Source: Microbotryum violaceum (lineage: Eukaryota). Taken from it: a stretch of DNA of 64,000 nucleotides. The position numbers and the translations under genes are program-made. The stretch spans positions 1,054,001-1,118,000 of the forward strand of contig CDLV01000008.1 in the NCBI GenBank assembly GCA_001244265.2, written 5' to 3'. Below are positions 1 to 64,000 of the stretch, one piece after another; positions within the stretch are counted from its first letter, which is position 1; every line of letters starts with the position of its first letter. Under the pieces are notes generated by a model that had not been told where the DNA came from, did no database searches, and saw only the letters and a program-made list of their open reading frames with translations.

Positions 1-1121
1 CTGTGGACGACTCTGACATCCCGGAGCGGTGATGCTCCGAAATACGCACGAATTACACACTACCGCCCGAACATCACCACTGCATAGCGAAGACAGGCAG
101 AGCTGAAAGCGCTAGGCTCGACCCCGGGACATCAAACCATCTCGTCTTGTTCTTGGGATTAGGCAGTTGAGTTGATGGGATGATGATCCTCAGTGCAATC
201 CAACTTCTTGCACCATCGCCGTTCGAGGTTGGACTCGAAGCCGACTGATTATTGCAAAAGGCAACATTGGTGTCGTTGACCCATGATTCGAAATTAGCCG
301 CGGGCGTGATGTCCCGACATTCGTACGCTTCTCAGAGCTAGCTTCCTCCCGAGAAACGTCGCATGGTCGTTCAACTACCAGGCAGTCAAATTTATTGCGT
401 GCATCAAGGCGAATCTACGAATCGCCTGTTGCTGTTAATTTCCGAACTCGTGCCCAGACTTTACTAGACCCGCGACTTCTAGTGCCTCCTGTCTTGCGTT
501 TTCGGGCTAGTCAGACGCCTGGAATGAGACTGTCAGTTGCGTGTGAAACCTGACACCGAGGACTTCCTCTCTCTCCTGTGGCAATGTCGTCATCATCGGC
601 CGAGTCACCATTGAAAAGACCCACTACAATGTTGCCGGCGCGTGTCGATCCCGCTCGAACCCGCGCTTAAGCTAGATTTAAGTCATACATTCCAGCTTGC
701 CGCTCAGCGCTCAGTCTCCGTCCCCGGATTGCTACCCCTGTCGTGAGCGGAGGCCCCGACAATATGGGGTAATGTATTGCGCCGCCGCGTGATTCTAGCG
801 AATGTTTCCTGGACTTGTTCTTCCCTCACCCTCTTTCGTGCCTGAGTCGTCTTCTACCCCGAATCTCCCGCCCACTCCATATCAACGTCTGAATTCGATC
901 GGTAGGTGGGCAAAGGGGGAACCTTGGGGTCTCTGTTCGTCGATGCCCGAACGGCCGGACGCTCGCTCATCGATCGACCGAAGAGTTTCGCGCCAGGCTC
1001 GGCTTTGCTGAATGAAGCTTGAAGTACGTGTCCGCCAATTGGTGAGGCACGTCCCTACTCCCGAGTCGAACCTTGTTGTCGTTCTTTCAAGCTCTGATGA
1101 CTTGATGGTCCTACCATCATC

Positions 1122-3141
1122 ATGGACATGACCTCATCACGCCCGATCAGCTGCCCCGACCACGTCTCAAGGCATACAGTTGCCTCCACCGCTGCCGCCA
1201 GTACCTCTCGGACCGGTTGGCAGATGCCGTCTCCTAGTTCCTCCGACGGCAGGAACCGCTCGCATCTATCCAAAACACTCCCAAGATGCATCTCCCGCAC
1301 CAGAAACCATAGCAACAGCTTTGACGAGCTGTACGCCATCGGACTAGCGTTGAATGACGACGAAGACGGAATTGCCTACGTTCCCGACGGACCGAGATCC
1401 TCGACGAATTTGGCAACGTTTTGCTCATCGAGCGAAGGCAAGACGGCGTCCGTGAACATCCATGGCAGAGCATTCGGACCGTTGTCGCAGCTTGAAGTGA
1501 GTATTTCTTCTCGTCACCATTCCATGTACCACGCTCAACACTTGACATACGAGGGAGACCATGTGACGAGGATCAGCACTACCGCGAATGCTTGCGTCGA
1601 AGACTTTGCACCGACGATCGACTCGCCGATCAGCCCTAGGACCCTCCTCCCACCTTTATTCGACGACAAGGAAGAAACCACCGTCTCTTCGGGTTCAGGT
1701 GGCACCTTGTTCGGGTCTTGGAACGGTTTCGACGCCGATGTTCTTGCACCTACTGGAGTTGCTCCTCGTGTGACGCTGCCCGTGTCCGCAGCGCCGCCGA
1801 TCTTTGACTATGACGACGATCGTCATCGAAATGAGACCGGGCGAGCCGGGGCTCGCTTGCCTTCATGTGAGATCAATGGGCTTATAACGTAAGTCTACGA
1901 ATGAAGGAGCCCTATACGGACTGAAGGGTACGAGCTGAGCCCGATATCGCCCTGCTCGTGTGGCTCGTGTGTCCTCAGTGTGGAACGTCCGAGCCTGCCT
2001 CCTATCTCGATGGCTACCGATTTAGCTCCTGGCGCACCACTCCTCCTCAGCTCTTCACCACGACATACTCCATCACCTACCGAAGTATTTACATCCCCTT
2101 CATGTAGCCACATTACCCGCTTATCCCGCGATCGAGCCAATTCGACGATCTCAGCTGTCACTTCGCTCGAATCGGCACTTCCTTCAGGAGCGCGCAGCAA
2201 GGCCTCTGTTGCTATGCGTAGGTCTTCGACTACGCCTCTCACGTCGAAGCAGAGCGATTCAGACGAATTGAAGAAGACACCCAGAGGTGCTTTCTCGAAC
2301 GCTTTACTCGATTCGTTCCACCACCTCGACCGTCGAGGCTCGCTGCCCCGCGTCTCCGCATCAACTCCTCCCGAAGCCTCGACCCTTGGATCCAGCTTGG
2401 AAGCAGATACTTCGCTCGATCCTACGCAACGAGGCCGTTCCAACTCAGTCATCAGTCTCGCAAATCTCTCCACCGTCTTCGACTACGTCGGCCGATCCCT
2501 CACCCGTTCGCTCTCCCCCAAAGCTCATCATCCTTCGACGACCCGGGAACGCCACCGCCCTTCAACCCGTCAAAGAACCTGGAGTTTCTCCGGTGCCGCC
2601 TCTTCAATCCTCGGTGGTTCCTCCAGTACGATGGCTCCCACGCATTATCGTTGGGAAGATGTCGTTTCGCTGAGAGCGAGATTTTGTACGTCCTCCGATT
2701 CTACGAGTGGACTTAACTCGTTCATGTTGGGTTTGCACGATATGGAACACGGTGGGAAGGCAAGGAGTTGGGATCCGCGAGGGGCTTGCCCAGCCGAGTC
2801 GGTCCGTACGAGCCCTTCGAGTTCGTCTTTCTCCAACATCGAGCAAAACGGGAACCCTGATCTGACCTTCACGGATCGCTGGCCGAGGGCCGAGACAACA
2901 TGGGGTGAACCGGCCCGAGTGGTCGTGGGCTACGTCGGGGGCTCGCAAAGCGTGTTCTCGCCTCGCGAGTTGACACCACCTCAAGTGAGCAATCACCTTC
3001 TCCTCACACGGCCGAAGTGCATTCTCTCAATTTGACACTCAATTTGAAAACGTTCTTCATCCTTCGTATCAGATCGTCGACAAGATCCTCAACCCTCCTT
3101 CCGTAACTTTCCCCATGAGCACCCCTCGCTCCAAGATCTGA
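1122..3141 (+). CDS. Ser/Pro-rich hypothetical protein, 3 exons (1122-1888, 1979-2984, 3073-3141)
   Basis: ORFs 1122..1892 and 1980..3035 join in frame through a GTAAGT..GCTGAG..CAG intron (1889-1978). A second phase-0 intron GTGAGC..CAG (2985-3072) leads to TGA at 3139-3141. No recognisable domain. Confidence 0.6.
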
Positions 3142-3354
3142 ACGTGCGTTCTTCGCGCACATCATAAGGAAGTTTCTCAATACTTCCTCGACATATCAAT
3201 CATTCTCTGTGTTGTACCGTGCACATGTGTGTAGTTGTAAATATGCCCCTTCTACTCTGTGGTAATATATGTCTTGAATGTACATAAAACGAGCAGTACC
3301 GACGGCGCGTGTTGAGGTTGCAAAAGTTCATTGCAAGTGATCCAGATCAGAGAG

Positions 3355-5207
3355 CTATGCTATTGCCCCGCCGTATGTTTCGTTCAACAACCGGTACAGC
3401 AATGAGCTCGGATGACCCCCCCTGCAAGGACGAACAAAACAACGCATTAGCTCCGTGTATCCCATATCTGCATCAAAGGTCGGACCGAGCCCACGAGAAG
3501 ACGTACAAGTTGGTGATATAGAGGCTGACCAATTCCGCCGGTACGACATCATAATAAGGGTTCAACACCTCCGTCTCATCGCCGGCATCCTCGCCTCCCA
3601 CAGTCGAAGTCGGCATCTTCTTCTTCGCGTCCGACGCATCCAACACTTCTTGCGGGGACCCCAGATCCCGAATCCCCCAATCGGCTTCCCCCAGGTAAAC
3701 GGGGGAGAATTTGAACATCCCACCAACAATCACGACGGGGACCCTCATTCTGTTGGCGGCAAGGGCTAGGGGGAGACTTCCGGCGATGGAGAGGAGGGCT
3801 CCATCGGCTAGGACGAGATGAGGTCCCAAAAGCACTTTGGAGCATCGTGGGAGGAGGGCGAAGATGTTGGAGTCGGGAATGAGGATCGTCGGGATACCAT
3901 GTTGCGATAAGGCGAGAGCGGTCTGACGACCTGAGTACGAGGGGGCCGTTTCAGCGACGAGGACGGTGAATTTGCGTTTGCGGGAAGCGGCTTTGAGGAA
4001 CGACAGGACCGTTTGCGAGTGCCCAAGCGTCAAGATCGTTTCGCCCGAATGGATGTGGTCGATCGATTGTTCGCCTACGGATCGATAGGTGAACTCAACC
4101 TCGTCCATAAGTTCTTGGATCGCTTCGATAAAGACGGGTTTGAGGCTAAAGCTCTTTTTGGAAAAGTCGTCCTCGAGCGCGATCTGGACATGGGGGAGGG
4201 GCTGGGTCGCGAGTGAGGGAGCTCGAAGGGAAAGGAAGGGGCGTTGGAGGATGACCGAAGCTGAGGGGGAGGTCGTAGGCGACGCATTCTTGGACGAGGT
4301 AGGTGTCGACAGAGCCGAGAGAGGTTGAGAGGCGGCGAATGCCGAGGTCGTGGCCAATCCGGGGCTGGCGAGACCTGCCGAACCCCAAGCCGACGTCGAA
4401 GGGGATGCAGGCTTGTGACCTAGAAGATCAAACATGCTTCCGAGCATCGAGCCTTGTCGTCCACCGCGCGAAGCTCCAGACAGGTCACGTTCGTTGAAGA
4501 AGGAAACGTTGGCGCTCGACTCGGGACCCAAGGCGGGTGTAGGTGGGATCGACATGGGAGTGGCGGGGCTGGAGGAAGAGGTCGCATCGGCGAGGAAGTT
4601 GGACAGTGCGGTGGCGTACTCTTCTGAGATGAGCATGATGATGCGCCGTGTCATGTTGGTGATGACGAGTTCTGCGTGGGAAGGGGACGAGATTCGCACA
4701 GACGAAGGGTAGCGCCGGTCAGCACGAAGCCATGTCACCGGACCATGCAGGTATGGCGCAAAAGACCGGCGTAGGTTCGAGGTGTGCAACACTGTTCAAG
4801 TGCTACGACCTGGACGTGTCCACGACCCAGGCCTGTGCCTCCGGCCCCTATCGTGTCGGCTCTGCGATGCGTCGAGTCAAAGAGCACGAGAACCAGAGTC
4901 CCGAGCGGCGAGCGGCTCACCTTTGGGCCCCGCATCCTGGAGCATACGGCCGATTTCATTGAGATGTTGCACGAGTTGAGGGAAGGTCGAGAACTTGGCT
5001 GCGGAAACGACTTCGCGCAAGAGTCGTACGACCTCGAGCGCGACTTGGCGAGAACCGATCAGTTGTCTGCGAGTGACGAGGAGGGCCTTAGTATGCTGGC
5101 TGCTTGAGCGTTGGACGAGCATTGCAATCTGACCTGCGTCGTAGTCGGAGTGCGAGCGCATCCATCTTGCGCCACACGTTGACCCGACTGACGGATTCGG
5201 TCGTCAT
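3355..5207 (-). CDS. GCD7: Translation initiation factor eIF2B beta subunit (spliced)
   Basis: Start MTTESVSRVNVWRKMDALALRLRRR, then exon RQLIGSRQVALEVVRLLREVVS. IF-2B domain motifs HIHSGETILTLGHSQTVLSFL, VAETAPSYSG and NPYYDVVPAELVSLYITN. Last exon GGHPSSLLYRLLNETYG. Confidence 0.9.
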
Positions 5208-6277
5208 GGGCTGCCGAGAGGAACGGGTAGCAGTCAGTTCGGCACCATCGCACGATAACCGTCCAAGAGGGGTCAGTTCTCACAAAGGCCATGGGACCCA
5301 ACTTGAAACAGCTCAACTGAGAGGAGCCGGTCCGGGTGAAGAAGGAGGGGGTGGAGCGCAAGCGGATACGAGTGCTACAGCGGACGGGGTGCGCTTTGAA
5401 CAGCTTTGAGCAGCTATAGTGAGCAGCTCTGCGCCTCTCTGCGCGCTTCGGAGCCTGGGAGGACAGGGGAGGACCGAGCTCAAAATTGGCCGGCCAGCGA
5501 GTTCGCCAGCGACGGCTCGGTGCAGGCAGGTGCAGGCTGGACAGCGGAGGACAGCGGCCTATTTATTACGGCCGCTGTCAGCGGAGGAATCCCCGCGCGG
5601 GGAATCGGCGGTCAACTCGACGGTGCATTGGTGCACGACGACTTGCCTCCTCCTTCCCCAAACCACTTCGGCCGGCAGTCCCCTCCGCCGGTGGGAACAG
5701 CGACTGTAGCCCCTCCTCCACTCTGGTACGACAGGAAAGCGATTCGCTTTCACTCGCGGCTCGGACCACGTTCGGTGACTGGCCTGGCGATCTCGACCTC
5801 GTGCTCGAACCCTGGCAGTTGGCCTGGCAGTTGGGGCTCGTTCGCTCGGCGAGGCCAAGTGTACAAACTCACGGCGCGAGCCGCATATATCACATACAGC
5901 AGAGGTTGCAACAGACGGGTATGTTGATTGCGACAGAATCACTTCAAAAGCTGCGCACCTGAACTGAACTGGTCGTCTTTCCGTCGTCCAGCCTTGCGAA
6001 CCCTGACGTGTTCGTGTTCCGCGACCCAGCGAGCGGGGCAGATTACGTCCATTTCCCCGAGTGGTCAGAGCTCGTACTAGTCCAAAAATTTTCAAGAACG
6101 AAATCGGATCGAATTGTACTGTGAAGCTCCGCCAAGCAGGACCACCCTGCAAGGTTGAACGTGCCTTCGTTTGGCGACCTTGCTGCGACTGAATCCCATC
6201 TCTCGGACCGCCTCACATCGGACAACACGGCCAAAATCATATTCTGATTCAATCCCCGGTCTTTCAAGGAGAAGACG

Positions 6278-9141
6278 ATGGTCCCGCGGCCAGCGCCATG
6301 GGTCCAAGGTCGCAAGTTTGGGATCGTCATCGATGCCGGCTCGTCTGGATCCCGAGTCCAGGTCTACAGTTGGATCGACCCGACCATCGCCAAGCAACAG
6401 CGTAAAGCCGAGAGAAAGACGCTCGAGGTGCTCAACAGGGTTGACAAGGGGGTTGAAAGTGGAGACGGGTGGCATATTAAGGTCGAACCAGGTACGTGCT
6501 GGTCGATTCTAAGCAGCAACTTTTGGCTAGGCGCTGACTCGACTTCAAACCCACCCACACATCGGCAATAGGCATCTCTACCTTTGGGGAAACGCCAGGT
6601 CAAGTCGGTGACTATCTCAAACCTCTGATTGAGTTCGCCAAGACACTCGTCCCGGCAAGCCAACTCGATTCGACGCCGATCTACCTCCTCGCCACCGCGG
6701 GCATGCGATTGCTGCCTCGCGACCAGCAACGCGCCGTGCTCTACTCGACATGCACCTATCTTCAAACATATCCTTTCAAGATTGACGACTGCGACCAACA
6801 GGTTCGGATCATCACAGGAGAGGAGGAAGGTTTGTACGGATGGGTCGCCGTCAATTATCTCATGGACGGTTTCGACACCCATGATCACGCGGCGAAGTTG
6901 GGCCACAAACACTCTTCAACGTACGGCTTCCTCGACATGGGTGGTGCATCGACCCAAATCGCTTTCGAGCCGGCCGAAAAGGAACAAATCGCCCATCGCG
7001 ATAATCTGCTCGACGTCAATCTCATGCTCCTCAGTGGCCGGACAGTGTCCCATCCCGTCTTCGTCACGACATGGCTCGGCTTCGGAACGAATCAAGCGAG
7101 AAACAGATACATCGATGCTACGATCAAGAGTCACATTCGGATAGCGGACAAGAACGACGAACCTCATCCGAGCAAAGCTCTCGACGCCGAAGGGTTGGGG
7201 TCGGAGCGGCCTATCGTCGTTGTCGAGGACCCATGCTTGCCCAAAAACCTCTTGCTTCGGGAAACACGGCATTCTGGCTATACGCTCAAAGGGACGGGTG
7301 ATTTCGCGGCTTGTGTGCGGCAGACGGGCCCTTTGTTGAACAAGGAGGTCGAATGCCTCGACCAGCCGTGCCTCTTCAACGGCGTGCACGTGCCACCGAT
7401 CGATTTCTCGGTCAATCACTTTATCGGCATCTCGGAATATTTCTACTCGACACATGACGTGTGGGCATTCGGAGGGGTGTACGACTACGTCGAGTTTGAG
7501 AAGAACGCGATCGATTACTGCGCGCGGGAGTGGGATGAGATCATGGCCGACCACAAATCGGGCAAGAAGTGGAAGCAAGGGGTGCAGTTGACGCGGTTGG
7601 AGACGCAGTGCTTCAAGGCCGCTTGGGTCGTCAACATCCTTCATGAAGGGATCGGGATACCGCGGATCATCGATCAAGGTGGTGAGGGGGATGGCAAGAA
7701 CATGACGGACAAGGTCATCAGCAAGACCATCGACAAGGGGCTCGCATCCCAGCCTTCGTTCCAAAGTCTCAACGCCGTCGGCGATGTCGCCGTCAGCTGG
7801 ACATTAGGCAAGATGGTGCTCGAAGTCGCGCGCGGATCGACTCAAGCACCGACGATCAACCCTAAACGACCTTACTCCCTCGACTGGGCCAAACCGCGGA
7901 TACCGTCGTGGGCTAATGGGGACGTCAGGTCGACGCTGGCGAGGATCAAGGAGGACCCTCTCCCTCTCGTCGGGGCCTCGCTCATCTTGTTCGCATTGTG
8001 GTTCGTGCTCTGTTCGAAGTGCGGTGTTCGCAAGCGTGTGCCTCCCGTCGGGGGATTTTTTTCGTCGAAGCGAAGAAACGGCTTCAATGCCGTGCCAAGC
8101 GACGATCCTGGCTTCAACAGTGGAGACTCTGGGAGCGGCTCGAGTCGGTCACCACCGCGCGGATCTCAATCGCGACGCACAAAATCCAACTCGTTCGGCC
8201 AAAAAACGTGGTTCCCTTTCCGCTACCCGCTTTTGCGAGCTTCCTCCGCAGTACAATCGCTGTTTCGCTTATCTCGGAACGGTACAGGGTCGTTGCTCCC
8301 GACTTCGCGCAGCGGCAATGGGAATGGAAACGGCAACGTTCACGAGATGCGACCTCGTCCTCCTCGGTCCAACAAGCCGGCGCCCTTCATGCGAGCCGGC
8401 ACGGCGTCGAATGGCACTCCGCAAACCCAGGCGGGCTGGAACGACGTCCCCGAGCGCAAAAACTCGACCCCCGTTGGCGCCTCCTCGCACGCTCTCTTGC
8501 CCCCCCTGGTTCGATCAGGATCAGGAAGCGTCCTAACGTCGCGTCAGCTGTCGGCCTCGCCACCCCCTTTGACAATCGTCATCCCCGCTTCTCCACTTGC
8601 GACCCCGGCACCGGAAACACCGCCGAACGGGGCGTTTCCCAATTCGCGACCGACGACACCTTCTTCGCATCGTACCAACAACGGTCTGTCCAAGCTCACG
8701 GCGCGCTCCAACACTTACACTCGCGAACGAGGCACCTCGGACGATTTCTCCACTCTCGTCGGCAATGGCGTCCTGACGCCTTCGGCCATTTCTCCATCGC
8801 GCAACCGGTACTTTGCGATCTCTGATAACCCTTACGGAGCGACTTCGACGCCTCCCTGCGGAGCAGCTCTGGTATCTTCAACGCCTTCGAACCAATCGAT
8901 GGGACCGAGCAATTTGGCGAACGCGGTATGGGAATCGCTCGGCAGTGGTAGGATACCGTCTTCGAGTACAGCAGAAGAAGTCCCCGGCACGAACAACTAC
9001 GTCGGTGCAGGAGCTAGCAGTTGGAACGCTTTTGTTGGCGGAGGTATGGCTAAGTTGAGGGCGAGCAAGAGTCAGAATGGGAGTCAGGTCAACCTGAATG
9101 CGTTGGCGAGTAATTCGAACGCTCAAGGGACTGGTCGATGA
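6278..9141 (+). CDS. YND1: GDA1/CD39-family apyrase (NTPDase), Ynd1-type with C-terminal TM and long cytosolic tail; intron ~6492-6571
   Basis: All five apyrase conserved regions are present: DAGSSGSR, ATAGMRLL, ITGEEEGLYGW, DMGGASTQ, SWTLG. A hydrophobic segment LVGASLILFALWFVLC precedes a Ser/Pro-rich tail. Confidence 0.9.
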
Positions 9142-9927
9142 TCGCCTCTTCATACACGGACGGTTTTTTTCTGTTTATACCCCTTTTATCGCGCTCCTTC
9201 TTGGGGTCTTATGTATGGTTGTACAACAATGTTTTCTAGTGGCAATACAAACACATCCGCAGCCAAGTCTTTTTTTTTGTTGTTCCCCGCACCTTCCTGA
9301 TCGAGATTCAGTGAATCAATCACCCACGCGTTGAACTCGTCGGCCTCTACGCGTCGAGACGCGTCGCCGCAGACCGTAATGGGCCCTCCCGAGTCGCGGC
9401 TGCTCGGGAAGAACCCTCTCTCGCTCGGGAGCTCGGTGCGACCTTTCTTCCTGTCCCGTACCGCGTCCAACATCAACGACTAGTCTCTACGCATACAGCG
9501 AACAACCCTCGTCTCACGCTAAGCCTTCGCCGAGGATTGGGAACACTTCCGAACGCGGGATTTTAGGAGGTCCTCTCGCCTTCGCTTGAAGCCAAGCCCG
9601 AGCGTGTGCGCACGTCCGCAGCTAGCCCCAGAACACGCATACTAGGCCAATCGTGTATCAGTCGCCGCTTCCACGTCTTCTATCGAGCCCGACTCGGCAG
9701 AAAGGGCTGGCTCTTCGGTCGATTCTCTTTCGTGGAACATTGCCCGGACTCCGCTAAGGTACGTACTCGGGGCCGTGATCTTTGGCGACTCGGCGGGTGC
9801 GCAGCCCGCACGCGCCCGTTGCGCAGATCACGTGGTGGGCTATGGCTAACGACCTCCTCGGATGTGCCGAGATGCTGACACTTGCCTTGACTCGACCCTG
9901 CTAGGTATCACCACACACCACCAAAGG

Positions 9928-12340
9928 ATGACGTCCTACTTTTCGAGGCTAGCGCCGGATCTTTCAAGGTCCAAGCCGAGCATCAACCTTGCGATCCCTG
10001 GCTCAACGTCATCGTCCTCGTCGAGCTCAGCATCAAGAAGCCCTCTCCCCTCCCCCTCCCGACTCCTCTTCGGTCGTCAAGCAACAAGCACAATCCCCAT
10101 CGACCCCTCCGATACAGAAGAGAACCGTGATCTCGAAGACAACAAGATCAAATGCTCCGATTGTCATGCTTTCATGGACGTGACTCAATTGGGCGAACAT
10201 ATCTGTAGCGAATCCCCTCCGTCGACCGGAACGACGATGCCTAGCCACAGTACGGCGGAGGTAGTCTTACCTTTTTCAGTCTCAAGGCTGGCGAATGGAT
10301 TGAAAAGACAGGTGCCGGATGGGTTGCGGATTGATGTGACGGCTACGAAACCGTTGGAATCGGTTGGAGCTTCGACAGGTGGAACGACGGCGACGCATGT
10401 GCCTCTCGGTCCGAAAGGCGCGGTCGTGCAGTCAGGGTCTCAAAGTGGTCCGTCGCTTTTGGACCGGCATCATACTGATAGTTTTCCACTTGGACTGATT
10501 ACGTCGGTCTGTCGCCTCCTTTACTATCTCTTTTACAGGCTACCTGAGCGCGGAAGTGAACAAATCGAACTTTGATGCCTCGCAACCCGCAACCCCGAAC
10601 TACCTCCCTCGCTCGCCATCAACAACGTCGGTCTCGTCGAGCTCGTCAAACAAGCTCCCCTTTTTCGAAAAGTACCAGCGACTCAACACCCCAACCGCAT
10701 CATCGTCGCCCACGACAACAGGGTTGTCGCGCAGCCCCAACTCGGATGACCTCGCTGCCCGAGCCAACTCCCGTCGGCCTGTGTGTCCGACGACGAGTGC
10801 CCATTTGCCGACCCCGGAGGCTACGGGAGGAATGTACAGCCTTCCGAATAATGGCTCGTCTCGGTCACTCGCATCTGCTGGAGCACTCAGTGTCGGTTTG
10901 GGCAGCGGTCGCGCTTCCGCGACCCGTGACCCTTCTCCCCAACCCTCGGTCCGCAGTCTTCAGTCGAATGAATCGCGCTCCTCCGACGCTCGTCCGAGAC
11001 GAGAGAAGTCAAATATCACTGCGGCATCGTTGGTCTTGTCGAGTAGCCCACCTCGTTCGATGCGTATCGTCGTGGACGAACGCCGCATTGTGCCGGCCGA
11101 AGAATTGCCATCACCCGACCACGACGATTTCTTCTCGGCCTACGACGATCATCGTCGTGCGACGCTCAAAGCCTCTCATTCGACTCCGAATGATCTCGCT
11201 TACTACGGTCAAACTAATCCAGCTCATGCGCCGAAACCAAAACCGACGCCTTTGAAGCAGTCGTCCCTTCAGAGTCGAGCGACGCCCGAACTCGATTCCT
11301 CCGCGCAGTCGACCCCTGCGATCTCCATTGGGATGACGCGCAGTAAGGGCTCGAGCCAATCTCTCGATGACTGTCTGGAGGATCTGCGCCTGATGACCGA
11401 GTCGGACGACGAGGAAGAATACGATCCCATCTCGAGCGAGTACTACGATCGACGATTGACCTGTTCGGGACCTTTCGACGAAGACATTGAGCTGGAGCGA
11501 ACCCCGAAAGTCTCTACGGCGTTAACACAGTCGCGTTCGACACCGGCTTTGAGCTCATCGGCGGCATTGGCATCGATTGTGGGATCTGGATCGTCGTCGA
11601 CAAGAGCCCCTCACTCGAGTTCTAGTCGCAACGGAAGCGGAGCCAGCATTTCAGCATACAAACCAACGTCGTACCTGCCGCGCGGCTTCTCCTCAACAAC
11701 GGCAGTTAAGAGCTGCACAACATGTCGACGCGATCTTTCCCACGATCTCAAAAACATTCAAAAAGCCGGTGACGGTCAAGTCTTTTGTCGGAGTTGCTAC
11801 GCCGAGCGGTTCCTACCCAAGTGCCGAAAATGCTGTCGAGCGATCGAAGGTGGTGCCGTCACTTCGAGCGATGGCAAAGTCCTTGGTAAATATCACAAAG
11901 ACTGCTTCACTTGCTTCACTTGCTCGGTACCTTTCCCCGATGGTGATTTCTACGTCTACGACCACAAGCCGTACTGCCAGATGCACTACCACAAACTGAA
12001 CGGCTCGTTGTGCGCGAACGTGCGCTGCAGACAACCGATCGAAGGTCCGTGCGTCTCGCTCGTCGGCGTCGAGAACGGTGGCGGAGGACGCTACCACGTC
12101 GATCACTTTGTATGTTCGCATCAGACGTGTGGGATAGCTTTACTCGAACACCACTTTGTCGTCTCAGGTCTTCCTTTTTGCGAGCGACATGCCGAGGCGC
12201 TTCCCCCCCGACTACCGATGGCGCCGACGGTTGGGTTTTCGAGGTCGAATCCTCTCGCTGGCAGCAATGGTCGCTCGAACTCACCCCCTGCATCGACAAC
12301 GCGAGCCAAGAAGCGTCAAACCATCATCACTCGTCGTTAG
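9928..12340 (+). CDS. LIM-domain protein, paxillin-like (Pxl1-type); intron ~10448-10538
   Basis: C-terminal tandem LIM zinc fingers (CRKCCRAIEG..YHKDCFTCFTC..PYCQMHY; CANVRCRQPIEG..YHVDHFVC..PFCERH). N-terminal CxxC..HxC knuckle and a low-complexity middle region. Confidence 0.8.
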
Positions 12341-12551
12341 ATCGGGATGTACCGTGTTCCTAGGAGCTTCGGCGCAGATTTTTTCTTTCGCAAACTCGCC
12401 ATGTCGACGTCACCGAAACTGCGCACGTACCCGCCCGCCAGCTGCTAGCGCAAGATCGTCGATGTTTGCCCTGACCCTCCCCGCCTCGGCATCCCCATTA
12501 TCGCCCCGCACGTATTGCCGTACCCCGAGTTCTCACTTCCCCATCTCCCGA

Positions 12552-12612
12552 CTTTCTCACGCAAACATTTCTCACGCAAACATTTCTCACGCCAGCTTTT
12601 CACACGCCAGCA
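12552..12612 (+). repeat. 15-bp tandem repeat (TTTCTCACGCAAACA, ~4 degenerate copies) downstream of the LIM gene
   Basis: Directly visible in the sequence. Confidence 0.7.
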
Positions 12613-13030
12613 TCTCATATTATCCGCGTTCAGGACTCGTCTGCATTTTCATCTCGTAACCTTTTGCATACCAATCCTTTTTGATGTCTGCGTAGGCAGA
12701 CGTAGTCATGTGCGCTACCCAACTTCGCTTCACTCGCTTCGCCTATTCGCGCTCCCTCGATTTCTCTCGATGCTCCTTTTTCATAGCGGCCCTGATTGCC
12801 AGTTCTAGCTTGATTTTTGCCCTTCTGCACCTCTTCTTCTCCGTATCGGTCTTGCCCTCTCTCTCCAGCGGTGCATAGCCCTGTCTTCTTGTGTAAGAAT
12901 CCAGCCGAAGGTTTCGTTGTCAAAAATTGAGGGTCCCCAGCCTGGAAATATTATTGAGCGCCTGGACATGAGGGATTGCAACACCGCGTTCAGTTGCAAC
13001 TTTTGAGCTCGGACCTACACAGGTGCAGTG

Positions 13031-13296
13031 TGTTGCAACAAGGACTAAGAGGTACTCCACGACTCAGCTCCGAGATACACGAATGAGATGATGAGAATAG
13101 CGTGGCTTTGCGTAACTAACCTAAGAGGTACTCCACGACTCAGCTCCGAGATACACGAGTGAGATGATGAGAATAGCATGGAGAAGGAACCCAGAAGGAA
13201 AAAAGACACAAAAGACAAAGATAGGCGCGCGCGCAGAATAAAGTATTAACCAAGACTAATAGCAATGAGTTAGGCTCTCAGACCCCACTTCTAACA
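13031..13296 (-). mobile_element. Solo LTR (266 bp) with internal 57-bp direct repeat and predicted intron
   Basis: Minus strand reads TGTTAG...CAACA. Flanks CAGTG/CAGTT form a 5-bp TSD with 1 mismatch. Repeat copies at 13045-13101 and 13121-13177. Sense orientation is inferred. Confidence 0.75.
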
Positions 13297-13356
13297 CAGT
13301 TCACCGAACTCGCCGCGTTAAAATTCTGGGGCGGTACCGGTGCTGGGGGGTGCGCT

Positions 13357-13503
13357 TGCGCTAACTCGCGCGCGCCAAATTGAGTTGGCGCAATTGAGTT
13401 AGCGCACTTGAGTTGGCGCAGTCGAGCGCCCTAGCGCACTTGAGTTAGCGCACCGCGCGCGCTTGAGTTGGCGCACTTGAGTAAGCGCACTGAGTCGGCG
13501 CAA
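13357..13503. repeat. Array of ~7 copies of a ~14-bp motif (TTGAGTTRGCGCAC) plus one inverted copy; probable transposon subterminal repeats
   Basis: Copies near 13381, 13395, 13409, 13441, 13464, 13478 and 13491, with inverted TGCGCTAACTC at 13357. The array lies just upstream of a transposase relic. Confidence 0.75.
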
Positions 13504-13557
13504 TCAGGCGCGCCGCGTGCCCCCTTGTCTTCATGCTGCAACGTGCCATATCCTACG

Positions 13558-15520
13558 ATGCAACTGCTGTCACGCTTTTTTCGGAAACGAAGCGCCGATA
13601 ACACGGACGACATAATGAAGCAGCTGGCAAAGCTATCTGGGGCAAGGCTGCAACAAGCAAAGGTCAGTTACTACGGACTTGCGCCAGTCCTGGCGCCGGG
13701 CAGGAGCTGATGTATGTATCTCGAACCATCCCCTGTCACTAGTCCCTTCCTCAGACGATACCGCTGTGCAAATTCTAATCGATCTCTGGCATTTCTTTGA
13801 CCGGATCTATGTGTCCAAAAAACATGGCGCTGCCAAAGCCTTTGCTCGCGCCTTCTCCGATGCGGTTTTCATCCCGAATGCGGATGATCGACTCCTGATG
13901 GAGGCTCGCCTAGCAAAACTCGGAATGACGTGGGAAGAAGCGGTCCGCTCGCCGGTATGGAATAAGAAGCTTTGGAGACGCGTTCGTCGCTGGATCCCTC
14001 CGCCAGGCATTCTCGAGCCTTTGGTCCGGGAGGTCTTTGAGAAGCTCGGTCGATGCGAAGTCGAAGCAACCACTTTTCAACAAAGCGGCGCACGAGGCAG
14101 CGAAGAGATGTCTTGAGGCGATTCGGAAAGGCCAATTATCGGATCCAGTTGGCATCGAGCTGTACACCGACCTTGGGCCTTGCGGAGGGCCAGATGGAAA
14201 GGCGGATGACGGTGTCCGTTTATATTCCTGCCAGCGCGACACCAACAGTCTCGAAGGAGGCATCCATCGGAACCTTCGCCAACGGGTTCCAAAGTCTGGT
14301 GTTTCTCCGTGCCATGTCAATGCATGCACGGCTGACTACGTGCTAGTGCACAATCTCACGGTCAGTCCAACTCCACCATCGCAATTCGAAGAAGCGGCAA
14401 CCATTCTCACCCATTATCCCTTGTATTCGCAGGTTGGGACGTTTGATCGTACCGGAAAACCATTCGTGGGGCACTACGACCTCTGGCTCACTGTGGAATT
14501 ACATCGTCTGAGGCGCAAAACCTCGGCATTTTTCCCACGGCATTCAACCACCGTGTCAGATATAGTCAACCCGCTGCTCTACACCCCATCCACCGAAACA
14601 TTCAGTATCGTACCTGTTGTTCAGTCGCCAACAGCGCAAATGCGCTTTTTGATCGAGCCCTATCAAGTCGAGCGCGGGACTCTGTGTTTGGAGCCCGTCA
14701 AGTGGTCGCCACGGAACTTGCTGCAAAATAATACGCCGACGATAGGGCATATGAAAAGCCGGCTGCCAACCGATCGCAAGCTTCGCCACGACTGGCCAGC
14801 GGAACGTCAGGGTACTCGATTTGATGTGTTGTATGTCCACACACCCAGCGAACGAGCGCTATACAGAAATCTCTCAAGCAAGGTACGACTGGGAGCTCCT
14901 CAAAATCTTCGGATATTCGAGATTACCGAGCCTTGGAACAAGTATGCCAACGGACTAGACATTTCTTACAAAGTATGTCGCGTCTGTGTCACACTGAATG
15001 GTGATGTTGAGCTGAAGCGCAATCCTCACACAGATGCCAGAGCACATCAATACATGGGCACCGAGATGGTCGTCGCTGGCAAATACTCAAGTCACAATGA
15101 ACATGGGTGGGAACGACGTCATAGTGATTCAAGCTTTGCTTACCGATCCCTCCCGCGGTCGTGATGTTAGCATGCTAGCGGCTAAGCCATTACTCGGTCA
15201 CAAACCGCCTGTCTTGGGGAGGCTTACAGAGGTAGAAGTCGATTTCTCGGATCCTCCAACGTCATCCATCCGCCCCTTTGTTGCAACTGCCTCGAGCGAC
15301 GCTGGTTCGAGCGCGGAGTTGGGCACGAGCAGCGCTTTGACGCGCGCGGGTACCACAAAAGGGGCAAAGCACGTCGATTATGTGGGCAAACTATTTGTCG
15401 ACGCAAGGGGTCAAAACTAAGCGATGACGGATCGGTGACTGAGTGTGACGGGGCGTGCTTGGACTGCGGGAAGCACAGACGAGATGGATCCGAACGACCC
15501 ACAATCATGAAGGTTATGTA
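13558..15520 (+). pseudogene. Truncated, frameshifted DDE-type transposase fragment (DxxH ... TNxxEG architecture, Mutator/ISL3-like signature)
   Basis: Motifs ILIDLWHFFDRI (DxxH), RVRRWIPPP, PLFNK..GQLSDPVGIELY and YSCQRDTNSLEGGIH (candidate catalytic E). Frameshift near 14048; intron-like breaks; N-terminal catalytic part absent. Confidence 0.6.
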
Positions 15521-15642
15521 GAGGACTGACAAGGGCTGAGATGAATGGCCGAGCTTGGCATCAAAAGAAGTGTCACAACTTTGTAGCTGTATAATATCTG
15601 CGTAATATGAAGTATGTTGTCAAAATGACTTGTTCCGTACCA

Positions 15643-16005
15643 CTTCCTCTCTTTCTCCTTTTTCACCTCCCCCTCCCTCTTCTTCTTTCTCCAAGTTCTT
15701 TCTCTTCCCCTCCCTCTTCTCTTTTCCCCCCCCCCCCTTTTTCCCTTTCCCTCTCCTCTTTTTCTTTTTCTTTTCTTTTTCTTTTTCTTTTCTTTTTCTT
15801 TTTCTTTTCTTTTTCTTTTTCTTTTCTTTTTCTTTTTCTTTTTCTTTTTCTTTTTCTTTTCTTTTTCTTTTTCTTTTCTTTTTCTTTTTCTTTCCTCCCC
15901 CTCGCCCCCCCTTTCTTTTTCTTTTTCTTTTTCTTTTTCCTTTTCCTTTTCCTTTTCCTTTTCCTTTTCCTTTTCTTTTTCTTTTCTTTTCCTCTCCTCC
16001 CCCCC
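15643..16005 (+). repeat. ~360-bp almost pure polypyrimidine tract, (CTTTTT)n/(CCTTTT)n microsatellite
   Basis: Directly visible in the sequence. Confidence 0.95.
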
Positions 16006-17812
16006 ACCCGACATGGGAACGGGCCCAATATTCTGATGGCCGCTGTGAAGTAACTAAAACTGAAATCGGCGACTGTCCACAGCAACCATTCTCTTGACAT
16101 CAGCATCGAACTTGGTCTATCTTCGATCGTCGATCCGGCTACGCCGACGCGAGCAAGGCGGGCAGATGAATTAGAATAATTCCGTTGGAACCATTCCGAC
16201 TCACACTTGCAATTCCTGTTGATCGTCCAATCCCACTCAGGCTCCACCTCACGATCCGGGGCACTACTTGGTACTTGAAGCCTGAAGTTCGATCATCGCC
16301 GAATCGTGGTTCGGCCGGCACGGGCGTCGGCAGAGGATGTTTTCTGGGGCGGCTGACTACTGCGCGCCTCCTGGGCAGTAGTGGGCCCGCTTCGGAAACT
16401 AGCGCGTGAAACGTTCCCCGAACCCGACGGACGACAAGCTGGCGGCTCGGGGTTTCTTGAGCCATGCCCTCGACCGAAGAAGCCTTCGGCGGAATTCTTG
16501 GTGACGACATCGAACGAGTGTGTTGGTTGCGAAAGGACTATGGTGGGTAGTGGGTAGGGGGTTAGATTAACCCGTGTGGGTATGTATGGGTATAATAAAT
16601 TTGCCTTGTTTGCCATCCAAAAATCATGCTTGCAAGTCATTTGTTGGTGCTGCCAAAAAAAGTTGGGGGCTCGATAAGCGCGCAAGATCGACTCGAAGTA
16701 GTGTACCTACGATCGGGCATGTGAATGGACCCAAACCTTAGTCGAACGCCCGTGCGTCGCTTTCAATTAGCACAAGCTCAGATGTGCAATGCATTAGCTA
16801 CTGATGGGCGGTGCAATGGCAGGTTCCAGGGAACGTCTTTGGCCTACACGGGGGCGGAGATGGTGGTTTTTCGCATTTTTGGAGGCAAGGGGAAGGGGAG
16901 CGACCCTGATCAAAAAAGATTCCTTGACCTTGATGCTTGCTGATCAACTCGAGCTCGAGCTCGGCAGTCGGTCGATCGGCCGGCCAATCGCGGCGTCTGA
17001 AACAGGGTACTCAGCAGGCACGACGCAAGTGCATGCATCGAACGCCGACGGGCTAGGAAGATAGATTTTTTCGGAGCTGCTACTAGAGCGTGTGGTGTAA
17101 CTCCTGAATTGGAACCTCTTCAGAAGAAGTTGTTCATAGTATCTTGGGGGCTGACACCAGTGGAAAGTCGTGGTGCAGCGTCAGCTATACGCTGGATCGC
17201 CGTCGCCCAATTATTGGCACTGCACCCGCGCTCATGATATGATCAAGAAGTGATTCTGCTCCGAGCCAGTGCTCAGGATGGCCATTGACGGTACACTATG
17301 GGCGGCCGAAGCCTCGAGAAAATTCGAAGTAGGTACGAGAACTGTGACTCGAGCAAGCAAGGTTCCCTGGCTCACCTGTAGCGAGCAGCAAGCTCGAAAG
17401 GTGAAGTCCGGGCGAGCTGACCTGCGCTCGGATTACGTAGGCTGGGTTGCAGCCGGGCGTATGGGCGAGCGCCCAAGCAGGCCCAAAGCAGGCGCAATGG
17501 CAGCTGGCCGTTGACTTAGTCTCACACCCCATCCTGGTCGTCGATTGCACCCACCTTCGTTTCCACACTGGCTCGCGCTTGCACAGCAGCGACACAGTTT
17601 CTGACACGACAGCTCACGACTGACGACCTAGGTGTGCCATTACTCTTAGCTTCACGTGGATAGATAGATAGGATCCGACTGGCAGCTCGGATCGGCTCAG
17701 ACTCGACTCGACTCGAACTAGAGCGCGCGATCGAGTCTCGGGCGGCCGACCCACGACGAGCAGCGTCGAGCAGTGAGCGAGGTAGGAGGGCGTTGTACGG
17801 AGTAGCACGGTG

Positions 17813-20800
17813 ATGCTTGCTCGATCAGGGCGAATCGATTCATTGAATCAGGTCGCGAATGGTCTCACGATGGCCCTAGATGCGCACCCGACCGATCTGA
17901 AGCGGTCCGGGTCTTTGGTGCGACGCCCAGCGCACCAGCAGCACCAGCTGCCGCCGCCGCCCCAGTGCCAGGAGCCCCAGCAGGCCCAGCTCCAGCAACA
18001 GCGGCATCAGCCGTTCCAGCGGTCGTCCGCCGCACTGTCGCCCGTCGCAGGCTCATCGGAAACATCCCCTGCCTCTGCATCGACCCTATCACCCTGGTCC
18101 AATCTGACCCCGTCGACGAGTACCCACGTCTCACCGACGCCGTCGAGCCACTCGAGTTCGACCTCGGTGTCGAGCGCCGGCACCGCGCAGAGGAACTCGG
18201 GCTTTGTCGTCACGTCCCGTGCGCGAGACTATCAGCCTCGGCCAACGAGCAGCTCCGCGCCGCTCGAAGTCGCTGACGGCCACCATGATCCCATCGCATC
18301 GACCTCGGCTTCGACTTCGGACTCGACATATTCGATTACCTCGACCTTGACACCGCCCGCATCGACCTCACGAGCCACGCGCCCGACGGTGACAACCTAC
18401 AACAGCCGCCAGCCCCACCCGTCGCCCATCGGCCGCAAGCCGTCTGACTCGTCATCGAGAAGCGGCCACGGCGACGGCGCGCCTCCGAACCCAAATATCG
18501 TCGCCTCACCCGACTCGAATGCCCCCAAGACGACGCTGCACCTCTCGAGCTCGATTGATGCGCATGGTCGCCGCATGGTCAACCAGTACGTTCGCCTCAA
18601 GACGATCGGCCAAGGCTCGCACGGCAAAGTATGGCTCTGCGCCGAACCGATAGTGCCCGAAGGCGACGAGGACGACGAGAGTGACGATGCCAAGCGTGAC
18701 GAAGACAATGCTTTGTTCGACGAGGACATCGTCGCCGCTGCTGCCCGACGGATGAGCAAGGGCAAGGGTCCTCGAGCTGACCGTTGGGAGCACGAGATCG
18801 AAGCCGGCAACGTCCGCTACTGCGCCATCAAGTCCGTCGCACGCGAAGGGACCGGTCGAGGCAAGAGTTTACGCGCCGCCAAAGGTCGTAGATCGTCCTC
18901 CCAGACGAGTGGTGGTATTGGTGCCGACGACAAGGTCAAGCGCGAGGTCGCCATCATGAAGCAGCTCGATCACCCCAACATCGTTCGCCTCAAGGAGGTC
19001 ATTGATGATGCCAAGAGCAAAAAGGTCTTCATGGGTACGTGTCCGGCGTGTCCAGATGTGTGTCTCGAGTTGTGACGGAAGCTGATCACGCACCTTTCCT
19101 GCACACAGTCCTGGAGTTCATGTCGGGGGGCCAGATCGCGTGGCAAGACGATAACAAACAGCCAACCATGTCTGTCGATGAAGCAAGGCGTACTTTCCGT
19201 GATGTTGTGCTGGGACTCGAATACTGTGAGTGTGCTGGAATCAGTGCCGCTGTGTGACGCATGTCTGACTACCCTGTACGGACTTGCCTCCCAGTGCACT
19301 ACCACGGAATCATCCACCGCGATATCAAGCCAGCGAATCTGCTCTGGAACGACGATCACAGCGTCGTCAAAATCTCGGATTTCGGAGTGTCGCACGTCTC
19401 GGAGGCCCTGCGGAGAGCTTCGCCGGATGCTCAGCAGGATGGGTCGAAAGAGGGCACTCCCAAAGGCGACGACGACAAAGCGCTTCGAAAAACGGCTGGT
19501 AGCCCTGCTTTCTTTGCGCCGGAGCTTTGTCACCCCAGCGATTACACGCCGACGCCGACGGGCAGTGTCTACGAAGCCTCGATAGGCGGCGGTAACTACT
19601 TCCCCTCCGGTGCTCGGGATTCTCCCTCGCTCGCCTCGAATTACGGAGCTGCGTCGACGCCTAGTGGCCAAGTTCCGGTCGAAGTCGAATCAACGGCACC
19701 GAACGGCCTTCCGCTATCCCCTTACCTCATCTCCAAACCCCTACTGCCTCCAGACCCCTCGAGACCGCGTGCTCGCGCCCCGATTGCCCAAGGCATCGAC
19801 GTCTGGGCGCTCGGCGTGACCCTGTACTGCCTGCTCTTCGGCGACACGCCCTTCATGGCCCGTACCGAGTACGAGTTGTACAACATCATCGTCAAAGAGC
19901 CTGTTCAAGTACCGGCAGTGATGGGTGTGGAGAGGGCGTGGTCTGGCGTGGGCCCGGCGTGGGGCAGCGCCGCCGACGGAGTTGAGGGCCGCGAAGCCGT
20001 TGATTTGCTCTCCCGATTGCTCGAAAAGGATCCCAGCAGACGCATCACGCTGCCTGAGGTCAAGGTGAGCCGCGACTCTGGTGACCTCGAAGAGCCTCTA
20101 TATCTTCACACTGACATTTGCATCTGCTCGACGACAGAAACATCCTTGGGTGCTTCGCAATCTCGAGTCGTCGCCGGACTCATGGCTGTACGAGACCGAT
20201 GTCGGCAAGTCCGAATCCGTTGTCGTGACCGAAGAGGATGTGCAGCACGCGACACAAGAACGTGGGGCTTCCGACACGCTGCCTGCAATTCGCAACGGAC
20301 CCGGCATCCGACGTGCCCTCAATGCGGCACTCGTTCGTTTCCCTGGGTTTGCTCGAATGAAGCGGATCGAGCGAACGCCGAATGCGGTACCGAGGTCCCG
20401 TTCCAAGAGCGGTAGTTCGAACAGCCAAAGCATCACCGACGCACCGACGCGAACGCCTTCGCATTCGAGCCGCCACTCCCCCGATGACAACACGACCCGC
20501 AAGAAGACGAGTCTTGACTTCGGCATGGACCTCCGTCGCATGCTTTCACGTGAGGTATCGGTTTCCGGAAGTGGGCGCAGCGCGAGTCCAGCCACTGCGA
20601 ACGGCCGGGGAGGGTGGGGCAATCTCGGAAGACCTCGGCAGGCGTCGGGACAGTCCCTCGAGGGGACGCCGACGACTCCGTCCTCGCCTTTACCCGTCAA
20701 CCAAGCGTTCGTGGACCCCGAGCTCTGTCGCTCGTCATCCACCTCCTCGCTCCGCAACGGTCGCGGCGGATTCTCCTTCCAGCGCCCGAGCGGCCTGCGC

Positions 20801-21772
20801 AAAACCTCGGGGGATCCCGTTGAATCGGCTGCTCCTGCTGCCGCGTCGCACCCTCCTTCTGATCAAGAGTCAAGCGGTCGTCGAACCCTCTCGCGCATGC
20901 TGTCCAAACTCGGCGGAGGCGGTAACAGCAATCGCCGTCTCAGTCGCCAGGCCTCGACCTCAGATGAGGAGGCTGCTGCGCACGGAGTCCACGCTGTCAT
21001 ACTCGAAGGTGCCTCCGCAGAGCGCTTCGGCAATGGAGGCGAAAAGTACGACTCTTTCGGTCGCGTCGTTCGTTCCAGCACCGAAGACGTCACGCCCTCT
21101 TCTAGCCAGAACGTGGCCTCCGAAGCCCATCGAGAGCGAGATGAAGACGACGTGATCGACTTGACCGAGTTCGAATACTCTGAATCGGATGACGACGACG
21201 ATGTTGATGATGATGATGACGATGATGACGACTTCCTTGCATCACCCCTTGCTCAAGCGGACAGCATCACCGGCTGGAGTGGGGACTTTGCCCCTTTTAA
21301 CGTCGAGTGGCCGGGTGACAACGGAACAGCCCGAATGGTTCACGAGGTCGAGGCCAGCGATCATGACGACCAATACGGCATGCGACGAGGCAAGCATAAC
21401 CCTGCCTCTCTGAAGACTATTGCGGACTCTACTCCTCGCGGCTCAATGCACCACGCGCTCTCGTCGAGGGCAGTCGACAACAACTCGGAGCCATCGCCCA
21501 CGCCACCGTCTCTGATACGCCAGCACTCGGCCTCTCCCAGTCGTTCGTTGACCAAGCTCAGCATCGGTACTATGGAGCAACCGAGCCTGCTTCCGGAGGT
21601 TGCGAAAGAACCGAGTGCGCGCGGCTTGTCGGCTGGACCGGTCTTTAGCTCGCGCAAATGGGAAGCCTTTGCCGATGCCGAGGAGGAGGACGACAATGAG
21701 GACGAGGGCATTTTAATGGCTCCTCGTCGCCGTCGTGCTGAGACCATATCAAACACGCCGCCTCTCGCCTAG
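17813..21772 (+). CDS. Ser/Thr protein kinase, CaMKK/Ssp1/Sak1-type; introns ~19035-19108, 19226-19294, 20064-20137
   Basis: Motifs VNQY..IGQGSHGKV, CAIK, KVKREVAIMKQLDHPNIVRLKEVIDD, IIHRDIKPANLL, KISDFGVS, TAGSPAFFAPE and DVWALGVTLYCLLFG. The start could be 17813 or 17870. Confidence 0.88.
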
Positions 21773-22292
21773 AGCAAGGATCAGCCTAACCGAGGACAAG
21801 GCGTCTTTTCGATACCCCCCATCCCTTGCGGCTCTACTCCTCCCACTTCCCCGCTCCACCCACTCCACCCACTCGCGTTGTACCACTATCTGCATATACC
21901 TTCAACCATCATTCATATGTTTGTTGCTTCAGCCCACTCTCGTTCAAAGTCTGGGTCATGAAATATGTCCACCACCTTGAAAGTGTACACACTCGCTCTC
22001 GACACTTCCTTGACCTGTTCCCTCGCTAGTGTGCCTCAATGTTTAGTGACCCTTATTCTGCCTTCTTCTCCTTTCTTTCTGTTCAAATTAGTTGGTCCGT
22101 TCTTTCGACACGCGCAACGCCTCTTACAGGGCCGATGCGGCCCTCATTTTTCTCTGCTCGCGCATCCCTCGCTTGCGGTTTCTGTTTCATAGACCTCATC
22201 CGCAGTCGTTCTCCCGATACAGACGTGTTCATTCGGACGATCTTGGCAAACTCAAAAACGATTGTTGAGCGGGCTCTGATTACAATGCATCG

Positions 22293-23721
22293 TTACCCGG
22301 GAAACGGTCCCTGCTTCTTCCTCACAGCATTCGCGCCATGCATTTTGCGCTTCTTGAAGCCGCTTGCCACCTTGAGCTTGTCCTCTTCCTCTTCGGCAAC
22401 GGAGGGTTTGGCACCATTACCCTCTTCCTGTTTCACCTCCCCTTCAGCTTCCGGAGGTTCCTCGAACTCCAACAACCCCTCATCACCAGCCTCAACTTGA
22501 CTCCACCCATTCCCTCGTTCCAATTTGGCTCTCTTCCTCGTTTTCTCAATCTCCTCCTTGAACATCTTCTTCTCCCTTTCTCTCTCGTCAATCTCTTGCT
22601 GTTCCTTGAGCGTCAGAATCTTACGCTTCAATTTGACGGGTCCGACTTTGCTCGGGTCGTAATCGTCTTCGTCCGTTGCGTAGGCTTTTTCGTTGAGGTA
22701 TTTTGGGGCGGCCTTTGGTTGTTCTTGTTCCGGTTCTTCATGCTCGGCACCTTGTTCGTCTTCTCCTTCTTGTTTGCCCTCGTTCTTTACTTTGACCCCG
22801 TTCGTATACCCAGGCGAATTCTGCATCCACTGGGGAGGAGGAGGAACTACGCGCGCGTTCATCGTAGTCACCCCCGACGTCGTTGACAAAGGTTTCTTCT
22901 TCTTGACGACCTCCCATTGCCCAATGACCCCCTCGGTCTGCCTCGTCTCTTTATCCTTCTCCCTCGCTTCGATCGCAGGATCGACAATGACCGGCTCGTC
23001 TTTGAAGCCTAGGTCTGCGGCGGTCGTATAGGATGCGAAAGGATCGGGGGGACCTGCCGGGGTTGGTTTGGAGGTGGGGGCATGGGGGGTTGAGGAGGTG
23101 CGGTCGCCAAGGTCGAGGGAGGAAGAGCCCATCGCTAATCGTGCGGCCTACGATGTAAGCGCAACACACCAACCTCATCAGCTTCGATCCGAACTCCAAG
23201 CCGAAGACGAAGCCACTCGACTACGGACTTTCTCGATCCTGGCCATCTCGTCGGCCTCCTCCTTTTTCTCCCTCTTCTCCCTCTCGCCACGCTTGTAGAT
23301 CTCCCTGATGTACCGCTCATAATGACCCTTGTGCTTGAGACCGGTTTCGTGGTGAATGCGCGAGGGTTTGTCGTCGGCGATGTAGATGGAACAATATCTG
23401 GGGCACGGACGGAAAGGGTTAGGGGTGATGGAAGGATGGAAGGATGGGGAGGTGTGGGCAGTGAGGAAGGGGACTTGCTTGCACCAGTAGCGGTCTTTGG
23501 AGATCCAGTATTCGGTCCTGGTTGCAGGTTGCAGGTGGTGGGGATGGGGTACGTGTCAGTTCTTGGCCGTGCACGAGAATGTGGATCGACGGCGAGCGTG
23601 ACTGGAGGATAGCGGCCCAGGAAAGTCGGCGCATGAAACTCCAGTCACGCCAGCTGCGGAGTCGAGTCGGATCGAGTCGAGAGGGTCACCTGAGGGCAGT
23701 TCGAACGGAGTGAACTTACAT
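22293..23721 (-). CDS. U1-type (matrin) zinc-finger protein, WBP4/FBP21-like; exons 23721-23720, 23517-23479, 23397-23229, 23147-22293
   Basis: Spliced N-terminus MTEYWISKDRYWCKYCSIYIADDKPSRIHHETGLKHK matches the WBP4/U1-C zinc-finger pattern, followed by a charged coiled-coil tail. Confidence 0.8.
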
Positions 23722-23892
23722 GGTGGCTTAACGACGATGCCCCAGCACTCTCCAGCGTGGTAGGAGGCCAAGCCGAACGGGGATCTTGTGCGCGGGGGGC
23801 CGTTTCCCGAGTCTGAGTGTATGCACTCGTCGTTGTCATCGCCGTCGCCCTCTTCCTTTGTGCAGACGCAGCTGTTCCGTACACCGCGCGGC

Positions 23893-24255
23893 ATGTCGAA
23901 CCTCATCCCGTCCTCATTCCGGAGTACACAATCACAAGCTCCCGTTCGTTCGGGCGACTCTCCCGGCGCACTGGCCTCGACCGAGTGCGAATTTTGTCGT
24001 CTCAGCGGCACCGCGACCTTCGCCTTCGTCAGTCTGTACGCCTTCAATCAGGCTCGCAAACCTATCTATGGACCGCTGGCGAGGATTGTGGCGGTTTTGG
24101 GGGGAACAAGTGCGTTTGCACGGGCTTGACGAGGCGGGCGACGTCATGTGCTGACCCGGCCCATTTTAGGTTTCTTGACCGCTGCGGTGGGGAGATGGAA
24201 TGTCGTTCAGTCGACACCACCGAAACAAGATGAACCAGTTACGTCTCGGCTGTGA
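23893..24255 (+). CDS. Small membrane protein, DUF4536/DMAC1-like; intron 24110-24169
   Basis: ECEFCRLSGTATFAFVSLYAF (CxxCRxxG plus TM). A second hydrophobic segment ..AVLGGTSFLTAAVGRW forms after splicing GTGCGT..TAG. Confidence 0.65.
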
Positions 24256-24890
24256 CGAGTTCGTTCGCTGGGATGCCGCCGAATGGTCAGCATTTTGCAG
24301 TGGATCCGAAACTCGCGTACCGTGCTGGCCAACACGAACGGAGTGTAAAATCGCGGTGCCCAAATCCGCTCGCACTGTCGTGGTCCTCTGCAAGATCGAC
24401 ACTTGGAGAGGTCGAGCCTCTCAACTTCACACTTCAAAAGCACCTTCTGCAAAAAACACTCTTATCGGCGGATTCACCGTCATCATCCGACGTCCGGTCC
24501 CGAACTTTGCGAGATTCGACCGTTCCCGGGCAAGTTTTCGATAAATACAGCCCCTGGCTTGTTTCAAGATCCCAGCTCATCCTCGACGTTGTTGATGAAA
24601 CCCACCGATTACGAACCGAGAGAAACGCTCCAGCCTAGCTGCCTCCATCTCGCACCAGAGCATCGCCGAGACTTCATTTCGTGAGGCTGAGCCCTTCTCG
24701 ACACGTGATCCAATGCAACTAGTACAGCTACAGTGCCGAAATCTGGTACTTGAGAGTGCGCCCACCTCGAACCTTGTCACTGAACTCCGGAGAAGAAGTA
24801 CCCAGTTTGGAAGCAATTCAATAGTATTACAATGTACCGACGAAACCCAAACCCAAACCCATCTACTCGATTCTCAATCGTTGTGTCCCT

Positions 24891-27800
24891 CTATCGTCGT
24901 TCTTTGACGAGCACAACAAGAGCGACAAAGGAAAGTGCCGTAAAGATGACAAATACGCTCAACAGGAGGGTCATGTCGGGGAACCAAAAGGCCTGTTGGG
25001 GGGAGGGCAAAAAAGAAAGTGTCAGTCGACGATCGGGACTTGCCGGCTTCTCTTCGAGACAGCTCACCTGGGCGTTGAAACCAAACATGGAGAGGATGGT
25101 GGCTGCGGGGACCTCGATATCGACACCGTCTGTTACACATGAATAAAGATTTCTTGATCAGCGCTTGACAAATACGAGGTGCCGTAGAAGAACCTACAGC
25201 GATGATCCCTCAACTGAAGGTACCGGACTTCGTTGACGAGGAACGCCTCGAAAGCGGCGTGGAAGAAGGACGTCGTTTCGAGCCACTGCAGCCACCAGGG
25301 GAGCTTGTCGCGGTTGATCAACAGGCCGGCGAAAAGTAAGCTGTGGTCGAAAGAAGAAAAAGCAATGCCTTAGCTGGATGCCGGAGACATGACAAGAGAG
25401 TCAAAGCCACGACTGACTTGAACAACATGATCAAACTTCCAATCAAACTGGCGACTCCAGCGTCCTTGATGATGACCGAGAGGAATAAGACCACACTCGA
25501 AGCACTGAGGTTGAACGCAACGAGGACCATAACGAAACGCCAGAACGAACCGACGGTCGGCACGAGGCCCACGGGCGAGTAGATAATGGCCGCAAAGACG
25601 AAAGGCGGGATGACACGCAGGGGGACGATGTCGAAGAGGAGCTTGGCGGTGAAGTACGCTGCTGGGGTATAATATCCGTTCGCTCGCTCCCGGGTGAAAA
25701 GTAGGCGTTCCGCAGCGAACGCGTCCAGGGTTGTGAGACAACTGAAGCCGAAGAGGGAGAGGCAGAAGAAGCCCAGACCCATTCGGTTCTGGAAGCCGGG
25801 GATGTCCTCGCTGTTTGAGCATGTCTCACAGTCAGGTAAGCTTCATGAATCTCAAGTCTTTACCCGAGCATGAACTCACGTCAATCCTCGAAATAAGAAG
25901 GCACAGGTCCCTGCGAGCACACGTCGAGAGAAATCATTAGCGGCACCTTGCGAGCCTCGCTCGCACCGGATGCTCACCTGCAACAACAATGGCCACAGCG
26001 TAGTGTGCGAGCATCGATTGCGGGTTGCGGTACAAGTTCTTAAATGACCTTCCACTCAAGATCTTGAACTGGGTCCACCAATTAGCCCGCTTGAAGTTGC
26101 GCAGCACGACTCTTTGGCCTTGGACGTGGCCATTCTCCCGCGCCGCCGAACCGGCAGCTGTGATCTCTGAACGCGTCGCGACGGCAATGTCACTCTTGGC
26201 GAAAGCGTCGACGAGCCGAGTCAGCCTGAGAGGAAGCTCGACTTGAGGTGTGTCGCGACCCGAGCTTGAACCACTGAGGAGTCGCATCGAGAGCTTGGAT
26301 GTACCCTTCCCGTTCGTCGAGATGGTTTCGGCCTCAGCATCGGTAGGGTCCGTTGGCTGACGTCGGCGACGAGTCGTGCGTTGAACACCGAGCTCGGGAT
26401 CCGGCACAGTCACGGCATCTTCTTCGCCCTCGAGTTGGATCAGCGCCGCTTCAGCCTCAGCAGGCGCGATATCACTCGGCTTCTGCTCAGTCGCCATGGT
26501 AAGGTCGATGAGGTAATCGGCGATATTGAAGCCAGGTGGGCAAGCCCATCCGATGTCTTTGAAGTACGCTTGACAATCCTTGGCCGAGCCCGAGTAGACC
26601 ATCTTGCCGCTGGCAAGCAGGACGAGCTTGTCAAATAATGCAACGATGTTGGACTGCGGCTGGTGGATCGTGAAGACGACGGTGCGCTTGTACACTCGCG
26701 AGAGCTGCACGAGCGATTCGATGACGTTGAATGCATTGAAGGAATCGAGGCCTGCATGCATCATCATCACCACTCAAAAGTCAGCAGGGCTCCCTTTTCC
26801 TAGTCCTAGAACTATCGCCGCGAGCTGACCTGAGGTGCACTCATCCAAGAACAGGATCGAAGGGCTCGTCACAAGCTCGCACGCGATCGAGACCCGACGC
26901 TTCTCCCCACCCGAGATCGAGCGATGACCGCTTTCACCGATTCGGCTGTCTCGAATGTGCAGGATACCCAGCTCATGCATCGTCTCGAGTGTGCGCATTT
27001 TCTTGTCTTCAAAAGACATGTCGCGAGGCAACCGAAGAAGGGCCGAGTACAGCACCGTTTCGTACACGGTCAAGGTGCCGAGCAGTGTGTCTTCTTGATC
27101 AACGAAGCCGACGACTTGGCGATAGTCAGAATCGCCTACTTGCTGTCCGTTGACGAGGATATCGCCTTCGACGGTGCCGCGCTTCGACTTTCGCGCGAGC
27201 AAGTCAAGGAATGTCGATTTGCCGGCTCCAGATGCACCCATCACGGCCATGATCTCTCCGGGTTTGACAGATCCGCTGATGTCGTCGAGGACCACTCGAC
27301 CGTTCGGTAGTGTGTAGGCCAAGTTGGAGAACTGCAAAGCTGCGGGGATATGATCCTCGAGCAGGGATTTGTTCGTCGTGCCGTTCGATCCTCCATGCTT
27401 GGGCAAGCGGATGCGACCGCCCAAAAACGAGTATTCGCTTGTCGTGTCGGCACGTCCCAAATACCAGAAGACTGTAGCGATGCCGACCTACGTGTAAGCT
27501 CGCAGCGAACTCTGCCTGTACAAGGAACATGGACCTACGGAAAAGGCCCAGCAACAGAACAGCGACAGCGATGACGATCGTGACGACGACATACGTCTTG
27601 TCATTCGGTTTGGGCGGAACAATGAAACCCGGCACTTCGCTCGCTCGGAGACATTCGCCGGCTGTGCACCGGAGTGTGATGTAGCTATCCCCAAAGATGT
27701 CGTTAATCAACTGGTTCATGGCCGGTTCTTCAAACTTGCTGTCCTCGCCTGATCGGGTGCTGAACTTGGTCGGCCCTTTGATCTCTTCGTCGAGAAACTC

Positions 27801-29089
27801 GGCGATATCTGGCGCAGTGGTGGTGGAAACGTACATGGTAAGTTGCCGACCAGACGTAAACTCAGGATCAAAAGGCTTTCCGCTGACCAACGCTTCCATC
27901 TTCGCCGCAAAGCATGCGGCCAGGGATGCATGAACACGACATTTCCTGGCACGAATACTCGGTGTAATTGCTGTCATAGCCCGTCTGGAGGGATGAAGAG
28001 CAGTTTCGAAGGCCGCAATAGAACGATTCGACCTTGCCGATCCAGAACTGGAAGCCGCACGTCGCGGATGAGACATCGCAAGTAAATGTCACTTGGGGTG
28101 GTCGACCAGGCAACATGTCGAGGATCTTGCGATCTATAGGGGGACGGCGCATTATCAGTGCGATCAGCCACACACCCTCCGAAGCGACGATCCAAGACCT
28201 CTTGCTTACTAGTGACATCGCACATCTGGAACATCTCCTTCACCGCATAGCCTTGCTTGTAGCATACAGCATTTTCGTCGTCGGAGCCTTGACCATCGCC
28301 GTCTCCCTTATCGTTCTTATCACTGGCCTTGAGCATGCCGTTGGCCGGGTCTCGGCTGGCAATGAGTGCGGAGCAGGCCCTGTTCGTCTCACAGACTGCG
28401 GATAGGTGTGGAGCATCGGTTTAGTAGGGTGCATGGGGTTCAGACGATGCCTGGAGTGTTAAGACGCACCGTTGCAGTTTATACCACCCCATCCGGGTTC
28501 GCACTCGCACTCTGTGCCGTTTCGGGGGAAACGTTCGTTCCCGTTGGCGAGCGATCCGCAGACTGCTCACGTGCCACCCTTGCCGGGATTCGTCAGTATC
28601 GTGGTCCAGGACGATCGAGTAATCAAGCTGTGACTGACGTGGTTTGGAGCAGTCTTCGCCCCCGAATCCGGATGGGCAGATGCACTGTCCGTTGTAGTCG
28701 TTGCATACGCCTGAACAAGGCGGCGATCGAGGCGATGTAGAGTGATGTTGATGTTATGAGGGTCAGCTCCAAATAGTGATTAGGAGTTTACCAGTATACT
28801 TTTCATGGTATCTTCACTGACCTGTGTTGAGGCATGTGAACGCCGGCAGCACGCAGTTGAACGGGTTGCACGGCGGGCATTCTGGCGGACGGGGCATCAA
28901 GAGCGACGCTGGCCCAGAGACAACACCATAACTTGCTCGACCCGAATCAGGAACGATCTTGCTGCTCGTATTGGTGTCGTGCCAAGGCAGTTGATTGAGC
29001 AGTACTCCATTGCGTGCGGCGGACGCTATCGTGGCCACCAGCGCGAACGACGTCGTCCAGCGCACGATCGTCCGATCGAGCGGCGTCAT
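24891..29089 (-). CDS. ADP1: ABCG half-transporter with Cys-rich/EGF-like luminal N-terminus (multi-exon)
   Basis: Signal-like N-terminus and [16 protein letters not shown]. Walker [10 protein letters not shown], signature [15 protein letters not shown], Walker B LFLDE, H-loop TIHQP. ABC2 membrane domain; C-terminus VLVKERR*. Confidence 0.92.
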
Positions 29090-29717
29090 TGGTCCCCGAT
29101 TCGGCTGCGGTGGATCGCTTCGGTGGGTCCGACAACTCCTCGGTTAGCGGGATCAGTCAAAACAATCTCTTTCCGACCAAAGAGAGTCGAGAGATTAGTG
29201 TTGGAGCGCAAGTGTGCGACGTCGGTTCGACGTCCGATCGGGCAAGAGGGCAAGAGGGCAACGTGCGAGCAGTGGCACCGGGTGGTGGCTGAGTCGCTGA
29301 GCGCTGAGGCGCTGAGGCCGGCTGAGGCCTGAGGACGGCACCCGGAGGTCCCGGACGCTGGGCAGCGCTGGGCTAGGCCAGGGTTGCTTCAGGCTGAGTA
29401 ATGGCCACTGAGCAGAGTGGAGCTCGAGGTCTCCCAGTCTCCCAGAGACCATAACACTCGTGAACGCCGCCCCGAGGGATCCTCCATCAAAGGGATCATC
29501 GAGCTCCAACTCTATCCTGTTACATCTTTAATCCTCGAACCCAGTTGATGGGGGTAGTAACCCCTTCTCCCCTTGCGTCGTGCAGCGAGCAGGCCGATAC
29601 TTCCACTGATCACGAGCTTCGATAGCTTCGATAGCTTCACTCTTGACTGTTGCAGCCCCCACCCCCACTTGGTCCGAAACCGGGCCACAGCTCGCGGATC
29701 GAGTCGCCTTCAACACT

Positions 29718-32566
29718 GAGGGCCTTTTTGGCCTGATAATTCCAGGCGCTCGGCTGGAAATACCAGGCGCCTGGAAATACCAGGGGCTTGGGTAATACCC
29801 TCGTGAGGTGGTAATACCCGACCCACTGGTATTTCCAGCCGCGCGGGTATTACCACTTCACGAGGGGTACTACCCAAGCCGCTGGTATTTCTGTCGGTTG
29901 GGTATTCACCTTCTCAGCTGGTATTTCCACCCGAAAAGTCTCAATAGGGGCTCTTGTGCGGAGCACGACCGAGCGCAATTAGCATTAGGTTTTTTGTAAT
30001 GGGTGTCACCTTTGTAGTACTAATGCTCTGCTCATATTCGAATTTACTAAAACTTGTATTCGAACTTACTAATGCTCATGTTGGAATTTACTAATGCTCA
30101 CATCCAAAATGTAGTTTTTCAATGCAGGGTTTTCTACTGTATTATGGTATAGGTACAATACAAAGCAGCAAACTGAGGTCCACGTCCGTCACAGGCTCCT
30201 CCCATTTGTCTGGATTGTCAGATTGATCAAGATGAAACCGCCCGAAGCTCCGGCTGCCGCTCCTCTTGCCCGTTTCTTATACCCTTTAGTCGGCTCTAAT
30301 TATTCTTCCTCCTCTTCCTCTACCCGAGACTGCTCTTCCTCGCTTTCTTCTCTGCGGCGGACCCGCCTGATGATGGTGTTCTGGCTGATGCGAGAAGATT
30401 GTTTAGCGTTTGCCTCCTTCGTCGATTTTAACCGACCCGGGCCTCTTGTTCAATCGAGAATAGTGACTAACCTTCAGAGCGATCCTACGCCTAGCTCGTT
30501 GCGCAGTCTTGTGGCGAACCCGCCTGGTGATGGTCTTCTGGCTAATGCGAGAACATTGTTTAGCGTTCGCCTCCTTCGTCGATTTTGACTGACCCGGGCC
30601 TCTTGTTCAATCGAGAGTAGTGACTAACCTTTAGAGCAGATCCTATGCCTAGCTCGTTGCGCAATCTTGTGATGTCCGCCCTGGAAAGCCGTCCCATGAT
30701 CCCCGCCAACCGACAGGCCTCACGGTCGTACTGCAGTCTATACGCGGCTCAGGACATTCGCCAACACATCAATAACAGATTCTTCAGAGAGCCAGTCGCC
30801 CGATGTGACCCTTAAGAAAGCCGTGCGCTCACGAATCTGAAAGAGGATGACGAGTGAGTGCCTGAGCAAGCGCACGTTCCGTACATTCCGCGCAACTCAC
30901 ATATTTGACGATATCTTGTTGTTTTGCAGGTCCAAGACATCCCCACACAGTAGTGTTGCTTTGCGTTTTGGCTTGAATGAGCCTGAACGCGTCCTTGAGG
31001 TTGAACTCCTTAGGCGTGTGGTAGTCTGGAGTCCACATGCCGACCATAAAAGTTGATGGGGTCAGGTGTGGTGATTCCTGCCTTTACTAGTGCATCCCGT
31101 ACAACCGACGGGTCGAAGGACATCACACAGATGGTGAGCACTGAGGAGTCAGATCGACGAGATGGCGTCGCGCCCCGATCGTTGAGCCGCCGGTACTCAC
31201 GCAACCCAATCATAGTATACTCGCGCAGGCTCATAGAACCCTTGTCTTTTCAACGTATTTTCTGGCTGGAAGAAACAAGAAGACAGGTAGCCGCAGTGGG
31301 CCGATGGTGAAGGACGGCGGCGCGGTTGAAAAAGAACACGTCAGCAAATTCCCTCAACTGTGGCGGTGCAGACGCAGACCGCAAAAATTTCAGCTTTCTG
31401 TACACACGTGGACGTCATTCATGCGGTGGTTTGTTCGACTTGTCCATCCTTGTTGTACGTCTTGCCGTGGTCGACAATGTTTGTGTCATGGTAGGAAGAC
31501 GTAGGCGGGGAGGGTTGAGCTTCGACGTGGGCACAAGTGGATCGAAGGCGAAAGAAGGAAAGAAGCGCGCGGACGCATGGCGCCATTCTTCAGCGCACAT
31601 AATCAAATCTGCCTAATCGCTGCTCGTATTGCGCATTACTGTAGCCCTAATGTCCCGGATGGCCTGCCGGACTCGAGCTTCTTCGGTCGGGGGGATCAAT
31701 GGGGTCAAGTGAGGACCAAGCGCTAGGATTGGACGAAGAAAATTTTCGCGAGACACAACAGTTTGACGCGGCATTTGATTGGGGAATGGTGTCTCCTGAC
31801 CTGGAATACGAGGACCGCTCCAGCTCCAGCTCGCTCCCATTCGACGACGACGACGACGACGACGACTCCTCACGTACAAACGCTAATTTGTGCCTCTCAC
31901 TCCACAGACTTTCCTGGTAGGGAAAGTCAGGTCTCTTAATCTAAGTCGATTGGAAGCCGTCGACGCTATCGAGCGGACTCCGGTGGCCAAGCCAGCGCAA
32001 AGGCGGCAAAAAAGAAAGGCTGCTTTTGTTGTCAGTGCGCAGAGGCACCAAAACTTGTTTTTCACTCGAGGTCAAGGAACTCTGGGAGCGATCGAGATTA
32101 TAGATCTGCGCTGCATCTTAGGATCAGCTGGTCGCATCTATCGGAGGGTGGGTCGAGACTCGAGAGGAGCCTCGCGAGTATATCTGTGACCGATTGGAGG
32201 ACGAAGCTCGGCCCAATTTCTTGAGCTTGTAATCCATTCCCAGCTGTTTTCCATCTGCTAGGCTAGAAGTCATTTGGCTCATGCTGAGACAGCTGAGAGT
32301 AGCGGTATGACTAGGATCTAGATCCAATATATAAGTGGACAATACCATACCTGGCTGGGAATACCACCGGGCGAGGGTGATAATGGTGCCGGCTGGTATT
32401 ACCACGCGCCTGGGCAGAATCTCATTCGGCCGGAGCGATATCACCTTGCGACCTGGCAATACCCAGGCGTCTGGGTAATACTCGACGGCCTGGTATTTCC
32501 AAGTGACGGCTGGAATTACCACGCGCTTGGGTAAAATCAGCGCGCGCGTGGAAATGACACCCTTCC
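29718..32566. mobile_element. Degenerate non-autonomous TIR-like element with motif arrays at both ends and a decayed minus-strand spliced ORF
   Basis: Clusters of CTGGAAATACC/GGTATTTCCAG/GGTAATACC motifs in both orientations at ~29735-29930 and ~32340-32560. Ends GAGGG.../...CCCTTC. No clear TSD; boundaries approximate. Confidence 0.45.
30356..30671. repeat. Tandem duplication of a ~157-bp unit (exon plus intron on the minus strand)
   Basis: ACCCGCCTG at 30361 and 30518; CTTGTG ends at 30513 and 30671. Each unit contains GTTAGT..GCTAAAC..YAG on the minus strand. Confidence 0.85.
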
Positions 32567-33281
32567 GACCCCTGTCGCCGCTGCATAACATGAGCACGCA
32601 TGCACATAACTGCATACCCCTATATACTCTAATTCCACTCATTCCAATACCTCTGCACGACATTGCACAGCTATGCACCCTCGTGCAGTGCACGCTCGGA
32701 TCGAATCGACCTCCCGCGACCAGCTTCGTTGCCCTTCCTTCGCCCACTGCCGAGCGCAAGTCTTGGACGCCTGATTTCCTGAACCCTCTCCCTCGAGACA
32801 TCACATATTTCGATCCGCCTTTCGAGCGGGGACTGCACGTGTGCCCATTTGGCGGAACCATAGGCGCGCGTCTTCTCAATTTGATCGATTTCATTTGCAG
32901 TAGACTAACCAAGTATTGTCGGTTGGCTGACTATACGGCCCCAGAACAGCCCCGGCCCGCCCGCACGAGTTTGAAATTCACCCCACAAAAGCGAGAGCGC
33001 CCTGCGTCCGGCAGTGAGTGGACGTGGTCTGTAAGGGTTTGATCCCTCAAAGGTCGCGAGAACTGCTACAATCGACTGTTGACGTGTTCGGTTCGTTTCA
33101 GGTTGATCTCGTCTAAGTCGTCTAAAGGAAAGAAAGACTGTCCAAAGGTACTGTGACAAACCGATTCAAACGAGAGGAGAGCAAGTTGTCTCAGTTGTGG
33201 GCAAGGCCCGTGGGAGCACCCCTCACATGGTCTGTAGAGCCGTCCCACGAGGTCCGAGCGACAACAAACGGTGACAGAGCG

Positions 33282-33951
33282 CAAGGATTCTCATAGGATC
33301 TGATCTGATCTGATCCTGATCCTAGCTGGGCAGGATCAAGATAAGATAGGTCAAACCTCGGCGAAAAAAAAAAAAAAAAAGAAAAAAAGAAAAAAAAGTG
33401 GGGGGGGGGGTGGGGGGGAGGCGACGTAGCGTCGTTACTTGGTAGATAGCCCTTTAACTGATACCTGCCGTTCAAAGAGCGCGCTACAGGGTATGTACCA
33501 CTATCCGACATGACCTTTGTTACACAAGTCTAAACTGACTATAAACTTATGTTCGCATTTTGTAGATGTCATGCGAAACCCACCTACACCGGCGAGGGCA
33601 ACGCGCGCAATTGGAGCTCATAAAAAAAGGCGAATCAGTGGGGCGATCATTTCGGTTGATGATGATGATGATAATGGTGCCGACAAGGATGAGGAAGATA
33701 GTTATAATGGGCACAATAGTGGTGGTAGTAGTGAGAATGACTCGCTCAACACCGCTAGCGACAACTTGTGAGATGTAGTCATCAGTTGCCATATAAGGCA
33801 GTTAATTGTCTCAGATCAAATTGATCCTTCTGGATAGGATCAAGAAAGGATAGATCAACGCGGATTGGAAATAAAATAAAACAAAATAAAATAAAAATAA
33901 AAAACGGATCTGAACCGATCCTCCGGTGATCTGATCCTATGAGAACCCTTG
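33282..33951. mobile_element. hAT-superfamily non-autonomous element (MITE-like, 670 bp)
   Basis: TIRs CAAGGATTCTCATAGGATCTGATC and (revcomp) CAAGGGTTCTCATAGGATCAGATC. Perfect 8-bp TSD ACAGAGCG at 33274-33281 and 33952-33959. Subterminal GATC repeats. Confidence 0.9.
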
Positions 33952-34252
33952 ACAGAGCGGCTCCGCACTTGATGCTGCGTGGATTTGGAGAACCGTTTGG
34001 GGCCCGGTCATCATGGAAAGTCACCGGCCAGATGATGCCACTGGTCTGAACAAGCGTGCGGCGATGACCTCCGCCGCCACTGATAGAGGACCGCCCCGGT
34101 CTCGAGGGCAAAGTCTCAGCACACCAGAGCACACCAGTGGTTACCGACACTTCATCACACCATAAAGCCCCGACATCCACCTTTACTTCCTCACGTTCCA
34201 TCCAAAATCATCTCCCACGTCTAGCTTTGTGTCCCATCCAGCTCCCGAAATC

Positions 34253-36019
34253 ATGCAGAAGAACTACAGTCATCCTGCTTGGACCATCTTCACCGTGCCC
34301 GCTGATCCCCCGACGGTAGCGACTCTACCGTTGCGGTGCACGCTTTCCCCCAGCATCGGCAACCTTGATGAAGCTCACATCAGCGGACTCAATCTCGCGC
34401 CTACTTCTACCCACGAGCGTCGGAGATCAGAACTGCCGATCGAGATCGTTCGCCAGATCCTCGAGGAGGCCGTCAACGCGGCGAGAAGCGACCTTTTCAT
34501 TTGCGATGGCGTGTTCTTGCCCATCACCACGCAGTGCTCTGTCAGTTTGATCACCTTCGAGGTTTACATGACATCTGGCACTGACCCGGATCAACTTCTC
34601 AGACATGCACCTACAGATTGCTCGCCGGCGTGTGCAGTCAATGGCGGGAGGTCGTGCGAGAAATCTTCCACCGCTCCATCATCATCGGCGAGCGGACCTG
34701 CCAAGACGCTGGTGAGCCCCGGGCACTCTACAGGGACTAATTCGATGTCAGTAACTGACCATGGATCACTATCCCGCAGAACTCATCGAAACCCTCGGCA
34801 AAAATGATCAGGCCGCCGCTCATGTCCGATCGATCGATGCAAGCTGTCGCACCAAGAATCACTCGCTCCCCGAACTCATGCCTACCGCCCCGGCAACCAT
34901 CGTCGAAAAGTACGAGTTGGAACGTGCCGCTGATGTCGCCCTGTAAGTGTCACAGCCTGTCCCTCCGATCGAGCGCTGCTGATGCTCACAATCTTACCGT
35001 TCATTCTGTCCTGGTCGAAATTAGGGGTCAGCAACTCGTCAAGAGCATCATCCCTCTCTGCCCACTACCCACCACCTTCGATGCCGACTTTGGCCACCAT
35101 CCTGAGCTTCTAACGCCCGGTCTTCTTCCTCCTTCCATTACGACCCTCACCTTGCGCAATGTCTCGGCCGTTGAGACGTTTATCTTGCTGGCCGAGCTCC
35201 CAAGGGTTACGGACCTGACGTTGAGGATCGCTCCGTAAGTCACCTTCAGGCGGTTTGGAAACGCGTTGGTTTGTGCTGACTGGATAGCTTATGCCAACAG
35301 AGACTGGCTGCTTCACGAGGAGCTCGAGCCTTGCATTCTCGAGCGATACAAACTGCAGCTCACACGCTTCGAGCTCTCCGCGACTGCCTGGGGTGAAACC
35401 TCGGTTGCAGATCTCCAACTACTGCTGGAACACTCGGCTACGACGTTGAAGTCTCTCGTGATCCGTAACAAGTCGTCCTTCACGTCGCACAAGTTCGCCC
35501 TGGTCGCTCAAGGTCTGGTCAAGATCTACGCGCCTCAACTCGAGGAGCTGAGCGTCAGGAATCTGCCAAGAGGCGGTATGAGATGCAAAGGTCAGTCAGA
35601 AGTTCGTTTTAGAAATTGTAAGTGTCTCCTCAACCGCTGACGACTGTGACTGCGACCCCCTCCACACAGAGCATAAGGAGGTCTCCTACTTCCCCTCACC
35701 CCCTGTCCCTTTGCCTCGCCTTCGACATCTGCACTTAACCGGCATACCTTCCTCACCCACCTTTTTCGCCTCTCTTAAAAGCCCCAACCTATCCCGTCTA
35801 GTAATAGAAGAATTCGATGATCCTTCTGGACTGGCCTTGCTCACGACACTGAAGAGTCACGTGCTGCCCAAGCTCAACTCGTTGCGCGTGTGTGGAATCG
35901 CGGACGAGACGGCCAAGGTCGACCTTCTCGAATGGTGCGCCGCGAATGAGGTGACTTTGGCGGCCGGTTGGCGTTTAGTAGAGATTCAAAGGGCTTGGTG
36001 GTTTAAAAAGCGTGTGTAA
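34253..36019 (+). CDS. F-box-like / LRR (RNI-like) protein, multi-exon
   Basis: ELPIEIVRQILEEA plus next-exon LLAGVCSQWREVV (F-box-like). LRR-like segments ITTLTLRNV, LKSLVIRN, LEELSVRN, LRHLHLTG and LNSLRVCG. Confidence 0.6.
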
Positions 36020-36432
36020 AGCTGGAATTAGTTGTGTCTTTTTCATGACTTGGGTGGTCCGTGCGAGCGTCTACTCCGGTTTCGGCCACACGCCGGGCGC
36101 CTCGCCAATCAACGACAGCGCAAAGGCGGCTACTCTGGCGGCGGCAGCCAGTCTATTACTCTGCAGCCCGCCGCCGAAACAAAAGGCGGGGTGGGTCGGT
36201 CGAAGGCTTTCTCTTTCTGATCCTATCGTCTCGCCCGCTCCTTGTGATCACTTTGATCATCGTGAGTACCGGTGTGGTCGCCTGCTCTCTCGCGTTACTC
36301 GTTGCCCTCTCTACCCTGCTCTCTCGCCTTGTCACTGATCGTGTATCGCCTCCCCACCGTCGCTCAACGGCCGTTCGTGCGTAGTCTCCTCGACGGCTTT
36401 CACGTGTGCCGGTGCTGCTCTCAGAATCAGCC

Positions 36433-38794
36433 ATGTCTCTCCCTCAAAGCAAGACGCAGTATCTCACCGTGCCCGCCACGGCAAAGTCCAAGTCGCTCAA
36501 GACCTACACCAAGGAGGAAGTGGCCCAGGTACGTCAATGAGTGTGCTGTGGTTGGACCGTTGTGCTCGGGCAGGCACTGCGACACGCGCGCCATCTGTGC
36601 CGATTCGGGCTGAGCGGCGCCTATAGCGACCTCGACCTCCGGCTAACCGACGCCGAGCCGGCGCTCTCTGCGGTGCGGTGGCTCTCCGCGATCGCTGCCA
36701 TCATATTCTGCGTTCACGCAGCACGTCACCCATCGTCTGTATACTGAACCGAACATCGTCCCTCGTCCGTGATTGCCAACGAACAGCACTCCAAGGATGG
36801 TGATCTTTGGTGCATCATCGACTCAGCCGTCTATGTAAGCTCTGCGCCCGAAGACACGCGTCGCGCGTTACCTGTCCGCGACGAGCTCACTCACTGACGG
36901 CCGTCATCTTCTGTCCCTACACTGCGCATTCCACAACCCACAGGAGTAAGTCCTGCTCTATGAATCGTATCCTATAACAGCTTCGACAACTAAAAGAGCA
37001 GCTCTTTTCCACTGCAGCTTGAGCAAGTTTGTCGACTTGCACCCCGGTGGAACCGCAGTGTTGCTCGATGAGCTCGTTGCTGGCAAGGTCAGTGATACCC
37101 GCATTGGTGCTCAAAGTAATGGACCAGAGGGCTGACTAGACCAAACTCCGCCTCCACAGGATGCCACCGATGCCTTCTTCGGCATGCACCGATCCGAAGT
37201 GCTTGTCAAGTACGGCCGATTCATCATTGGCACGATCGAGGGCGCCAAGCCTCGCTATATCTTGCCGACGCCCGGTGTCCTTTCGCCCGTCCCTTACGCC
37301 GAGCCCACCTGGCTCACCGAGGGCTTCAAATCGCCTTACTATAATGACGGTCACCGCGCACTGCAAAAGTACATGCGCGAGTTCAACGACGAGTACGTGC
37401 GCGCCGAGGCCCAGGCGCACGAAAAGTCGAACGAGCGACCGACGGTCGAACTCATCCAGAAGATGGGTGCCGAGGGTGTCTACATCAACCACATGCGTCT
37501 CGGCCCCGGTAAGCTCCTTCACGGCTTGGCTCTCCCCGGTGGCGTCAAGGGTGAGGACTTTGACTACTTCCATGAGCAAATCGTCACGCAAGAGCTCGTA
37601 CGCACTGGTGCTCGCGGCTACGCCGATGGTCTCCAGGGTGGTATGGTCATCGGTCTCCCCCCCGTCATGAACTACGGTTCACCGGCTCTCAAGAAGGAGA
37701 TCATCCCCGAGGTCCTTGCCGGTCGCAAGTTCATCTCGCTCGCCATCTCCGAAGCCTTCGCCGGCTCCGACGTCGCCGGTCTTCGCTGCATGGCCAAGAA
37801 GTCCGCCGACGGCAAGCACTATATTGTCAACGGTACCAAAAAGTGGATCACGAATGGAAACTTTTCGGACTACTTCTCGACCGGTGTCAACACGGGTAAC
37901 GGCCTTTCTATGCTCTTGATCCGCCGTGGCGAGGGCGTCGACACCAAGTTGATCAAGACATCCTACTCGACCGCGGCTGGTACGGCCTACATCACCTTCG
38001 ACAACGTCAAGGTTCCCGTTGAGAACTTGATGGGTAAGGAGGGCAAGGGTATCTACGTCATTTTGACCAACTTCAATCACGAGCGTTGGGTCATGTGCTG
38101 CGGTTCTGTGGCCGGGTCGCGCCTGATCGTCGAGGAGTGCTTCAAGTGGGCCCATCAGCGCAAGGTCTTTGGCAAGCCTTTGATCGAGCAAGCCGTGATT
38201 CGCGAGAAGTTCGCGCACATGTTCGCCAAGATCGAGTCGCTGCAGGCCTACCTTGAGAACATCACCTACCAGATGAACCACCTCACCTACGCGCAGCAGG
38301 GTGATTTGCTCGGTGGCCCGATCGGTGCGCTCAAGATGTGGTGCACCAAGATGGCTGGTGAGATCTCGTCCGAGGCCGTTCAGATCTTTGGTGGACGTGG
38401 TATCACGCAGGGTGGTATGGGTGGTATGATCGGTGAGTGGACCTTCTCCATAAAACCTGGAGGCTTGCGTGGTTACTTTTTGCTGAGACTTGCACACCTG
38501 TCTCCAGAGCAATTCCAACGCACGCAAAAGTTCGATGCTATTCTCGGTGGTGCAGGTGAGTTGGCCCCTTTGCCTCGCGGTGACAAGTTTGTGCTTTGCT
38601 GACCTTGCCTGCTCGTTTCTCCCTCTTTCGTCAAATCGATAAGAGGAGATTCTCGGAGATCTTGCGGTAAGTTGCGATTCGGCGCTGCTCGCAGGGTCGA
38701 GCCCAATCACTGATCCTATCCCCTGTGTTTCTGTGCCGTTCTTTGGGAACAGGTCCGCCAAGCGAGCAGGAAGATGCCGCGTGCAGTTTTGTAA
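36433..38794 (+). CDS. Acyl-CoA dehydrogenase with N-terminal cytochrome b5-like domain (multi-exon, includes 2-nt microexon)
   Basis: b5 motifs YTKEEVAQH..LWCIIDSAVYDLSKFVDLHPGG..GKDATDAFFGMH. ACAD motifs LAISEAFAGSDVAG, NGTKKWITNG, NFNHERW, RKVFGKPL, VQIFGGRG and ILGGAEEI. Confidence 0.92.
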
Positions 38795-39184
38795 ATACGT
38801 GTGCAACAAGTGTAGTTCTTATGATGTCACAGCAGCTATTGGTAAATGCTGCTTCCGTATGTCTTCCGGACGTCTATCTATCTCTCACTCGGTGCGATGG
38901 TCAACTTGAGAGGGCCGAGTTTGCTTGACTGTGAAGGCCGTATCGCTAGAAACGTCTTTCCTGAAAGGCGTTTGTTTGGGTGCAACTGGGAAAATGCCCA
39001 TGCAACTTTGCAATCCGCCCGATGAAATACAGCCGAAAGTGCCTGCCGGCGTATTCCGGGCCAGCTGTGTGTGGGCCAGCGCGAGGCAGTGCGAGGCAGA
39101 CGTGACGTCGCAAGGAGCGATCCTTCGTCGACTCTTGTGTGCTTTCCAAGTCAGCCGTCACGAAACGCGGATCAGCGCACTGCG

Positions 39185-42100
39185 ATGTCGGGCTCCCGGT
39201 CAGTCACGCCACGTCCACATCGACACTGGCACTGTATACTGACGTTTGATCAGCCCCACACGGCCAGATTGGACCGATTGATCCAATTGTTCGAGACGGG
39301 CTCGACCGCCTCGGTGCGACTGACGGCGGCTCGTCAACTGGGGCAGATCGCCGGCACCCGCGTCGCACACCCTTCTGTCAAGGCCGAGAACGATTTGAGC
39401 AACCCACTCGGGGGAGGAGAAGAAGCTTCATTGTGGAAGGGAGTCGATGGCGAGTGGAACGAGGTGATACAGCTCGTTGCGAGGGTCAGTGCTTCGGGTC
39501 GCAGGCGTTCGCACGCCCCACACGGACACCGCCTTGCACTTGGGTGGGTCAGTGAGGGAGAGCTCTGAGCTGACAGAAGGGGCGAACAACACTATGGTCG
39601 TTCTTGTAGATCCTTCCTCATTTGCAATCACGCTCGTCCGAAACGCGACAAGCTGCCGCCGCCGCACTAGGCTTCATTTCGAACGCGGTTGGAATATGGG
39701 ATCCCACTTCGACCGCTGCACCCGCTTCGACCCCGCTCGACGACAACGTTTACGCCGACCTATCCGATGGGCTCTCTCTGGATCAATTCGATGTCATGAA
39801 GGTCCTGTCGGAAGGCTCGCTGCTCCTTTCGAGCTCGGGTAACGAGTATGGCATTCTGTCGCATTTGTCGGCCGAAGAACTCGCAAAGGCCCAACGAGAA
39901 GCCATGACGAATCTCGGATTGGGGATGAGTGGGCCAATGGAGCAAGATTTGGGTGTCGACGTTTCGGCCGAGCTAGCCGCTGGTGTGGAAACCGCTTCAA
40001 ACAATCCGGCCAACGAAGTTCCAACCACGACTGCTCGAACGAGTCTGCCCCTGCCCAAATTCAAGAACGAAGGGGCTGCCTCGGTCAAGACCCTTTCGGT
40101 TTTTACCTCCGATGTCCCTGTCACCAGCACATCTAAGCTACCAATCGGTACAGAGGCGTCAAGAGCATCTGCGATCAGTGCACCCATCGCATCGGCGTTA
40201 AACGACGCCGCAGCCACTGACCCCATGCGAGTGGTAGCGACACCGCCAGAGGCTGAAGACGAATTTGCCGGTCTGTCTGCTCGAGAACGGAACAAGCTCA
40301 AGCGCAGGCGCAAGACGGAAGCCAAGTCAACCACGAATGCCGGGGCGGGGGCTTTATCCGCTGCCTCACTCGCCGCACCCCGGCCAAAATCCGAGCCGTG
40401 GATGCGGGGAACGGCACTCCAGCGACCTCTGCGTCCCAAAGAAACGTCACAAGCGAAGCCGTCGTGATCGACCCCCAGGCAAGGGCTAGGGAGAGGGAAC
40501 TCGAGAAGCAACGTCAGGGTGGTGAAGTCATGGTCGACGCCGAGGCGCAGAACCGGGCCGAGATGGAGGTCAAAGCTGGCGAGTGGCCATGGAGAGGAAC
40601 GGTCGAGCGCCTCACAGTAGCTCTGCTATCGCCAAATTGGGAAACGAGACACGGTGCCGCTCTGGGGTTGAAGGAAGTACTCAAGCTGCAAGGCCGTTGC
40701 GGTGGACAGATTGGTAAGGGCGCTTTTCGGAGATTTGAATAGGCATGCCAAAGCTGACTCGACTCGGTCCCTTTCACAGCGGGTCAGACTGTCGCCGCGA
40801 ACCAGGAACGACATCGACGCTGGTCCGAAGATGTTGCTGCAAAGCTCCTTTGTGTATTTGCGCTCGATCGCTTCGGCGACTACAACGCAGATCACGTGGT
40901 TGCTCCTGTCAGGGAAACGGCGGCGCAAGCGCTCGCGACTCTGCTGCCCTGTATGGCAGTGAGTTCGGTCGTCCTCGTCCAACGCTTGCTCATTGCGATG
41001 ATCGATCAGGACGGTGCGCCGCCTTCCCGCGCTTTGTCCGACAAGCGAGACGCGGACTTCGCCCCAGAGCCGAACGTAGGACGTCGAGTCAACTACGCAT
41101 GGCAGGTTCGGCATTCCGGGCTGCTGGGCCTCAAGTACCTCGTGACTGTCAAAGGCGACATGCTTCGCACCAAAGCCGAGCCAGCCAAGGCCGTGAAGCC
41201 CGAGGCCAGTATTGATGGTTCTCAACCGATTGCAACGGCGCTCCTGAAGGAGGTTATAGACGCAGCTCTCCTAGGCCTGAGAGATGGGGACGATGATGTG
41301 CGATCGGCGGCAGCAGCAACCCTCGTATCGGTCGCCGATGCACTCGTCGCGAGCTTCCCCGTCGAGCTCGCAACGGTCGTCGAGGTCTTGTGGGAATGCC
41401 TCGGCGATCTCAAAGACGACTTGTCAAGCTCGGTCGGCGGCGTCATGAACCTGCTCGCCATTTTGCTCCGCTACCCTTCCGTGCTCGCGCTCGTGACCGC
41501 TGGTCGTCCTTTGGCAGACCTAGTGCCTCGACTCTATCCCTTTTTCCGACACGCGATCACATCGGTTCGTGTCGCCGTCCTCAACACCATCCTCGTCTTT
41601 CTTCAGCTGCCTTCCAGTGATCTGAGCTGGGCTGACGATCGACTCTTGCGACTACTATTCCAAAACCTCATCGTCGAGAACAAAGCCGAAATTCGCGCGT
41701 CGTCGGCTCGGGCGTGGCAAGTCTTGCTTTCGGCGCTTCCGTCCAGAATCGCTTGCCTTGCCTCATCTCACATCGCTACATGGTTCGCACTGGTCTCGAC
41801 CCCAGTAGGGACGCCACTCAACACGGCGTTCTTCTGGTCGGCCAAGACAAGCTTGAGCGGCACCGGCGGCTACGTCTACAACGTCGACAGACCGATGATC
41901 TCGCAAGACTTGGCGCTCGTCTCGATCGAGGGAGTTACTAGAGCACGTCTTGCTGGTGCAATCGCACTAGGACAGCTCATCGCTTCATGGCCGTTCGGCA
42001 CCCACGATTCGACTTTTTCTGATGAGCTGACGACACGGCTGAATTCTACCTCCGCCTTTGAACGCTTCCTGGGCGCGACCATCATCGAGGAGTGGGGCGC

Positions 42101-45100
42101 AGCGGCTGCGCCCAAGCTCGAAAGACCCTTGACCCAATGCTCGACAATGGCGTCTCGACTGGCGTCCACCCTTCACTCCGCTGTTGCCGCCGATCCGCCC
42201 GAGTCGTACTCGGAGCTAGACTCGATTCTTGTTCAGATCAACTCCGATTGCTTGGCCTTGTACGCCGCGTTCTCGGCACAGGGTAAGGTCACCAAAGATA
42301 AAATCCCGCAGGTCCCCAAACCATTCCGCATCGTCCACGCTCGCCAGATCGATAGCTCGTACCAGCCTCTGGTCGGCTTCGTTTCCAAAGGCGCGGCGCG
42401 GACGGCACTTCCACAGTTGGAAGAGAAGCACGGCAAGATCAAGAGTGGTATCAGTCAATGGGAAGCTGGAAAAGCGAGTCGAGATCGACAGGTCTCAGCG
42501 GCCATCGCAGGAGCGATCGTGGCGCTGCGCGTCATTCCCGCCAAGCTCACACCTCTTGTACGAAGCCTCAACAATGCCGTCAAGCTCGAAGAGGATCCAG
42601 AGGTCCAGGCTCGATCTGCCTGTGCGATCGCCGCGTTCATCAACCTGTGTTCTATTCCTGGATCAACTATCAAAGCGAATCCCTCTGATAAGATCGTCAA
42701 GAACCTCTGCACTTTCTTGTGCCAGGACAAGACGCGCACGCCCATCTTTGCCGACGAAATGAACGCCGCGCAAGGTATCTTGACCCTCAAATACAAACCT
42801 GCTCGAGGCGAGGCCGTCAAGGAGCTCAAGGAGAAGGAGGTCGAATCGGCTGAGGTTGCCACCGCTCGCGTCACATTTCGTGGTGCGCAGTTAGCTTTGG
42901 CCCAGCTCTCGATCCGGTTTGGGGACGATTTACTGGAGCAGGTGCCGAGGCTGTGGAGCGGGATGTCCGAAGGATTACTTGCGGCGTTTGCTTCTGGTAT
43001 GTCTAAAGTCTGAATGGTGGAAAGCGTTGGCTATCTGTGAGCTCATCATCTCGTGAGACTGCCAACAGGCGACGTCAATCAAGCCGATCAGCTGCTAGCG
43101 ACAAGCGCGGATGCCGGCCAAAGCCTTCTCGATTGCTTGACGGTCCTCCCCATTGGCGCCAAGCAACTGAACGGAAACCTACGTGGTCGCCTGGTCGAGC
43201 TGTTGCCTTCGCTGACCCTAGCGATCCGGAGCAAGTTCGCCGTCGTACGGTATGCAGCAAGCAAGTGCTTTGCTGCAATGTGTGACATCATCTCCGTCGA
43301 AGGGATGAAACACGTCGTCGAGGATGTCGTGCCCGTCATTGGGGACCCGATCAACGTGCAACACCGACGGGGAGCGGTCGAGCTCGTCTCCCACCTCGTC
43401 GACCTTCTCGATATCAAGATCCTGCCCTACGTCATCTTTTTAATCGTGCCTATCCTGGGTCGGATGAGTGATCCAGATGACGATACTCGTCTCGTTGCAA
43501 CCAATACCTTTGCCTCGCTGATCAAACTCGTACCGCTGGAAGCCGGCCTGCCGGATCCTCCCGGCTTCTCTAGCGATCTGCTCGAGAAGCGTCAAGTAGA
43601 GCGCGACTTCCTTGTCCAACTTCTCGACGGTCAAAAGGTGGCCGAGTACAAGATCCCGATCCCAATCGACATCGAACTGCGCACATATCAGCGAGACGGT
43701 GTCAGTTGGCTAGCCTTTCTCGCCAAGTACCAGCTCCACGGCCTCCTTTGTGACGACATGGGCCTCGGCAAGACCTTGCAGTCGATCTGCATACTCGGGA
43801 GCATGCATCATGAGCGTGCTGAGCGGCACAAGAAGACCGGGTCGCCCGATACGGTTCACCTTCCCTCGCTCGTGATTTGCCCTCCGACTCTGACGGGTCA
43901 TTGGCAACAAGAGATCAAGACGTACGCCCCTTTCCTACGCTGTGTCACCTTTGTTGGGCCGAGAGTGTTCCGCGACTCGATCAGCAAGACTCTGGGGTCG
44001 TATGACGTGGTCATCACATCCTACGAAGTGACGCGGAACGAGATCGAGACGCTTTCCAAGCAAGATTGGCACTACTGCATCCTCGATGAAGGCCACATCA
44101 TCAAGAACGGCAAAACCAAGCTCACTAGGTCGGTCAAGATGCTACGAGCGATCCATCGTTTGATACTTTCCGGCACGCCGATCCAGAACAACGTACTCGA
44201 GCTGTGGAGTCTGTTCGACTTCCTCATGCCGGGTTTCCTTGGGTCTGAAAAGTCTTTCAACGACCGATTTGGCAAGCCCATCGCAGCGAGTCGAGATGCC
44301 AAGAGCTCGTCCAAGGAGCAAGAGCAAGGCGCACTCGCGCTCGAGGCGCTACACAAGCAGGTCCTGCCGTTCATCCTGCGACGCCTGAAAGAGGACGTCC
44401 TGGACGACCTGCCGCCCAAGATCATCCAAGACTACTACGTCGAGCTATCGCAACTGCAAAAGGACCTTTACGACGACTTTTCCAAGTCACAGGGTCAGCA
44501 GCTCGTTGACGGTGGCGATGACTCTGGATCAGGCGAAGGAGGTAAACCGCAACACGTCTTCCAGGCTTTGCAGTACCTTCGCAAGCTGGTCAACCACCCC
44601 TCGCTCGTCTTCAATCCCGAGTCGTTTCGGCACCAACAAGCCCTCGAGAAAACTGGATTTCCCTTGATTCGAGACGTGGTCCACGCCCCCAAACTCCATG
44701 CTTTGCGCCAAATCTTGCTCGACTGCGGCATCGGCACGCCGACGATCAAGTCGGAAGCCGAGGACGAAGCCGTTTCGCAGCACCGCGTGCTCATCTTTTG
44801 CCAGCTTAAACAGATGCTCGATATCGTCGAACGCGATCTGTTCCGAGCGTTGATGCCAAGTGTGACGTACATGCGCCTCGACGGATCCACGGACGTCTCA
44901 AAGAGACACGCCGTCGTGCAGACGTTCAACGCGGACCCTTCAATCGACTGCTTGCTGCTGACGACTCACGTTGGTGGTCTTGGCCTTAATTTGACGGGAG
45001 CAGATACGGTCATCTTTGTCGAGCACGATTGGAACCCAATGAAGGATCTGCAGGCAATGGATCGTGCCCATCGATTGGGTCAGAAGAAGGTTGTGAATGT

Positions 45101-45541
45101 ATATCGGCTCATCATGCGTGGAACTCTGGAGGAAAAGATCATGGGGCCAGTACTGATAGTGCTTATGCAGGGGTTACGGTGATGTATCGGCTGACGGTAG
45201 AGTTTTTTGCCACAGTCTGCAAAAGTTCAAACTCAACATCGCGTCGTCGGTGGTGACGCAACAAAACTCGGATCTGTCGACGCTGGGCACCGAGGGCATT
45301 CTAGACTTGTTCCAGGTCACTCCCGAGGGTGGGGCAGGACTCAAAACTGACCCGAACAAGCCAATGAGCCAGAAAGCCATCTTGGCCGAATTGGGTGATC
45401 TGCCGACCGAGGATGAACGTGAGCTTTTCGGATTCCGGAGTTCGCTTTCGCCCGACCATGCTGACATGGTGTCCGCATGCTATTGATGCTTGGGCAGACG
45501 GCGATCTCGATTTCTCCCAGTTTACGAACTCCCGCGCGTAA
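39185..45541 (+). CDS. MOT1: TBP-associated Snf2-family ATPase Mot1/BTAF1 (apparent 1-nt frameshift near 40380)
   Basis: MSGSR|LDRL..LFETGS start, WETRHGAALGLKE, LDRFGDY..VVAPVRETAAQAL, HEAT region. Snf2 motifs LCDDMGLGKT, LDEGH, LSGTPIQN, VGGLGLNLTGAD and DLQAMDRAHRLGQKK. Confidence 0.95.
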
Positions 45542-45831
45542 AAGACTTGAGCATGATGTAGGGAGAAGAAGAGTAGCACACCTGTTTTTTTGATTTTATT
45601 TCCATTTTCTAGCGTTGTAGGCTTGTAACCTTCGGTATTCATCTGTGCAAGTCCGGACTAATCGAATCTTGGCGCGCAGGACGTCGAAGCATCGGAGTTT
45701 CACGCGCTTGCGGCTCCACGCTTCGGAGCAAGTCGCGCGTGTCCGATCGATTGGATTGACTTGGGGGGCGCCCCTGGACGCCTGGTCACTTTCAACCCTG
45801 CACCCCACCCATACACTCCCCCTTGCACATC

Positions 45832-47853
45832 AGTACGTCGCATGCTGTGTTAGTCAGACCTGAGACAATTCCGCTGACTGTGACCGTGTGATATACAGTG
45901 TCTCTTTCCAACAAGCTCTCGATCAAGGACGTCCAGCTCAAGGGCAAGAAAGTGCTCATCCGGTACGTGCGGCCTGTTCGCTTGAGCTGGTGCCCGCCCT
46001 CCTGCCCCACCACCGTCCACGGGCTCACAAGGCTGACGAGATGTCACGCCCATCTACAGAGTCGACTTCAACGTCCCTTTCGATGGACCCAAGATCACAA
46101 ACAATCAGGTTAGTGGGTGCGACAGCTTGTAGTGTCTCTTGTCGGTGGCTCTCTGCGGTGTCCTGTTCTCCGAAATCCATGCGGAGCTCAGTCCTGGTCG
46201 ACGACGATGGAGCGCATCGATGAACGGCGCATATGAACGGCGCATGGACACCCACTGTGCATGTCACGCACTTGAGACCGCGGTGCAGTGATGCTACGAC
46301 GCTACCAGCCCTTTATAATGCTGGACCGAATCAAAAGAGATCGCTATTGCAGCATTGCGTACGAGCTAAGCACCCCGTTGTTGGCACTGGAGCTGACCCA
46401 ACCAATATGCGCCCCTAAACCCGCACTTCTCATATGGTGACCCTGCAACCTCTCCTACTCCAATCCTGTGCCATGCATGGTCTCATTTCGAGGCCACAGC
46501 GCATCGTCGCTGCCATCCCCACGATCAAGCACGCCCTCGACCAAGGCGCCTCGGCCGTCGTGCTCATGTCCCACCTCGGTCGACCGGACGGCCACGTCGT
46601 AAAGAAGTACTCGCTCAAGCCCGTCGCCAAGGAGCTCGAGTCGCTCTTGTCCAGGTCCGTCACCTTCCTTCCCGACTGCGTTGGTGAGGAGACCGAAAAG
46701 GCCGTTGCCAACGCCAAGGACGGCCAGATCATCTTGCTCGAGAACCTGCGCTACCACGCCGAGGAGGAAGGCTCGTCCAAGGACAAGGACGGCAAAAAGA
46801 CCAAGGCTGACCCCGAGGCCGTCAAGAAGTTCCGAGCGAGCCTGACCAAGCTCGGTGACGTCTACGTCAACGACGCCTTCGGTACCGCCCACCGAGCGCA
46901 CTCCTCCATGGTGGGCGTCGACTTGCGCCAAAAGGCCGCCGGTTTGCTCATGACCAAGGAACTCGAGTACTTTGCCAAGGTCCTCGAGGAGCCGCAACGC
47001 CCATTCTTGGCCATCCTTGGTGGTGCCAAGGTCTCTGACAAGATCCAGCTGATCGAGAACCTCCTCGACAAGGTCAGTCCGCATACATCTAAGGTCCCAA
47101 TTCAGGATTTAGACTGACCGACAGGGGATTGGACTCGATGCAGGTCAACTCGTTGATCGTTTGCGGTGGTATGGCCTTCACCTTTAAGAAGACGCTCGAG
47201 AAGGTTGAGATCGGTACCTCCCTGTTCGACAAGGACGGTGCCCAGAAGGTTGCCGAGTTGGTCGAGAAGGCCAAGGCCAAGAACGTCGAGCTCGTCTTCC
47301 CCGTCGACTACATCACCGCCGACAAGTTTGCGAAGGACGCCCAAGTCGGCACCGCAACCGACAAGGAGGGTATTCCCGAGGGCTGGATGGGTCTCGATGC
47401 CGGAGAGGAGTCACGCAAGTTGTTCGCTGAGGCCATCAAGAAGGCCAAGACGATCCTGTGGAACGGCCCCGCCGGTGTCTTTGAATTTGACAACTTTGCC
47501 AAGGGGTCCAAGGCGACGTTGGATGCCTGCATCGAGGCCAAAGAGAATGGCGCTACTGTCATCGTTGGAGGTGCGTTACCGCATCTACACTACTTTGAGG
47601 ATCACACAGCTGATGCGATTGCTTGCTTTCGCCTCACTCTGCAGGTGGTGACACGGCCACCGTTTGCGCCAAGTATGGCGCCGAGGAGAAGCTCTCGCAC
47701 GTCTCGACAGGTGGTGGAGCCTCGCTCGAGCTCCTCGAGGGCAAGGTAAGTGTCTTTGAGAAGTGTCACAGTCTGCGACATATTCATGAGCTGACCGTGC
47801 CGCTTTTCAACTCACAGGAATTGCCCGGTGTCAAGGCCCTTTCCGAGAAATGA
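45832..47853 (+). CDS. PGK1: Phosphoglycerate kinase (7 coding exons; start codon split A|TG)
   Basis: [89 protein letters not shown]. Confidence 0.97.
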
Positions 47854-48151
47854 GGCCGAGACCGAGGCCATCTCTGATCCCAGGAGGAGGCTCGTCCACA
47901 GGCGGAAGGACTCTGAATCATTGAAGAGACATGGTGTACACAGATAGATGCTCGTATCAGAACTGGCTTCAAACACATATTAGAATACGTGAAGTGCGCT
48001 ACAAGAGCGGCGGCTCCGAGCAAAAAACAGGGACCTACGTACCCAAAAGAAAGTGAGACAATTAAAAGGTGGACAAGATATATGTGGCCCGAAGTGCAAC
48101 AACACGCTCCACAAGGACACGTGTGCAGATCAACACATGCACACTATACTC

Positions 48152-48892
48152 TCACAAGCCCGTCCAGACCTTGTCAGCACCTCCGATCAGGATGCCTTTG
48201 CCGTCGAAGTCGACACCTTCGTCGCGCAATAATCTGCGCTTCTTCATCTCCTTGCCTCCGATCTGGTTCTCGTCCCTTTTGTTATTGCCCCACTGCCCTT
48301 GAAATCCGCCGATGAAGAGCTTGGAATCGATGGTGCGGTGGCAAGGGACGTGAGGGTGGAAAGGATTTGAACGGAGCGCTCCGCCGACTGTTTCGGTTGG
48401 AGGATGATGCGATGAGCCCGCAGCGGAGTCTCCAGGCTCGATGTGTGCATAGGAGAATGATCCGACTCACTGGCTCGTGGTGACGAGTCCAATAGCTTGG
48501 CTATGTGCCCATACGTTGTCACCTTGCCTACGGGAATCAACGAGATGTGATCATACACCTGCCAGCACAGGTGCCAAAGGGGACAGAAGGTCCAAGTCAG
48601 CAAGCAGATACGCATCCGGCCGCAGCGCGAAGACGCCTCGCCCACCGGTCGTCCGACCACGTGTAGACGAATCGTGATCGTCACTCACCTTCCATTGATG
48701 GGGAGTCAACTTCCTGCCATCGGGCAACATGAAGCGGGATCGCGCCGCCAGGTCCCTGGGGAAGGGGATGGTCGAGTCAGGCATCGCCTCATCCGACAAG
48801 GTGCGGCCTTTTGAGGGCTTGGCGGTCATTTTAGTAATTCTAGGTTTGGCGGTACGTTCAACGAGGACCGTTTGAGTGCGAGTAGGGGCCAT
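48152..48892 (-). CDS. MGT1: O6-methylguanine-DNA methyltransferase (3 exons)
   Basis: Spliced product TPHQWKVY..IPVGKVTTYGHIAKLLDSSPRAIGGALRSNPFHPHVPCHRTI contains the active-site PCHR; ..LLRDEGV. Confidence 0.85.
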
Positions 48893-49493
48893 GGGCGAGT
48901 AGGTGCGTAGGCGAGGCGTGCGTGATGTGTAGGGTGTAGGGCCGTCCTCGAAGGGGGTGGGCGAAGTCAAAAAGCCAGGAAGCGGGGATACAACGCGTCG
49001 CGTCTCGCGCGCTCGTTTGACATGAGCGCGAGTCATGCACGCCTCCGAACTCGGCTAACTGAATTTTTGGCGAAACAGAACGAGTGCAGATCTTGTCACC
49101 CCTACATCGCAGACTTACTTCCTAACTATCCGTTTAGTGGTGGAAATAGAGAGAGCGTTGCAGGTCGTTTTGGCCCCTTTGTATCGTATGCTCAGAATCA
49201 GAATTAGCACATTCGTCGGCGGCTCGGCCGAGGTTACGCCCGTGGCAGCCATCGACATCCCAAGCCGCTGACAGCCTTGGTAACCGCGGCGGTTCTCGCG
49301 CGCGCTGTTGCCCGCGCGGCCTATCCGCAGCCGCCTGTATGCCTGCAGCCGCTCGGCGTTCTGACCGATGCTTGGAGGTTCCAGCGCACGCCCGGCTTTG
49401 CTTCTCTCCTGCTCCCCTCCGCAACTCGAATCACCTACCCGTTTCCCACCCTTTCCCTCCTGTCAATTCACTCGATAAAAACAATACTCCATC

Positions 49494-51723
49494 ATGATTC
49501 GACCCAGTGTCATGGTCCAGCGCCGACTCGCTACCTCGACCATGAAAATTGGCTCCCGAGGTCTCGCGACCCACATCGCGACCCCAACCCAAGCTCCCGT
49601 GCTGTTGGAGGACGTCGAGCCGTCCCAGCGCGACAAGTTGCCTGTCTTCACCATCTCTCGAGAGCGAGGGTCAGTTTTAGACTGCTATCTGATCTGATGT
49701 TTTGCGCAAAGTGTCCTCCGTGTGACGTGGAGCTGTTTGGCTGACGATCTTGGTTCCGGCTCGGCATCGTTCGGCATCGCCCCTTTCGCTTATCTTGCCC
49801 GTTTCCTGATCTCCCGCTCCTCCAACCCCTCTCCCCCACCTCGACTCCTCATAAACCGGGGCAAATTTCATCACACCACAATATACTATGACTTTTCACC
49901 AGTTTCCTCCCCCGAGTCGATCCGTTGACCCACCTCCCCGCCGAGTTCGCTCCCCTCGAGTCGTTGCTGCAGCGCATGACGATCCGTCAACCGAACGGCG
50001 GCGTCGGCTTGCTCGGCCATGGCCAATTCGCCGATGCGTGCGAGACCGAACTCAAGAAGGTCGACTTGGAGAGCAAGGTCGATCAAGTCATCGAGAGTGG
50101 TACGCTTTTCCTACATTGCCCGTGAACAGACCCGACGCTCGTCAATGGCGTTCGCTAATGTTACGACCGCGGTTGGACACCTCTCCCTTCTCCTGTTTTT
50201 TGGCACTGCAGGCAACCAGCAGCTTCTCTCGGCGCTGTTCCGTGATTACTGCTACGCCACCTCGGGTGAGTGGCGTCGTGAGGGCTCTGAATTGTACCGA
50301 GATCTGGGAAACTAAAGCACTGTTACTTTCTCGCCAGCCTTCCTCCTTGAGCCGGTCGACCAACGCTTCCGACACACCGGAGTCTACGGCGAAGGCAACA
50401 ACCGCCTCCCTCGCGAGCTCGCGGTCCCGATGATGAAGCTCGCCGATAAGCTCAGTCACTTTCCCTTCAGTGCGTCGTGCATCTGCTTCTAACTTGTGTA
50501 TTCGATCTTGCGACTGATATCATGGACACTCTTGTACAGTGGAGTACTCCTCTTCGTACGCTCTCCAGAACTACGTCAAGATCCAGTCCAAGGTCAAGCC
50601 AGGCAAGCTCGGCCCTCTTTCCGAATGGGCTACGGACAACCTCAACATCCTCCGTGCGTTCGAGGATGCCAGCGGCTCCGAAGCCGGCTTCATTCTCGTG
50701 CACGTCACTATGGTGGCCCACACCGGTCGAGTCGTCGCTGCGGCCGAGGAGGTGCTCAAGGCGTCTCAAACCGGCGACCACAAGGCGTTCCAAAGCGCGA
50801 TGGGTGACCTCCTCGCGACCTACGAAAAGATCCAAGTCGCGATGGAGTCGATGTGGTCGTGGTCGAGGCCGGTCGACTACTTGCGCTTCAGGTCATTCAT
50901 CTTTGGCACGGGCCCCAAAAAGTCCAACTCGATGTTCCCCAATGGCGTCGTCTACGAGGGCATCGGCACTGACGAGCCCCAATACTTCCGTGGTGAGAGT
51001 GGAGCCAACGACGTGAGTCTTCAGTCTAGTTTCGGACAGTGAGCTTTCCGTGATCCGATCCAGCTGACCTTCCTGTTTTCGTTGATTTTTCAGTCCATCA
51101 TCCCCCTTGCGGACAACTTGCTCGAGATCACTCGTGCACACCCCAAGAATGAGCTCACATCGACCTTGCGCGAGTTCCGTGAATACCGTCCTTCGGCGCA
51201 ACGTGTATATCTCGAAGCGCTCGAGCGTCGTGCGTCCGAGACGGGCGTTTTCAAGTTTGCGCAGCAGAGCCCCGAGAGCTTGGCCTTGTACATCCTCATG
51301 GTCGACCAAGTGCGCGAGTTCAGGGACCGCCACTGGAAGTTCACCAAGGTAAGTGCTGAGAAGGAGATGGCAGCGCTGTCGGATGAGCCTGACTGAGCTT
51401 GCTATCTTTTGTCTGTGCAACAGAGCTACATCATTCGTTACTCGGACCACGCGATCGCCACGGGTGGATCGCCGATCCTGCGCTACTTGCCTCAGAATCT
51501 GACGACCGTGCTTAACTGCATGGCCGATGCGTTCACGTTGTTGCCCAACTCGCACGGCTTGGCCCCTACGACGGCGGCCAAGATCGAGGCGTGCCGCGGT
51601 CGCGCCGAGAGGGAACTCGAGGCGTTGAAGGTCGAGTTGGGCGAGTTGAGGGGCGGGGTCAAGGGTGTCGATGATAAGCGCGTGCACACTCGTGGATCCG
51701 TTGGCTGCGACGGCATCGGCTGA
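49494..51723 (+). CDS. Indoleamine 2,3-dioxygenase family heme protein (fungal IDO-gamma-like), multi-exon
   Basis: RGFLPR, MEYSSSYALQNY, EAGFILVHV, YLRFRSFIFG, FRGESGANDSIIP, FREYRP, RDRHW..SYII (proximal His) and ATGGSP. Confidence 0.85.
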
Positions 51724-52973
51724 GTGGGGTGATGCTTAGGTCGATGCGATTGAAACCTGTTCTCGCGTTGACATTCACTGGGAGGGGAGAAGAGGAGGAG
51801 AGGGGTCGCCAGAGGGGACCCGGCGGTTTCAGCGTGGTGCTCGGCGATTGGCTCTATGAATACTTGGTCATAGCAAAAATAGTTTGAACCTTGATCAGAT
51901 TCTCGTCTCGGAGATTCTAGCAAGCGTTGTAGTAGTGAGGTGTTTGCCTCAATGCCACGACCTTTTTCTACTGGAGTCCTTTTGCAAATTGGGCGAATTG
52001 AAATGTGGGCTTAAACTGCGTATCAGTGAACTTGGATTAGAAAGCGACTTCACATGCGCGCGCGAAAATTAGGGAGGGCATAAGGCAGCTTTTGCCTTAT
52101 GAGGCCCGTAGGGCAAGTTTCGGGATTCCATAAGGCATTTTGTAATGCCTCGATAAGAATAAAATCCTTAAGGCCTCCGTAGGGCTTCCCTAGGGCCTCC
52201 CTACGGCGGGGCCATAAGGATTTCCCCCTAGCGCGCGCATACGGTCACCGTAGTGCCTTCATACGGCGGCCATCGGGAAAATCCTTCAGGCATCGGGGTT
52301 GGGGAGCCCTATGGCGGTCCTCGTGCAGCCATATGGGAGCAATAGGGATCGTTTTATGGCTCTATAAGGTCGGGCCATATGGCACCCGCAGGGATGCCAT
52401 ACGGGCTCGATGAGGTCGCACTACAGTAGAATAAATCTGCTGCCATACGGAAGCCATGGTTGTCAGCCCAAGAGTCGCGTTTGGTCGCAGATAGTACTCC
52501 GGTCTACAGGGCTGATCATTGTACAGTAGGTTTCCACCCTTGTCATACGACTATGTTTTCTTGCATTCTCAAGCTCAACATCGTGTGCGAGGCCGAGCAG
52601 CCTCCCAGGGGTGACTCGGTCCCTCGGAGCTTGTCTGCGGCTTGCGGGTGGCTCCGGCCGTGCCCGGGGGCGGGGGCTGAGACCGACCGGTTGTGAGAGA
52701 GGAGGCGAGAGGAGCCAGCTGGAGCGGCCCTCGCGCCTTCGCGGAGCCCCACCCTCTCTTTCGTTTGCCCATTTGACAGTCCCGGGCACAACACACCCCT
52801 CGACAGCCAACACGATGTCCGTTCAGTCGAGGGACTTGGAACAAGTCATGGAGAATGGTGGGTGCTAACGACGTCATGGTTCCCGGCCGACCTGGGTGGT
52901 AGCGACTCCTTGCGGCACTCGGACCCACGCCCGGCCGCCGGCTCGCAGTCGCGTTGACGCGAACACTTTCATC

Positions 52974-55900
52974 ATGTCATCATCCTCATCGCCATCATCC
53001 ACAGACTTTGTTTTAGAATGGTCCTCTCAGCGAGCTTCTGCCGGCTATGTGTGCCGATACTGTGGTGGCGAGCGCATGTGGTATCGTCGCGCCGTCCGAC
53101 ACGCCACGACCAAGAAGCACCTCGACGCGTACAACAGTTGAGCCGATCCCGCTGTCAATTGGACCAACCGGTTACTGCAACCCACGCCTCAGGCGCTCTC
53201 GAGCAGCGACGAGGCGGACTTGGTCGATTCCAATCAAAATCCGGCAGAGACCGGAACAGTAGGCCACTCTCTGCTTGCTGTCGCTGGCGAGATCATCAAG
53301 TCGTCTGAAAGCGTGCCTGCTTCCAGTCCGTCCCCGCCAAGTGATCACGAGGATTCCGTTCTCGACCACGCCCTCTTCCTTCCAGAAGGCAATTGCTCGC
53401 CCTATTTCCAGGGCACTGGCTCCAAGTCCGACAGCGAGGTCGAGATCGATGGCGGGGCGGAGGAAGAAGAGTCGGATGACTGGGTTAAGACTTGGGCCAC
53501 TGCGGGCTCCACCAGTGAGTGGGGACGAGCAATGATGCAATGCCCCTCGTGAATTTTCCACTAACGCAAGTATTGCCCAACTTCTGGGCTGTAGCTGTGG
53601 TGACAGGCAGCCCCGCGATGCCCACACGGCTGGGCGTGCGCAACTACACAAGCGTACCTGATTCGTCGCATCCCTGGTATCCCTTCCCCAGTCAGAATGT
53701 GCGCCGATCTACTTTCTTTGCTCCGGAATCACGCGATCGGCCAAGAGCTGACCCCCTTGCGAACATAGATGATGATCATCGTCGTGTTTCTCAGATCCCA
53801 TAAACGCCGGATCAGCGTGCAAGAGCTGGACGACATGCTTGCATTCGCCAAGGCCTTCGGCGTGCAGGGTCTTCCTGCGGCCTCTTCCGTCAAAAGTTTC
53901 TGGCCAACTTGGAAAAAGAGATTCCCCTCTTCAAGCCCCGCCAGTATACGAAGGAGGACGGACGCTCTCTTCACGTGGTGTCGCCTGGCGATTACGTCGC
54001 TGCGGTAGGTTTTAGGAACCTGAGGCCCGAGGCACGATGTACGTAAGCACGAGAGCCGAAGAAGATAGTAAAGATAGTTCGAGCATTGCAAGACTAACCT
54101 GAGGCCCGAGGCACGATGTACGTAAGCACGAGAGCCGAAGAAGATAGTAAAGATAGTTGGAGAAGAGAGAGAAGCGCTAAGGGCGCGCGCACTTGGAAGG
54201 CTAGAGGCGCGCGCGCGGCTAATATCAACAACTAGATACTAAACTATTCTAAGTGGGATGAAACAGTAATACCCTTTTGACAGTAGGTCCCTGCGATTCC
54301 GTGTTAATGGTCGAGTGCCTTTGACTGAACCGTTTCCGGGAACGAACAATGTTGCACAGCATTTTGCAACGCCTTCATTGGCCCCTCTCGTGCAGCATTA
54401 TCCCGAGTTTCAGCCTTCTCAAGTCGATTCCGCCTATCACACTCGCCGCTGGCTCACTGACCTTCCTCCCAGATTTTCGGCCCCCATGGCCCGCGTCAGG
54501 GGCGACGACTACTTTGTTGACGAGATCATCAAGCTCAAGGGTGTTGATGATATGCACTGGTTCGTCGGCCGCTTCGTCTCTTTCGAAAGCAAGGTGCACG
54601 CTTTCGTTTGCTTTGCAGCCATCAAGTCTATCTTTCGGGTCGAGGTCAAGCTGCCCGCTGCTGGGCGTCAACTCATAAAGTGGCCACAAATGTCCCCTTC
54701 GCGATGGTGCCTGGTACCTGTCGAGCAGTTCGATCATCCAGTTCTCGAGATCGAACAGATGTTCCTCAATGTGACAATTGGTGAGTACCTCACCCTTTCT
54801 TGCAACCTCTGCCGACGTACTGTGCGCTCATACTGGCTGAGTGAACACGGCGCGCTAGTCGTACTCGACCCGAACATAGAGCCTGAGGAACCCCAGCGGT
54901 TGCTACCCTTGCGATCAACCGATCGTCTTCTAGCGAAAGGAACATTGCTTCTTGTGGCCCCCCTGCGGCTGTTCCTCGATGACATGGCCGCGACGGAGTC
55001 CAAGCGATGGAACCCGATGTATACAGTAAATCGAACCCTCCACGGGCACGCAGGTTGAGCGGCGGCCGTCACTGACACTCCTTTCGTCTGACCCGGGATC
55101 CCCGCAGGCATCTATTCAGAACCTAGCCCTTCCCTCTACAGTGCTTCGGCGAAGATATATGCTGCATCACACCGGTGTCACCAACATCGACGTGGATGCC
55201 CTTGATCTCGCCGAAGTTGTGCTTGTCTTGATTTCGTTTGTCACGCCTCGGTGCGCTCCTCTATCGCTTGGGAGCCCTCACTGATTGCTCGAACTTTTGA
55301 TACTCGCCTAGAGAAACCATGGAGAACAATCCGATCGAGTGTTACAGCTCAGCGGCAGGTGGTGATGTCATGATTCGCACGCCGGTCTTGTACTCCGTAC
55401 ACGACTCGCCGATGGCAGCGGCGTGCTCAGCGAGGGCAGGACGCGGAATGTTCCCATGCATCCGATGTCGATGGGGAGGCTCATGGAAGGAGAGGCTTAC
55501 AGAGGCTCAGATGGTCTTGTTCTTCAAGGTGCGCCTGCCACTGCCCGTCCCTTCTGGCCGTTCTTCGCAGTGGTGCTAATTCGTGATCCTGTGCCTCCGC
55601 AGTGTACATGCCAGCTGGATGGCAACACCACACGTGAAGAAGCGCTGCAACAGATCGAAACCTACGCGAGTGGGCTCGCGATGACGAGCGTCAAAGAACA
55701 ACAGACCTCGACGGGCACCCACGACGCATGGACAAAGCGAACACTGCAGCGCCTCGCCAACTGCTTCAAAAAGGAAATGAAGCACAAGAGCTTCGGGGTA
55801 AAGCCCGAGACCTTAGAGGTGAAAGCCTACAACAACATGGGCCCAACGGCCAAGACGCGCGTAAAGACGGCGAATGAGGCGCGGGCTCTGGAGGAAGTGG

Positions 55901-58630
55901 GCAAGTTGAAGGATGAGCTGATAGAACGGGGTGACTACGTTGGGCCTTTCTTCAGCGTACCGCGTAAGTTACGTGCAAGCATTGCTTTCCTCAAATCAAC
56001 TGTTCGGTGATGCCGATGGCGACTGACGCGAATGCATGACCCCAGACTTCGATCCGCACGCGCACATGCCGCTTGACGTTCTGCACGTCTACTACCTGGG
56101 TATCGTCAAGTACGCATGGAAAGCCACACTTCAAGTCGACAGCCTGAAGAAAGATCGCCCTGGAAGACTGCATTTGCATGCTTTCCTCACCTCATTGTCG
56201 TCCGTTGGGCTATCTGGCAACATAGCCGCGTACCATTTCATACATTTCCAAGGGTCACTCGTCGGATATGACTTCGTGGTCTTCGCCCAAACGATGCCTC
56301 TAGTCGCGCAGTTCCTGTTCAAGAAGAAGTTGATGCCGCCAGACCTGAACGAGTGCTGGAGCGCAATTGGTAAACTCGGCCACCACCTTCACGCTCTAAA
56401 GGTGGCAGATCTCGAACGGTATGCCGTGAGTGCTTTGATATACGTGACATCTGGTCATCTGACCTTTGCTGACTTTTTGTTTTATTTTTTATTTTTATTT
56501 TTTCCCTTCACTGCTTGGCAGACCGAATGCGAGAGTCTCGTCAACAACGTTTTGCAGGCATCCATGCGTCGCAGCTTGCCTCACGTGCTCAACAAACACA
56601 AATACCATACCCTTGCCAGCCTGGGGAATACCGTTCGAATGTTTGGCCCGCCCCACTCATTTGATGCGTCTCTGGCGGAGTCGGCCAACAAAGCCATCCG
56701 CCAGCACAACCTACGAACGAACCACCACGATGTCTCCGGCGATATTGCCCGCAAACTTGGAGACACAGAACGTGTGAATTTCATTGCTCGCGGAGGAACG
56801 TGGGAGAAGGATGGCGAACAGGTCAACATCGGTCCCGCAGCGAGGCAGTACATTGAAGAAGATGCTGTGATGCGTGCCTGGCTGTTCCCTGGCAGCGACC
56901 CAACTCAACAAGACTCTCCGACTGGTGAGGAACGAAGTGCTCTGGGTGGGAGGCCTGCCGATCTCGCTGACTGCTGTTGCCACAGCGTTCGAGATCGCCT
57001 TTACGCACGATGCACAAAGCGCAGTTCTATCTACCGCGACTCAGCTCGCCGATACTATCTGCTTCTCCTCGACTGAAACTTCCTTGCCGAACCTCTCAGA
57101 AGATGCTCGATGGCGCAAGGCAAAATTGGCCAAGCTCCCCAATGGGGACTATGTGCATCCGCAGGACTGGTGCTTGTTCAGAAAGGATGGGGCCGAAATG
57201 GTGCGCGATCTACTTCCTATCCATACGGACTTACTACCGACTATTCTGTATTTCTCTGTGGCTACAGGTACTCGTTGGCCAGGCGACTGAGCTTCTTGCT
57301 AACCTCTGTCCGACCAGCGGACAGTGCAGAGGCCTAGTCGCCTTCACGCTAGGCAGAGTTGGAACTGAGCTGGCGTCGACAGGGTTCCTTGGAATCGTTC
57401 GCAGTCATGTGCAGGTGATTGTTCCAGTCGAGGTCAGCGCGTCTCGACATTGCGTGAATTGCTTTCATATGCTGACACTTGATATCCCACTTGCCCGAGG
57501 TATCACTCAGAACGTGGTTGCACTCGCGGTGGTTCAGCACAACTGCGCCCGGTCAAAGTGTCAGATGATCAGCACCGAAACCGGTCCACCACTCATTCAG
57601 CACGTTGATGAGCAGGAGTTCCTGTTAAGCACCATTGCTCATCGCTCCTTCGATGAGCTCGCCAACTTTCGCCCACCCCTCAAGCCGCCAACGCCGATTG
57701 ACGCCTTCGTTCGAGCAATCTTGGCATCTAAGGACGCAAAGGAGCTCACGGCCGAAGCGGACAAGATTGACGGAGACGCGGACGACGAAAGAGCTGCGGA
57801 CGGTGGTCCGGCAAGAGAGCGTGGCAAGGGAAGGCGCAAAAGGAACGCACAATACAGGGTGGGCGCATGTTTTGTCGTCGGTATCATGTGCTCATGTGAG
57901 CCCTGGCTCATCTTGCAAGCTTCGGCAGGCTCGATTGGCAAAGATAGAGGAAGATCTTGAGGAGGATCTTATCACTTGCGGAAAGGTAGGCCTACCCCCT
58001 ATCCGGGAGTGTCTTTCGTCTACGGACCATTGAGCCAGTGACCTCGGTCCCAGACCAAGGAGCTTTTCGACAGATCGGATAGCTCGGACGCGGCTTCATC
58101 CTCCGACAACAACGACTCGGACGCGGCTTCATCCACCGACAACGACTCGGACGCTCGGAGGGTAAGTTGAACCTGCATAGCTGAGCTTTGTTTCGCCTGA
58201 TTATGGAACTGACGTCCCAAGGCGTTTGATGTACCTGCCCAGGATGTGCCGTCTCTACGTGGCCAATGTTTTAACGGGGCAATTGATACCAGAGACGAAT
58301 CTGACTCAAGACTCAGATGAGGGGAAGCAATCTCGTAAGCGGTCCAAACTTCGTCCATTCGAACACGATCCTCGAAGAAGTATTTTCTATGGATTGGTGG
58401 CAATAGGGTCCTCCAATGAATTGAAGCTTGGGGGCAACAGCGTTCAAGAGGCGCCGCGATGGTTCGAGCGACATATGTCGTCGGGCACTGCACTGCAGGC
58501 GTATCTTCAACCCCACCGTCGTGTTGCAGTGGCTGTGAGGGATGAAGCCGTGCACAGGTTCCAACTGTTCATGCCTACAGGAGGATCACAGGGGTATTAT
58601 TGTTACAATGGTCTGGTTGGATTTTCCTAG
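52974..58630 (+). pseudogene. EnSpm/CACTA-like fungal transposase, multi-exon, with in-frame stop (53139-53141) and frameshift (~53895); 3' end approximate
   Basis: N-terminal C2H2-like YVCRYC..HATTKKH; HPWYPFPS; LFLDDMAATESKRWN (D1); VHDSPM..FPCIRC (D2); DPHAHMPLDVLHVYYLGIVKYAW; KHKYH; FGP..AESANKAIR (E); VQHNC. Confidence 0.8.
54010..54282 (-). mobile_element. Solo LTR (273 bp) nested in a transposase intron, with internal perfect 63-bp direct repeat and predicted intron
   Basis: TSD GTAGG at 54005-54009 and 54283-54287. Minus strand TGTCA...CTAAAA (CA terminus mutated). Repeat copies at 54017-54079 and 54096-54158. Confidence 0.8.
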
Positions 58631-58774
58631 CAATAGTTTACAATGCTCGACTTGCAGAGAGGAGGCCCAAGCGCTCAGGTGGGTCTGTGTGCGTCAGCTT
58701 GGACCAGCTGAGAATCGGGCCTTGTTCTGACTCCTTCCAGTCAGTGCGCCGCGTCGTTCGCGGTATCGCCTAGA

Positions 58775-60142
58775 ATGCCCCCTATCAACGTACTGTCGAT
58801 CGAAGACATTGAGATCGATCCTATCGAGGACGAAAATATCAAGGAATGGTCACACGTCGCCTGCATCGCAACTCCGAAGCTGCTGAATGTCAAACTACCC
58901 GCGACGGACCAATCCGAGATCCTGTTGTCGACAGATGCTCCACAAGCTCCGTCCGAATTCTACTTTGAGACACTCCCGCACCCTCCAAAGCAAGCTCGCA
59001 GACACTTTTTTGAATCCAACAATCTCAGCGAAGCCAAGAAGGAAGGATCGCGGTCTCTGGCAGTTGGCCGTTATCGCGTGCCACTCGGCTTCAAGCGGAT
59101 CTGGGACAACTTAGACAATGCCAGAGAAGCGCGGAGAAGAATCGAAGACGCGCTCGAGTGGATGAAGAGGGTCGAAAAGGAGTGCATAATCGACGAATTT
59201 TACATCAGCAAGGCCAAGGAAGCACTTTTAAACCTGCCGTGGCACGAGTTACCGGGCGTGGGCAACGAGCTGGGGCATGAGCGACTTGTGAACTTGCTCA
59301 GTAAGTTCACCATTCTCACTCCCACTCTTGCCACTCTCCTTGTCCCTGTTCTCGCCATAATCTGATGAGCAATGGTCTGATCGCATGCTCTCCTTTTCCG
59401 TTCATCAGGCAATGAATGGGTTGGCGAGACAATCATCAATTTTCTCATCGGGGGCATTATTCACACCCAGCAGCTCGAACACACGACGACGATATATGGA
59501 CTTATTCCTTCTGATTGCATCTCATACGCAATCTATCGCATGCGGCATGCAGGCGGCTCATCTGATGTTCAACGTTTGCTTGGACAATATCAGTTCGAAT
59601 TGTGGCTAGCCGACTGGGCAAGGCACGACTGCGTCGGGATCGCAAGCACCGCCGAGTTCATCAGCGCACACCCCGACTCGGTCTGGTTTTTGCCAATCTG
59701 TGACGAGAACCACTGGTTCCTGGGAAGGATCGATGTGATCGATGTGAAACTTGGAGCCTGGTCCATACACAATTCACTTGCCTCAAGGACGCTCACGGTC
59801 GCCGCTCTAAACGCTCTGGAGGCACTTTTCAAAGTCCTTAATCTCAACATCGATGTGAATAACGGTACGACGACAATGTCACCTCAGCAACAAGATACCT
59901 TCTCGTGCAGTCCTGCCATTGTGAATGTCGTCGTACACGAACTCGTACACGAGAAGGCGTTTGATCCAACGCACGCGGCTCTATCGCGAATTCGTCAATT
60001 TTGCCGCGCTGTCGACATGATCGAGGCCCAGGAGGTCACGGGGAAAGCCCCCCCCCCCCTCTTGATAAAGATGCCCAAAGAGCACACGCGAACCACTCAT
60101 GACGATCCGTTGAACCCGTCGTACGTTCCACAGTTCCACTAG
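58775..60142 (+). CDS. Ulp1/peptidase C48-like (SUMO/Ubl) protease domain, passenger gene in the CACTA element; probably continues through further low-complexity exons to ~62970
   Basis: After intron ~59301-59408: GNEWVGETIINF; FLPICDENHWFLG (His); IHNSL (Asn at the Asp position); PQQQDTFSC (oxyanion Gln and catalytic Cys). Confidence 0.7.
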
Positions 60143-63100
60143 GCGCCAGTCAAACGCCTCCGATCGGGCAGTAGTATAGAACCTGCCGCGGCGCAGCGGC
60201 CTGCGGGATGACGTCAGGCCTTGCGCTAATTTTGCCCGGATCGCACACGCTTGCGAGCGTGACCTCGGCTGATTCGCCTCTTGACGTCTTACCACCCACT
60301 TCCCATCACCCGCAGACGTCTTCGCGCTCGAGGCGCTGCCTCCGACATCATGGTAGGTCCTTTTCACCGCTGTGCTTCAAGATCACACCCCACGTGCTCG
60401 ATTCGACCTTTTTTGGCGACCTCCACTCGGCTTGGGTCGACACCGGCTGACCGACACGTCCACTCCAGCGTGCGCCTGCTGGACGACCCCAAACGACGCA
60501 ACAGAAGGTGGCAGCTCCCAAGACCACGCGTAATTCACTAAAAGACGTGACCAACGAAGACCTAGCCAAGAAGTCCCAAGATGAGCCTGCGGACGACACT
60601 ACCACTACGTCGTACGACATTCCCACCATCGTCACGCCACGACTGGGCGTCCCCAACCCTCACAAGCAGACCTTGACGGCTGGCACCACTACCGAAAAAT
60701 CCAGTGCCTCGCTTCTGTTTGAGCCGATTTCTGATGGACAGAGCCATGTCGCCGATGTCGGCCCATCCGCTCGCCACGCGGCCTCCACCACCCTCGAACC
60801 CGAAGCATCGCATGGCCTCAACCTCGAGGACTTGGTGGTATGTCGCGCAAGCTGAGACTACGACTCTGTGATCTGGTTTAGTCTCGGCTGACGTCCTGTC
60901 GTTTGTCCAAGGTGCAGCACCAACAGGCTTCCTCAGAAACCGGAACCAAGCGCAGACGTGCCTGGGGAGCTGCCGACACGGTCGATGAGGCCAATACAGA
61001 ACCAGAGGTAAGGTCGATCATAGATTATTGTCTAAAAGCGAAATCTCCCAAGCTAAATCTCCCGCCAATCGGGAACGCCTGGACGTGCAGAAGGTCGATA
61101 CCAAGCCCGACTCATCTTTACCTCACTTGTATCTAAGCTCGGAATCCGACGTACGTCCGAGCCCGACCTGCTTCCTCTAGTCTAGCAGTAAGACGGCACT
61201 GACGAAGTATAAACCCGCACAGAGCTCTGAAGCTTTTGGTGACGGGGACGGCAGTGGTAAGGATCGCAACGTACCATCCGAGACGGCCTTAGGTGAAGAT
61301 TGGTCTAGAATTGCCAAGATGAAGGTCGTCTGCTCGGACGTAGACGACGAGCCCGACGACACGTTCGAGGTGCGCTCTTGTGTGCCTTGAGAGGAACTCG
61401 CATCCTGCTGACTGCCATTGCGTCTCCTGTAGGTCTGTACTCGTCAATTGAAAGGCGCACAAGCGCATGGCGATAACCCATGCAAGGTGAGCTGTGACCC
61501 ATGCGATCATCCGCCACGCTTCGCGCCACTGACAAGAGGCATGACCCACTGCTCGCTGGCATCGACCGTCGCTGGCCTGCCAATCTTACAGTCCTCGACC
61601 GAAGAACCCGATGCCAAGAGCCTTGAAGATCAGCTTGGCCAGATACGACGCGACCTCCAGGCATTACGTGCTATGCTCGAGCCAGTGATCATGTTCATCA
61701 ACACGCCAAACATCGACCATTTCAAGGTACGTGTGATCTCCACGCGTGAGGACGCGAAGCACAGATTCAACTGACGAGACGCGTTTCACCACCATTGGCA
61801 GAGCCGACTCCCCCCCGTGGTAAAGATCTTTGTGGCTACCCCCTTCTTTTACAAGCAATTGGCTTCGGCGGAGTCTTTTGCAGTACGTGACCTTCATTTC
61901 GGTACCAGCGCACGATTGTCTCATACAGGTTTCATCACCCGCAGTTGGCCTTGACGAAAAGCGGCCTCGTCCCGACCGAAGCGTACAACAAGAATCTCCC
62001 GTTCCGCCACAACCTGCTTTCAAACATTCCGGCTCTGTTGGTGCAGGGTCGTAGTGAGCTCCTCCGACATGTGAGCAGACGCCTCGCGTCTTGTGGTCTC
62101 CGAGTGGTCCTGACAAAATTGTAACTCTTCCCAGATCCATAAAGCTCAAAAGGACAAAGCTACTCTAGGCCGTACCATCAATCAATAGTACAAAGGCCAA
62201 CAAGTTGCCGTCACGGAAGGACACGTGACCTGGTGGAGTATACTGGTGCGTATATATGAAGAACACGCCTCCACCCTCGATCCTGACCTGCGCTTGTAAT
62301 CACTATACCAGTGGCAGGCGATGAAGGCGCCGAACGTTTCGAACCCCAGCGACTCCAAAGCCAACAGCTTCGCAAACAAGCTCAAGCGCTATGGTGACAG
62401 CCTCGCCGAAGACGCCGCGAACGCACACCTCGCGGGCGGCTACAAGAGGAATGGGGGGTTTGATCATCAAGCGTGAGCTTCATGCTTCATGGTGAGATAC
62501 ATGGCATAATCGAATATGCTGACACTTAGTGACTTTTTTGGCGCGTACAAGGTTTCTCTTCGACACGGTCACGGCGAAGATGAAGCGACACTCCGGCATC
62601 CGGACGGCCCCCCAGAACACACTCGGCGACCACACGCTACAAGCCGTCTGCTCTGAAGTCATTGAGGATCCGGTGAACAACCTCAGCTTTTCCAGCCGAG
62701 TAGCCGTGAGTGGCGCCCAGTCCACCACATGCCGAACTTGGACTGATGAACGATCCCCCGGAGCGAACACAGGACGCAGTCCAGGAGATGGGTGAAAATT
62801 CGGGAAAGGCGAGGAAGAAGAAGAGGACGGAAAACTCACAAAGATGAGGAGCAAATCGAGGACGGGGAACCCTAAGCAACGCGCTATCGAACAAACTCTC
62901 TGGAGCATTCGACGTGTGCAAGGGGACTCGGGCGCGACTTGGGGTGGAGTCGGGGTGGACCATGGGTGAGGGGCTTTCTGAGGTAACGGGGTTTCTTAGA
63001 CTTGTATCAACATGTTTTTAGTGTTTGCAATGAGTGTTGCTTCGTATGATAAGTCTACAGGAGCTGGAAGAGAGCAATATGTGCCTACAGCACCTGGTCC

Positions 63101-64000
63101 AGCATTTACTACAGCGTCCACCTGGTCTCCTTATGGATGCCCTACGTGTACCACATTGCGTCCATGCTTCTACATTAGGGCCATCCTATCGTCCCATTAT
63201 GGCTTTCTTCGGGAGTCTATATCAAGCCGCCCTATGGCTGCCGTATGGCTCGCACGTGTTCATGCCCTATGGGCTGGCCATATATGGGCCATAGGGCTAT
63301 TCGCCTAAATGATTAGGAAGGCCGTATGCCGGGGCCATATGGAGCCATAGGGATGCCTTAAGGGTGCCATATTTTCGCGCGCGCATGTGTTGGCCCTCGC
63401 GCCGACGTTGGCCGGCGCTTGGCGCTTGCCTCCTTCCAGCCAAGACGCGCGCCATCCAGCCCAGCCCAGCCCTGCCCAACAACCAACCATCCGCTCGCGA
63501 AATGATCCCGACTTCAGCAGTGCGATCCGGCATGCCTGTGAGTGCAACGGAGCGGGCAAGGGGCATGGGTCGCACATGGACTCTGAACTGATTGATGCCC
63601 CTGCTTGTCGGAATGTCCAGTCGGGCAAGACCTACATGGGATGGTGGGGAGATGTAAGTTGGCTTCGAGAGGAGGCAGCAGGAGCGGGTGGGCTCGGCAG
63701 CTCGGCGGCTCGGCGGCTCGGCTGCTTCCGGTGTCACTCCGCTGCGTCGTTGCTTGGATGCTGACGTGTGGTGTTGATGTGTGGCATGTACAGATGGGTG
63801 GACCCAAACAAAAGGGCGTGACTCAATACAGTAAGTGCGACCAGTCGTGACAACCCGTGCCCGCATCCTGCCGCAGAGGCGATCGGGCGGACAGTACCAC
63901 TCCACCTCTGCATCTTCCCGTATCACAGGAACTGATCATGTCGGCCCTTGTTGTGTCCAGGTGTCTCGCCTATGCGACAAGCGTCGATGCGGGGCGCGTT

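Follow-up and report, generated by a model that had tools for sequence, protein, structure and literature searches.

Positions 13031-13296 of the window (the whole stretch of Microbotryum DNA that was analysed, 64,000 nucleotides in length) are occupied by the solo LTR of an abundant Microbotryum retrotransposon of the Ty1/copia type, whose sense strand is the minus strand (Table 1). Read on that strand, this LTR (LTR1) starts with TGTTAG at 13296 and finishes with GCAACA at 13031, and its TG..CA ends conform to the TGTT..ACA termini of copia-type LTRs. The target-site duplication is imperfect, with four of the five letters matching (AACTG versus CACTG). The last 151 nt of LTR1, from the end of the CT-rich tract to the end of the LTR, are arranged as repeat, 15-nt spacer, repeat and 14-nt tail, and likely represent its R-U5 part. 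A second solo LTR (LTR2), which belongs to a sister family, displays the same layout.

Table 1. Coordinates of the two solo LTRs and of their parts within the window
Feature	Position	Strand	Description
Solo LTR #1 (LTR1)	13031-13296	-	266 bp, TGTTAG..TTGCAACA, high-copy Ty1/copia-type family; placed by sequence, depth and contig loose ends
Target-site duplication, upstream half	13297-13301	-	AACTG; 4/5 letters match 13030-13026
Target-site duplication, downstream half	13026-13030	-	CACTG
LTR1 U3-like part	13182-13296	-	TA-rich TTAATACTTTATT, GCGCGCGCGCC box, CT-rich tract ending in conserved CTTCTCCA
GCGCGCGCGCC box of LTR1	13234-13224	-	placed by sequence
LTR1 repeat copy 1	13121-13181	-	61 nt, end CCTCTTAG; exon 1 if spliced
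LTR1 spacer	13106-13120	-	15 nt, GTTAGTTACGCAAAG, begins with donor-like GTTAGT
LTR1 repeat copy 2	13045-13105	-	61 nt, 59/61 identical to copy 1, end CCTCTTAG
Candidate intron of LTR1	13045-13120	-	76 nt, spacer plus copy 2, GT..AG; removal leaves one repeat
LTR1 tail (U5 end)	13031-13044	-	14 nt, TCCTTGTTGCAACA
Solo LTR #2 (LTR2)	54010-54282	-	273 bp, sister family, same layout; placed by self-comparison
LTR2 repeat, first copy	54162-54099	-	unit ends CCTCAG
LTR2 spacer	54098-54084	-	GTTAGTCTTGCAATG
LTR2 repeat, second copy	54083-54020	-	
LTR2 tail	54019-54010	-	GTTCCTAAAA

Identity of LTR1 and its neighbours

The extent of LTR1 is fixed by its other copies. Four public sequencing runs (X1, X11, X17 and X18) were compared with the window over 11500-14500, all of them as contigs assembled from 31-letter words. 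The contigs leave the window sequence at 13030/13031 on one side and at 13293/13296/13299 on the other, and loose ends are present at both LTR ends in all four runs. In the DNA run X1 the bins of LTR1 show depths of 7070, 15365 and 15358 versus 102 in the single-copy flank, and in X11 depths of 568, 825 and 530 versus 5.6-8.1 in the flank. This places LTR1 at ~70-150 times the single-copy flank in DNA runs, a depth that is one figure per contig and gives no reading of the number of repeats per LTR. The presence of this particular insertion in both X1 and X11 follows from contigs of unique flank that enter the LTR and stop at 13059. Within the 64-kb window no further copy of LTR1 is found, no open frame spanning it is of sufficient length for a protein search, and the GC box (GCGCGCGCGCC) alone is not enriched (7 matches versus 3.5 expected, with 12 of 100 shuffles reaching 7). 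The minus-strand parts that the first-pass annotation had read in 13031-13296 all lie at the positions it gave, and its proposal that the segment is an LTR, and a solo one, is borne out by the boundaries, the depth and the lack of a second copy in the window.

The orientation of the element is provided by run X17. Two of its contigs carry 255 and 135 letters that are absent from the window and end in ..GAGCTCATAACC, followed by the 13031 end of LTR1, so that on the minus strand the junction reads CAACA/GGTTATGAGCTC, with the motif placed directly after the LTR tail. The same run contains an LTR1-like variant ending in GTAAAA beside the same primer site GGTTATGAGCTC. This motif would pair with the anticodon loop of the initiator tRNA-Met, departing from the usual GGGCUCAUAACC by a single letter; no tRNA gene was found in the 64-kb window. 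Because a putative primer site of the copia/Ty5 type adjoins the CAACA end in other copies, the minus strand is the sense strand, in agreement with the first-pass annotation. Priming from the anticodon loop, in combination with 5-bp target duplications, is on record for copia and Ty5 as well as for Copia families of fungi (PMC10886601), and in M. lychnidis-dioicae Copia-like elements outnumber every other kind of LTR element (PMC4469406). An assignment to the small-RNA-derived LTRs (Helenus/Ajax) was considered and rejected, as none is reported in Microbotryum (PMC10886601). Among public metagenome contigs there are no matches to the 26-nt repeat core or to the architecture pattern, and none among viral and prokaryotic genome contigs. 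This LTR may already be included in the supplementary TE consensus libraries that accompany published work on Microbotryum.

A second multi-copy element lies 31 nt from LTR1 on the plus strand, extending from 13328 to beyond 15600 with an X1 depth of 850-3000 versus 102. It presents 14-bp subterminal repeats at 13380-13502 and a gene starting at 13558, with introns at 13663-13742, 14361-14432 and 14973-15033. Of the 30 homologues of this gene, 29 are named as Microbotryum, which assigns the window to that genus. The gene belongs to no Pfam family, and DUF6729 (scores 0.91 and 0.88) is its sole Atlas lead. The element is probably an undescribed DNA transposon family. At its far end (15648-15990) there is a long low-complexity array, rich in CT and T, with a period of 6 and 40 copies.

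The repeat pair in two diverged LTR families

Repeat finding recovers two 61-nt copies in LTR1, 97% identical (59/61) and with a period of 76 nt, and the pair emerges from the self-comparison of the window with an E value of 6.7e-22. Tandem Repeats Finder (score 50, 26 rows) omits the LTR1 repeat and lists that of LTR2. The first-pass annotation had reported a 57-nt repeat with one mismatch; the repeat is real, and the 57 nt correspond to the inner part of the full unit. The identity of the two copies stops exactly at AG/, where the slash marks the candidate splice site. One of the two differences between them lies at 13178, where the A of copy 1 is private to this LTR1, nearly all other copies reading G in the run contigs. 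This private change fits copies that were identical at insertion. Both repeats are placed after TA-rich, GC-box and CT-rich tracts, which would argue against a position upstream of the core promoter in U3. The RNA structure of the leader gives no fold signal (z of +1.50 and -0.75).

On the minus strand, LTR2 presents in order TGTCAAAAGG.., a GCGCGCGCGCC box, a CT-rich tract, unit, spacer, unit and GTTCCTAAAA. It starts with TGTC but finishes with AAAA, and it is flanked by a perfect 5-bp duplication, GTAGG (54005-54009 and 54283-54287). The self-comparison and Tandem Repeats Finder place its repeat at 54017-54162, with a period of 79, 1.8 copies and 98% identity; the two copies match at 63/64 positions, compared with 59/61 within LTR1, and their identity extends 3 nt beyond AG. 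Between the two LTRs, the U3 parts are identical at 69/131 positions (1 of 500 shuffles reaches the score) and the spacers at 11/15 (2 of 500), whereas the repeat units coincide at only 37-38/69 (~54%; 27/500 and 7/500 shuffles) and the tails at 7/16 (90/500). The octamer AG/GTTAGT (AGGTTAGT) is identical in LTR1 and LTR2, and YAG/ and the repeat-spacer-repeat order are also kept. The pattern AGGTTAGTNNNGCAA occurs in the window only at LTR1 and LTR2, with 0.15 occurrences expected and one of 100 shuffles reaching two. The first-pass annotation had exposed its reading beforehand to a test on the conservation of GT and AG, and it is precisely AG/GTTAGT, YAG/ and the layout that the diverged LTR2 retains.

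The presence of the same layout in a diverged sister family indicates that it was inherited and is not a one-off accident. More specifically, the spacer is single-copy in each LTR and yet homologous between the families, from which it follows that the repeat-spacer-repeat order predates the family split. Only two LTRs are compared and the homology of the units is weak, so that independent young duplications retain some room. As judged from their sequences, the two repeat copies evolve in concert within each LTR. This is what the first-pass annotation expected of near-identical copies under its model of an intron rebuilt at every cycle, but ordinary template switching together with selection can account for it as well (PMC3187697).

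Two further observations concern the spacer and the surroundings of LTR2. By hand count, the stretches 13106-13122 and 54084-54100 (minus strand) agree at 11/17 and 10/17 positions with A/GGTTATGAGCTCAACG, the junction that other copies show where the LTR meets its primer site, and the likeness of the spacer to the LTR tail is weaker (GTT..GCAA). A duplicated U5 or primer site may have left the spacer as its relic, but the shared AGGTTA alone may also explain the likeness. As for LTR2, a plus-strand gene carries it in antisense orientation, 5 nt into an intron of 77 nt (window 54005-54360), in the context ..GDYVAA/GTAGG, LTR2, GTAGGTCC..GCACAG/HFATPS... The donor GTAGGT is restored by the duplicated GTAGG together with the initial T of the LTR, so that the host intron, now 355 nt long, is probably still functional.

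Splice signals of the candidate intron

The candidate introns measure 76 nt in LTR1 and 79 nt in LTR2, in each case exactly one repeat period, and in both LTRs the removal of the GT..AG segment restores a single-copy sequence. As the first-pass annotation had pointed out, the segment 13120-13045 is made up of the spacer and one repeat copy, and its size, which was said to be typical locally, agrees with that of 25 local introns (median 75 nt, range 51-130). The introns of the neighbouring gene that are backed by spliced contigs have 80 and 72 nt. The splice signals were scored with crude matrices trained on these 25 introns, a small and partly motif-chosen set that makes the scores rough. The donors score 7.2 in LTR1 and 7.9 in LTR2, values that are reached by 2% and 1.5% of random GT sites, respectively, and that are low among the training introns. 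The acceptor of LTR1 scores 1.3, which 37% of random sites reach and none of the 25 training introns falls to, and that of LTR2 scores 5.3. The branch-like words are CTGAG and CTCAT in LTR1 and CTTAC, 24 nt from AG, in LTR2; CTGAC or CTGAT serves as branch in 19 of the 25 training introns and is present in neither LTR.

The donor octamer AGGTTAGT occurs five times in the window versus 0.65 expected, and none of 100 shuffles reaches five; one occurrence is the donor of a phosphoglycerate kinase (PGK) gene, two lie in a duplicated exon/intron start and two in the LTRs. The PGK donor, at 46107, follows a coding stretch, and the ORF downstream of it matches the Pfam PGK family at 1.9e-73 from profile position 25. 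AGGTTAGT is thus a genuine splice donor elsewhere in this genome. GTTAGT itself is the rarest GTNAGT in the window (8/100), and it is found in none of 29 heuristic donors. The duplicated exon/intron start corresponds to a 157-bp tandem duplication at 30361-30672 (minus strand; 2.0 copies, 91% identity), which looks like part of a cellular gene because each unit contains AAG/GTTAGTCAC.

The 13120/13045 joint is absent from the four runs, all of them contigs that could hardly show one: a 61-nt repeat is too long to be spanned by words of 31 letters, and the leader, once spliced, would sit on copy 2 and the tail without any joint. X18, one of two runs presumed to be RNA, does contain spliced contigs of the neighbouring gene, but its cover over 13015-13115 is zero, and its source is a relative, which over 1271 nt of the LIM gene differs in 72 letters and shows 89 gaps. 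X17, the other such run, has depth ratios that are DNA-like. Weighing these signals, a real, spliced intron in the leader of LTR1 is a tenable proposition, albeit one that we regard as somewhat doubtful.

Origin of the duplicated leader and its significance

The explanation that we consider, on balance, probable is that the repeat lies in R/U5 and is kept uniform by strand transfer in the course of reverse transcription, the two-copy form being retained by selection. Two diverged families share a two-copy form with identical copies, and therefore a copying process is needed and selection probably too. Reverse transcription would keep the copies alike through strand transfer and template switching from one to the other, which within R/U5 would homogenise them far faster than mutation could separate them. 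At the insertion of each LTR, its two copies differed little or not at all. Reverse transcription destabilises direct repeats, which recombine frequently in its course; one of 110 bp suffers a 41% loss per cycle, and LTR repeats of 50-75 bp are known to change in this process (PMC3187697). Transcription would start near the beginning of copy 1, and the conserved AG/GTTAGT that ends copy 1 would most simply act as a splice donor. In that event, the spacer and copy 2 would form a leader intron of the tandem-duplication kind, which might be the target of selection. Both the homogenisation by reverse transcription and any splicing are inferred.

The model put forward in the first-pass annotation goes further and postulates a self-regenerating LTR intron, in which the intron would be rebuilt, and both copies made identical, in every cycle; we regard it as unlikely. 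According to this model, the transcript of the 5′ LTR would start at copy 1 and be spliced from AG/GTTAGT to the AG that ends copy 2, in the 3′ LTR, cleavage and polyadenylation of the RNA would take place within copy 2, upstream of the acceptor, and the minus-strand strong-stop DNA would comprise copy 1 and the tail (75 nt). This DNA would then land on the partial copy 2 and copy the spacer, copy 1 and U3. The model predicts copies that are identical at insertion while the families diverge, as is seen (the change at 13178 being private), and it alone predicts an identity that ends at AG/, which holds true in LTR1 and reaches 3 nt further in LTR2. It is also alone in predicting a repeat that begins at the transcription start; the repeat begins at the conserved CTTCTCCA after the CT-rich tract, where a fungal start would be plausible, and the octamer conserved between the LTRs is a genuine donor elsewhere in the genome. 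A 61-nt direct repeat would otherwise be expected to be lost over the cycles (PMC3187697). Against the model, the poly(A) site of copy 2 should also act in the identical copy 1, unless the donor suppresses it, which represents an extra assumption. Likewise, copy 1 could serve just as well as landing site of the strong-stop DNA, which would give one-repeat LTRs, so that a preference for copy 2 is needed. Both the acceptor and the branch of LTR1 are weak. Finally, the packaging of unspliced RNA, as practised by retroviruses, keeps introns without any self-regenerating device. In the main texts searched, mostly from outside subscription journals, we found no account of an LTR intron duplicating its own exon, nor of one restored through strand transfer.

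It is equally improbable that the repeat is an incidental and unspliced tandem duplication, enhancer-like or neutral, that arose recently and separately in each family and exhibits GT..AG by chance. Direct repeats of 50-75 bp are classic in LTRs (PMC3187697), the intron signals other than the donor are mediocre, the homology of the repeat units between families is marginal and the leader lacks RNA structure, all of which would suit such an accident. However, the spacers agree at 11/15 positions between the families with AGGTTAGT identical, which makes the order older than the split. Moreover, the ends of the duplication are nearly the same in LTR1 and LTR2, and the promoter-like part, with its TA-rich and CT-rich stretches, precedes the repeats, an order that would not suit U3 enhancers.

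That the segment is no LTR at all but some other short repeat (a MITE, for instance, or a piece of the adjacent transposon), or that its plus strand is sense, can hardly be right: the target duplication of only 4/5 and the element that starts near 13328, 31 nt away, might suggest it, but LTR1 and that element are bounded separately and differ 5- to 10-fold in depth, the TG..CA ends go with a putative copia-type primer site beside the CAACA end in other copies, and LTR2 has a perfect 5-bp duplication.

To our knowledge, a leader of the repeat-spacer-repeat kind is not part of the described copia/Ty5-type elements, in a comparison that concerns the LTR. Spliceosomal signals inside an LTR, which are candidate signals here, are shared with deltaretroviruses, where the splice donor is located in R and only the donor lies within the LTR. 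They are also shared with maize LTR retrotransposons, for which spliced LTR-contained transcripts have been presented as a first in a 2026 preprint; the maize introns average 1303 bp, and no connection with a repeat or with reverse transcription is described for them (PMC13192763). In its ~270-bp length, its 5-bp target duplication and its adjoining putative primer site (GGTTATG..), LTR1 is akin to the copia/Ty5-type elements (PMC10886601).

A close parallel for the repeat of LTR1 is provided by retroviral LTRs, whose direct repeats of 50-75 bp undergo precise loss, gain and homogenisation by template switching (PMC3187697). Unlike the U3 enhancer repeats of retroviruses, those of LTR1 come after the promoter-like tract and have splice-like ends, and exactly two copies are conserved in two diverged families. 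Regarding the candidate intron, an established route of intron gain is the duplication in tandem of a segment that contains AGGT (Hellsten et al. 2011; PMC3265369), with the potato RdRp as a further case of a duplication-derived intron (PMC4974935). Like these introns, that of LTR1 comprises one period, with the donor after copy 1 and the acceptor ending copy 2. It differs from them in its location within the LTR of a retroelement, where a spliced template would erase the duplication, in that the copies stay identical over evolutionary time and do not drift, and in an identity that stops at AG and does not run through AGGT. A connection between solo LTRs and introns is also known from introners, since Copia solo LTRs can turn into host introns (PMC12130899), and LTR2 does sit inside a host intron. 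In introners, the whole element becomes the intron of a host gene, whereas the candidate intron of LTR1 is a part of the LTR's own transcript (PMC12130899).

Retroelements are expected to lose introns and direct repeats, and here both survive in the LTR, the intron as a candidate, in two diverged families. Should there be a fungal copia clade with a leader intron lying wholly inside the LTR and rebuilt from the spliced exon in each round of retrotransposition, to which we give little credence, an intron would persist, its sequence locked to that of the exon before it, even though the replication of the element passes through spliced RNA. If the leader is spliced, it would reveal how a retrotransposon can keep an intron, perhaps to the benefit of expression, export or evasion of host surveillance, despite replicating through RNA, and it would constitute a natural case of an LTR that owes its form jointly to the donor, to the start of transcription and to the first strand transfer. 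The many long-read genomes and RNA data sets of Microbotryum make this question directly testable. Even without splicing, the repeat pair would stand as a clean natural example of the concerted evolution of repeats driven by reverse transcription.

Follow-up and report, generated by a model that had tools for sequence, protein, structure and literature searches.

An intron-shaped repeat module, possibly spliced, in the 3′ third of a polymorphic solo LTR

The 3′ third of a 273-bp solo LTR, designated LTR #2, carries a module of two near-identical direct repeats separated by a short spacer, which is real, conserved and shaped like an intron. The module recurs in a second LTR (LTR #1) of the 64-kb window, i.e., of the whole stretch of DNA analysed here, with repeats that cannot be aligned with those of LTR #2 beyond shuffled sequences. 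Its actual splicing is plausible, and we propose that it corresponds to a lineage-conserved, spliced leader module, a statement that, taken as a whole, we consider evenly poised between acceptance and doubt. The insertion of LTR #2 is itself ordinary: it is a polymorphic solo LTR located within a host intron.

A polymorphic solo LTR in a host-gene intron

LTR #2 is a discrete insertion at positions 54010..54282 of the window, bordered by an exact 5-bp target-site duplication, GTAGG, whose two copies (54005..54009 and 54283..54287, plus strand) are visible in the sequence. The first copy also forms the first 5 nt of the 5′ splice site of the host intron. Read on the minus strand from 54282 to 54010, the LTR starts with TGTCAAAAGG and ends with CCTAAAA. 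Its tips are therefore TG...AA and not the usual TG...CA, and contigs of the same family present the same ...CTAAAA end; non-canonical tips are known among LTR elements, TG...CA being usual and not strictly defining.

Contigs from related sequencing runs were compared with the window. Runs X1, X5 and X18 are DNA-like (X18 evenly covers introns), and run X20, from the sister organism C, is RNA-like, two canonical host introns being removed from its contigs. Each of the three DNA-like runs contains the empty site: in X1, contigs 4 and 5 jointly account for the whole depth at this position; in X5, contig 26 occurs alongside the filled contig 25; and in X18, the joint 54004>54283 skips 278 bases, i.e., 273 plus 5. 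The family is multi-copy, with 32–86 contigs mapped per DNA-like run and a summed contig depth about 4 to 50 times that of the flanks in these three runs; a blastn search for a second copy of LTR #2 within the 64-kb window found none.

Precisely at positions 54010 and 54282, family contigs leave the window sequence for differing flanks, of which only 30-letter consensus ends are visible. The ends at 54010 contain GGGCTCATAA in X18 (4 contigs, agreement 0.8) and GGCTCATAACC in X20 (2 contigs, agreement 0.95), and are identical over 10–11 nt to the anticodon arm of the annotated initiator tRNA (E. coli metZ). The eukaryotic initiator tRNA has the same anticodon arm. This complement of the initiator-tRNA anticodon arm, on the 54010 side, is a half-tRNA primer site of the Ty5 type, as such sites are described in the Ty5 literature. 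No tRNA gene was found within the 64-kb window. At the other border, a purine-rich tract (...GGCTGGGTGGG, sense strand) adjoins 54282 in X1 and X5. Because of the target duplication, the empty sites in three related runs, the multi-copy family breaking at both ends, and the flanking primer site and purine tract, we identify LTR #2 with high confidence as a solo LTR of a Ty1/copia-type (Ty5-like, half-tRNA-primed) family, recently inserted in antisense orientation in an intron that the plus-strand host gene already had. Both the solo-LTR status and the minus-strand orientation given in the preliminary description of this region are thus supported.

The host-gene intron enclosing LTR #2 (54005..54359, plus strand) is 355 nt long in the window and 77 nt long in the empty allele (GTAGGT...CACAG). 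Contig 23 of X20 joins the equivalent of 53974–54003 straight to 54359 onwards, and direct reading of the sequence indicates that the host exons on either side join in frame. We also considered LTR #2 itself as a new host intron (introner-like) and rejected this candidate, the empty allele already having a 77-nt intron that the LTR enlarges to 355 nt. The host ORF pointed weakly (score 0.87) to basidiomycete clusters of the Plavaka-transposase-like type, the gene identity and the phylum being leads only, and no Pfam families were found in the 8 ORFs neighbouring LTR #2.

Architecture of the module and its counterpart in LTR #1

All parts of LTR #2 are described on the minus strand. The U3-like part (54163..54282) contains an AT-rich GATATTAG (54226–54219), a GC box GCGCGCGCGCC (54216–54206), a second GC run (54190–54181) and a CT-rich box (54174–54158), which overlaps the first bases of repeat 1 and whose end, CTTCTCC(A), corresponds to CTTCTCCA. 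Judging from these motifs, the U3-like part and its CT box may have a role as promoter or in transcription start. Repeat 1 (54096..54162, 67 nt), the putative R region or exon 1, ends with CCTCAG|GTT and is followed by a 12-nt spacer (54084..54095) that gives GTTAGTCTTGCAATG when the GTT before it is included. At 54098–54093, the hexamer GTTAGT resembles a donor, scores 7.9 bits (98.6th percentile among all the window's GT sites) and is followed by GCAATGC (54089–54083). Repeat 2 (54017..54083, 67 nt) contains a branch-like GCTTAC (54048–54043) and an acceptor-like CCTCAG (54025–54020; 4.5 bits, 90.7th percentile of all AG sites in the window). The LTR terminates with the 10 nt GTTCCTAAAA (54010..54019), proposed as the start of exon 2 and the end of U5, and the primer-binding site lies directly next to it in full-length relatives.

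By its geometry, the spacer plus repeat 2 constitutes a predicted GT-AG leader intron (54020..54098) of 79 nt, a length equal to the repeat period. This equality had been noted in the preliminary description, and every part of the ordered layout given there, from the GC box to the 10-nt terminus, could be located by coordinate. The repeats had been called identical; they are two 67-nt copies that both end with CCTCAG and match at 66/67 positions, which is not strict identity. A repeat search accordingly reports 2 copies of 67 nt, 99% identical with a spacing of 79, and TRF reports a period of 79 with 1.8 copies, 98% matches and a score of 285.

LTR #1 (13031..13296, minus strand; 266 bp, TGTTAG...GCAACA, tips TG...CA) is built in the same way. 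Its two 61-nt repeat copies (13181–13121 and 13105–13045) are 97% identical with a spacing of 76, and the spacer GTTAGTTACGCAAAG (13120–13106) opens a predicted intron of 76 nt (13120–13045), followed by a 14-nt terminus. Both LTRs have in common the GC box, CTTCTCCA, AGGTTAGTnnnGCAAnGC and their spacing, as well as 12/16 spacer positions. The motif GTTAGTNNNGCAANGC occurs in only two places in the window, LTR #1 and LTR #2 (mean of 0.23 in shuffled sequences, with at least 2 occurrences in 4/100 of them), a test with some circularity, the motif having been taken from those two sites. In contrast to these shared features, the score of the global alignment between the repeats of LTR #1 and LTR #2 was equalled or beaten by 1235/2000 shuffles, and that between their U3 parts was attained by 225/2000 shuffles. 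The earlier claim of a conserved geometry without conserved sequence (similar length, 273 vs. 266 bp, GC box, CTTCTCC, donor/spacer motif and a terminus of 10 vs. 14 nt, with a repeat in LTR #2 unlike that of LTR #1) is therefore borne out.

The module is also retained within the LTR #2 family. Diverged contigs run across both repeats and the spacer between them in X1 (records 6 and 7), X5 (records 27 and 28) and X18 (records 12 and 14), and they present at least three spacer variants, whose insertions all lie outside of the GTTAGT hexamer. The preliminary description had set against its own reading the case of family members commonly lacking the spacer and second repeat; several diverged contigs in the three runs keep the module. 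It had also suggested that the two repeat copies might co-vary, and several family variants are indeed paired exactly 79 nt apart: C>T at 54048/54127, A>T at 54063/54142 and one missing base at 54026/54105. However, their shares are unequal in X18 (T at 54048 for 29.4/29.4 of the depth vs. 4.84/51.3 at 54127; T at 54063 for 24.6/39.5 vs. 0/154 at 54142), so that either some copies have two differing repeats or the depth includes single-repeat copies. A mapping effect may explain part of the pairing, since contigs collapse identical repeats (two-place fits: 8 in X1 and 25 in X5).

Possible splicing, duplication and renewal

The predicted introns resemble local ones in several respects. Their lengths, 79 nt in LTR #2 and 76 nt in LTR #1, are close to the median of 77.5 nt for 16 local introns (range 55–108); the donors score 7.9 and 7.1 bits, respectively (3.2–11.3 for the 16 local introns), and the acceptors 4.5 and 3.2 bits (−1.8 to 8.4). 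Elsewhere in the window, GTTAGT also occupies probable donor sites of the host (46107 and 30630/30473). In contrast, T at donor position +3 is absent among the 16 local training donors, and the branch motifs CTTAC and CTGAG, located 21–26 nt from the AG, match the local CTGAC (general CTRAY) at 4/5 positions, so that the branch-like motif mentioned in the preliminary description is present in repeat 2 in an imperfect form. One RNA-backed host intron likewise has an imperfect branch, CTGAA. Folding of the leaders and of the single repeats revealed no unusual RNA structure (z-scores −0.92, −0.63, +1.56 and 0.00), and the unremarkable values for the leaders therefore lend no support to a structural role.

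In the spliced reading, transcription would start at the conserved CT box CTTCTCCA, so that repeat 1 would serve as exon 1 and R region. Immediately behind it, the conserved AG|GTTAGT would act as the 5′ splice site, and the spacer with repeat 2, ending in YAG, would form an intron of 76–79 nt whose removal would place the short terminus of the LTR, followed by the primer-binding site, directly after repeat 1. The spliced RNA would then be the same as the RNA from a one-repeat LTR. Template switching of the reverse transcriptase between the repeats (unequal strand transfer) would keep the copies near-identical, and selection would retain the intron-bearing form with two repeats. A possible selective reason would be a better expression of intron-containing transcripts in basidiomycete-like hosts; in hosts of the basidiomycete type, mRNA accumulation often depends on introns, according to three reports of intron-dependent expression (PMC3744415, PMC4935854, PMC7017817).

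RNA-like contigs bear on this proposal in an ambiguous manner. Records 20 and 21 of X20 run from U3 through a single repeat into the terminus and the primer site, without the spacer and without a second repeat. The depth of X20 on the spacer (54084–54095) is 0, and since an uncovered part is not evidence by itself, only these two crossing contigs were used. Both single-repeat contigs extend through U3 and 74 nt beyond, and because they include this additional sequence they are not simple LTR-initiated transcripts. They fit splicing, and they equally fit a single-repeat genomic copy of organism C. The intron reading of the preliminary description is thus upheld for length, donor and acceptor, all within the local range, whereas its sole RNA-like counterpart is a single-repeat contig from another organism that could equally be a genomic copy. 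Points that we counted against the spliced reading include the branch motifs matching at 4/5 positions, the absence of T at donor position +3 among local introns, the ambiguity of the X20 contigs, the unequal variant shares in X18 and the AA tip.

Direct repeats are common in retroelement LTRs, where they can be gained or lost in the course of reverse transcription, and the module could correspond to a tandem duplication in R/U5 that is not spliced. The repeats would then be a duplicated cis element, such as a strand-transfer homology, a packaging site or a transcription-factor site, and the conserved spacer a binding motif, e.g., a U1 snRNP site steering the use of poly(A) sites without splicing. 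Unequal strand transfer would alter the repeat number and homogenise the copies, and single-repeat RNA would come from single-repeat genomic copies. We regard this alternative as possible rather than probable. Besides the frequency of LTR direct repeats, it agrees with the imperfect branch motifs and with X20 contigs that, U3 included, are indistinguishable from genomic single-repeat copies, and the depth of X1 in the spacer bin (614, vs. 1866 and 3457 in the neighbouring repeat bins) can be reconciled with a spacer that is missing or altered in many copies. However, it leaves unexplained why, in two families with otherwise unalignable repeats, the 5′-splice-site consensus AG|GTTAGT directly follows repeat 1, YAG closes the repeat and the period has the length of a local intron. 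Moreover, if the expressed copies have the spacer in their DNA, their RNA should have it too, yet the two X20 contigs that reach the primer site are without it.

A special case of the spliced reading, corresponding to the stronger idea of the preliminary description, is a leader intron that renews itself. The 5′ leader of the genomic RNA would be spliced while the 3′ end would keep repeat 1, the spacer and repeat 2; minus-strand strong-stop DNA (repeat 1 plus the terminus) would land on the repeat 2 of the 3′ end, so that the intron would be rebuilt and repeat 2 overwritten in each cycle. This scheme could account for a homogenised unit that spans from the CT box, the presumed start, exactly to the AG of the donor, as well as for the paired variants and for single-repeat by-products, and it has an engineered precedent in split-intron retroviral vectors, as presented in a review (PMC3182074). 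Nevertheless, it seems unlikely to us: the spacer is needed at the 3′ end of the RNA, and no X20 contig has it despite the presence of U3 (a weak point limited to the RNA-like run), and the unequal variant shares in X18 speak against overwriting in every cycle.

Functionless duplications arising independently by chance in both LTRs are highly improbable. In their favour, each LTR taken alone is just a 1.8-copy tandem repeat; against them, 12/16 spacer positions are common to families with unalignable repeats and several diverged contigs in three runs retain the module. A plain 79-nt tandem duplication was rejected as such, because it would double the spacer, which is single here.

Retroelements are normally unable to keep introns in the RNA that they copy. 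If the spliced reading is true, an LTR-internal intron made from an R duplicate, with a geometry that outlasts sequence divergence between families, would represent a new retrotransposon answer to the conflict between the need for introns and their loss. If, in addition, the intron renews itself, the progeny of an element copied from its own spliced RNA would still receive the intron together with a newly homogenised repeat, and dependence on an intron for expression in the host would no longer clash with the loss of introns by reverse transcription. Even if it is not spliced, the module provides a clear example of concerted evolution within an LTR.

Comparison with known systems

Searches for relatives of the module were negative. 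A metagenome scan for AGGTTAGTnnnGCAAnGC(4–5 nt)CTAT returned 26 loci, none of them with a flanking repeat (best ungapped score 10), whereas the two LTRs of the window, used as controls with a slightly different flank offset, score 61 and 55. A scan of viral contigs with an 18-nt motif returned 52 loci with a best flank score of 9, and Rfam yielded nothing near threshold on both LTR regions, one match of 16.8 bits (gathering score 58.6) lying outside of the LTR. A narrow literature search, by title and abstract, found no description of an intron wholly inside an LTR, which may be published elsewhere, and a listing of papers on stalled spliceosomes and retrotransposons contained nothing on introns inside LTRs.

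LTR #2 resembles Ty5/copia elements primed by half of the initiator tRNA-Met in its 5-bp target duplication and TGT start. The tips of LTR #1, TGTT...AACA, are yeast-like, whereas LTR #2 differs in ending with AA instead of CA; its placement relies on the primer site and LTR features. To our knowledge, a repeat-spacer-repeat module in R/U5 with borders resembling splice sites is not known from Ty5 or copia.

Among retroviruses, murine leukaemia viruses have tandem enhancer repeats in U3 whose number varies by template switching. These are direct repeats of similar size inside an LTR, as in LTR #2, but they are located in U3 and directly adjacent to each other, whereas the repeats of LTR #2 lie beside the primer site (R/U5) with a conserved donor-like spacer between them. 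In HTLV-1/BLV and in foamy viruses, the major splice donor is located inside R. LTR #2 shares with them a 5′ splice site, predicted in our case, in an LTR-derived leader; their acceptors are located far downstream in the viral body, in contrast to the predicted sites of LTR #2, which both lie within the LTR.

Introns are reportedly also created through tandem duplication of an exon segment containing AGGT (the Rogers model). As in this model, the predicted LTR intron closes with a copy of the upstream exon's end, its length equals the period and its splicing would restore the unduplicated sequence. The LTR module differs by its 12–15-nt unduplicated spacer, conserved across families, by its location in an LTR and by repeat copies that stay alike across the divergence of the family. 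The model also entails a start of the intron matching the start of the downstream exon, whereas this match amounts to no more than GTT in LTR #2 and is nil in LTR #1.

The closest parallel to the copying step is engineered. In the split-intron retroviral vectors of Ismail et al. (2000), as summarised in a review (PMC3182074), reverse transcription copies a splice donor from the 3′ LTR to the 5′ LTR, so that an LTR-borne donor generates an intron in the transcripts of the next generation, as proposed here for the module. According to the same source, these vectors carry the donor between U3 and R of the 3′ LTR, with an acceptor outside of the LTR and no exon duplication. If the spliced reading of LTR #2 is true, its module would be a natural counterpart of these vectors, with both splice sites contained in the LTR itself.

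A polymorphic solo LTR of a Ty5-like family

The 273-bp element at 54010-54282, termed here LTR #2, reads on the minus strand from TGTCAAAAGG to CCTAAAA, with an atypical AA end where CA is usual, and is bordered on both sides by the 5-base target duplication GTAGG. Part of the stretch is present in 20 of 24 listed public sequencing runs, and the contigs of four runs from related material (X1, X5 and X18, which are DNA-like, and X20, an RNA-like run from a sister organism) were compared over 53600-54700. In X1, records 4 and 5 (depths 86.1 and 39) account for all of the local depth; both contigs reach 54010 and continue with 16 letters of the sequence found to the right of LTR #2, i.e., the empty site. 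An X18 contig joins 54004 to 54283, skipping 278 nucleotides (273+5). Filled and empty alleles are both present in X5, where a window-identical contig (record 25, depth 12.5) enters LTR #2 and another (record 26, depth 16.7) corresponds to the empty site. Over 53852-54300, this empty allele carries several SNPs and a 4-nt insertion at 53957; the data suggest that the X5 sample is heterozygous diploid, dikaryotic or mixed.

LTR #2 is a member of a dispersed multi-copy family. Summed contig depth rises from ~100-136 in the flanks to 614-5169 across LTR #2 in X1, from ~6-50 to 174-540 in X5 and from ~6-13 to 41-172 in X18, contig depth being used solely as a sign of such a family and not as copy number. 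Each run contributes 32 to 86 contigs, with loose ends of differing flanks exactly at 54010 and 54282. [quoted passage not shown] Eukaryotic initiator tRNAs have the same anticodon arm. The complementary string occurs in initiator-tRNA papers and in an oligonucleotide of a Met-tRNAi paper, and a half-tRNA primer site is described as typical of Ty5. On the other side, TGTCA is immediately preceded on the sense strand, in X1 and X5 contigs adjoining 54282, by a purine-rich ...GGCTGGGTGGG that looks like a polypurine tract. The presence of both elements in family contigs implies that full-length relatives exist, and their positions (primer site on the 54010 side, purine-rich tract on the 54282 side) agree with the proposed minus-strand orientation and place the repeats in the R/U5 part, adjoining the primer site. 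Since the window copy lacks both internal flanks, and given the GTAGG duplication and the empty sites in X1, X5 and X18, its initial assignment as a solo LTR holds: LTR #2 belongs to a Ty5-like family as a solo LTR that is polymorphic, recently inserted and, as an insertion, ordinary.

The X20 contigs lack 53699-53768 (70 nt, GTGCGC...CTGAC...ATAG) and pass from the equivalent of 53974-54003 (28/30 letters identical) directly to 54359 and onward. The segments that they skip are both GT-AG introns of canonical type, belonging to a plus-strand gene whose exons, read directly, join in frame (...GDYVAA/HFATPS...), indicating that X20 is RNA-derived. LTR #2 lies antisense within a pre-existing intron of this gene (54005-54359, plus strand), which it lengthens from 77 nt in the empty allele to 355 nt, and its point of integration coincides exactly with the border between exon and intron. 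The target duplication GTAGG forms the beginning of the 5′ splice site GTAGGT, and this hexamer is regenerated because the first LTR base is T; the host intron should therefore remain removable, at 355 instead of 77 nt. The host ORFs matched no Pfam family, and an Atlas look-up pointed only weakly (0.87) to Plavaka-transposase-like basidiomycete clusters. The other genes of the window are ordinary eukaryotic ones (GDA1/CD39, a Mot1-like SNF2 protein, an acyl-CoA dehydrogenase and eIF2B). At 53891 (plus strand), the window allele is one A short in an A-run relative to X1, X18, X20 and the empty-site allele of X5. This shifts the host frame, so that the allele with the LTR also has the look of a decaying gene copy with a frameshift; a homopolymer assembly error is possible. 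Elsewhere in the window, a long pyrimidine microsatellite, (TCTTTT)n, of ~234 bp follows CT-rich 21-37-nt repeats (15648-15990).

A repeat-spacer-repeat module common to two LTRs

All features listed in the preliminary description were recovered on the minus strand of LTR #2: a GC box (54216-54206), a CT box ending in CTTCTCCA (54174-54158), GTTAGT (54098-54093), GCAATGC (54089-54083), one GCTTAC per repeat, CCTCAG at the end of both repeats and a 10-nt terminus. A repeat search delimited two 67-nt copies (54017-54083 and 54096-54162) lying 79 nt apart from start to start, and TRF reported period 79, 1.8 copies, 98% matches and a score of 285. Both copies are thus present, but they are not strictly identical (66/67, 99%). 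The predicted intron (54098-54020) has, as proposed, the length of the repeat period, 79 nt.

The comparator from another family, LTR #1 (13031-13296, 266 bp), contains a 61-nt repeat twice (97% identical, period 76), the spacer GTTAGTTACGCAAAG and a 14-nt terminus; its ends are canonical (TGTT...AACA) and its target duplication matches at 4/5 positions. The two LTRs have in common no more than a few islands, placed at corresponding distances: TGTyAnAAG, GCGCGCGCGCCT, CTTCTCCA where the repeat begins and AGGTTAGTnnnGCAAnGC behind repeat 1. The alignment score of their U3 parts was reached by 225 of 2000 shuffles and that of their repeats by 1235 of 2000; inside each LTR, the repeat copies are 97-99% identical. 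These matching distances and shuffle-level alignments bear out the view that the repeats of the two LTRs are unlike and that geometry is conserved without conserved sequence. Within the window, the motif GTTAGTNNNGCAANGC occurs only at LTR #1 and LTR #2 (shuffles: mean 0.23 matches, two or more in 4/100), in a test that is partly circular, the motif having been taken from its two own sites. The self-complementary GC box GCGCGCGCGCC(T) is the same in both (54206-54216 and 13224-13234, minus strand) and precedes CTTCTCCA by ~40 nt. It may act in the promoter; that it pairs with the GC-rich stems of the primer tRNA is purely speculative. Bordering LTR #1 on its upstream side in sense orientation, 13346-13502 holds ~8 imperfect copies of the 14-nt unit TTGAGTTAGCGCAC in an array, together with an inverted copy and palindromes rich in GC.

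A plain tandem duplication of the 79-nt unit was rejected: it would double the spacer too, and the spacer is present once only. Six diverged family contigs (X1 records 6 and 7; X5 records 27 and 28; X18 records 12 and 14), with 8-12 differences each and at least three spacer variants, cover repeat 2, spacer and repeat 1. Insertions in the spacer variants fall behind GTTAGT or on the border with repeat 2, and the listed differences, to which 42 unlisted ones add, include no substitution of the GTTAGT hexamer. The single spacer, the islands found in both LTRs and the module in diverged contigs of three runs indicate that the architecture is a lineage feature whose copies evolve together. The module is therefore more than a chance duplication, as had been argued, and its repeat-spacer-repeat order with splice-site-like borders is conserved.

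Concerted change between the repeat copies finds evidence on both sides. Five variant sites are listed in family repeats, and four of them form two same-change pairs exactly 79 nt apart (54048/54127 C>T; 54063/54142 A>T), and a one-base deletion at 54026 recurs at 54105. However, contigs collapse identical repeats (8 X1 and 25 X5 contigs fit two places), which weakens the paired reading, and the X18 shares at paired sites are unequal (29.4/29.4 vs 4.84/51.3; 24.6/39.5 vs 0/154), which counts against joint evolution.

Intron likeness of the module

Candidate introns were GT...AG segments joining two open frames of at least 240 nt and holding a CTRAY motif (92 in total). Fifteen were hand-picked for the cleanest signals, one per locus, dropping loci with rival solutions or candidates on both strands (e.g., 47049-47143); with the RNA-backed intron of the insertion site they form the local set (n=16). 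The predicted introns of LTR #2 and LTR #1 measure 79 and 76 nt (local introns 55-108, median 77.5). Their donors score 7.9 and 7.1 bits (local introns 3.2 to 11.3, leave-one-out), at percentiles 98.6 and 97.5 of all GT sites, and their acceptors 4.5 and 3.2 bits (local introns -1.8 to 8.4), at percentiles 90.7 and 83.0 of all AG sites. T at donor position +3 occurs in 0/16 local donors; AG/GTTAGT borders further probable introns of host genes, one at 46107 and one in each copy of an exon-intron unit that is duplicated at 30361-30672. Against the dominant branch motif CTGAC, CTTAC and CTGAG agree in only 4/5 positions, a weak comparison since the training set was chosen for its branch motif. 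Rfam returned no family matches, and leader folding showed nothing unusual. The predicted intron is plausible on these signals.

The minus-strand unit at 30361-30672 is a 157-nt tandem duplication (2.0 copies, 91% matches). Each copy reads AAG/GTTAGTCAC...TTAG or ...TCAG, like a host-gene exon followed by a GTTAGT...YAG intron, suggesting that GTTAGT is a donor in use in this genome; the locus is a possible example of exon-intron duplication.

RNA evidence, possible mechanism and related systems

Two X20 contigs (records 20 and 21; 296 and 196 nt, ~93-96% like the window LTR) run through U3, one repeat, an 11-nt terminus and the primer site, without spacer and second repeat. The DNA-like X18 record 12, with its primer-site flank, extends through terminus, repeat 2, spacer and repeat 1. 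One repeat in X20 versus two in X18 is the pattern expected of splicing, but the runs come from different organisms and a single-repeat genomic copy looks alike. The X20 contigs also hold U3 and 74 nt beyond, pointing to an assembly of 5′- and 3′-end reads or to a read-through transcript. We give even chances to the module being spliced as a leader intron; its main rival, an unspliced R/U5 duplication whose spacer is a binding motif, is a tentative possibility.

If the module is spliced, transcription would start at the CT box and repeat 1 would be R and exon 1. AG/GTTAGT would be the donor, spacer and repeat 2 a 76-79-nt leader intron, and the spliced product identical to RNA from an LTR with a single repeat. 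Template switching between repeats during reverse transcription could keep the copies alike and shed one-repeat copies, with selection retaining the intron-bearing form. Such selection is plausible because introns are often required for mRNA accumulation in basidiomycete-type hosts, according to published work. A special case of splicing, in which the intron renews itself as strong-stop DNA of the spliced leader lands on repeat 2 at the RNA 3′ end, accounts for the exact borders of the homogenised unit but seems unlikely, as it requires the spacer in the RNA 3′ end and the spacer is not seen in X20.

Scans of metagenome and viral contigs for the motif common to both LTRs gave chance matches only, without flanking repeats, and a narrow literature search found no description of an intron lying wholly inside an LTR and made from a duplicate of R. 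Near concepts include the tandem-duplication model of intron origin, from which the module departs in one defining feature, and the splice donors that some retroviruses have in R. Engineered split-intron vectors, as presented in PMC3182074, are a further near concept.
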